From: a virus
Taxonomy: Duplodnaviria; Heunggongvirae; Uroviricota; Caudoviricetes
Direction: 5' to 3' (one strand)
DNA: 14,030 nucleotides
IMG/VR virus record: IMGVR_UViG_2565956629_000003
Part shown: in pieces, positions 1-14,030 of the stretch
How positions within the stretch are numbered: the first letter of the stretch is position 1
Layout of the letters: the number at the start of each line of letters is the position of its first letter
Made by a program: the position numbers and the translations under genes
Notes under the pieces: model-generated
Seen by the model: the letters and a program-made list of their open reading frames with translations, nothing else
Databases searched by the model: none
Told to the model about the DNA's origin: nothing

Positions 1-255
1 TTAGCTGATGCGAAAGCTGAAAATGATGCTCTTCGGCGCAAGCTTGATAATGGTGGTCGGGTGTTCGTCAAAGGAAAATGCCCTGTGCCAACCTCAGCCG
101 AAGCCTCCAGCGCCTCCGGCATGGGCAATGATGCCACCGTCGAACTCTCTCCAGTTGCTGGACGAAACGTTCTCGGTATCCGGGACGGAATCATCAGCGA
201 CCAAACAGCACTGAGAACGCTTCAGGAATACATCAGGACGCAATGCCTTCGATGA
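1..255 (+). CDS. Rz: i-spanin Rz, 3' portion (5' end lies outside the window)
   Basis: Frame 1 is open from base 1 to TGA at 253-255. Translation LADAKAENDALRRKLDNGGRVFVKGKCPVPTSAEASSASG...LRTLQEYIRTQCLR resembles the C-terminal part of lambda Rz as I recall it (LADAKAENDAL...). An Rz1-like ORF is embedded in another frame. Confidence 0.8.
   Translation, partial: LADAKAENDALRRKLDNGGRVFVKGKCPVPTSAEASSASGMGNDATVELSPVAGRNVLGIRDGIISDQTALRTLQEYIRTQCLR
8..214 (+). CDS. Rz1: o-spanin Rz1 (outer-membrane lipoprotein) embedded within Rz
   Basis: ATG at 8. Product MRKLKMMLFGASLIMVVGCSSKENALCQPQPKPPAPPAWAMMPP... has a signal peptide with a lipobox-like VVGC followed by a proline-rich segment, and a lambda Rz1-like N-terminus (M-KLKMML). 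Fully nested in the Rz reading frame region. Confidence 0.8.
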   Translation: MRKLKMMLFGASLIMVVGCSSKENALCQPQPKPPAPPAWAMMPPSNSLQLLDETFSVSGTESSATKQH

Positions 256-455
256 TAGCGATAATTTTACTCATCATCCTTCACATCTGGCTCTGTAGAC
301 AGGGTGGTGATCACTTCTGGAGTGAATCCAGATTAAATATCTCATTGCTGATGCTTGATATTGAGCATCTTGCGCGCGGTAAGGGGCTGCGTTGGGATAA
401 GAGCCAGTCATTACAAATACCAGGATTTAGCCTCGCATTCGCGGGGCTTTTGTAA
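243..455 (+). CDS. hypothetical small membrane protein (orphan ORF between spanin genes and cos)
   Basis: ATG at 243 (second in-frame ATG at 252) with AGGA 4-5 nt upstream. 70 aa with a hydrophobic N-terminal segment IAIILLIILHIWL. Hairpin plus T-tract overlaps its stop codon. Uses several rare codons (ATA, AGA, TTA). No homolog recognised. Confidence 0.3.
   Translation: MPSMIAIILLIILHIWLCRQGGDHFWSESRLNISLLMLDIEHLARGKGLRWDKSQSLQIPGFSLAFAGLL
430..452 (+). terminator. putative rho-independent terminator
   Basis: Stem gcctcgc (430-436), loop attc, stem gcggggc (441-447) giving 7 bp with one G-U pair, followed by TTTT (448-451). Confidence 0.35.
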
Positions 456-813
456 TGGCTTATACCCTACACGGGATAACTTAACTGATATCCCTTTTAA
501 CGGATAAAGGTATTCAAGCCTGACACATCATGCGCTGTATCGTCGCCGTATTCCCGTATTAACAGAGACCGTAGCCCGACGGGGAACTCCTTCTGCGCGA
601 GTGTGCGGGAATAATCAAAAACGATGCACACCGGGTTTTTACCGCGTTTATGGTTCGCGGGTTTGTCCCTCATGCTCGCCAGTCCTGTGCGGGGGTGGAA
701 GAAACAGGACACTCACACAGATTCTTGTGGGCACGATGCTATTCCTTTCTGGATTATCCCGATGCCATTCATGCAGGGCGCTGTATCAGACGTTCGTCAT
801 GGCTGTCAGGCTG

Positions 814-861
814 ACGGGTCCTCCCGGTGGGGTGGCCTGCCACGGGGCGGGAGCGTCGCGG
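814..861. other. cos site: cosQ-like element (814-829) and cosN with predicted 12-nt cohesive end GGGCGGGAGCGT (845-856)
   Basis: ACGGGTCCTCCCGGTG ... ACG GGGCGGGAGCGT CGCGG closely resembles the lambda cos junction as I recall it (ACGGGTCCTTTCCGGTG...TTACG GGGCGGCGACCT CGCGGG). It lies about 170 bp upstream of the terminase small-subunit start, as in lambda. Confidence 0.55.
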
Positions 862-874
862 AAAAAGGCTAGTT

Positions 875-977
875 TTTGCATTTTTATTGGCCACCATCAT
901 CTTTGCATCTTATTGATTATTAATGGTTATTTGTTTTTTGCATGTCGAATTGAGTGTTTTTTGTTCGACATCGAACG
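875..977. repeat. putative cosB: three direct TTTGCAT repeats and an 8-bp inverted repeat in an AT-rich tract
   Basis: TTTGCAT at 875-881, 902-908 and 937-943. Perfect inverted repeat ATGTCGAA (942-949) / TTCGACAT (964-971). Position between cosN and the small terminase gene mirrors the R3-I1-R2-R1 layout of lambda cosB. Confidence 0.35.
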
Positions 978-1030
978 CGTTTTCTTAAAGTTGTTCGCAC
1001 GATGCATGTTTAAAGCTCTCCGGAGGAAAT

Positions 1031-1522
1031 ATGGATCATGAGTTGAAAAACCTGGTGCTGAATATTAATCAACTGGCGGCTTTATCTGGTCTGCACCGCC
1101 AGACTGTCGTGGCAAGACTGAAAAACATTCGTCCCGCTGGTGGACATGACAAACTCAAGCTATACCGGTTGACCGATATTCTGACTGAATTTATGGGGTT
1201 ACCACCGCCGGTTGCTGAGGGCGAAATGGATCCACATGAACGCAAAGCCTGGTATCAGTCTGAACGTGAGCGTCTTAAGTTCGAACAGGAAACGGCACAA
1301 CTCATTCCGGCCAGTGATGTCAGACGGGAGTTTGCCATCTGGGCAAAAGCGGTCGTGCAGGTGCTGGAGACATTACCGGATATTCTTGAACGTGACTGCG
1401 GTCTGCAGCCTGCCGCTGTGAGCCGTGTTCAGTTCATTATTGATGATCTGCGCGATCAGATAGCCCTGCGGGTGACTGAAGCAGGTGCGGATGATGAGGA
1501 GGAATTACAGCAGGAGGAGTAA
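1031..1522 (+). CDS. terminase small subunit (N-terminal HTH DNA-binding region, acidic C-terminus)
   Basis: ATG at 1031 preceded by GGAGG (1022-1026). Stop TAA overlaps the large-subunit ATG (TAATG). 163 aa; N-terminal segment NINQLAALSGLHRQTVVARLKN looks like a helix-turn-helix; acidic tail DDEEELQQEE. Sits immediately downstream of cos and upstream of the large terminase. Confidence 0.8.
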   Translation: MDHELKNLVLNINQLAALSGLHRQTVVARLKNIRPAGGHDKLKLYRLTDILTEFMGLPPPVAEGEMDPHERKAWYQSERERLKFEQETAQLIPASDVRREFAIWAKAVVQVLETLPDILERDCGLQPAAVSRVQFIIDDLRDQIALRVTEAGADDEEELQQEE

Positions 1523-3624
1523 TGCTGAATCAGGAAACCGCAAAGGCAGCACGAACCGATTCAGGTTATATCCTTCGAGCACCGAGACGAATGCGGGTTG
1601 CTGATGCCGTTGCTCAGTATATGCGGGTGCCCATGGGGGCAGGGAACTCAGTCCCGTGGGATCCGCTGGTGGCACCGTATGTTATTGAGCCGATGAACTG
1701 CCTGGCCTCGCGTGAATACGACGCAGTGATATTTGTTGGCCCGGCACGAACCGGCAAGACTATCGGCCTGATTGACGGCTGGGTGATTTACAACGTGATT
1801 TGCGATCCTGCTGATATGCTGATCATTCAGATGACGGAGGAAAAAGCCCGCGAACACTCCAAAAAACGACTCGCCAGAACGTTTCGCGTCAGCCCGGAAG
1901 TGGTCAGTCGCCTGAGTCCGAACAAAAATGACAACAACGTTTATGACAGAACATTCCTTGCTGGCAACTACCTGAAAATCGGCTGGCCGTCAGTCAATAT
2001 CATGTCCTCATCAGATTATAAATGCGTCGCGCTGACGGATTATGACCGTTTTCCGGAAGATATTGATGGCGAGGGGGATGCCTTCTCTCTTGCCTCAAAA
2101 CGTACCACCACATTTATGTCCAGCGGTATGACGCTGGTGGAGAGTTCCCCCGGCAGGGATGTGAAGGATGTGAAATGGCGACGGACTTCACCGCATGAGG
2201 CTCCACCAACCACGGGGATCCTGTCGCTCTATAACCGTGGTGATCGCCGTCGCTGGTACTGGCCCTGTCCACACTGTGGTGAGTATTTTCAGCCCTGCGG
2301 CGATGTGGTTGCTGGTTTCCGTGATATTGCCGATCCCGTGCTGGCAAGTGAGGCGGCTTATATTCAGTGTCCTTCCTGTTCAGGACGGATTATGCCTGAA
2401 CAAAAACGTGAGCTGAACGGACGTGGGGTCTGGTTGCGGGATGGTGAATCCATCAATGCGGATGGCAGTCGTTATGGTGATCCCCGACGCTCACGTATTG
2501 CGTCATTCTGGATGGAGGGTCCGGCAGCTGCTTACCAGACACTCTCGCAACTCGTTTACAAACTGCTTACTGCAGAACAGGAATACGAGACAACCGGAAG
2601 TGAAGAAACACTCAAGACGGTTATCAATACCGACTGGGGATTACCTTATCTTCCCCGCGCCAGCATGGAGCAACGAAAAAGTGAACTGCTTGAGCAGCGG
2701 GCAGAGCCAGTTCTTTCCCGCAGTGTGCCGGATGGCGTTAATTTCCTTGTGGCGACAGTGGATGTGCAGGCGGGACGTCATCGCCGTTTTGTGGTTCAGG
2801 TAACGGGCTATGGCAGCCGTGGCGAACGCTGGATTATTGATCGTTACAACATCACGCAGTCATTGCGCGGTGACAGCGACGGGGAGAGCCAGCGAATTGA
2901 TCCGGCCAGCTATCCGGAAGACTGGGATGTCCTGCTGACGGATGTTTTTCATAAAAGCTGGCCGCTGGCCTCCAATCCTTCTCAACAAATGCGACTGATG
3001 GCAATGGCGGTGGACTCCGGCGGTGAAGACGGGGTCACTGATAATGCCTATAAATTCTGGCGTCGTTGCCGTCGTGATGGCCTTGGTAAACGTATTTACC
3101 TGTTTAAGGGCGACAGCATCCGGCGCGCAAAACTGATCACCCGTACATTCCCTGATAACACCGGACGAACGGGCCGACGGGCGCAGGCCGCAGGTGATGT
3201 GCCGCTCTGGCTTCTTCAGACGGATGCCCTGAAAGACCGGGTGAATAACGCGTTATGGCGTGACTCGCCAGGTCCCGGCTATGTGCATTTCCCTGACTGG
3301 CTGGGGAGCTGGTTTTACGACGAACTGACGTATGAAGAGCGGAGCAGTGACGGGAAATGGAGTAAGCCGGGGCGCGGTGCCAACGAAGCTTTTGACCTGA
3401 TGGTGTATGCCGAGGCTCTGGTCATTCTGCATGGATACGAAAAGATCCGCTGGCCGGATGCACCGGAGTGGGCGAGCCGGGAAACCTGGCTGGAGTGTGT
3501 CCCGGACAGTACCGAACCGTCACCCACACCGGAACCTGTATCCACGCCTGTTAAAAAACAAAAACGGAAGAAAACAGTAACTGACGATGTTAACCCCTGG
3601 CTGACTTCCGGAGGATGGTTATGA
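1522..3624 (+). CDS. terminase large subunit (lambda gpA family)
   Basis: 700-aa ORF. P-loop GPARTGKT (about 1737-1760). Cys motifs CPHCGEYF and CPSCSG comparable to lambda gpA CPHCGEE. Synteny with small terminase upstream and gpW/portal downstream. Confidence 0.93.
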   Translation: MLNQETAKAARTDSGYILRAPRRMRVADAVAQYMRVPMGAGNSVPWDPLVAPYVIEPMNCLASREYDAVIFVGPARTGKTIGLIDGWVIYNVICDPADMLIIQMTEEKAREHSKKRLARTFRVSPEVVSRLSPNKNDNNVYDRTFLAGNYLKIGWPSVNIMSSSDYKCVALTDYDRFPEDIDGEGDAFSLASKRTTTFMSSGMTLVESSPGRDVKDVKWRRTSPHEAPPTTGILSLYNRGDRRRWYWPCPHCGEYFQPCGDVVAGFRDIADPVLASEAAYIQCPSCSGRIMPEQKRELNGRGVWLRDGESINADGSRYGDPRRSRIASFWMEGPAAAYQTLSQLVYKLLTAEQEYETTGSEETLKTVINTDWGLPYLPRASMEQRKSELLEQRAEPVLSRSVPDGVNFLVATVDVQAGRHRRFVVQVTGYGSRGERWIIDRYNITQSLRGDSDGESQRIDPASYPEDWDVLLTDVFHKSWPLASNPSQQMRLMAMAVDSGGEDGVTDNAYKFWRRCRRDGLGKRIYLFKGDSIRRAKLITRTFPDNTGRTGRRAQAAGDVPLWLLQTDALKDRVNNALWRDSPGPGYVHFPDWLGSWFYDELTYEERSSDGKWSKPGRGANEAFDLMVYAEALVILHGYEKIRWPDAPEWASRETWLECVPDSTEPSPTPEPVSTPVKKQKRKKTVTDDVNPWLTSGGWL

Positions 3625-3833
3625 ACCAGAATGATATCGAAGCCATGATTCAGCGTTATACGGAAGCTGAAATGGCGGTGCTGGACGGAAAATCCGTCAC
3701 CTTTAATGGTCAGCAGATGACCATGGAAAACTTATCTGAGATCCGGCAGGGACGGCAGGAGTGGGAGCGCCGCCTTGCGGCTCTGATTACACGACGACGG
3801 GGGCATCCCGGGTACCGGCTGGCGAGGTTCTGA
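3621..3833 (+). CDS. head-tail connector / head completion protein (lambda gpW-like)
   Basis: ATG at 3621 lies 6 nt after GGAGG (3610-3614) and overlaps the terminase stop (ATGA). 70 aa ending ...RRRGHPGYRLARF, similar in size and C-terminal RRRG motif to lambda gpW. Located between terminase and portal as in lambda. Confidence 0.7.
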   Translation: MNQNDIEAMIQRYTEAEMAVLDGKSVTFNGQQMTMENLSEIRQGRQEWERRLAALITRRRGHPGYRLARF

Positions 3834-5341
3834 TGGCAATTCTTGATGATGTGATTGGCGTTTTTTCACCAGGATGGAAAGCGGCAAGGCTGCGTTCCCG
3901 TGCGGTGATCCAGGCTTATGAGGCCGTAAAAACGACGCGGACACACAAAGCCCGGCGGGAAAACCGAACTGCCGACCAGTTAAGCCAGTACGGGGCCGTG
4001 TCGTTACGTGAGCAGGCCCGTTACCTTGATAACAACCACGATCTGGTTATTGGTGTATTTGACAAGCTGGAAGAACGGGTGGTGGGGAAAAACGGGATTA
4101 TTGTCGAGCCACATCCGGTATTACGCAATGGGGCCATTGCCCGTGACCTGGCTGCGGAGATTCGCACCCGATGGAGTGAATGGTCTGTCAGCCCGGAAGT
4201 CACCGGGCAGTTTACCCGTCCGATGCTGGAACGTCTGATGCTGCGTACCTGGCTGCGCGATGGTGAGGTGTTTGCCCAGATGGTTTCCGGGCGCATAAAC
4301 AGCCTGACGCCTTCTGCCGGTGTTCATTTCTGGCTGGAGGCGCTCGAGCCGGACTTTATTCCCATGACCAGTGATGAGAGCAACAGGCTGAATCAGGGCG
4401 TGTTTGTTGATGACTGGGGGCGTCCCGAAAAATATCTGGTGTATAAAAGCCGTCCCGTATCCGGACGGCAGATGGAAACCAAAGAAGTGGATGCAGAGCG
4501 AATGCTGCATCTTAAATTTGTTCGCCGTCTGCACCAGATGCGCGGGACGTCTTTGTTGTCCGGTGTGCTGATCCGCCTCAGTGCCCTGAAAGAGTATGAA
4601 GATTCTGAGCTGACTGCAGCAAGGATCGCCGCTGCTCTGGGGATGTACATCCGCAAAGGCGACGGGCAGAGCTATGAACCGGATGGTAATGGCAGCAAGG
4701 ATAAGGAACGCGAGCTTACCATTCAGCCAGGCATTATTTACGACGATCTGAAACCCGGCGAAGAAATCGGAATGGTGAAGTCGGATCGTCCCAATCCTAA
4801 CCTTGAAACTTTTCGTAATGGTCAGTTGCGTGCCGTGGCGGCGGGCAGTCGTCTGAGTTTTTCCAGTACGGCACGCAACTATAACGGTACTTACAGCGCC
4901 CAGCGTCAGGAACTGGTTGAGTCTACTGATGGCTACCTGATCCTGCAGGACTGGTTTATTGGTGCCGTCACCCGCCCGATGTATCGTGCCTGGCTGAAAC
5001 AGGCTGTGGCATCCGGTGTTATCAGGCTACCCCGCGATCTTGACCGTTCTTCACTGTATACCGCGGTGTATTCCGGACCGGTGATGCCGTGGATTGACCC
5101 TGTTAAGGAGGCTGAGGCCTGGAAAATCCAGATTCGTGGTGGAGCGGCGACAGAATCAGACTGGGTACGTGCAGGTGGTCGTAATCCGGATGATGTCAAA
5201 CGTCGGCGCAAGGCCGAAATTGATGAAAACCGCAAGCTGGATCTGGTATTTGATACCGATCCAGCCAGTGATAAAGGAGGCAGCAGTGCCGCAACGAAAC
5301 GACAGGAGCCGCAGCATACCGACGACCAGTCCGAAGAATAA
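3833..5341 (+). CDS. portal protein (lambda gpB family)
   Basis: ATG at 3833 overlaps the upstream stop (TGATG); the longer ORF-track start at 3761 would overlap the upstream gene by 72 nt. About 502 aa, acidic C-terminus. Position between gpW-like and the protease/capsid gene. Confidence 0.88.
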   Translation: MAILDDVIGVFSPGWKAARLRSRAVIQAYEAVKTTRTHKARRENRTADQLSQYGAVSLREQARYLDNNHDLVIGVFDKLEERVVGKNGIIVEPHPVLRNGAIARDLAAEIRTRWSEWSVSPEVTGQFTRPMLERLMLRTWLRDGEVFAQMVSGRINSLTPSAGVHFWLEALEPDFIPMTSDESNRLNQGVFVDDWGRPEKYLVYKSRPVSGRQMETKEVDAERMLHLKFVRRLHQMRGTSLLSGVLIRLSALKEYEDSELTAARIAAALGMYIRKGDGQSYEPDGNGSKDKERELTIQPGIIYDDLKPGEEIGMVKSDRPNPNLETFRNGQLRAVAAGSRLSFSSTARNYNGTYSAQRQELVESTDGYLILQDWFIGAVTRPMYRAWLKQAVASGVIRLPRDLDRSSLYTAVYSGPVMPWIDPVKEAEAWKIQIRGGAATESDWVRAGGRNPDDVKRRRKAEIDENRKLDLVFDTDPASDKGGSSAATKRQEPQHTDDQSEE

Positions 5342-5354
5342 TTCCTGGTTCAGG

Positions 5355-7313
5355 ATGCAGGCTGGTCACCAGAGTGACGCGGATATTTATATTTATGACG
5401 AGATTGGTTTCTGGGGTGTTACAGCGAAGCAGTTTATCAGTGATCTGAATGCACTGGGCGATATCACCCACATTAATCTCCATATTAATTCACCGGGTGG
5501 CGATGTCTTTGAAGGCATCGCCATTTTTAATGCGCTGAAAACACATGGTGCGTCCATTACCGTTTATGTCGACGGTGTGGCGGCGTCAATGGCGTCGGTC
5601 ATTGCGATGGTGGGAAACCCGGTCATTATGCCGGAAAACACCTTCATGATGATTCATAAACCATTTGGCTTTACGGGCGGTGATGCGGAGGACATGCGCA
5701 CCTATGCCGACCTGCTCGATAAGGTTGAGGCGGTTCTGTTACCCGCTTATGCACAGAAAACCGGGAAAACCACCGATGAAATTGCTGCCATGCTGGCGGA
5801 TGAGACCTGGATGTCCGGTGCCGAATGTCTGGCACATGGATTTGCTGATCAGGTAACGCCAGCCGTTAAGGCAATGGCATGTATTCAGTCAAAACGTACA
5901 GAGGAATTTAAAAAGATGCCGGAATCCATTCGAAACATGATTACTCCGCCACGCAACAGTGCTCCACGCGTACAGGATGATGAACCTGCAGCCTCCCGGA
6001 CGCCAGTGCAGGCAGCAGCACCCGTGGTGGATGAAAACAGTATCCGTGCGCAGGTACTGGCAGAGCAAAAAGCGCGTGTAAACGGTATTAATGATCTGTT
6101 TGCCATGTTTGGCGGGCGTTATCAGACGCTGCAGGCTCAGTGTCTTGCCGATCCTGAATGTTCGCTGGAGCGGGCCCGCGAAAAGCTGTTGAACGAGATG
6201 GGGCGCGAGTCCACGCCATCCAATAAAAATACCCCGGCTCATATTTATGCCGGTAACGGTAATTTTGTGGGGGACGGGATCCGCCAGGCGCTGATGGCGC
6301 GTGCCGGATTTGAAAAAACCGAACGTGATAATGTCTACAACGGGATGACCCTGCGTGAATATGCCCGTATGTCACTGACTGAACGGGGTATTGGGGTTTC
6401 CAGTTATAACCCGATGCAGATGGTCGGTGCGGCGTTCACACACAGTACGTCTGACTTCGGTAATATTCTGCTGGATGTTGCGAACAAAGCCATTCTGCAG
6501 GGCTGGGAAGATGCCCCTGAAACCTATGAACAGTGGACGCGGAAAGGTCAGTTGTCTGATTTTAAAATTGCCCATCGTGTGGGTATGGGGGGCTTCAGTG
6601 CTCTGCGTCAGGTGCGTGAAGGGGCGGAATATAAATACGTCACCACCGGAGATAAACAGGCCACTATTGCACTGGCGACCTATGGCGAGCTGTTCAGTAT
6701 CACCCGTCAGGCCATTATCAATGATGATCTGAATATGCTGACCGATGTCCCGATGAAACTGGGCCGTGCGGCGAAATCCACTATTGCCGATCTGGTTTAT
6801 GCCATTCTGACGTCTAACCCGAAAATCTCCACAGATAATGTAAGTCTGTTCGATAAAGCGAAACATGCAAACGTACTGGAGAGCGCTGCAATGGACGTGG
6901 CATCGCTGGATAAAGCCCGCCAGTTGATGCGCGTTCAGAAAGAGGGGGAGCGTCATCTGAATATTCGTCCTGCGTTCGTACTGGTACCGACGGCGATGGA
7001 GTCTGTTGCTAACCAGGTCATTCGCTCCTCAAGTGTCAAGGGGGCTGACATTAACGCCGGTATTATTAACCCGGTGAAAGATTTTGCGACCGTTATTGCA
7101 GAGCCTCGTCTTGATGATAACAGCCAGACCACCTTCTACCTGGCTGCGTCAAAAGGCTCCGATACGATTGAAGTGGCTTATCTCAACGGTGTGGATACGC
7201 CATATATTGATCAGATGGAGGGCTTCAGTGTGGATGGCGTGACAACGAAAGTGCGTATTGACGCCGGTGTCGCGCCAGTTGATCACCGCGGTCTGGTGAA
7301 ATGTACGGCGTAA
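5355..7313 (+). CDS. prohead protease (ClpP/S49 type) - scaffold-like linker - major capsid protein fusion
   Basis: Continuous ORF. N-terminal domain carries ClpP-type motifs GVAASMAS (Ser codon 5586-5588) and MMIHKP (His codon 5655-5657). Middle is an Ala/Pro/Gln-rich linker. C-terminal ~400 aa is capsid-like. Start chosen at the first ATG after the portal stop (5355); the ORF-track start at 5094 would overlap the portal by about 250 nt. Confidence 0.85.
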   Translation: MQAGHQSDADIYIYDEIGFWGVTAKQFISDLNALGDITHINLHINSPGGDVFEGIAIFNALKTHGASITVYVDGVAASMASVIAMVGNPVIMPENTFMMIHKPFGFTGGDAEDMRTYADLLDKVEAVLLPAYAQKTGKTTDEIAAMLADETWMSGAECLAHGFADQVTPAVKAMACIQSKRTEEFKKMPESIRNMITPPRNSAPRVQDDEPAASRTPVQAAAPVVDENSIRAQVLAEQKARVNGINDLFAMFGGRYQTLQAQCLADPECSLERAREKLLNEMGRESTPSNKNTPAHIYAGNGNFVGDGIRQALMARAGFEKTERDNVYNGMTLREYARMSLTERGIGVSSYNPMQMVGAAFTHSTSDFGNILLDVANKAILQGWEDAPETYEQWTRKGQLSDFKIAHRVGMGGFSALRQVREGAEYKYVTTGDKQATIALATYGELFSITRQAIINDDLNMLTDVPMKLGRAAKSTIADLVYAILTSNPKISTDNVSLFDKAKHANVLESAAMDVASLDKARQLMRVQKEGERHLNIRPAFVLVPTAMESVANQVIRSSSVKGADINAGIINPVKDFATVIAEPRLDDNSQTTFYLAASKGSDTIEVAYLNGVDTPYIDQMEGFSVDGVTTKVRIDAGVAPVDHRGLVKCTA

Positions 7314-7336
7314 ACGTCGCAGACAACAACTCTGAT

Positions 7337-7356
7337 GGCCCGTAAGGGCTTTTTTT
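7337..7356 (+). terminator. putative intrinsic terminator downstream of the capsid gene (short GC stem, GNRA loop, U7)
   Basis: ggccc-GTAA-gggct followed by TTTTTT (7350-7356), directly after the capsid stop at 7313. Confidence 0.4.
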
Positions 7357-7399
7357 GTACCTGAAATCAGCCCCTGAACGGGGCTGTGCGGAGACAGTT

Positions 7400-7723
7400 A
7401 TGGCAAAGAATTTTGTAGAAGAAGGAAAAACGGTGGCGATTGTTGCCAGTGCAGCCATCAGCAGCGGAGATCTGGTGCAGGTGGGTGATGTTTTTGCGGT
7501 GGCGCTGACCGATATTCCACAGGGTGAAACAGGCGACGGCATGACCGAAGGTGTGTTTATGCTGCCTAAGCTGAAAACGGATGACATGAAAACGGGTAAG
7601 AAGGTTTATCTGAAGTCCGGAAAAGTTCAGCTGACTAACAGCGGCTCTGATCCGCTGGTCGGGGTTGTCTGGGCAGATGCCGGAACCAGTGCAGAAGAAG
7701 TGCCGGTAAAACTCAATGTCTGA
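7400..7723 (+). CDS. small head-associated protein (possibly DUF2190-type decoration / capsid-associated protein)
   Basis: ATG at 7400 with GGAG at 7390-7393. 107 aa, MAKNFVEEGKTVAIVASAAISSGDLVQVGDVFAVAL... Follows the capsid gene, where decoration proteins are typically encoded. Family assignment is from memory and unverified. Confidence 0.55.
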   Translation: MAKNFVEEGKTVAIVASAAISSGDLVQVGDVFAVALTDIPQGETGDGMTEGVFMLPKLKTDDMKTGKKVYLKSGKVQLTNSGSDPLVGVVWADAGTSAEEVPVKLNV

Positions 7724-7991
7724 TCCCTTTTCCCGGCTGGCAGCGCGTATGGATGCGATCACGGTCAGAAAGATGGGAAAGACAGCCTCGATTAATGATG
7801 TCGATATGACTGTGATCCCGGGAGAAACACTGGCAGAGCTGAATGCTCTGTCCGGACCTGCGGTCTCTCTGGTGGTGTTTTCTTCGGGATACCGCCCACG
7901 GCGCGGGGATCGCGTTGTTTATGACGGACAACAATGGACGGTCACACGGCATGAACGCTTTAACGGTAAGCCAATGATCTTTATTGAGTAA
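7716..7991 (+). CDS. head-tail joining protein (lambda gpFII-like)
   Basis: ATG at 7716 overlaps the upstream stop. 91 aa with ...RPRRGDRVVYDGQQWTV..., reminiscent of lambda FII (...RRGDTLTIGEENFWVDRV...). Position immediately before the Z/U tail genes. Confidence 0.55.
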   Translation: MSDPFSRLAARMDAITVRKMGKTASINDVDMTVIPGETLAELNALSGPAVSLVVFSSGYRPRRGDRVVYDGQQWTVTRHERFNGKPMIFIE

Positions 7992-8002
7992 AGAGGTGTG
8001 GG

Positions 8003-8581
8003 ATGAAGGGGCTTGAGAATGCCATCCGCAATCTGAACAGCCTTGATACCCGTATGGTGCCACAGGCCAGCGCATGGGCGATAAACCGTGTGGCACAGAA
8101 AGCGGTCTCGGTTGCCACCCGGCAGGTTGCCGGGAATACCGTTGCGGGAGATAACCAGGTGAAAGGGATCCCCCTGAAACTGGTACGTCAGCGTGTCCGG
8201 GTGTTTAAAGCCAGTCCGTCAGGAAAAATGACGGCCAGGATCCGCGTTAACCGGGGCAATCTGCCCGCCATTAAGCTGGGGACAGCCCGGGTCAGACTGG
8301 CCCGGCGTGGTGGAAAACTGCAGTACCGTGGCAGTGTGCTGAAGGTGGGTAAATATCTTTTCCGGGATGCGTTTATTCAGCAACTGGCGAATGGTCGCTG
8401 GCATGTGATGCGGCGTATTGATGGCAAAAATCGTTACCCCATTGATGTGGTGAAAATCCCGCTGTCCGGACCGCTGACACAGGCATTTGAAGATGCCCGC
8501 GACCGCATCATTGCTGCGGAAATGCCGAAACAGCTGGGGTATGCACTGAAACAACAACTGAGGTTATGGCTGACCCGATGA
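8003..8581 (+). CDS. minor tail protein (lambda gpZ-like)
   Basis: 192-aa basic protein between the FII-like gene and the U-like gene. Size and synteny match lambda Z; no sequence motif confirmed. Confidence 0.7.
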   Translation: MKGLENAIRNLNSLDTRMVPQASAWAINRVAQKAVSVATRQVAGNTVAGDNQVKGIPLKLVRQRVRVFKASPSGKMTARIRVNRGNLPAIKLGTARVRLARRGGKLQYRGSVLKVGKYLFRDAFIQQLANGRWHVMRRIDGKNRYPIDVVKIPLSGPLTQAFEDARDRIIAAEMPKQLGYALKQQLRLWLTR

Positions 8582-8979
8582 ACCGACATACACAAATCCG
8601 CCAGGTCGTACTGGCACGCCTTCGGGAACAGTGTGGAGACAGCGCCACGTTTTTTGACGGGCTTCCGGCATTTGTTGATGCGCAGGAACTGCCTGCCGTG
8701 GTGGTGTGGCTGAGTGATGCTCAGTACACCGGAAAAATGACGGATGAAGATGACTGGCAGGCTGTTCTGCATATTGCTGTCTTCATCCGGGCACAGGCAC
8801 CGGATTCAGAGCTGGATATGTGGATGGAGAGCACCATTTTCCCGGCCCTGAATGATGTACCGGCACTTTCCGGACTCATCGACACCCTGATCCCACTCGG
8901 TTTTAACTATCAACGTGATAATGAGATGGCCACCTGGGCGATGACGGAAATCACGTACCAGATCACGTACACGAATTAA
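8578..8979 (+). CDS. tail terminator protein (lambda gpU-like)
   Basis: ATG at 8578 overlaps the Z stop (ATGA). Product MNRHTQIRQVVLARL...ATFFDG.P...PAV.V.L....YTG...D...WQA.LHI.VF..AQ.PDSELD.WMES.I.P...D.PALS.LI.....Y.ITY aligns with lambda U as recalled. Confidence 0.85.
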   Translation: MNRHTQIRQVVLARLREQCGDSATFFDGLPAFVDAQELPAVVVWLSDAQYTGKMTDEDDWQAVLHIAVFIRAQAPDSELDMWMESTIFPALNDVPALSGLIDTLIPLGFNYQRDNEMATWAMTEITYQITYTN

Positions 8980-8989
8980 GGAGGTGGCA

Positions 8990-9733
8990 ATGACCACACC
9001 AAATCCACTGGCAAAGACGAAAGGTGCGGGGACGACGTTCTGGATGTATACCGGCAACGGCGACGCATTTGCGAACCCTTTGTCGGACACTGACTGGCTG
9101 CGTCTTGCGATGGTGAAGGATCTGCAACCTGGCGAAATGACCGCTGATGCAGAAGATGATACTTATCTCGATGATGAAGATGCAGACTGGAAAACGACAA
9201 CCCAGGGGCAGAAATCAGTCGGTGATACTTCGGCGACGCTGGCCTGGCGTCCGGGTGACAGCGGGCAGAAAAAACTGGTTCAGTTGTTCGACTCCGGTGA
9301 AGTCTGCGCGTTTCGTATCAAATATCCCAACGGTACTGTTGATGTTTTCCGTGGCTGGCTGAGTTCACTGGGTAAAACCATTGCCTCAAAAGACGTGATG
9401 ACCCGCACTGTGAAAATCAGCGGTGTGGGGCGTCCGTATCTGGCAGAGGAAGGCACTGAAACAGTGAGCGTTACCGGGCTGACGGTGGCACCGGCATCTG
9501 CCAGTGTAAAAGTGGGAGCAACCACCACGCTGACCTTTACAGTAAAACCTGACGGAGCCAGTGACAAAGCGATCAGTGTGCATTCGTCAGATCCACAGAC
9601 TGCCACGGTGACCCTGAACGGGCTTGTAGCCACGGTGAAAGGCGTGAAGCAGGGCAGTGTCAGCATTGTGGGCATGACCGCTGACGGGAATTTTGTGGCT
9701 GTGGCTGCGGTGACTGTCAGCGCCGCAGGTTAA
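8990..9733 (+). CDS. major tail protein (lambda gpV-like) with C-terminal Ig-like domain
   Basis: ATG at 8990 with AAGGAGG at 8978-8984. Strong similarity to lambda V as recalled (PNP..KGAGTT.W.Y.G.GD..ANPLSD.DW.RLA.VKDL.PGE.TA...DD.YLDDEDADW). C-terminal Thr/Val-rich Ig-like segment. Confidence 0.95.
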   Translation: MTTPNPLAKTKGAGTTFWMYTGNGDAFANPLSDTDWLRLAMVKDLQPGEMTADAEDDTYLDDEDADWKTTTQGQKSVGDTSATLAWRPGDSGQKKLVQLFDSGEVCAFRIKYPNGTVDVFRGWLSSLGKTIASKDVMTRTVKISGVGRPYLAEEGTETVSVTGLTVAPASASVKVGATTTLTFTVKPDGASDKAISVHSSDPQTATVTLNGLVATVKGVKQGSVSIVGMTADGNFVAVAAVTVSAAG

Positions 9734-9753
9734 CAGGACGATACTCATCATTT

Positions 9754-9777
9754 GCCCCGGTTATCCGGGGCTTTTTT
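9754..9777 (+). terminator. rho-independent terminator downstream of the major tail gene
   Basis: gccccgg-ttat-ccggggc (7-bp GC-rich stem) followed by TTTTTT (9772-9777), 21 nt after the V stop. Confidence 0.6.
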
Positions 9778-9790
9778 GCAGGTGGAGAAC

Positions 9791-10180
9791 ATGATGTTTC
9801 TGAAACAGGGCACGTTTAATTATGAAAAACAGTCCGTGGTGCTCAGTGAGCTGTCCGGGCTGCAGAGAATTGAATATCTGGCGTTTGTTCAGCAGCGAAC
9901 GGCAAAGTTTGATGCCGGTGAGGGAGAACTGCCGGAGGCTGAACGACAGATTGCTTTTCTGCGGATGGGGATGGATATCAATGCCTGGCTGGTTTCCCGC
10001 TCACTGTGGAATGCGGATCAGTCTAAGGATGTAGAGACGCTTTGCGCATCCGTTATTACAACATGGTCGTATGATGCCCTGGGTGCGGGGGCGGAGATGG
10101 TTCTGTCGCTGAGCGGTATGGGGGCCATTGATAATGCCGGGGATGATGAGCATGAGGCGCTGACGCCGGAAAAGTCCTGA
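9791..10180 (+). CDS. tail assembly chaperone (lambda gpG-like)
   Basis: ATG at 9791; the ORF-track start at 9752 lies inside the terminator hairpin. Product MMFLKQGTFNYEKQSVVLSELSGLQRIEYLAFVQQR... matches lambda G (MFLKTESFEHNGVTVTLSELSALQRIEHLA...). Confidence 0.9.
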   Translation: MMFLKQGTFNYEKQSVVLSELSGLQRIEYLAFVQQRTAKFDAGEGELPEAERQIAFLRMGMDINAWLVSRSLWNADQSKDVETLCASVITTWSYDALGAGAEMVLSLSGMGAIDNAGDDEHEALTPEKS

Positions 10181-10518
10181 CGCGGGAAATGCAGTTTGTC
10201 ATGCGGCTTGCCCGGGAGTTCCGGCGGGCAGACTGGCGGCGGATGCTGTCGGAAATGTCGGCCACTGAGCTTGGTGAGTGGGGCGATTATTTCCGGATGC
10301 AGAGCTTCAGTGATGTGTGGATGGATGCGCAGTTTGCCTCGCTGAAGGCATTGATCGTGAGAATGGTGTCCGGCAGCAGTGATGCTGCGGTGGCTGATTT
10401 CAGCCTTTTACCGGAAGAGAACGGGATACCGGAGCGAACGGACGAAGAACTGATGCATCTTGGGGAAGGTATTTCCGGAGGTGTGCGTTATGGACCAGAT
10501 AGCCAACCTGGTCATTGA
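9791..10518 (+). CDS. tail assembly chaperone G-T fusion produced by -1 frameshift near 10168-10174
   Basis: The T-frame translation (...GKVLTREMQFVMRLAREFRRADWRRMLSEMSATE...GISGGVRYGPD...) matches the lambda gpT part of gpGT (VLTREMQFVMRLAREF...GIAGGVRYG) as recalled. T has no convincing independent start context. Confidence 0.7.
10168..10174 (+). promoter_or_regulatory. putative -1 programmed ribosomal frameshift site (GGAAAAG) for G-T fusion
   Basis: Located 4 nt before the G stop codon. The -1 frame is open from 10156 and continues into the T reading frame to 10518. Lambda uses GGGAAAG at the equivalent position. Confidence 0.55.
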
Positions 10519-13500
10519 TTTGGGGATTGATGCGGCAGAGTTTAAAAATGAAATCCCCCGTATCAAAAACCTTCTGAATGGTGCAGCCAGCGATGCAGAA
10601 CGGTCTTCTGCCCGTATGCAGCGTTTTATGGAGCGTCAGACTCAGGCCGCCCGGCAGACAACGCAGGCGGCGTCTTCGGCTGCAACAGCCGCATCCGTCC
10701 ATGCGCAGACGGTGGAGAAGAACGCACAGGCTCATGAACGCATGGCCCGCGAGGTGGAGAAAACCCGCCAGCGTATGGAGGCGCTGAGCCAGAAAATGCG
10801 CGAGGAACAGGCGCAGGCCATGGCTCTGGCGGAGGCTCAGGATAAAGCGGCTGCTGCGTTTTATCGTCAGATTGACAGTGTGAAACAGGCCAGTGCGGGT
10901 CTGCAGGAATTACAGCGTATTCAGCAGCAGATCCGACAGGCCAGAAACAGTGGCGGGATTGGTCAGCAGGATTATCTGGCGCTGATTTCTGAGGTTACGG
11001 CGAAAACCCGTGTTCTTACACAGGCTGAGGAAGAGGCTACCCGACAGAAAGTGGCGTTTATCCGTCAGCTTAAAGAGCAGGCAACCCGCCAGAATCTTTC
11101 TTCTTCTGAGTTGCTTCGTGCTAAGGCTGCCCAGCTGGGGGTAAGCAGTGCTGCAGAAGTGTATATCCGCAAAATGGAGCAGGCAGGAAAAGCCACGCAT
11201 TCGCTGGGGCTGAAAAGTGCAGCGGCCCGTCAGGAGATAGGCGTTCTGATAGGTGAACTGGCCCGCGGAAATTTAGGTGCGCTGAGGGGATCCGGAATAA
11301 CGCTGGCTAACCGTGCCGGGTGGATAGACACATTGATGTCACCGAAAGGCATGATGCTTGGCGGGGTTATTGGCGGTATTGCCGCGGCTGTCTATGGTCT
11401 GGGTAAAGCCTGGTATGACGGTCAGAAGGAGGGGGAAGAATTTAACCGCCAGCTGTCGCTGACGGGGCATTATGCCGGAGTCACTGCCGGGCAGCTGTGG
11501 ACGCTCAGTCGTGCTATTTCCGGGAATGGTATCACGCAACATGCTGCAGCCGGTGCGCTGGCTCAGGTGGTGGGGAGTGGTGCATTTCGTGGAAACGATA
11601 TCGGTATGGTGGCGAGAGCTGCCGCACAGATGGAGCGATCGGTTGGCCAGTCGGTCAGCGATACCATAAATCAGTTTAAGCGGCTGAAGGATGATCCTGT
11701 AAATGCCGCGAAGTCTCTGGACAATGAGCTGCATTTTCTTACTGCCACTCAGCTTGAGCAGATACGCGTCCTTGGAGAGCAGGGGCGGTCCAGTGATGCG
11801 GCACGGATAGCCATGTCTGCACTGGCAGAGGAAACCGGTCGGCGTACTGCGGATATTGATAATAACCTCAATGCGCTGGGCAGTACGCTGCAAACTTTGT
11901 CTGACTGGTGGAAGCAGTTCTGGGATGCGGCCATGAATATTGGTCGTGAAGATTCGCTGGATGCGCAGATTGCCACTTTGCAGGAGAAAGTGTCGCGGGC
12001 GAAAAGACTCCCCTGGACGGCATCATCTTCTCAGGTTGAATACGATCAGCAGCGTCTTAACGATCTTCAGGAGAAAAAACGCCAGAAGGATTTGCAGGAT
12101 GCAAAAGAGCAGGCAGAGCGGAATTATCAGGAGCAACAGAAACGCCGTAATGCTGAAAATGCTGCACTGAACCGGATGAATGAAACGGAAGCTGCACGAC
12201 ATCAGCGTGAAATTGCGCGTATTAATGCCATGCAGTACGCCGATCAGGCTGTCAGGGATGCGGCGATACAACGTGAAAATGAACGTTACGAGAAAGCCCT
12301 GGCATCCGGTAAGAAAAAAACACGCGAAACCCGTAATGATGAGGCCACCCGGTTATTGCTGCAGTACAGTCAGCAACAGGCACAGGTGGAAGGACAGATT
12401 GCTGCTGCAAGACAGTCAGCAGGCATTGCCACTGACAGGATGACAGAAGCGCATAAACAGCTTCTGGCTCTGCAGCAGCGCATCAGCGATCTGGACGGGA
12501 AAAAACTGACGGCAGATGAAAAGAGTGTGCTGGCCCGTAAAGATGAACTGATTCAGGCACTGACGCTGCTGGATGTAAAACAGCAGGAGCTTCAGAAACA
12601 GACGGCACTCAACGATCTGAAGAAAAAAACAATTCAGCTGACCAGTCAACTGGCTGAAGAAGAGCGCGCTCAGCGTCAGCAACATGACCTGGATATCGCC
12701 ACGGTTGGTATGGGTGATCAGCAGCGGCAGCGATATCAGGTACAACTGAGTCTTCGCCAGAAATACCAGCAACAGCTGGAGCAGTTGAGGCGGGATAGTG
12801 AGCAGAAAGGGACATATAACACGGATGACTACAGAAAGGCCGAGCAGGCGCTGACGGAGAGTCTGAACCGACAACTGAATGAGAATCGCCGTTACTGGCA
12901 ACAGCTTGAAATTGCTCAGGGTAATTGGAAAAACGGAGTCCTGCGTGCACTCCAGAATGTCACTGAGAATGCGGATAACACAGCCGGGACAGTGGAACAG
13001 TTGTTCACGTCTGCGTTCAGTAGCATGAGTGACTGGCTGGCGACATTCTGTACTACAGGCAAACTCAATTTCAAATCTTTTACTTCTTCTGTGCTGTCAG
13101 ATATGTCCAGAATCATGGCTCAGATAGCTTTAATGAAAGCGGTAAAAGGCATTGCTTCCGCGCTGCCTTTTGATTTTGTAGCCAATGCTGATGGCGGTGT
13201 TTATCAGTCGGCTGATTTGAGTCGCTACAGTGGCACGGTGGTTAACCGTCCGACGTTTTTTGCTTTTGCAAAAGGCGCGGGTGTGATGGGGGAAGCTGGA
13301 CCTGAAGCCATTCTGCCACTGCGTCGTGGTGCTGACGGTAAGCTGGGGGTTGTGGCGGATATTGGTGGTTCAGGTATGGCGATGTTTGCCCCGCAGTACA
13401 ACATCGAGATCAATAACGATGGCACGAACGGGCAGATAGGTCCTGCTGCCCTGAAGGTGGTTTATGACCTTGGGAAAAAAGCGGCAGCGGACTTTATGCA

Positions 13501-13546
13501 ACAGCAGGCCCGTGATGGTGGTCGGTTAAGTGGAGCATATCGGTAA
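10490..13546 (+). CDS. tail tape measure protein (lambda gpH-like)
   Basis: ATG at 10490 with GGAGG at 10477-10481; the ORF-track start at 10460 is TTG. 1018 aa. N-terminus MDQIANLVIDLGIDAAEF resembles lambda H (MAEPVGDLVVDLSLDAARF); C-terminus INNDGTNGQIGPAALKVVYDLGKKAA...RDGG is near-identical to the lambda H C-terminus. Long Gln/Glu/Arg-rich coiled-coil middle. Confidence 0.95.
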   Translation: MDQIANLVIDLGIDAAEFKNEIPRIKNLLNGAASDAERSSARMQRFMERQTQAARQTTQAASSAATAASVHAQTVEKNAQAHERMAREVEKTRQRMEALSQKMREEQAQAMALAEAQDKAAAAFYRQIDSVKQASAGLQELQRIQQQIRQARNSGGIGQQDYLALISEVTAKTRVLTQAEEEATRQKVAFIRQLKEQATRQNLSSSELLRAKAAQLGVSSAAEVYIRKMEQAGKATHSLGLKSAAARQEIGVLIGELARGNLGALRGSGITLANRAGWIDTLMSPKGMMLGGVIGGIAAAVYGLGKAWYDGQKEGEEFNRQLSLTGHYAGVTAGQLWTLSRAISGNGITQHAAAGALAQVVGSGAFRGNDIGMVARAAAQMERSVGQSVSDTINQFKRLKDDPVNAAKSLDNELHFLTATQLEQIRVLGEQGRSSDAARIAMSALAEETGRRTADIDNNLNALGSTLQTLSDWWKQFWDAAMNIGREDSLDAQIATLQEKVSRAKRLPWTASSSQVEYDQQRLNDLQEKKRQKDLQDAKEQAERNYQEQQKRRNAENAALNRMNETEAARHQREIARINAMQYADQAVRDAAIQRENERYEKALASGKKKTRETRNDEATRLLLQYSQQQAQVEGQIAAARQSAGIATDRMTEAHKQLLALQQRISDLDGKKLTADEKSVLARKDELIQALTLLDVKQQELQKQTALNDLKKKTIQLTSQLAEEERAQRQQHDLDIATVGMGDQQRQRYQVQLSLRQKYQQQLEQLRRDSEQKGTYNTDDYRKAEQALTESLNRQLNENRRYWQQLEIAQGNWKNGVLRALQNVTENADNTAGTVEQLFTSAFSSMSDWLATFCTTGKLNFKSFTSSVLSDMSRIMAQIALMKAVKGIASALPFDFVANADGGVYQSADLSRYSGTVVNRPTFFAFAKGAGVMGEAGPEAILPLRRGADGKLGVVADIGGSGMAMFAPQYNIEINNDGTNGQIGPAALKVVYDLGKKAAADFMQQQARDGGRLSGAYR

Positions 13547-13875
13547 TGGAGACGTTTCACTGGAAAGTGCGCCCGGATATGAATGTGGTATCAGAGCCGA
13601 AAGTGGTGACAGTGAAGCTGGGCGATGGTTATGAACAGCGTCGTGCGGCGGGACTGAATAACCAGTTGTCGACTTACAGCGTGACGATACGTGTTCGTAA
13701 ATGTGAACACCCATCTTTAAAAGCCTTTCTGGAACGGCACGGTGGCGTCCGCGCATTTCAGTGGACGCCACCTTATGACTGGAAGCCGATCAGGGTGGTT
13801 TGTCGTAAATGGTCGGCAAGCGTGGGGGCGTTGTGGGTAACCATAACGGCAGATTTTGAACAGGTCGTGGCATAG
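13546..13875 (+). CDS. minor tail protein (lambda gpM-like)
   Basis: ATG at 13546 overlaps the H stop (TAATG). METFHWKVRPDMNVVSEPKVVTVKLGDGYEQR... matches lambda M (MKTFRWKVKPGMDVASVPSVRKVRFGDGYSQR...). Confidence 0.9.
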   Translation: METFHWKVRPDMNVVSEPKVVTVKLGDGYEQRRAAGLNNQLSTYSVTIRVRKCEHPSLKAFLERHGGVRAFQWTPPYDWKPIRVVCRKWSASVGALWVTITADFEQVVA

Positions 13876-13884
13876 GAGGCTCTG

Positions 13885-14030
13885 ATGCAGGATATTCCAC
13901 AGGAAACACATCATGAGACGACACGCCTCACTCAGTCAGCCCAGGTGGTGCTCTGGGAAATCGATCTGACAGAGGTCGGTGGTGAACGTTATTTTTTCTG
14001 TAATGAGCAGAACGAAAAAGGTGAGCCGGT
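13885..14030 (+). CDS. minor tail protein (lambda gpL-like), 5' portion only (continues past the window end)
   Basis: ATG at 13885 with GAGG at 13876-13879. MQDIPQETHHETTRLTQSAQVVLWEIDLTEVGGERYFFCNEQNEKGEPV is near-identical to the lambda L N-terminus as recalled. Confidence 0.9.
   Translation, partial: MQDIPQETHHETTRLTQSAQVVLWEIDLTEVGGERYFFCNEQNEKGEP

Follow-up and report, generated by a model that had tools for sequence, protein, structure and literature searches.

The open reading frame (ORF) at positions 243..455 of the window, the whole 14,030-nt stretch of DNA from a Caudoviricetes virus that we analysed (IMG/VR record IMGVR_UViG_2565956629_000003), is, as alignment with its relatives shows, a mutated copy, deprived of its stop codon, of a gene that codes for a membrane peptide of 45-50 residues and closes the lysis gene cluster in many temperate phages of enterobacteria. 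The predicted 70-aa product is a read-through artefact created by one point mutation. The family concerned is known; it has long been annotated as hypothetical, has no assigned function, and is not new as an annotation. The gene most likely codes for a lysis-linked small membrane peptide, gene position alone being what points to lysis. We hold it to be probable, by a modest measure, that a late-expressed small membrane peptide working via its transmembrane helix serves as an accessory of lysis or phage release.

The window starts inside the i-spanin gene Rz, the 3' part of which lies at 1..255 on the plus strand, as do all stranded features given below, and ends with the stop codon TGA at 253-255. 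In an E. coli locus identical to the window (L001), Rz is whole (1288..1755) and matches Pfam PF03245 (E = 7.7e-30) and PHROG 13 (E = 6e-74); it is preceded in the lysis cassette, in order, by an essD-like holin gene, a DUF1327 gene and a lysozyme gene. The ORF listing places an o-spanin gene, Rz1 (lipoprotein, lipobox VVGC), within Rz at 8..214, and an equivalent embedded ORF is found at 1508..1714 of a Klebsiella locus (L005). A sequence-only reading of the window had reported an orphan 70-codon ORF that overlaps the Rz stop. This ORF is present: it begins at ATG 243, ends at TAA 453-455, shares 13 nt with the end of Rz and is preceded at 235..238 by a Shine-Dalgarno-like AGGA located 4 nt ahead of the ATG. 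An alternative start, ATG 252..254, overlaps the Rz stop as ATGA, which is a termination-reinitiation layout like that of the R/Rz junction. From this start, the product would have been 47 aa long ancestrally and would be 67 aa long in the window. Gene callers chose it on 853 contigs (P0032), and in the alignment it lies no more than two codons from the Klebsiella-type ATG. The placement of the ORF between the spanin genes and cos was also borne out, as the linear genome of mEp460 ends at about window position 1005, hence cos lies 3' of the ORF.

The N-terminus of the product is hydrophobic, as the earlier reading had proposed, with a Kyte-Doolittle mean of 2.95 over 15 residues counted from residue 4 and of 2.07 over 19 residues. 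AlphaFold2 predicted one long helix with modest confidence (pLDDT 66.5), residues 1-20 being the best modelled (pLDDT 81-83). The hydrophobic stretch of the 45-aa form found in other genera is short, with 13 residues before an Arg. Six of the 70 codons are rare (three ATA, two AGA and one GGA), again in agreement with what had been noted. Several non-genic ORFs of about 70 codons occur in the first 2 kb of the window; the length of the ORF is thus not beyond chance, and the case for a gene must be comparative.

Profile searches revealed that the ORF is no orphan, contrary to the claim that it had no recognisable similarity to anything. Its residues 1-50 match positions 1-50 of the 50-position profile of PHROG 11822 with an E value of 1.1e-37. 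The same family appears as Sf6 gene 65 (AAQ12250.1), as ECs0822 of Sakai prophage Sp3 and as RefSeq WP_001139679.1, which is the family ORF in an O157:H7 genome. A hypothetical protein of 50 aa is annotated in PhiR40_1, Ayreon, mEp460, epsilon34 (gene 67), g341c and Sf6, and the annotation note of Sf6 gene 65 reads 'similar to prophage Sp3 ECs0822'. The idea of an undescribed membrane-peptide gene was therefore half right: the gene is most likely real and linked to lysis, but it had already been annotated as Sf6 gene 65 and ECs0822. Homologues of 45 aa occur in Klebsiella, Raoultella and Kluyvera, and share 44-58% protein identity with the E. coli form in an alignment free of indels. Conserved features of this alignment are the motif ...FILLSIWLCR, one invariant Trp and, at the C-terminus ahead of the TGA stop, ...EHPARGKGLR.

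DNA corresponding to window positions 225-470 is carried by 1961 of 5426 complete E. coli genomes (36%), where it is almost always annotated as a 'hypothetical protein' feature adjoining the Rz 'lysis protein'. The ORF DNA was also found in the plaque-forming phages HK620, Sf6 and mEp460. As judged from a profile search against 1.84 billion representative proteins, the family is narrow, since only 28 clusters were recovered and none provided a link to a larger or named family. Scans of the 70-aa and 45/50-aa forms against Pfam and NCBIfam returned nothing usable. Specifically, the ORF had no match to holin families in Pfam or PHROG, to toxin families (Hok/Gef, Ldr, TisB and others) in Pfam or NCBIfam, or to the anti-phage defence profiles of PADLOC at E <= 10. 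Literature searches found no functional study of the family, of its locus tags or of small proteins of lysis cassettes; those for ECs0822 and WP_001139679 returned nothing, and those combining Sf6 and gp65 returned only papers on unrelated phages.

Alignment of the window with its relatives revealed two lineage-specific changes that account for the unusual length of the ORF. The family stop codon TGA is replaced by TGG at 393..395, which is the source of a 20-codon extension, and 40 nt were lost after position 451. Members of the family have 45-50 codons and end in ...KGLR followed by TGA. The window copy departs from this pattern, as its ORF runs through TGG to 455. Codons 51-70 are former 3' UTR and contain the boxes GATAAGAGCC and CATTACAAA (396..417, codons 52-59 in the window), which are conserved from the E. 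coli to the Kluyvera copies, together with one arm of a terminator. Among the 302 loci fetched by that point, the TGG allele was seen in a single one, namely the identical locus L001. The junction of the deletion relative to most relatives maps to 451..452, where a second hairpin, CATTACAAAAG-CCACTC..GAGTGG-CTTTGATAATGG, was lost. Accordingly with this alignment, the three best E. coli matches (H31-H33, 99.9-100% identity) align as a single piece, whereas all remaining matches listed need two alignment pieces across the 40-nt deletion. Compared with PHROG 11822 and Sf6 gp65, the window copy thus shares the profile match, the slot directly after Rz/Rz1 and the 3' UTR boxes; it differs in having TGG instead of TGA, 70 aa instead of 50 aa, and a 3' region shorter by 40 nt.

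Disruption of the frame in close relatives had been put forward as evidence against a gene. The frame is indeed disrupted in relatives for codons 51-70 and is kept for codons 1-50. The 20-residue tail derived from the former 3' UTR hides the GLR that would otherwise form the C-terminus and may be detrimental to function, and the window copy is probably an impaired member of this known, unstudied family. The window is a caution in this respect, as an apparent 70-aa protein was created by a single point mutation. The orphan protein is largely explained away, and in its place stands a widespread family that combines a coding signature confined to the helix with conservation at the RNA level.

The genomic position of the gene is what ties it to lysis. 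The ORF directly follows Rz (PF03245) in loci L222 and L005. In L218, it directly follows a DUF2514/PHROG 312 i-spanin gene with an embedded o-spanin gene; in L219, a 73-aa gene, itself behind a PHROG 1026/1275 spanin pair, precedes the ORF, with a TAATG overlap; and in L220, it comes after the gene of a 58-aa, two-helix PHROG 8494 protein. In all these contexts, holin and endolysin genes of differing families are located upstream of the ORF, and packaging genes are located downstream, in some loci after genes of unknown function. Behind these four types of upstream gene, the ORF is the last gene of the lysis cassette, is co-directional with it, and abuts or overlaps its upstream neighbour. 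Diverged copies retain a Shine-Dalgarno-like GAGGT or AGGTGA 4-6 nt before the ATG despite their non-homologous flanks. That the peptide is independent of any particular holin, endolysin or spanin family speaks for a target that is generic or lies on the host side.

Among E. coli phages, it is often only from position 220, behind a different type of Rz, that homology to the window sets in, and it ends at 417 or at 451-454. These limits indicate that the ORF and a short 3' region behave as a discrete mosaic unit. Using a crude consensus scan, we found no sigma-70-like site in positions 1..1200 of the window or in its relatives, and no promoter-like site on either strand of three versions of the module. 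Since no such site was detected on either strand and translation is coupled to the upstream gene, the ORF is probably not a classic moron, as which it had been proposed.

One annotation gives the ORF a different origin. PGAP labels positions 1743..1892 of L001 as a pseudogene, 'lysis system i-spanin subunit Rz, incomplete', which would make the ORF the remnant of a second Rz gene, and the N-terminal hydrophobic segments of the two proteins are loosely alike (8/19 identities). However, BLASTP against the adjacent Rz gave E = 6, and no match to PF03245 or to an Rz-like PHROG was obtained even at E <= 10. Furthermore, the same ORF is called 'hypothetical protein' in other genomes and also follows spanin genes unrelated to Rz. 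We rejected the PGAP label because neither BLASTP nor the profile scans support it, and an Rz ancestry is hardly credible.

Given that chance often yields ORFs of 70 codons in the window, the frame could also be fortuitous, lying in a recently spread neutral spacer that acts as the recombination junction between the lysis and packaging modules. The clustering of homology breakpoints at window positions 220, 417 and 451-454 is in line with such a spacer, and an intact frame tells little by itself among the E. coli copies, which share 95% identity or more. Conversely, frame, length and stop are kept across genera at about 65% nucleotide identity, the translation signals are conserved, and the N-terminal block bears a coding signature, described below. 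A chance ORF is highly unlikely in our estimation. The sequence-only reading had considered it equally possible that the ORF was not a gene; the comparative data favor a gene, while the point about length stands in that 70 codons alone are not beyond chance.

To estimate selection, we discounted early statistics obtained from loci retrieved by protein patterns, because such retrieval inflates synonymous change, and used repeat samples anchored solely on non-coding 3' sequence, one of 109 copies anchored on the hairpin and one of 141 copies anchored on the 3' UTR. An intact ORF of 50 codons was found in 103 of the 109 hairpin-anchored copies; one copy had a nonsense mutation and five had lost the stop codon. 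Indels were present in 32 copies of this sample, all of them in the 28-nt spacer after the stop codon and none in the ORF. In the 3' UTR-anchored sample, all 45 codons were open in 139 copies, and 139 copies had TGA; here too, no indel lay within the ORF.

Changes were then counted on a minimum spanning tree that joined the 65 unique sequences of the 3' UTR-anchored sample. Codons 1-15, which form the hydrophobic, putatively transmembrane block (258..302, past the Rz stop), accumulated 24 synonymous events where 10.6 were expected (p = 7e-6), and events in this block were distributed 10/5/24 over the three codon positions. The two other sense frames gave no signal in the same block, and the antisense frames gave a much weaker one. 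In the remaining 30 codons, synonymous events matched expectation (13 vs 11.9 expected and 14 vs 15.6 expected), and no amino-acid-level constraint was detected in codons 16-45 of this sample. A comparison of synonymous and nonsynonymous change, which had been suggested as a check, therefore gave a divided answer, with an excess in codons 1-15 and none in the other 30. Pairwise dN/dS over the whole ORF ranged from 0.15 to 0.94, or from 0.36 to 0.94 when one near-identical pair was left out. In a wider sample, Ile10 was encoded by ATC, ATA or ATT, and Arg14 by CGA, AGA, CGG or AGG. As estimated from these counts, purifying selection is limited to the hydrophobic block, the sole part with clear protein-level constraint. 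The variable linker with its conserved Trp and the C-terminal ...ARGKGLR block (303..392) exhibit nucleotide-level conservation. We take this to mean that the N-terminal hydrophobic helix is translated and under selection, and that the rest of the peptide is probably tolerant of change.

Based on these observations, we propose that the late promoter would drive transcription of the gene along with those for holin, endolysin and spanin, and that its translation would depend on its own Shine-Dalgarno sequence or on reinitiation where the upstream gene stops. The normal product would be a peptide of 45-50 residues made of a transmembrane helix ending in ...IWLCR, a variable linker containing Trp, and a basic ...ARGKGLR C-terminus. 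This peptide would insert in the inner membrane, where its helix may act either directly on the membrane or on a protein within it and thereby tune lysis or phage release. Such a mode of action is familiar from small proteins that function through a transmembrane segment. The nucleotide conservation of the 3' half could reflect an mRNA structure with a part in the control of translation, in stability or in forming the 3' end. Two observations temper the peptide reading: much of the conservation of the ORF could lie at the RNA level, and stop-loss and nonsense alleles are tolerated in nature, as exemplified by the five stop-loss copies and the single nonsense copy among 109 and by the window itself.

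Conservation in the 3' half of the ORF includes synonymous sites and extends past the stop codon, and codons 16-45 lack a coding signal. These features are what one might expect if the segment were chiefly an RNA element closing the lysis transcript, composed of a structured segment and a terminator or stabiliser hairpin, with the ORF being incidental or a short translated leader; it would then take part in forming the 3' end, in processing or in controlling expression further downstream. We consider such an element the chief alternative to the peptide reading, though a rather unlikely one. RNAalifold predicted 53 pairs for 29 diverged copies, across which they were 98% paired, compared to 30-46% in slid controls, and 12 of the 53 pairs had compensatory changes. 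The helices predicted in the 3' half, ATCTCA/TGAGAT (which contains the stop codon), GCTGG..GCTCG/TGAGC..CCGGC and CGCRGY/GCTGCG, vary solely by one-sided, wobble-compatible changes. Two helices of the 5' half have two compensatory pairs each, which probably represent few independent events. The RNA of the window folds into the corresponding helices with a z-score of -2.97 relative to shuffled sequences, and the TGG change causes the first of these to close as AUCUCAU/GGGAU.

On the other hand, 8 of the 12 compensatory pairs are located in a generic 3' hairpin found at 50 or more other gene ends, the helices within the ORF reflect few independent events, and their structure was derived from the same sequences used to assess it; the modelled structure within the ORF is thus no more than suggestive. 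An RNA element also leaves unexplained the frame-specific synonymous excess of the N-terminal block and its 3>1>2 codon-position pattern, the conservation of a Shine-Dalgarno sequence and an ATG behind non-homologous genes, and the lack of indels in the ORF, even in its hypervariable middle, next to a 3' UTR with many indels. Furthermore, the z-score of the fold of the Klebsiella copy is just -1.73, and a search of the window and four related loci with Rfam covariance models gave nothing near threshold.

Two types of hairpin occur 3' of the gene. The first is a canonical terminator, GCCTCGC-loop-GCGGGGC followed by T5-6, which is found after the ORF in E. coli-type copies and in some Klebsiella-type copies, and is retained in the window. 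There it corresponds to AGCCTCGC-ATTC-GCGGGGCT and its T-run (429..452), enclosed by an outer stem, CAUUACAAA/UUUGUAAUG, in which positions 409-417 pair with 449-457. The hairpin itself (429-448) has eight pairs, six of them G-C, and a loop of 4, and is followed by TTTTGT. The hairpin and T-tract described earlier thus hold for the hairpin, which is conserved in relatives, whereas the T-tract is short (4 T, compared to 5-6 in relatives) because the 40-nt deletion abuts it.

The second type is flanked by conserved sequences, CATTACAG...CGATAATG, and lacks a U-tract. Covariation in its stem is strong, with eight compensatory pairs, a value reached by none of 500 shuffles. In most E. coli relatives the two hairpins stand in tandem, and it is the second that was deleted in the window. 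Scanning for the pattern of the second hairpin yielded 110 copies in at least 50 upstream contexts, and 102 of the 110 copies had no ORF upstream. Being dispersed over gene ends, this hairpin is not specific to the gene. A single RNA module made of the ORF and the class-1 hairpin was also considered and was dropped, the hairpin being a dispersed gene-end element.

The combination of small size, an N-terminal hydrophobic helix as sole constrained part and a heavily structured mRNA is also reminiscent of type I toxins, in which case a hydrophobic toxic peptide, its translation checked by the structured mRNA and possibly by an antisense RNA, would act in host killing or lysis. There is a precedent in HokW of prophage Sp5, which aids phage release (PMC8621323). 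Nevertheless, the ORF has no Pfam match at all, hence none to Hok/Gef, and the crude scan returned no promoter-like site on either strand of the three versions of the module. The ORF is also always co-directional within a late lysis operon, with coupled translation, rather than a stand-alone locus. These features make a toxin-like module quite unlikely.

We return to the membrane-peptide reading for its implications. Phage lysis in Gram-negative bacteria is usually described in terms of holin, endolysin and spanin. Here, a small gene is retained as the final one of the cassette behind no fewer than three unrelated spanin families, and is carried by the model phages Sf6, HK620, epsilon34 and CUS-3. 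If it modulates lysis or release, it would be a widespread and easily testable addition to the textbook pathway; if it acts mainly as RNA, it would be a conserved transcript-boundary element. More speculatively, and with a probability that we put on the low side, both could apply: a spanin-coupled transmembrane peptide and a structured 3' half would form a dual-purpose unit that sets the boundary between lysis and packaging expression or provides a final membrane 'push'. The unit occurs in roughly one complete E. coli genome out of three. If this proposal is true, it would be an unrecognised fifth component of the lysis cassette, whichever holin, endolysin or spanin family is present.

By the tests that we ran, the ORF of the window is not Bor, Rz, a Hok-type toxin, a catalogued holin or a PADLOC defence protein; comparison with known systems nonetheless helps to situate it. 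Bor of lambda (borD in DLP12) takes the equivalent place, between Rz and cos. In lambda, bor is transcribed from a promoter of its own, and lysogens express it. The bor gene lies on the opposite strand and encodes a lipoprotein of 97 aa by its coordinates, whereas the window ORF is co-directional with Rz, coupled to it and devoid of a lipobox, the residues before Cys18 being IWL, which we take to be a misfit to the lipobox pattern. No sequence similarity links the two, as the window ORF had no match to Bor in Pfam or NCBIfam. Like morons in general, the ORF is small, comes as an extra gene where two modules meet and has a terminator-like hairpin behind it; it differs in that the crude scan detected no promoter-like site and in that its translation is coupled to the preceding gene.

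HokW, the toxin of the HokW/SokW type I toxin-antitoxin system of the Stx2 prophage Sp5, raises phage release about two-fold (PMC8621323). Like the peptide studied here, it is a prophage-encoded hydrophobic peptide of about 50 aa located in the inner membrane (PMC8621323), a localisation that for the window peptide is a prediction. Unlike HokW, the window ORF has no Hok/Gef homology and is located inside the lysis operon, and a crude sequence scan detected neither an antisense RNA nor a promoter of its own. A possible further parallel in mode of action is provided by a single-gene lysis system. Protein E of phiX174 is a small protein that acts through its transmembrane helix. We found no sequence similarity between E and the window ORF, and the complete holin-endolysin-spanin set alongside the ORF indicates that it is not a single-gene lysis system, unlike E. 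The analogy resides in the distribution of constraint, as the window ORF appears constrained at the protein level in its transmembrane segment only, its basic remainder being tolerant.

At the identical E. coli locus (L001), RefSeq (PGAP) gives positions 1743-1892, equivalent to window 243-392, pseudogene status under the name 'lysis system i-spanin subunit Rz, incomplete'; the same ORF is annotated as 'hypothetical protein' in other genomes. None of the similarity tests supported this label, which is probably a consequence of the lost stop codon.

Comparison with related loci revealed that 40 nt present in most relatives are missing from the window, with the junction at 451-452. The intact version of this stretch is found, for example, at 1950-1995 of the related locus L002. 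A second hairpin, CATTACAAAAG-CCACTC..GAGTGG-CTTTGATAATGG, was lost from the window with this deletion, after which CATTACAAA (409-417) can pair with TTTGTAATG (449-457), thereby enclosing the terminator that is left. Of the matches listed, the three best from E. coli (H31-H33) each align to the window in a single piece, and the others align only in two pieces.

The 3' half of the reported ORF is overlapped in the +1 frame, on the plus strand, by a 50-codon ORF with a TTG start (window 355-507). The RAVRGCV(E/G)IRA stretch of this second ORF is kept in the Salmonella and Klebsiella copies because the underlying DNA is conserved. This frame was one of 12 tests, and its excess of synonymous changes, 20 where 13.2 were expected (p 0.02), is marginal; we treated it as not significant. 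Further downstream, relatives annotate a plus-strand gene corresponding to window 736-1041, in the same frame as ORF 601..1041, as a 'putative late gene regulator' in Ayreon and as hypothetical in PhiR40_1. This frame spans the end of the linear genome of mEp460 (approximately window 1005, i.e. cos), so the annotated gene is probably not real. The plus strand at 673-965 also gave a match below threshold to Rfam ST7-OT4_3, a human lncRNA region (26 bits versus a gathering score of 50), that was found in L002 too and is almost certainly due to chance.

In Salmonella phage SEN22 (L095, 281-1428 and 1450-1650), an insertion sequence separates Rz from the ORF copy and removes about the first nine codons of the latter. 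In two Klebsiella phages (L094, 1200-1600; L096, 1000-2230), the copies adjoin residual fragments resembling Rz1, together with a second spanin pair of a different kind. One of these copies is missing its N-terminal part, and in one, codon 41 of the 50-codon reading has changed from Glu to a stop. This pattern in the Klebsiella phages suggests that the cassette was replaced repeatedly and the ORF left behind. In another cassette type, represented by L220 (1031-1207) and also found in L232, L235, L244, L258 and L272, the ORF directly follows a 58-aa two-helix protein of PHROG 8494, with no recognisable spanin between endolysin and ORF. The ORF-carrying phage of L219 has an Rfam STnc100 sRNA match upstream of its holin genes (600-800; 53.4 bits, above the gathering score of 47).

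Scattered across enterobacterial phage contigs is a stem-loop whose stem covaries and whose flanks, CATTACAG[AG]AG...CTTCGATAATG, are conserved; we counted 110 copies in at least 50 distinct upstream contexts (loci L305-L424; e.g. L305, 3492-3529). A long same-strand reading frame ends 0-30 nt 5' of the element in 78 of these copies, and the element lacks a U-tract. An Rfam scan of three related loci (L005, L218 and L219) returned no family matching this stem-loop, which may represent a generic element of gene ends or boundaries. The Sf6 record (L304, 845-892) carries a 'bsq7 boundary sequence' annotated within the Rz gene, which shows that conserved mosaic-junction sequences in this region were already recognised by earlier annotators.

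Follow-up and report, generated by a model that had tools for sequence, protein, structure and literature searches.

We consider it likely that the segment at positions 816-1030 is a lambda-type cos site of a lambdoid prophage, which belongs to the Gifsy/Fels-1/cdtI/mEp460 head-gene group and possesses a cosB with the order R3-IHF-R2-R1. Throughout this report, the window means the whole stretch of 14,030 nucleotides that was analyzed. The original prediction of a lambda-like cos was confirmed in this respect: cosQ, cosN and cosB are placed directly upstream of terS and terL. As summarized in Table 1, the region combines the 12-nt end pattern, a cosQ about 30 bp from the nick, the cosB layout and, downstream, terS and a gpA-family terL. 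By analogy with lambda, the gpA-family TerL would nick the two strands of cosN at the positions given in Table 1 and produce 12-nt 5′ ends with the sequence GGGCGGGAGCGT, cosQ would serve packaging termination, and TerS would position TerL. The cosB for this reaction would consist of R3, an IHF bend site, an inverted R2 and R1. The binding of TerS to the R elements and that of IHF to 906-918 are predicted from the covariation described below and from the winged helix-turn-helix fold of TerS. The order of the sequence in 780-1035 is ...CAGGCTGAC GGGTCCT CCCGGTGGGGTGGCCTGCCACG / GGGCGGGAGCGT / CGCGGAAAAAGGCTAGTTTTTGCATTTTTATTGGCCACCATCATCTTTGCATCTTATTGATTATTAATGGTTATTTGTTTTTTGCATGTCGAATTGAGTGTTTTTTGTTCGACATCGAACGCG...GGAGGAAATATG, where slashes mark the predicted nicks.

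Table 1. Elements of the predicted cos site and adjacent terminase genes. Slashes, predicted nicks; bp, distance from the predicted top-strand nick.
Element	Position	Strand	Description
cosQ heptamer GGGTCCT	816-822	+	Packaging-termination element; 7/7 identical to lambda cosQ
cosN core CG/GGGCGGGAGCGT/CG, 16 bp	843-858	.	Predicted nicks 844/845 (top) and 856/857 (bottom)
cosN-proximal conserved block CGCGGAAAAAGGCTAGTTTTTGCATTTTTAT	857-887	+	Includes TTTGCAT copy 1 (875-881); apparently independent of TerS specificity
Candidate R3 CCACCATCATC	~891-901	+	bp 47-57; proposed TerS site nearest cosN; invariant in type A
Candidate I1-equivalent IHF site AATCAATAAGATG	906-918	-	One mismatch to WATCAANNNNTTR; overlaps TTTGCAT copy 2 (902-908)
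Candidate R2 TGCATGTCGAA (top), TTCGACATGCA on the minus strand	939-949	-	Inverted relative to R1; left palindrome arm; overlaps TTTGCAT copy 3 (937-943)
Candidate R1 TGTTCGACATCGAA	962-975	+	Right palindrome arm; invariant in type A
Leader between R1 and terS	976-1030	+	R1-like TTGTTCGCACGATG at 991-1004; ribosome-binding site GGAGG at 1022-1026
terS, small terminase, 163 aa	1031-1522	+	Pfam DUF1441 (PF07278, E 1.5e-43); starts 187 bp right of the predicted nick
TerS winged helix-turn-helix DNA-binding domain, codons 1-58	1031-1204	+	Remainder of TerS is the conserved C-terminal part
terL, large terminase, 700 aa, gpA family (ATPase and endonuclease)	1522-3624	+	Pfam GpA_ATPase 8e-72, GpA_nuclease 5e-85

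The distance from the first base of cosQ to the predicted top-strand nick is 29 bp in the window and 30 bp in lambda. Among 78 IMG/VR relatives, GGGTCCT is kept as cosQ in 71 and the 29-bp distance in 77. The predicted 12-nt 5′ overhang (845-856) is identical to that of lambda (GGGCGGCGACCT) at 8 of 12 positions. The mismatches are at exactly positions 7, 8, 9 and 11, all within bp 7-12, and the expectation of about four differences was therefore correct. The left half of the overhang (GGGCGG) and the nick flanks (ACG/ and /CGCGG) are the same as those in lambda, but the 22-bp spacer between cosQ and cosN is unlike that of lambda. Thus, the idea that cosQ and the flanks of cosN are almost lambda-identical holds for cosQ, the nick flanks and the left half, but not for the spacer. 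The complete junction ACG/GGGCGGGAGCGT/CGCGG was found in 66 of the 78 relatives, with occasional variants at positions 6, 7, 11 and 12; the CG flanks on either side and GGGCGG are conserved. Furthermore, the cos core recurs in hundreds of related loci at a constant distance of 186-187 bp upstream of terS, and it exceeds chance. An inverted repeat around cosN (GGTGGCC/GGCCACC, 831-837/889-895) was also considered and was judged to be a chance occurrence: its left arm varies in close relatives, and the type B loci described below do not have a matching right arm.

In the Pfam scan, DUF1441 was the sole family above the curated cut-off for TerS. HTH_30 was sub-threshold (20.2 bits against a cut-off of 27) and a Nu1-family match was not obtained, so that TerS does not count as a member of the Nu1 family. 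When the proteins were compared by hhalign, TerS residues 9-53 were aligned with residues 2-48 of lambda Nu1 (E 0.0018, probability 15%). When the PDB was searched with a profile of three sequences, only a marginal HTH match was obtained, and the AlphaFold model of TerS residues 1-62 (pLDDT 85) has the order beta-alpha-alpha-beta-beta-alpha. This fold and the profile alignment with Nu1 suggest that TerS works like gpNu1, though it is not a member of the Nu1 family by sequence. TerL is the enzyme expected to nick cosN. Downstream of the terminase genes, there are a lambda-family portal gene and then a fused ClpP protease-capsid gene (CLP_protease and Phage_capsid_4 in one ORF, 5094-7313); on the upstream side, lysis genes are present, namely Rz1 in the window and lysozyme and spanin genes in an E. 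coli genome with an identical cos. A tblastn search with TerS recovered the small terminases of Gifsy-2, Fels-1, cdtI, mEp460 and mEp213. The combination of a DUF1441 TerS, a gpA-type TerL, a portal and a ClpP-capsid fusion is that of the packaging-head module of the Gifsy/Fels-1/cdtI/mEp460 type.

The predicted end coincides with the ends of deposited phage records. The records of cdtI (NC_009514/AB285204) and Tritos (OV696610) start with GGGCGGGAGCGTCGCGGAAAAAGGCTAG, that is, with GGGCGGGAGCGT first, and finish with ...GGGTCCT(T/C)CCGGTGGGG..CCTGCCACG (...CCACG). These records are therefore linearized exactly at the predicted top-strand nick. The record of Hafnia phage yong2, a more distant relative, begins with CGCGGGAAACGGCTAG and ends with ...GGGGCAGCGACA, which corresponds to the homologous bottom-strand nick. 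The ends of the three records are support rather than proof, because they may have been assigned on the model of lambda. In a literature search, a paper on phage Tritos or on the yong2 ends was not found, and the sole match of a full-text search with the 12-mer GGGCGGGAGCGT was an unrelated paper on a mammalian promoter. When viral contigs were scanned for exact matches to the cos junction, physical-end evidence was not obtained: among about 80 listed of at least 120 matching stretches, all were at least 56 nt from the end of the locus. As cdtI and Tritos were deposited with the variant 12-mer as their genome end, this end is not a new one.

Right-half variation of this kind has been described by the Feiss laboratory, who reported frequent differences in bp 7-12 (N15 at positions 9 and 12, Gifsy-1 at 8, 9 and 11), conserved cosQ and CG flanks, and cohesive ends that function in spite of mismatches; Gifsy-1 is listed there among the lambda-like cos phages (PMC4669245). 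The end of phage LLS/mEp213, which has a related small terminase, was inferred as GGGCGGCGCGCT (PMC12315714). By comparison, the predicted end in the window is one more right-half cosN variant, with one substitution (position 7) relative to the reported Gifsy-1 end. The cos site is an ordinary one of a very common E. coli prophage family. Of 5426 complete E. coli genomes, 2167 contain a match to the region 805-1035, with 100% identity in several; a match of at least 95% was observed in 532 records, and at least 80% of the query was covered in 1417 genomes. In the plaque-forming phages PhiR40.1, R47.1 and R55.1, the region is 99.3% identical, and these phages (PhiR40_1, R47_1 and R55_1) have been used live in infection experiments. 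In public annotation, the site is left unmarked. For a prophage family that is found in a large share of E. coli genomes, the present assignment places the likely genome ends at 845 and 856.

The TerS proteins of close relatives are divided into types A, B and C, which are near-identical from residue ~60 onward and differ in the first ~58 amino acids. Type A, to which the window belongs, was sampled as 37 loci with the TerS N-terminal domain of the window, and these gave 22 distinct cos sequences. The stretch that begins at the nick is common to these types: bp 1-32 are 100% identical across types A, B and C. The cosN-proximal block (bp 13-43) is invariant in the 22 type-A sequences and is found again, as CGCGGrAAAmGGCTAGTTTTtGCATTTtAT, in genera whose R classes are unrelated. 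Beyond this block, the candidate IHF site has to be read with the looseness of the consensus in mind, since 14 kb of sequence would be expected to contain 8.6 sites with one mismatch. The arms of the palindrome ATGTCGAA/TTCGACAT occupy 942-949/964-971 and are separated by 14 nt. The reverse complement of R2 matches R1 at 8 of 9 positions, and R3, which is degenerate, matches R1 at just 6 of 9 in the window. R3 is our weakest assignment; its exact limits are uncertain, and we place it by its position and by the cross-locus pattern. The leader between R1 and terS is 76-78% identical across types A, B and C, and it is missing in relatives with a short architecture, in which R1 abuts the terS ATG. 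An 8-bp perfect inverted repeat appeared in 13% of shuffles, and some 7-mer was present in three copies in 26% of dinucleotide shuffles of 857-1030. Because of these shuffle rates, the cosB repeats are weak when taken alone, and their meaning comes from comparison with relatives.

For this comparison, 80 IMG/VR loci and 68 loci from other species were collected with the small terminase as a probe. Across genera, the geometry measured from the nick is constant: the first repeat is at bp ~44-58, the inverted repeat at ~93-105 and the direct repeat at ~117-131. Of 38 distinct cross-genus loci, 29 have a sequence beginning at bp 61-64 that deviates from the IHF consensus YAANNNNTTGATW by no more than one base; the match is perfect in 19, and only two such sequences are located elsewhere in bp 13-130. 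In other classes, the R3 position is occupied by CATCACCAC, CATCATCAT, GTGCAGCAGC or TGTCAGCAGC, in agreement with R1 and R2 of the same locus, and the position homologous to R1 is occupied by TTCATCAC, TTCATCATCATG, GTGCAGyG or TGTCACCTC. Listed as R3, reverse complement of R2 and R1, the repeats are CATCACCAC, TCGACACC and TTCA(T/C)CAC in class 1; CATCATCAT, TTCGACATCG or ATCATCATCAT, and TTCATCATCATG in class 2; GTGCAGCAGC, TTGCAGCAAA and GTGCAGCG in class 3; and TGTCAGCAGCAGGT, TTGTCACCTCA and again TTGTCACCTCA in class 4.

The agreement among the three elements was evaluated by a permutation test, in which the best 9-mer match within the same locus was compared with that between different loci for the 38 distinct cross-genus loci (windows: R3, bp 42-60; reverse complement of R2, bp 90-110; R1, bp 113-135). 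The test takes related loci as independent, so that its counts are not true probabilities; read in this way, R3 and R1 gave 7.53 in the same locus and 6.56 in different loci, the reverse complement of R2 and R1 gave 7.18 and 6.31, and R3 and the reverse complement of R2 gave 6.66 and 6.19, and in each of the three comparisons 0 of 5000 permutations reached the same-locus value, whereas the two controls were null (R3 against forward-strand R2, 5.37 and 5.46, 4271 of 5000 permutations; R3 against the cosN-proximal block, 5.16 and 5.32, 4938 of 5000). The contrast with the controls is clear, and R3, R2 and R1 change in concert within loci.

These results bear on two other explanations of the cosB sequence. 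One of them, which was part of the original prediction, is that three TTTGCAT direct repeats and the palindrome constitute a novel recognition set for TerS that replaces lambda-type R elements. The repeats and the palindrome are indeed all in the sequence, with minor adjustments of their coordinates: TTTGCAT is present at 875-881, 902-908 and 937-943, always on the plus strand, and three exact copies within 69 bp are not trivial, given that a triplicate 7-mer other than a low-complexity one was observed in 1.7% of the local shuffles. In addition, copy 2 is near the R3-equivalent distance from cosN. However, copies 2 and 3 vary among the 22 cos sequences, all of which have one TerS DNA-binding domain in common. 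In several of these, TTTACAT, TTTTCAT or CTTGTAT stands in the place of copy 2, and most have TTTGTAT as copy 3, the GCAT of the window (its C) being a minority state. Copy 1 is invariant in type A, but it is also conserved in loci of other TerS/R classes, so that it cannot confer specificity. In the same sequences, GGCCACCATCATC and TTCGACAT are invariant and ATGTCGAA is kept in 21 of 22. The TTTGCAT copies therefore seem incidental, copy 1 lying in the specificity-independent block, copy 2 over the IHF site and copy 3 over the edge of R2, and a TTTGCAT-based recognition set is very improbable in our view. What stands of the claim of a distinct repeat set is that the cosB sequence differs from that of lambda; the TTTGCAT copies 2 and 3, which vary within type A, do not belong to it. 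The statement that these sequences are present rather than lambda-type R elements was not upheld, because the palindrome arms correspond to an R2/R1 pair, which is inverted in lambda too, and because an R3 position and an IHF consensus are found between cosN and R2.

The palindrome at 942-971 could also be a hairpin in DNA or RNA, such as a terminator or another structure, instead of a pair of protein sites. Its arms are perfect over 8 bp, and a weak terminator-like pattern at 962-977 is followed by CGTTTTCTT. The predicted fold is only -6 kcal/mol (z = -1.0), however, and 32 of 200 shuffles fold as well; the Rfam scan gave no match above threshold (one sub-threshold chance match). Moreover, in other classes the arms vary in step with R3, which is 45 bp away beyond the IHF site, and this fits recognition by a protein and not a local stem. 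A terminator here would also block late transcription into the head genes. A hairpin as the reason for the palindrome is thus very unlikely. A promoter scan of the region found no promoter-like site. Two further readings were considered. The cos could be a non-functional relic of a cryptic prophage, with the divergent end produced by decay. In fact, the window is prophage-like, an Rz pseudogene is present just upstream in an E. coli genome with an identical cos, and some relatives have a mutated cosQ (GGCTCCT). Decay is nevertheless unlikely, because the 12-mer and its flanks are conserved as described above and because live phages have the same site: the 99.3%-identical phages were propagated and used in infection assays, and cdtI and Tritos, with the same cosN, were deposited as phages. 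Long, intact ORFs for terS, terL, portal, capsid and tape-measure proteins also follow the cos. Lastly, the ends might not be 12-nt 5′ overhangs at the lambda-equivalent positions but have another stagger or result from headful packaging. The break in the record of mEp460_4F5 is 5 nt to the left of the predicted nick, 3 nt are missing in this region, and the rotational symmetry of the 16-bp core is 8/16 as compared with 10/16 in lambda. On the other side, the CG flanks and GGGCGG are conserved, TerL is of the gpA family, and three independent records are linearized at one or the other predicted nick. We regard such different ends as highly improbable.

The window was further compared with type B loci. 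The two agree at 94-100% of positions in the flanks, cosQ, cosN and bp 1-32. The identity falls to 56-57% in cosB (877-979), 78% in the leader (980-1030) and 73% in terS codons 1-58 (1031-1204), and in the remainder of terS and in terL it is again 97-100%. Thus, cosB together with terS codons 1-58 (877-1204) forms a discrete swapped specificity cassette inside near-identical flanks, which starts inside TTTGCAT copy 1. The recognition helix of TerS goes with the class of R elements: GVHRQT was found with CACCAC, (D/G)LHRQT with CATCAT/TCGACATCG, NRN(M/L)V with GCAGCAGC and NRGTV with GTCAGC/GTCACC. The helix of the window, GLHRQTVVARL, goes with CATCATC/TCGACAT elements. Tentatively, at slightly less than even chances, 877-1204 may be one of at least four interchangeable cassettes (A, B, C and cdtI-type) on one E. 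coli prophage backbone of cosQ, cosN and TerL, in which type A (R = TTCGACAT, helix LHRQTVVARL) would be distinct, would not cross-package with type B and would not yet have been characterized. If this is true, the cassettes form a natural, finely graded series for dissecting how small terminases read their sites. The swapped cassettes are ready natural variants for tests of terminase recognition and cross-packaging, including possible satellite piracy. The present picture of lambda-like packaging is unchanged by these findings.

The identical stretch from cosQ through cosN to bp 32 is paired with four cosB/TerS types: A (window), B (mEp460-like), C (L051) and cdtI-type. The TerL of cdtI is 88% identical to that of the window overall and almost identical in the C-terminal half, from about residue 380, and the TerS proteins of the two are 42% identical. 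Since one end and a near-identical TerL nuclease domain occur with at least four cosB/TerS types, the cohesive-end variant goes with the large subunit and not with the small one. Therefore, the proposal of a distinct packaging specificity matched to the small terminase needs to be divided: cosB is paired with the N-terminal domain of TerS as one cassette, but the 12-mer, which is the same across the four types, is not matched to the small terminase and alone says nothing about packaging specificity. In other words, the cohesive-end sequence travels with the large terminase in the Gifsy/Fels-1/cdtI/mEp460 group.

Compared with lambda, the window has the same order of cosQ, cosN and cosB and nearly the same spacing, with the terS ATG at bp 187 (191 in lambda). 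In lambda, R2 and R1 are likewise an inverted pair (GGAAACGACAG ... CTGTCGTTTCC), and the IHF site is likewise between R3 and R2. The R sequences are, however, unrelated (TTCGACAT type in the window and CGTTTCC type in lambda), and the IHF and R elements are nearer to cosN in the window, R2 being at bp ~95 instead of ~107 and R1 at ~118 instead of ~151. The TerL of the window is in the same family as lambda gpA with 25% identity, whereas TerS is a DUF1441 protein outside the Nu1 family, whose weak profile similarity to Nu1 is in the DNA-binding domain (E 0.0018). cdtI and Tritos have nearly the same sequence as the window in the segment formed by cosQ, spacer and cosN and in the ~33 bp that follow on its right, but their cosB from bp ~33 onward and their TerS (179 aa) differ, with GGCGGCGGCA / TTTTCACCTG as the type of R elements. 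In the type B phages (mEp460, mEp460_4F5, phi458 and 569R4), the C-terminal part of TerS and TerL are, like the flanks, cosQ, cosN and bp 1-32, 94-100% identical to the window and the R3-I1-R2-R1 geometry is the same, whereas the cassette 877-1204 is 56-78% identical. The R elements of type B are TCATCACCAC / GGTGTCGA / TTCATCAC, and its TerS recognition helix is VHRQTAAARL instead of LHRQTVVARL.

The Salmonella phages Gifsy-1 and Fels-1 share with the window a TerS of the DUF1441 type, a head of the Gifsy type and cosN variants in the right half, to which the window adds the change from C to G at position 7. The R3-I1-R2-R1 layout of Gifsy-1 has been described by the Feiss laboratory. Fels-1 has the end CACG/GGGCGGCAGCGG/CGCGG, AAGGTACTCC in the place of cosQ and R elements of the CATCATCAT type. 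In N15, phi80 and 21, the 12-nt 5′ ends start with GGGCGGCG as in the window, and the specificity comes from cosB and the N-terminus of TerS and not from cosN. These three phages possess Nu1-family TerS proteins, N15 has a single R3, and their ends differ from that of lambda at 0-2 positions, as compared with four in the window.

The window differs from its relatives of the mEp460-like type (type B) in one block, which comprises cosB and terS codons 1-58, the DNA-binding domain of the small terminase. Identity to these relatives is 56-78% within the block and 94-100% in its flanks, and the edges of the block are sharp. This sharply bounded divergence inside nearly identical flanks indicates that a putative specificity module was exchanged by recombination. 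The coordinates are collected in the table below.

Coordinates of the features in the window and of the related locus in E. coli
Feature	Coordinates	Description
Inverted repeat, left arm	831-837	GGTGGCC
Divergent block	877-1204	cosB and terS codons 1-58
Inverted repeat, right arm	889-895	GGCCACC
Leader	976-1030	about 55 bp between R1 and the terS ATG
R1-like segment	991-1004	TTGTTCGCACGATG
Long ORF	5094-7313	ClpP-type protease domain joined to capsid domain
L159, E. coli RefSeq genome	NZ_CP043181, 2936592-2939822	cos 100% identical to the window

The inverted repeat GGTGGCC/GGCCACC lies around cosN. Because its left arm differs from one close relative to another and its right arm is absent from type B, we judged it to be a chance occurrence.

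Relatives in other genera lack the leader; in them R1, a candidate TerS site, adjoins the terS start codon or extends into it (GTTCATCATCATG). The leader of the window contains TTGTTCGCACGATG, which is similar to R1 (TTGTTCGACATCGA). The leader segment may represent either an additional, fourth R-like element or the remnant of a duplication.

At the position of cosQ, we compared the related loci L087-L153 over the stretch that lies 20-45 bp to the left of their nick position. GGGTCC(T) was found in 20 loci, and AAGGTACTCC took its place in 21 loci as well as in Fels-1 (L161) and Gifsy-2 (L160). Because published work on lambda-like cos sites describes no apparent natural variation in cosQ, AAGGTACTCC may be an alternative termination signal. 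A smaller change, GGCTCCT for GGGTCCT, was present in 7 of the 78 IMG/VR relatives (L008, L010, L023, L026, L027, L028 and L040), in which the rest of cos is identical. These loci may belong to prophages defective in packaging termination, or GGCTCCT may be a tolerated cosQ variant.

The record of mEp460_4F5 (LR595868; L085/L086) is opened at a point 5 nt to the left of the predicted nick, and the cohesive end has lost 3 nt at its right edge (GGGCGGGAGCG-CGG). This break and loss probably arose as an artefact when physical DNA ends were assembled, which hints that the real ends lie here. In Gifsy-2, CACGGGTGGCTTCGGGCTCGCGG is found at the position of cosN upstream of terS, and 14 bp instead of 12 separate the CG flanks. 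By its sequence, the Gifsy-2 cosN would be either divergent or defective.

The long ORF of the window has the fused prohead protease-coat arrangement described for Gifsy-2-type heads. In L159, the annotation treats the i-spanin Rz gene directly upstream of cos as a truncated pseudogene and leaves the roughly 640 bp containing cos without any annotated feature.

Follow-up and report, generated by a model that had tools for sequence, protein, structure and literature searches.

A ClpP-like prohead protease-scaffold-capsid fusion gene of an mEp460-type lambdoid phage with a conserved candidate internal start in its linker

In phage lambda, the genes for the protease (C), scaffold (Nu3), stabilizer (D), and shell (E) functions follow the portal gene, with E a separate gene preceded by D, and FI is also present. 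The C protein is a peptidase of family S49, and Nu3 is translated from an in-frame start inside C (annotated CDSs 4418-5737 and 5132-5737). HK97 gp5 instead combines an N-terminal scaffold (delta) segment with the HK97-fold shell domain; a phage protease enclosed in the prohead cuts the scaffold segment away, this protease (gp4, family S78) is the product of a separate gene, and the capsid is cross-linked without a cement protein. Mu-like heads rely on the gpI protease with its nested gpZ scaffold and on the gpT capsid protein. Scaffold, protease, and capsid genes are separate in Pseudomonas phage JBD30, an example of this type, where minor (decoration) capsid proteins are also present (PMC11445458). 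Single genes combining these functions have been described in small actinobacteriophages (Microbacterium cluster EE, Arthrobacter AN, and others), encoding protease, scaffold, and HK97-like capsid together (PMC7302621), in Paracoccus prophages, as a ClpP(S14) and gpT protease-capsid fusion of about 700 aa (PMC6536676), and in Rhodobacter RcC phages, with the same ClpP and gpT-like fusion architecture (PMC8601537). Gp8 of Stenotrophomonas phage S1 ('major head and protease protein') represents a further type, catalogued as NCBIfam NF045541 (scaf_prot_MCP2).

Here, we analyzed a 14,030-nt stretch of caudoviricete phage DNA (IMG/VR record IMGVR_UViG_2565956629_000003; hereafter the window), whose nucleotide identity to coliphage mEp460_4F5 was 100%. 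A first-pass annotation had read positions 5355-7313 as one 652-aa ORF replacing lambda C, Nu3, D, and E. The ORF is real and its frame runs through this interval without interruption, but its start and length need revision: the product is more likely a 675-aa, 73.6-kDa protein read from a GTG codon at 5286 to a TAA stop at 7311-7313 (Table 1). This protein matched NCBIfam NF045540 (scaf_prot_MCP1, 'ClpP-like prohead protease/major capsid protein fusion protein') with 984.1 bits (E 3.7e-296), above the curated cut-off of 475 bits and across profile positions 2-651 of 652, and it matched PHROG 133 over its full length. RefSeq gives the gene the NF045540 name (WP_001136583.1, 675 aa, CDS 5286-7313). 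The fusion is already known and catalogued, and finding it is not in itself new. Taken as a whole, the locus is with high probability best explained as the head-shell gene of an mEp460/cdtI/Gifsy-2-type lambdoid phage and a member of NF045540.

Table 1. Features of the fusion gene and its immediate surroundings (positions in the window; residue numbers refer to the 675-aa protein)
Feature	Position	Strand	Evidence or remark
Shine-Dalgarno AAGGAGG	5274..5280	+	5-nt spacer to GTG 5286
Complete fusion gene: ClpP-like prohead protease, linker, scaffold segment, HK97-fold capsid	5286..7313	+	RefSeq (same ends), NF045540, PHROG 133
ClpP-like (MEROPS S14) protease domain, residues 20-190	5343..5855	+	Pfam, NCBIfam, PDB ClpP, AlphaFold
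ATG taken as start in the first-pass annotation and several GenBank phage records	5355..5357	+	Probably internal Met24
Catalytic Ser101 codon (Ser78 in the first-pass numbering)	5586..5588	+	Aligns with ClpP active-site Ser
Catalytic His124 codon	5655..5657	+	Aligns with ClpP His
Glu173 codon, at the position of the ClpP catalytic Asp	5802..5804	+	Pairwise ClpP alignment
Inter-domain linker, residues 192-248	5859..6029	+	Alignments; pLDDT <50
Candidate internal Shine-Dalgarno GAGGA, across Glu206 and Glu207 codons	5901..5905	+	AGGA core conservation
Candidate internal start ATG (Met211)	5916..5918	+	Conservation of linker SD-like motif and ATG
Scaffold-like (delta-domain-like) three-helix segment, residues 249-308	6030..6209	+	AlphaFold helices
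Disordered junction, residues 309-324 (STPSNKNTPAHIYAGN)	6210..6257	+	pLDDT <50 in both models
HK97-fold major capsid domain, residues 325-675	6258..7310	+	Pfam, AlphaFold, Foldseek
Terminator-like hairpin (GCCC-GTAA-GGGC core), then T run	7337..7357	+	24 nt past the fusion stop codon
Separate head cement/decoration gene, 107 aa, DUF2190/Phage_cement_2	7400..7723	+	Pfam, PHROG 122

The first-pass statement that such fusions are known in some enterobacterial prophages proved correct and understated, since the gene was present in 2,125 of 5,426 complete Escherichia coli genomes (~39%). Identity to the fusion protein was 99 to 100% in the mEp460 group, about 70 to 77% in Gifsy-2, Fels-1, and long-tailed Stx phages, and 56% in Pseudomonas phage relatives. 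Members of NF045540/PHROG 133, including mEp460, cdtI, Ayreon, Tritos, mEp213/mEp043, VT1-Sakai, Gifsy-2, Fels-1, and Pseudomonas F10, MD8, and JBD68, share the full-length architecture and the gene order portal, fusion gene, DUF2190 cement gene; the window does not differ substantively from them, and only the annotated start varies among records. A fusion of this kind could also arise if a sequencing or assembly error erased the stop codon or frameshift separating protease and capsid genes, and one related draft genome (L240) does show the two as separately called genes. In that genome, however, the frame is itself shifted, seemingly at more than one place, which suggests a draft error or a prophage undergoing decay. 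By contrast, the identical full-length, uninterrupted frame occurred in 2,017 complete E. coli genomes, in 77 phage records (among them Gifsy-2, Fels-1, cdtI, VT1-Sakai, and Pseudomonas F10 and MD8), and in more than 100 clusters formed at 50% identity. This breadth of conservation refutes the artifact explanation, to which we attach almost no probability. Three of the 77 phage records were from Bordetella phages; as no capsid chain from a Bordetella phage was among the matches of a PDB sequence search, these records may match in the protease part only.

Assignment of the start codon rests on the sequence upstream of ATG 5355. The + strand frame is open from position 5094, and the first 56 nt of the gene also belong to the 3' end of the portal gene. 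Codons 5286-5355 encode an S-W-[FY] motif that shows no or almost no variation among E. coli and Pseudomonas homologs. Met24, encoded by ATG 5355, falls within the first strand of the protease domain (residues 23-26 in the predicted model), which has a conserved W-[FY]-x-[IML] pattern, and aligns to a family column of I, M, or L. Hence, GTG 5286 is very probably the true start and ATG 5355 an internal codon, and several GenBank phage records would place the start of this gene 23 codons late.

Profile searches of Pfam and NCBIfam recovered both protease and capsid domains in the fusion protein, as the first-pass annotation had predicted. Pfam CLP_protease matched residues 23-168 (E 4.5e-36), and NF045542 ('head maturation protease, ClpP-related') scored 215.8 bits (3.3e-64; cut-off 120). 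The serine (GVAASMAS) and histidine (MMIHKP) motifs that had been picked out by eye are present, and PDB ClpP chains, matching down to 3.9e-16, aligned across both. AlphaFold pLDDT was 73 to 90 over most of residues 20-190. A suggested affiliation with Peptidase_S49 was not borne out: the S49 SppA profile scored 22 bits (8e-5) against a cut-off of 155, and Pfam reported no Peptidase_S49. Sequence comparison instead places the domain in S14 as a ClpP-like and presumably active protease. Nor is it a ClpP orthologue, despite its ClpP-like fold and motifs, with only 59.7 bits against the cellular ClpP profile TIGR00493 (equivalog cut-off 308.6) and a Glu at the position of the triad Asp.

The latter substitution speaks for a rival reading in which the domain is catalytically dead and serves only as additional scaffold, with maturation left to a host protease or dispensed with. 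Across 131 divergent family representatives (50% identity), position 101 was Ser in 130 and position 124 was His in all 131, while position 173 was acidic in 125 (Glu in 111, Asp in 14). Dead enzymes normally lose their catalytic residues. Moreover, the head module holds no other prohead protease gene. A dead protease is on these grounds very improbable. Glu173 is the putative third member of the triad.

Downstream of the protease domain, alignments delimit a linker with a conserved F-x-x-x-P stretch, after which comes a Pro/Ala/Thr-rich segment that varies in length and is predicted to be disordered. The Ala/Pro-rich linker described in the first pass is thus found where it was expected, between the CLP_protease and Phage_capsid_4 domains. 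Two AlphaFold models were considered. The full-protein model was built from 39 sequences of at least 54% identity and gave pLDDT below 50 for the capsid part, so that its protease and scaffold parts alone were used, whereas the model of residues 249-675 drew on 106 more diverse sequences and reached a pLDDT of 87.9, showing three helices at its N terminus, then disorder over residues 309-324, and then the capsid domain. The helices had pLDDT values of about 85 to 94 in the latter model and 69 to 87 in the former, with conserved residues at R264, I268, and L301/L302. Their position and helical nature suggest that they act as a scaffold. The junction that follows varies in length and sequence across the family and is most likely the zone in which a maturation cleavage would free the capsid domain, leaving a mature capsid protein of a predicted 38 to 40 kDa. 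The C-terminal part was confidently modeled with the HK97 capsid fold. Pfam Phage_capsid_4 matched residues 354-649 (E 1.2e-54), Mu-like_gpT also matched the capsid domain (3.8e-08), and a Foldseek search of the PDB with the capsid domain returned encapsulins, HK97, and other phage capsids at a probability of 1.00, in agreement with the capsid-like C terminus first proposed. At the sequence level, a PDB search with the capsid domain gave only weak, partial matches to JBD30 GpT-type chains (8rkc, 2.4e-4, with similarity limited to about 60 to 70 residues) and no close solved structure.

The head module is ordered terS, TerL, Ad1 adaptor, portal, fusion gene, cement gene, Hc1 head-closure gene, and tail genes, and the order from TerL to the Phage_cement_2 gene, by way of Ad1 adaptor, portal, and fusion gene, is common to Pseudomonas and Stenotrophomonas phages. 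By Pfam and PHROG, the fusion gene is the only capsid-protein gene of the module, with no other capsid or protease match. Past its stop codon lies the hairpin listed in Table 1, the stem of which was kept, with a variable loop, in all enterobacterial lineages examined. The product of the gene at 7400-7723 matched Pfam Phage_cement_2 (1.4e-20) and PHROG 122 ('head decoration', 1.8e-47), and gave no BLASTP match to lambda D. It is the functional counterpart of D without homology to it, and the claim that the fusion also replaces D does not hold.

As in lambda, the protease, scaffold, shell, and stabilizer functions are encoded after the portal gene. However, the protease is of S14 rather than S49 type, the capsid domain is fused rather than encoded by a separate gene, and the cement gene lies after the capsid gene rather than before it. 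Unlike lambda, the phage has no FI, with one small gene only between the capsid gene and the FII-like gene, as had been noted at the outset. No window protein had a BLASTP match to lambda C, Nu3, D, or E, and Pfam detected no lambda-E family. Against the lambda proteins from nu1 to M, the small terminase, W-like, fusion, cement, and FII-like products were without BLASTP matches, and identity was 25% for TerL and 23% for the portal protein. In contrast, the Z, U, V, and M tail proteins were 50 to 55% identical to those of lambda. These comparisons support the mosaicism proposed in the first pass, with head genes of a lineage other than that of the lambda-like tail.

Resemblance to the remaining systems is partial. 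Like HK97 gp5, the fusion protein has a scaffold segment ahead of an HK97-fold shell domain; unlike HK97, its protease is ClpP-like and in frame with the capsid, and the phage has a cement gene. Its capsid domain is of the Mu gpT type, while the three head functions that JBD30 keeps in separate genes are joined. The Paracoccus and Rhodobacter fusions have the same domain pair, and the actinophage fusions resemble the present one in design; the hosts of all of these differ. A CBASS preprint on a protease-scaffold fusion in Bas13 was considered and set aside, as it does not deal with this family, and a preprint on the phage D3 capsid makes no mention of fusions. Against NF045541, the fusion protein scored 399.2 bits over residues 197-649, below the cut-off of 525, and is hence no member of that family. 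The linker, scaffold, and capsid of the S1 type are nonetheless homologous to those of the window, and a Phage_cement_2 gene follows in both. The N-terminal domain of NF045541 is not ClpP-like, has no Pfam match, and could not be aligned to the N terminus of the fusion protein.

We also scrutinized the linker for signals of translation, given the candidate internal Shine-Dalgarno motif and ATG recorded in Table 1. The AGGA core of the motif was retained in 70 of 70 distinct close homologs despite differences in the residues it encodes (EE, ED, QE, GD, KD). All 15 of 15 lineages encoded Glu206 with GAG, whereas GAG made up 41% of the codons for other Glu residues (p 1.7e-6). An ATG accompanied by an SD-like motif was present in the linker of 43 of 47 lineages, while 8% of the remaining in-frame ATGs had such a motif, although the lineages are related and these figures consequently overstate their independence. 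Aligned spacing between motif and ATG was 8 nt in 29 of the 43, and Pro directly followed the Met in 34. Predicted mRNA folding energy around ATG 5916 was -1.4 kcal/mol, against -9.4 kcal/mol in the window, and both mRNA structure and G+C content dip locally at the candidate start. Translation from it would yield a 465-aa, 50.7-kDa protein consisting of linker, scaffold, and capsid without the protease and sharing the stop codon of the full-length product. Met211 was considered as a family-wide start column and rejected, that column being mostly A, V, or I among the 131 representatives. Lineages without Met211 carry another SD-like motif with Met-Pro farther downstream in the linker, and the S1 type has an SD-like motif with Met-Pro at the junction (CAGGAG, 7 nt, ATG). 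The putative start therefore appears to be conserved as a linker feature rather than as a single alignment column, its signal recurring at varying linker positions in all parts of the fusion family, the branch whose protease is not ClpP-like among them.

These patterns incline us, with some reserve, toward reading the gene as a nested pair, in which the 465-aa scaffold-capsid protein would be made beside the 675-aa protein and the ratio of the two starts would set the number of protease copies per procapsid. The original description as a single polypeptide would then stand for the full-length frame but be incomplete. Taken strictly, that description means that only the 675-aa protein is made, each of about 415 shell subunits bringing its own protease and scaffold, with the SD-like motif and ATG being a relic of a two-gene ancestor, a pause site, or the outcome of constraint on the protein. 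SD-like motifs within genes have indeed also been proposed as translational pause sites. The frame is unbroken in all relatives, so the full-length protein must be made, and no nested CDS was annotated in the public records inspected. We estimate that 415 internal parts of about 34 kDa would fill about a third of the interior of a T=7 procapsid, which makes this model physically possible, and conservation of Pro212 in 125 of 131 representatives shows that part of the motif is constrained by the protein. A relic, however, would not survive across 43 of 47 lineages whose identity has fallen to about 27 to 58%, and the AGGA core is kept through both synonymous and non-synonymous choices. The invariant GAG, the fixed spacing, the trough in structure, and the substitute motifs in lineages lacking Met211 point the same way. 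We therefore regard exclusive production of the 675-aa protein as a tenable but less probable reading. Two draft genomes with seemingly split genes were set aside in this context. The separate calls in P0286/L240 are no proof of an internal start, the junction being frameshifted and the protease part seemingly so as well, which indicates draft error or a pseudogene rather than a natural split; in P0348/L239, the gene is cut by a contig end and the frame is open upstream. A full-text literature search returned no experiments on processing or expression of the fusion protein or a close homolog.

By analogy with HK97 and lambda, we propose that the capsid domains polymerize on the portal into a procapsid with their N-terminal parts facing inward, whereupon the tethered protease would remove scaffold and linker from the capsid domains, most likely by cleavage within residues 309-324. 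The fragments would then exit, DNA would be packaged, and the shell would expand and be stabilized by the separately encoded cement protein (7400-7723). Under the nested-pair reading, the second start (GAGGA 5901-5905, ATG 5916) probably supplies the protease-less 465-aa scaffold-capsid protein, in which case only a minority of subunits would carry the protease. The proposed use of ATG 5916 follows the same logic as the start of Nu3 inside lambda C.

Among the prophage head genes of E. coli, Shigella, Salmonella, and Pseudomonas, the fusion gene is one of the commonest, and it already carries a name in annotation pipelines. Many records nevertheless label it 'head maturation protease', 'Nu3', or 'protease C', which masks the sole major capsid gene of these phages, and the DUF2190 gene downstream is its cement/decoration partner. 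The conserved internal start signal is the one finding of broader interest, and mEp460-like coliphages are easily handled. If the internal start is used, it would explain how these phages avoid placing a protease on every shell subunit, and the use of nested genes known from lambda C/Nu3, Mu I/Z, and P2 O would extend to a gene that includes the capsid protein itself.

The + strand frame holding window positions 5355-7313, in which the first-pass annotation had placed a 652-aa ORF combining prohead protease, scaffold and capsid, is open from 5094 to a TAA at 7311-7313. As reported there, translation from ATG 5355 gives GVAASMAS (Ser codon at 5586-5588), then MMIHKP, a stretch rich in Pro and Ala, and finally a long C-terminal domain. 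Both expected domains were found by Pfam in this 652-aa translation, namely CLP_protease (residues 23-168, E 4.5e-36) and Phage_capsid_4 (residues 354-649, E 1.2e-54), with a weaker match to Mu-like_gpT, and PHROG 133 spans the protein end to end. The NCBIfam family NF045540, 'ClpP-like prohead protease/major capsid protein fusion protein', gave 984 bits where its curated cut-off is 475, and RefSeq WP_001136583.1 carries the exact sequence under that name. The window DNA matched Escherichia virus mEp460_4F5 at 100% identity; values were 98.6-99.9% for mEp460, cdtI, Ayreon and Tritos, among others, and about 77% for long-tailed Stx phages. Close DNA matches to the fusion gene occurred in 2,125 of 5,426 complete E. 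coli genomes, 2,017 of which held at least 80% of it. At the protein level, the full-length frame recurred in 77 phage records, including Gifsy-2, Fels-1, VT1-Sakai, mEp213, mEp043 and Pseudomonas F10, MD8 and JBD68, and the best 150 matches among 50%-identity cluster representatives were mostly 640-740 aa, aligning from about residue 19 to 672. Given this spread across DNA, protein and cluster libraries, the fusion is neither a sequencing artefact nor rare. In a relative from one draft bacterial genome (L240; GCA_000755365.1, contig BBMQ01000056.1, 2357-4332) frameshifts caused the protease and capsid parts to be called as two genes, a sign of either sequencing errors or prophage decay. The ClpP plus gpT-like architecture is on record from Paracoccus prophages, where it was described as fusing protease and capsid (PMC6536676), and from Rhodobacter RcC phages (PMC8601537); among small actinobacteriophages, fusions of protease, scaffold and capsid are a recognised trait (PMC7302621). 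Such a fusion is already catalogued and very common. The initial observation is real and its interpretation largely right, with three corrections concerning the start codon, the protease family and a separate decoration gene.

ATG 5355 lacks a good ribosome-binding site, whereas AAGGAGG precedes GTG 5286 with a 5-nt spacer. The 23 residues added by the upstream start finish in N-S-W-F-R, of which S20 and W21 show little or no variation among E. coli and Pseudomonas relatives (54-96% identity); since the SWFR codons lie 3' of the portal stop codon, overlap with the portal gene cannot account for their conservation. When 131 divergent representatives are aligned, a W-[FY]-x-[IML] motif, which forms the first strand of the protease domain in the predicted structure, has the Met of ATG 5355 at its I/M/L position. 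RefSeq also starts the gene at 5286, which together with the Shine-Dalgarno (SD) site and the conserved S20/W21 argues for GTG 5286 over ATG 5355; several GenBank phage records begin it at ATG 5355, and the choice differs among LR595868, NC_019716, NC_009514 and other GenBank records. Its names in public records include 'major head protein', 'head maturation protease', 'protease C', 'Nu3' and 'terminase protein', several of which hide its identity as the capsid gene. The first 56 nt of the gene (5286-5341) are shared with the 3' end of the portal gene, which is read in a different frame, so that the SD site of the fusion gene (5274-5280) lies inside the portal coding sequence, an arrangement that suggests translational coupling.

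From N- to C-terminus, the product of this single frame consists of a protease domain with conserved Ser and His, a flexible tether, a helical segment and, last, an HK97-fold shell domain. The protease domain scored far below NCBIfam cut-offs for cellular ClpP and reached 216 bits with NF045542 (S14-like head-maturation proteases); it is S14-like, not of lambda's S49 type at which the first-pass annotation had hinted. Within the linker, the Pro/Ala/Thr-rich piece differs in sequence and length among relatives. The C-terminal structure model, built from a 106-sequence alignment (pLDDT 87.9, pTM 0.73), matched encapsulins, HK97 and other phage capsids in the PDB (Foldseek probability 1.00, E ~1e-9 to 1e-7), which establishes the HK97 fold of the modelled capsid domain. 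A PDB sequence search returned no close solved structure of the fusion capsid, the best match being limited to a short part of the GpT-type capsid protein of JBD30.

Features of the fusion protein (residues in 675-aa numbering, 23 higher than in the 652-aa translation) and of the surrounding window
Feature	Residues	Window position (strand)	Details
Fusion gene	1-675	5286-7313 (+)	GTG start
ClpP-like domain	20-190		PDB ClpP chains align over both motifs, best E 3.9e-16
Ser101	101		kept in 130/131 representatives
His124	124		kept in 131/131 representatives
Glu173	173		position of ClpP catalytic Asp; Glu in 111/131, Asp in 14/131 representatives
Linker	192-248		conserved F-x-x-x-P stretch, then Pro/Ala/Thr-rich piece; predicted disordered
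Candidate internal start		GAGGA 5901-5905, ATG 5916 (+)
Three helices	249-308		confident in structure model
Disordered, variable stretch	309-324		structure model and alignments
Capsid domain	325-675		structure model
First hairpin		7337-7357	GCCC-GTAA-GGGC core, then T run; 24 nt past capsid stop codon
Second hairpin		7368-7386	CAGCCCC-TGAAC-GGGGCTG; just 5' of cement gene GGAG and ATG
Cement gene		7400-7723	107 aa; Phage_cement_2/DUF2190 'head decoration'
Rz-like spanin ORF (PHROG 3198) and two small conserved ORFs (PHROG 11822, 17397)		8-214, 243-455, 624-872	5' of terminase genes
G-like ORF		9752-10180	tail chaperone
T-like ORF		10189-10518	tail chaperone

The head module has no capsid gene and no protease gene besides the fusion gene. 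The fusion gene is preceded, in order, by genes for a small terminase (DUF1441), a gpA-family large terminase (TerL), a 72-aa Ad1/W-like adaptor and a lambda-family portal, and followed by the cement gene, a Gifsy-2/FII-like head-closure (Hc1) gene and then Z, U, V, G, T, H and M. A cement gene also follows the capsid gene in Pseudomonas phage vB_Pae_CF165a and Stenotrophomonas phage S1. Because the cement gene of the window is separate, the claim that the ORF replaces lambda D was wrong; no gene lies at the FI position in the window, in agreement with the reported lack of a gpFI-like gene. By BLASTP, lambda Z, U, V and M were 50-55% identical to their window counterparts, in contrast to 25-38% for G, T and H, 25% for the large terminase and 23% for the portal, and the small terminase, adaptor, fusion, cement and head-closure proteins had no match among lambda proteins. 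This pattern supports the proposed mosaic of a lambda-like tail and a head module of another lineage. Every enterobacterial lineage examined had the stem of the first hairpin, and its loop occurred in eight different sequences; this hairpin may either terminate transcription in part or stabilise the mRNA, and so separate capsid from downstream expression. The spanin and small ORFs place the beginning of the window in the lysis region, from which it crosses the lysis/packaging junction. The tail chaperones are arranged as in lambda (region 10140-10200), where a -1 frameshift makes G-T; the lambda GGGAAAG slippery heptamer was not at the G/T-like junction, its sole copy in the window being an unrelated one at 7775, and the end of the G-like ORF carries the stretch CCGGAAAAGTCCTGA.

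By analogy with HK97, lambda and Mu-like systems, shell domains would assemble on the portal with their N-terminal parts inside, the helical segment serving as a delta-domain-like scaffold. The tethered protease, possibly on only a fraction of subunits, would cut in or near residues 309-324, and probably the linker too, leaving a mature capsid protein with a computed mass of ~38-40 kDa. Fragments would then exit, DNA be packaged and the shell expand, with the DUF2190 protein binding and stabilising it.

The linker of nearly every diverse full-length relative (39-52% identity) contains a single Met, usually followed by Pro, with K-E, E-E, G-E or Q-E 2-5 residues 5' of it, encoded as AAGGAG, GAGGA or GGAG. 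The E. coli and Pseudomonas branches, without a downstream Met, have an invariant Met211-Pro212 ('EEFKKMPES', 'QEFAHMPEA'), and branches with a downstream linker Met have T, A or V at position 211. Of the distinct close homologues taken from viral contigs, all 70 had ATG at the Met211 codon together with an AGGA core at a fixed upstream distance; the core was constant although the encoded residues vary (EE as GAGGAA, ED as GAGGAC or GAGGAT, QE as CAGGAG, GD as GGAGAT, KD as AAGGAT). To include more divergent loci, 111 distinct ORFs were collapsed at 80% identity, which left 47 lineages, and every in-frame ATG was scored for how well its positions -18 to -3 pair with the 3' end of 16S rRNA. Of the 47 lineages, 43 had a linker ATG scoring -5.5 kcal/mol or below for this duplex, with an aligned spacing of 8 nt in 29 of them and 5 nt in seven; Met was followed by Pro in 34. 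Signals of this strength preceded 42.6% of linker ATGs compared with 8.1% of ATGs elsewhere in the ORFs and 11.0% of non-ATG linker codon positions (Fisher p 3e-16), the Glu206 codon was GAG in all 15 lineages having Glu206 compared with 41% of other Glu codons in those genes (p 1.7e-6), and a 45-nt window at the site folded at a mean of -5.1 kcal/mol compared with -10.6 in the remainder of the ORF (Wilcoxon p 3e-9), each p value overstating independence because the lineages are related. G+C at the site falls from 0.58 to 0.47, and in the fusion gene of the window the site (-1.4 vs -9.4 kcal/mol) is among the 2% least structured positions.

Stenotrophomonas phage S1 (L003, 2502-4484) has the homologous scaffold-capsid module fused to another N-terminal domain, which gave no alignment to ClpP and no Pfam match, and carries CAGGAG, 7 nt and ATG-CCG at the same junction. 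NF045541 (NCBIfam) labels the S1-type family a prohead protease fusion. This pairing suggests that lineages have swapped the protease domain, with the linker as the point of exchange.

Within genes, SD-like motifs have been associated with pausing as well. An SD-like motif, an ATG and weak structure are together the usual marks of a translation initiation region, and on these sequence features we lean towards ATG 5916 being used as an internal start. The predicted product would share the stop codon of the 73.6-kDa full-length protein and comprise 465 aa (50.7 kDa, computed). The same logic applies to lambda C/Nu3, annotated as nested coding sequences (4418-5737 and 5132-5737), and Mu I/Z and P2 O follow the same nested pattern; in the public records inspected for the fusion gene, no nested coding sequence was annotated. 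If used, this start would turn the 'single polypeptide' into a nested gene pair, and it is mainly here that the wider interest of the fusion rests.

What the first reader, a model, noticed from the sequence alone, without database searches (positions are those of the whole stretch)
10156..10191. G-T programmed -1 frameshift with a GGAAAAG slip site instead of lambda's GGGAAAG
Conservation of the gpG/gpGT recoding arrangement is clear: the -1 frame is open exactly from the end of G into T. The heptamer differs by one base from lambda's, so P-site re-pairing would be GAA to GGA (weaker), which may change frameshift efficiency and the G:GT ratio.
Basis: partly seen in the sequence, partly recalled or inferred. 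Interest (0 to 1): 0.4.

Follow-up and report, generated by a model that had tools for sequence, protein, structure and literature searches.

The report
Ordinary G-T tail chaperone frameshift site
This is the well-known programmed -1 ribosomal frameshift that fuses the lambda-type tail assembly chaperones G and T; its GGAAAAG slip site is the commonest version in enterobacterial relatives and is already annotated in phage N15, so it is real but ordinary.

Summary
G (9791-10180, PF06894) ends at TGA 10178. The -1 frame is open from 10156 to 10515 and encodes a Phage_tail_T domain (PF06223). The only slippery motif in the 22-nt overlap is G GAA AAG at 10168-10174, in the right phase.

The window is 98-100% identical to known E. 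coli lambdoid phages (mEp460, cdtI, Ayreon, PhiR47_1). The same G-T block occurs in 1846 of 5426 complete E. coli genomes.

I compared 35 non-redundant G/T loci from Enterobacterales. The slip site sits at the same position in all of them. It reads GGAAAAG in 28, GGGAAAG (lambda's) in 3, and other variants in 4. The heptamer is the only fully invariant block. Its first G is a synonymous third-codon position kept across six different preceding codons. The overlap windows of all 35 loci intersect in 10 nt that contain just the heptamer. The ATG at 10189 is kept in only 2 of 35.

The N15 GenBank record already labels GGAAAAG as "slippery sequence for -1 translational frameshift".

I found no conserved downstream RNA structure. 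An upstream Shine-Dalgarno-like GAGG is only marginally enriched.

Verdict: genuine G-GT recoding, already known, low interest. The actual frameshift efficiency remains unmeasured.

The parts
9791..10180 (+). Gene G, the tail assembly chaperone (129 aa from ATG 9791, or 128 aa from ATG 9794). The 0-frame stop is TGA 10178-10180.
   Evidence: ORF and translation. Pfam PF06894 Phage_TAC_2, E = 1.8e-39. SD GGUGGAG upstream, -7.0 kcal/mol. PGAP names it 'phage tail assembly chaperone G'.
10156..10177 (+). Overlap in which both the 0 frame (G) and the -1 frame (T) are open. A -1 shift that yields GT must happen here.
   Evidence: The last -1-frame stop is TGA 10153-10155 and the G stop is at 10178. 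Across 35 homologous loci the overlaps intersect at -3..+6 relative to the first base of the heptamer.
10168..10174 (+). Slip heptamer G GAA AAG. The 0-frame codons are GAA (Glu, P site) and AAG (Lys, A site). After the -1 shift they read GGA and AAA.
   Evidence: Sequence. Invariant in 28 of 35 non-redundant relatives and at the same position as lambda's G GGA AAG, 42 nt before the ARE.. motif. The identical heptamer is annotated as the slippery sequence in N15.
10174..10518 (+). The T segment, read in the -1 frame after the shift (VLTREMQF... to stop TGA 10516-10518). It forms the C-terminal half of the predicted 242-aa, 27.1-kDa GT fusion.
   Evidence: Pfam PF06223 Phage_tail_T, E = 3.9e-15. 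Fusion sequence and mass. Residues K128, E133 and F136 of the fusion are invariant in the alignment, and K128 and E133 lie upstream of the ATG at 10189.
10189..10191 (+). ATG used by public annotation as the start of a separate 109-aa 'T' protein. Probably not a conserved initiation site.
   Evidence: The codon at this position is ATG in only 2 of 35 lineages and CTG in 19. The first ATG of the -1 ORF lies 75 nt after the heptamer in 18 of 35. The SD match is weak and abuts the ATG, -4.3 kcal/mol.
10154..10157 (+). SD-like GAGG, 10 nt upstream of the heptamer. It is a candidate 5' stimulator of the dnaX type, but this is unproven.
   Evidence: Duplex with the anti-SD, -5.6 kcal/mol. In the family, 13 of 35 loci score <= -5 kcal/mol at spacing 7-12 against 7.8 expected, P about 0.03, without correction for phylogeny. 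A similar level occurs at spacing 24-29. Inconclusive.

Best explanation
A programmed -1 ribosomal frameshift of the lambda G/GT type. Most ribosomes translate G to its stop at 10178 and make the 14-kDa chaperone G.

A minority slip back one base when tRNA-Glu (on GAA) and tRNA-Lys (on AAG) occupy the heptamer G GAA AAG at 10168-10174. tRNA-Lys re-pairs perfectly with AAA. tRNA-Glu re-pairs with GGA using two Watson-Crick pairs and a central G.U pair. Translation then continues in the -1 frame from GTC (10174) to the stop at 10516. The product is a 242-aa G-T fusion with the junction ...TPEK|VLTRE....

By homology with lambda, the G part binds the tape-measure protein H and the T part recruits the tail tube protein V. 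The low GT:G ratio is set by the slip frequency.

What is shown here: the frame layout, the domain identities, and the conservation of the position and sequence of the heptamer. What is inferred: that slippage happens, its two-tRNA mechanism, its frequency, and the function of GT.
For: - Frames and heptamer.
- Domains: G is PF06894, T is PF06223, and they are flanked by V (PF16461) and H (tape-measure domains).
- Family survey: among 35 non-redundant loci (<90% identity), the slip site is always 42 nt before the conserved ARE(F/M)(G/R)R(P/A)DW motif. It reads GGAAAAG in 28, GGGAAAG in 3, GGCAAAA in 2, AAAAAAG in 1 and GGGAAAA in 1.
- Invariance: the heptamer is the only fully invariant block between -30 and +45.
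- Heptamer base 1: it is the third base of CCG, GCG, CTG, TTG, GTG or ACG, and it is always G. This fits selection for the P-site tRNA pairing with G1, that is, tandem slippage.
- Overlap windows: their intersection across the family is 10 nt containing the heptamer.
- No conserved start codon for T.
- Sequence conservation in the -1 frame begins right at the slip site.
- Existing annotation: N15 labels the identical heptamer as the slippery sequence and gene 15 as 'downstream half of translational frameshift product'. The Gifsy-1, Gifsy-2, HK225 and mEp237 records name the GT product.
- Lambda G:GT ratio and roles: PMC5009743.
Against: - No experiment exists on this phage or, as far as I could find, on any GGAAAAG G-T site.
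- In a purified E. coli translation system, AUG GAA AAG gave mainly 0-frame product with wild-type EF-G and was described as unfavourable for slippage (PMC6924986).
- A_AAG tetramers without stimulators are barely above background in vivo (PMC4066793).
- No conserved downstream structure is present: RNAalifold energy is 0 over +1..+60, single-sequence z is -1.09 for the window, and the mean z over 35 loci is 0.09.
- The upstream SD-like element is only marginally supported.
- The fused protein sequence is absent from a collection of 15 billion proteins, so nobody has deposited it as a product.
Confidence: 0.85

Rival explanations
1. The site and product are the same, but only the A-site tRNA-Lys slips (a Z_ZZN tetramer A_AAG mechanism, as in some IS3-family elements). 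The P-site tRNA-Glu plays no specific role, so the 'heptamer' is really a tetramer.
For: GAA to GGA is not a canonical XXY to XXX re-pairing. [quoted passage not shown] A_AAG is the most shift-prone tetramer in E. coli (PMC4066793). The family variants GGCAAAA (L024, L026) have a P-site codon, GCA, that cannot re-pair.
Against: Heptamer bases 1-3 (G, G, A) are invariant in 28 lineages. Base 1 is a synonymous third position following six different codons, and the Glu codon is always GAA, never GAG. A tetramer mechanism would not need that. Tetramers without a strong 3' stimulator are near background, and no 3' structure is conserved here.
Confidence: 0.15
2. T is made as a separate 109-aa protein from ATG 10189, either by direct initiation or by termination-reinitiation after the G stop 8 nt upstream. 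This is how public annotation shows it.
For: In this clade an ATG lies 8 nt after the G stop. PGAP and most phage records annotate a stand-alone T CDS. The 109-aa sequence is seen on at least 1000 contigs.
Against: The ATG is present in only 2 of 35 lineages. In 18 of 35 the first ATG lies 75 nt past the heptamer, inside the conserved domain. Invariant residues (K128, E133) lie upstream of this ATG. The SD match is weak (-4.3 kcal/mol) and directly abuts the ATG. The -1 frame is kept open back through the heptamer in every lineage. In lambda the functional species is the GT fusion, whose G part tethers it to H (PMC5009743).
Confidence: 0.06
3. The frame change is made at the RNA level, by transcriptional slippage of RNA polymerase on the A run. 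This would add or remove an A in a fraction of transcripts.
For: The site contains a homopolymeric run (AAAA). Transcriptional slippage is a known alternative route to frame-shifted products in bacteria (reviewed in PMC5009743).
Against: The run is only 4 A long. From my own knowledge of the field, known slippage-prone runs are about 7-9 or more. Conservation extends to G1, G2 and the terminal G, and to the reading phase, none of which matters for polymerase slippage. Lambda's site has only 3 A.
Confidence: 0.01

Closest known systems
Bacteriophage lambda G / GT frameshift (G GGA AAG). Levin, Hendrix & Casjens 1993; Xu, Hendrix & Duda 2004, 2013, 2014. The references are cited via PMC5009743; the primary papers are not held in the library.
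   Same: Same gene order (V-G-T-H). Same Pfam families for G and T. A -1 frame for T. The slip site is at the homologous position, 42 nt before the LARE.GRPDW motif. The A-site codon AAG and the Lys-Val junction are the same.
   Different: The P-site codon is GAA (Glu), not GGA (Gly), so the re-pairing mismatch is a central G.U rather than a third-position G.U. The G stop comes 1 codon after the slip codons (base +10 from heptamer base 1) rather than 5 codons after (+22). The proteins are only about 34-35% identical. T lacks lambda's C-terminal repeat extension.
Phage N15 genes 14/15 (GenBank AF064539 / NC_001901)
   Same: The heptamer GGAAAAG is identical, in the same phase and at the same position. 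The record explicitly annotates it as 'slippery sequence for -1 translational frameshift', and gene 15 as 'downstream half of translational frameshift product'.
   Different: The preceding codon is GCG (Ala) rather than CCG (Pro). The G stop is at +22 rather than +10. The G/T proteins are divergent (the N15-like HK225 is 39% identical to the window's GT in alignment A1). There is no SD-like GAGG at the 10-nt spacing.
Salmonella prophages Gifsy-1, Gifsy-2 and Fels-1 G/T
   Same: These are the closest relatives outside the mEp460/cdtI clade (68-70% nucleotide identity). They share the core CCGGAAAAG, followed by TCCTGA (Gifsy-1, Gifsy-2) or CCCTGA (Fels-1), with the stop at the same spacing. The Gifsy records describe T as part of a G frameshift hybrid.
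   Different: The acidic C-terminal tail of G is unrelated in sequence. The Met at 10189 is Leu (CTG/CTT) in them.
E. coli dnaX -1 frameshift (A AAA AAG with an upstream SD-like element and a downstream hairpin)
   Same: -1 slippage exploits the weak AAG:tRNA-Lys(mnm5s2U) pairing. In this window a GAGG sits 10 nt upstream, the spacing at which the dnaX SD acts (my own knowledge: Larsen et al. 1994).
   Different: No conserved 3' hairpin. The SD-like element is not conserved across the family. The expected efficiency is a few percent or less, rather than about 50-80%.
Non-canonical tail-chaperone slip motifs catalogued by PRFect (PMC10885494)
   Same: That paper lists motif classes beyond XXXYYYZ among annotated tail-chaperone frameshifts. 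It discusses tRNA-Glu (anticodon written CUU) re-binding GGA through a G:U pair, which is the same re-pairing proposed here.
   Different: Their example (GGGGGAA) has GAA in the A site, and their data are mainly actinophages. I did not see the supplementary definition of their 'twofour' class, so I cannot say whether GGAAAAG is formally included.

Membership tests
Lambda-type G/GT tail assembly chaperone with programmed -1 frameshift | Two consecutive small ORFs between the major tail (tube) gene and the tape-measure gene. | tested here: met
   V 8984-9733 (PF16461), G 9791-10180, T frame 10156-10518, H from 10490 (PF06791, PF09718).
Lambda-type G/GT tail assembly chaperone with programmed -1 frameshift | The upstream ORF is a gpG homologue. 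| tested here: met
   PF06894 Phage_TAC_2, E = 1.8e-39, covering 1-123 of 126 profile positions.
Lambda-type G/GT tail assembly chaperone with programmed -1 frameshift | The downstream ORF is a gpT homologue, lies in the -1 frame relative to G, overlaps its end, and has no conserved start of its own. | tested here: met
   PF06223, E = 3.9e-15. The -1 frame is open from 10156. ATG 10189 is conserved in 2 of 35 lineages.
Lambda-type G/GT tail assembly chaperone with programmed -1 frameshift | A slippery sequence in the overlap, in phase, and conserved at the homologous position in relatives. | tested here: met
   G GAA AAG at 10168-10174. Same position in all 35 lineages and identical in 28.
Lambda-type G/GT tail assembly chaperone with programmed -1 frameshift | A GT fusion protein is actually produced at a low fixed ratio to G and is required for tail assembly. 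| not testable with these tools
   This needs a western blot, mass spectrometry, a reporter assay or genetics. The fused sequence is not deposited anywhere in the protein collection.
Canonical X_XXY_YYZ tandem-slippage heptamers | Bases 1-3 are identical and bases 4-6 are identical, so that both tRNAs keep their first two pairs after the shift. | tested here: not met
   Bases 1-3 are G, G, A, so P-site GAA->GGA changes the middle pair to G.U. This does not affect membership of the G/GT family, because N15's annotated site is the same.
dnaX-type stimulated -1 frameshift signals | A stable RNA hairpin or pseudoknot 5-8 nt downstream of the slip site. | tested here: not met
   The window's downstream fold has z = -1.09 and starts immediately after the heptamer. 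RNAalifold energy is 0 over +1..+60 in 35 loci, with a mean single-sequence z of 0.09. No Rfam match.
dnaX-type stimulated -1 frameshift signals | An SD-like sequence about 10 nt upstream of the slip site. | tested here: inconclusive
   GAGG at 10154-10157 with a 10-nt spacer, -5.6 kcal/mol. The family enrichment is marginal (13 against 7.8 expected, P about 0.03, not corrected for phylogeny), and spacing 24-29 scores about the same.

The most novel reading that the evidence does not exclude
G GAA AAG has been used in ribosome biophysics as a poorly slippery comparison sequence. Yet it is the predominant natural slip site of lambda-type G/T chaperone genes in Enterobacterales (28 of 35 lineages here). 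Its first G is held invariant at a synonymous position, and the Glu codon is always GAA. That would mean a P-site re-pairing with a central G.U pair is positively selected and sufficient, without a conserved 3' structure, to give the low GT:G ratio. Individual clades, including this one, might tune it with an SD-like GAGG 10 nt upstream. If nobody has stated this, it is a small, testable refinement of bacterial slip-site rules.
Probability: 0.2. Interest if true: 0.35.

Novelty: already known. Interest (0 to 1): 0.12.

Why it matters
It matters mainly for annotation. In 1846 of 5426 complete E. coli genomes, and in all the close phage records I opened, T is shown as an independent 109-aa protein, or as a shorter one in Ayreon. 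The biologically relevant product, by homology, is a 242-aa GT fusion that is absent from protein databases.

For frameshifting specialists there is a minor point. A heptamer with a middle-position G.U in the P site is the commonest G-T slip site in enterobacterial lambdoid phages. It offers a natural series (GGAAAAG, GGGAAAG, AAAAAAG, GGCAAAA-TAG) for relating slip-site strength to the G:GT ratio needed for tail assembly.

None of this changes the understanding of the system.

Tried and rejected
- **Downstream stimulatory RNA structure.** The single-sequence folds of 10175-10264 (z = -1.09) and 10140-10230 (z = 0.04) were not better than shuffles. RNAalifold on 35 homologues gave no structure within 60 nt. 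Rfam gave nothing at E <= 1. Rejected.
- **Upstream SD-like stimulator.** There is a positional peak at spacing 7-11. It is only marginal against codon shuffles, and spacing 24-29 matches it. Left as inconclusive.
- **Independent initiation of T.** Rejected as the conserved route.
- **Literature search for GGAAAAG / 'G GAA AAG'.** The held library has nothing on phage tails. It has only the EF-G study that used the sequence as a weak site.
- **Xu et al. 2004.** Not held, so I could not check whether its table lists this heptamer.
- **Exact look-up of the fused GT protein.** Not in the collection.
- **Chance occurrence of the heptamer alone.** Not significant: 5 observed against 2 expected. The argument therefore rests on position, phase and conservation.

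Full report
**What is in the sequence**

Reading 9600-10700 and translating all three forward frames shows the following.
- An ORF runs from ATG 9791 (a second ATG follows at 9794) to TGA 10178-10180. It ends ...GAG GCG CTG ACG CCG GAA AAG TCC TGA.
- In the -1 frame the last upstream stop is TGA 10153-10155. That frame then stays open to 10515 (stop 10516-10518).
- The two frames are therefore both open only in 10156-10177, a stretch of 22 nt.
- Within this stretch the only homopolymer-rich motif is GGAAAAG at 10168-10174, in the phase G GAA AAG.
- The +1 frame is closed at 10266 and encodes nothing recognisable.

The predicted junction is ...HEALTPEK|VLTREMQF....

**What the genes are**

Pfam scans identify the module:
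- The upstream ORF is lambda gpG (PF06894, E = 1.8e-39).
- The -1 ORF is gpT (PF06223, E = 3.9e-15).
- They sit between a lambda-type tail tube protein V (PF16461, with a Big_2 domain) and a tape-measure protein H.
- Upstream lies a lambda-type terminase, a portal, a ClpP-protease/capsid ORF, a cement protein, Z and U.

The 901 bases around the site are 98-100% identical to 17 phage records, including PhiR47_1, HannyBb, Tritos, mEp460, cdtI and Ayreon. The G-T block is found in 1846 of 5426 complete E. coli genomes.

None of the records I opened joins G and T into one CDS. They give a separate T of 109 aa, or in Ayreon a shorter one starting at a later ATG. The fused 242-aa or 241-aa sequence is absent from a 15-billion-protein collection, while G and T alone are abundant.

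**Is the heptamer meaningful?**

The heptamer alone is not rare: 5 copies in the window against 2.0 expected. The evidence comes from comparison.

I collected G-T loci from the phage collection, from one-genome-per-species bacterial contigs and from IMG/VR. I anchored each on the conserved T motif ARE(F/M)(G/R)R(P/A)DW.
- All 80 IMG/VR relatives (91-100% protein identity) carry GGAAAAG at the same place.
- After reduction to 35 representatives below 90% identity, the slip site is always 42 nt upstream of the motif. It reads GGAAAAG in 28, GGGAAAG in 3 (lambda and two others), GGCAAAA in 2, AAAAAAG in 1 and GGGAAAA in 1.
- Among the 28, the heptamer is the only fully invariant block between -30 and +45.
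- The codon that supplies its first base is CCG, GCG, CTG, TTG, GTG or ACG. That is five different amino acids, and the third base is always G.
- The -1 frame opens between 3 and 66 nt before the heptamer. The G stop begins between 7 and 22 nt after its first base. The region open in both frames in every lineage is just -3..+6, which is the heptamer itself.
- Conservation of the -1-frame protein begins at the slip Lys. K128, E133 and F136 of the fusion are invariant.
- The 0-frame tail after the heptamer varies in length and sequence.

**Does T have its own start?**

The ATG at 10189 is present in only 2 of 35 lineages, and CTG is the commonest codon there. In 18 of 35 the first ATG of the -1 ORF lies 75 nt past the heptamer, inside the conserved domain.

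The best SD match upstream of 10189 is weak (-4.3 kcal/mol) and directly abuts the ATG. For comparison, the values are -7.0 for G and -13.3 for H.

Termination-reinitiation after the G stop, 8 nt upstream, cannot be excluded for this clade. It cannot be the conserved way of making T.

**Mechanism**

The best-supported model is tandem -1 slippage.
- tRNA-Lys moves from AAG to AAA, which is a better pair for its modified U34.
- tRNA-Glu moves from GAA to GGA. It keeps the outer two pairs, and the middle pair becomes G.U.

The invariance of heptamer bases 1-3, including a synonymous position and the exclusive use of GAA rather than GAG, argues that the P-site tRNA matters. This favours the heptamer model over a pure A_AAG tetramer model. 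That step is inference from conservation.

The published experiments I found point to a weak site.
- In a purified system, AUG GAA AAG gave mainly 0-frame product with wild-type EF-G and was called less slippery than G GGA AAG (PMC6924986).
- A_AAG tetramers without stimulators are near background in vivo (PMC4066793).
- Thermodynamic modelling of dnaX variants shows that a single A.U to G.U change in the P site can be largely offset by the favourable AAG to AAA change in the A site (PMC6787027). That paper measured first-position mismatches, not second-position ones.
- Lambda needs only about 1 GT per 30 G (PMC5009743), so a weak site is adequate.

**Stimulators**

I found no conserved 3' structure. 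The window's downstream fold has z = -1.09. RNAalifold energy is 0 over +1..+60 in 35 loci, and the mean single-sequence z is 0.09. Rfam gave no match.

A GAGG at 10154-10157 lies 10 nt upstream, the spacing at which the dnaX SD-like element acts (my own knowledge of Larsen et al. 1994). Across the family, SD-like matches peak at spacing 7-11. The excess over codon-shuffled controls is marginal (13 of 35 against 7.8 expected, P about 0.03, not corrected for shared ancestry), and spacing 24-29 scores as high. I leave this as an untested possibility.

**Comparison with what is known**

This is the lambda G/GT recoding system, which is widely conserved in long-tailed phages (PMC5009743).

The specific heptamer is not new.
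- The N15 GenBank record carries a misc_feature 'slippery sequence for -1 translational frameshift' at 10027-10033. I read that sequence as GGAAAAG. Gene 15 is described there as 'downstream half of translational frameshift product'.
- The Gifsy-1 and Gifsy-2 records describe T as part of a G frameshift hybrid.
- The GenBank records of HK225 and mEp237 name a 'tail assembly protein GT'.
- PRFect discusses tRNA-Glu re-binding GGA through G:U pairing in other tail-chaperone slip sites.

I could not read Xu et al. 2004.

**Verdict**

The feature is the ordinary, already annotated majority form of a textbook recoding signal, in a phage module that is nearly identical to many sequenced ones.

Two things remain open. 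One is the actual efficiency of G GAA AAG in vivo. The other is whether the upstream GAGG contributes. Both could be settled with a simple reporter series.

Noticed in passing
window 9754-9777 (+): A GC-rich hairpin, GCCCCGG-TTAT-CCGGGGC, followed by TTTTTT lies between the V stop (9731-9733) and the G start (9791). The same element is annotated as a rho-independent terminator in mEp460 and Ayreon, and a putative one sits at the same place in N15. It may lower transcription of G, T and H relative to the abundant tube protein V.
   Followed up: partly
window 10477-10492 (+): The conserved C-terminal T motif G-G-V-R-Y-G is encoded by GGA GGT GTG CGT TAT GGA. This stretch contains the strong SD (GGAGGTG, -13.3 kcal/mol) and the ATG (10490) of the tape-measure gene H. 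The protein motif and the H translation start are therefore dual-coded. H overlaps the end of T by 29 nt.
   Followed up: no
window 5094-7313 (+): A single 739-aa ORF combines a ClpP-type protease domain (residues 95-255) with a phage capsid domain (441-736). As listed from its first TTG, it overlaps the end of the portal ORF (3761-5341). This is a protease-capsid fusion head gene, unlike lambda's separate C, Nu3 and E genes. The true start was not determined.
   Followed up: partly
loci L010, L040, L070 (GGAAAAG TAG); L024, L026 (GGCAAAA TAG); L054 (GGGAAAA TAG): In 6 of 35 family lineages the 0-frame stop follows the slip codon directly, and it is TAG every time. In the GGCAAAA cases the P-site codon GCA cannot re-pair. 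This suggests a different sub-mechanism there: tRNA-Lys slipping in the P site while the stop codon waits in the A site.
   Followed up: no
loci L056-L062, L064-L068 and L075-L078 (genome contigs): The lambda G-T junction (identical overlap sequence) turns up on short, low-coverage contigs in assemblies labelled Neobacillus, Oceanobacillus, Kitasatospora, Pseudomonas, Shewanella, Chromatium, Leeuwenhoekiella, Enterococcus and others. This is almost certainly lambda control-DNA contamination of those assemblies.
   Followed up: no
public records for window 10189-10518: Annotation is inconsistent. T is given as 109 aa from ATG 10189 in mEp460, PhiR47_1 and PGAP genomes. In Ayreon it is an 87-aa protein from a later ATG. 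No close relative I opened has a joined G-T CDS. The GT fusion sequence is missing from a 15-billion-protein collection.
   Followed up: yes
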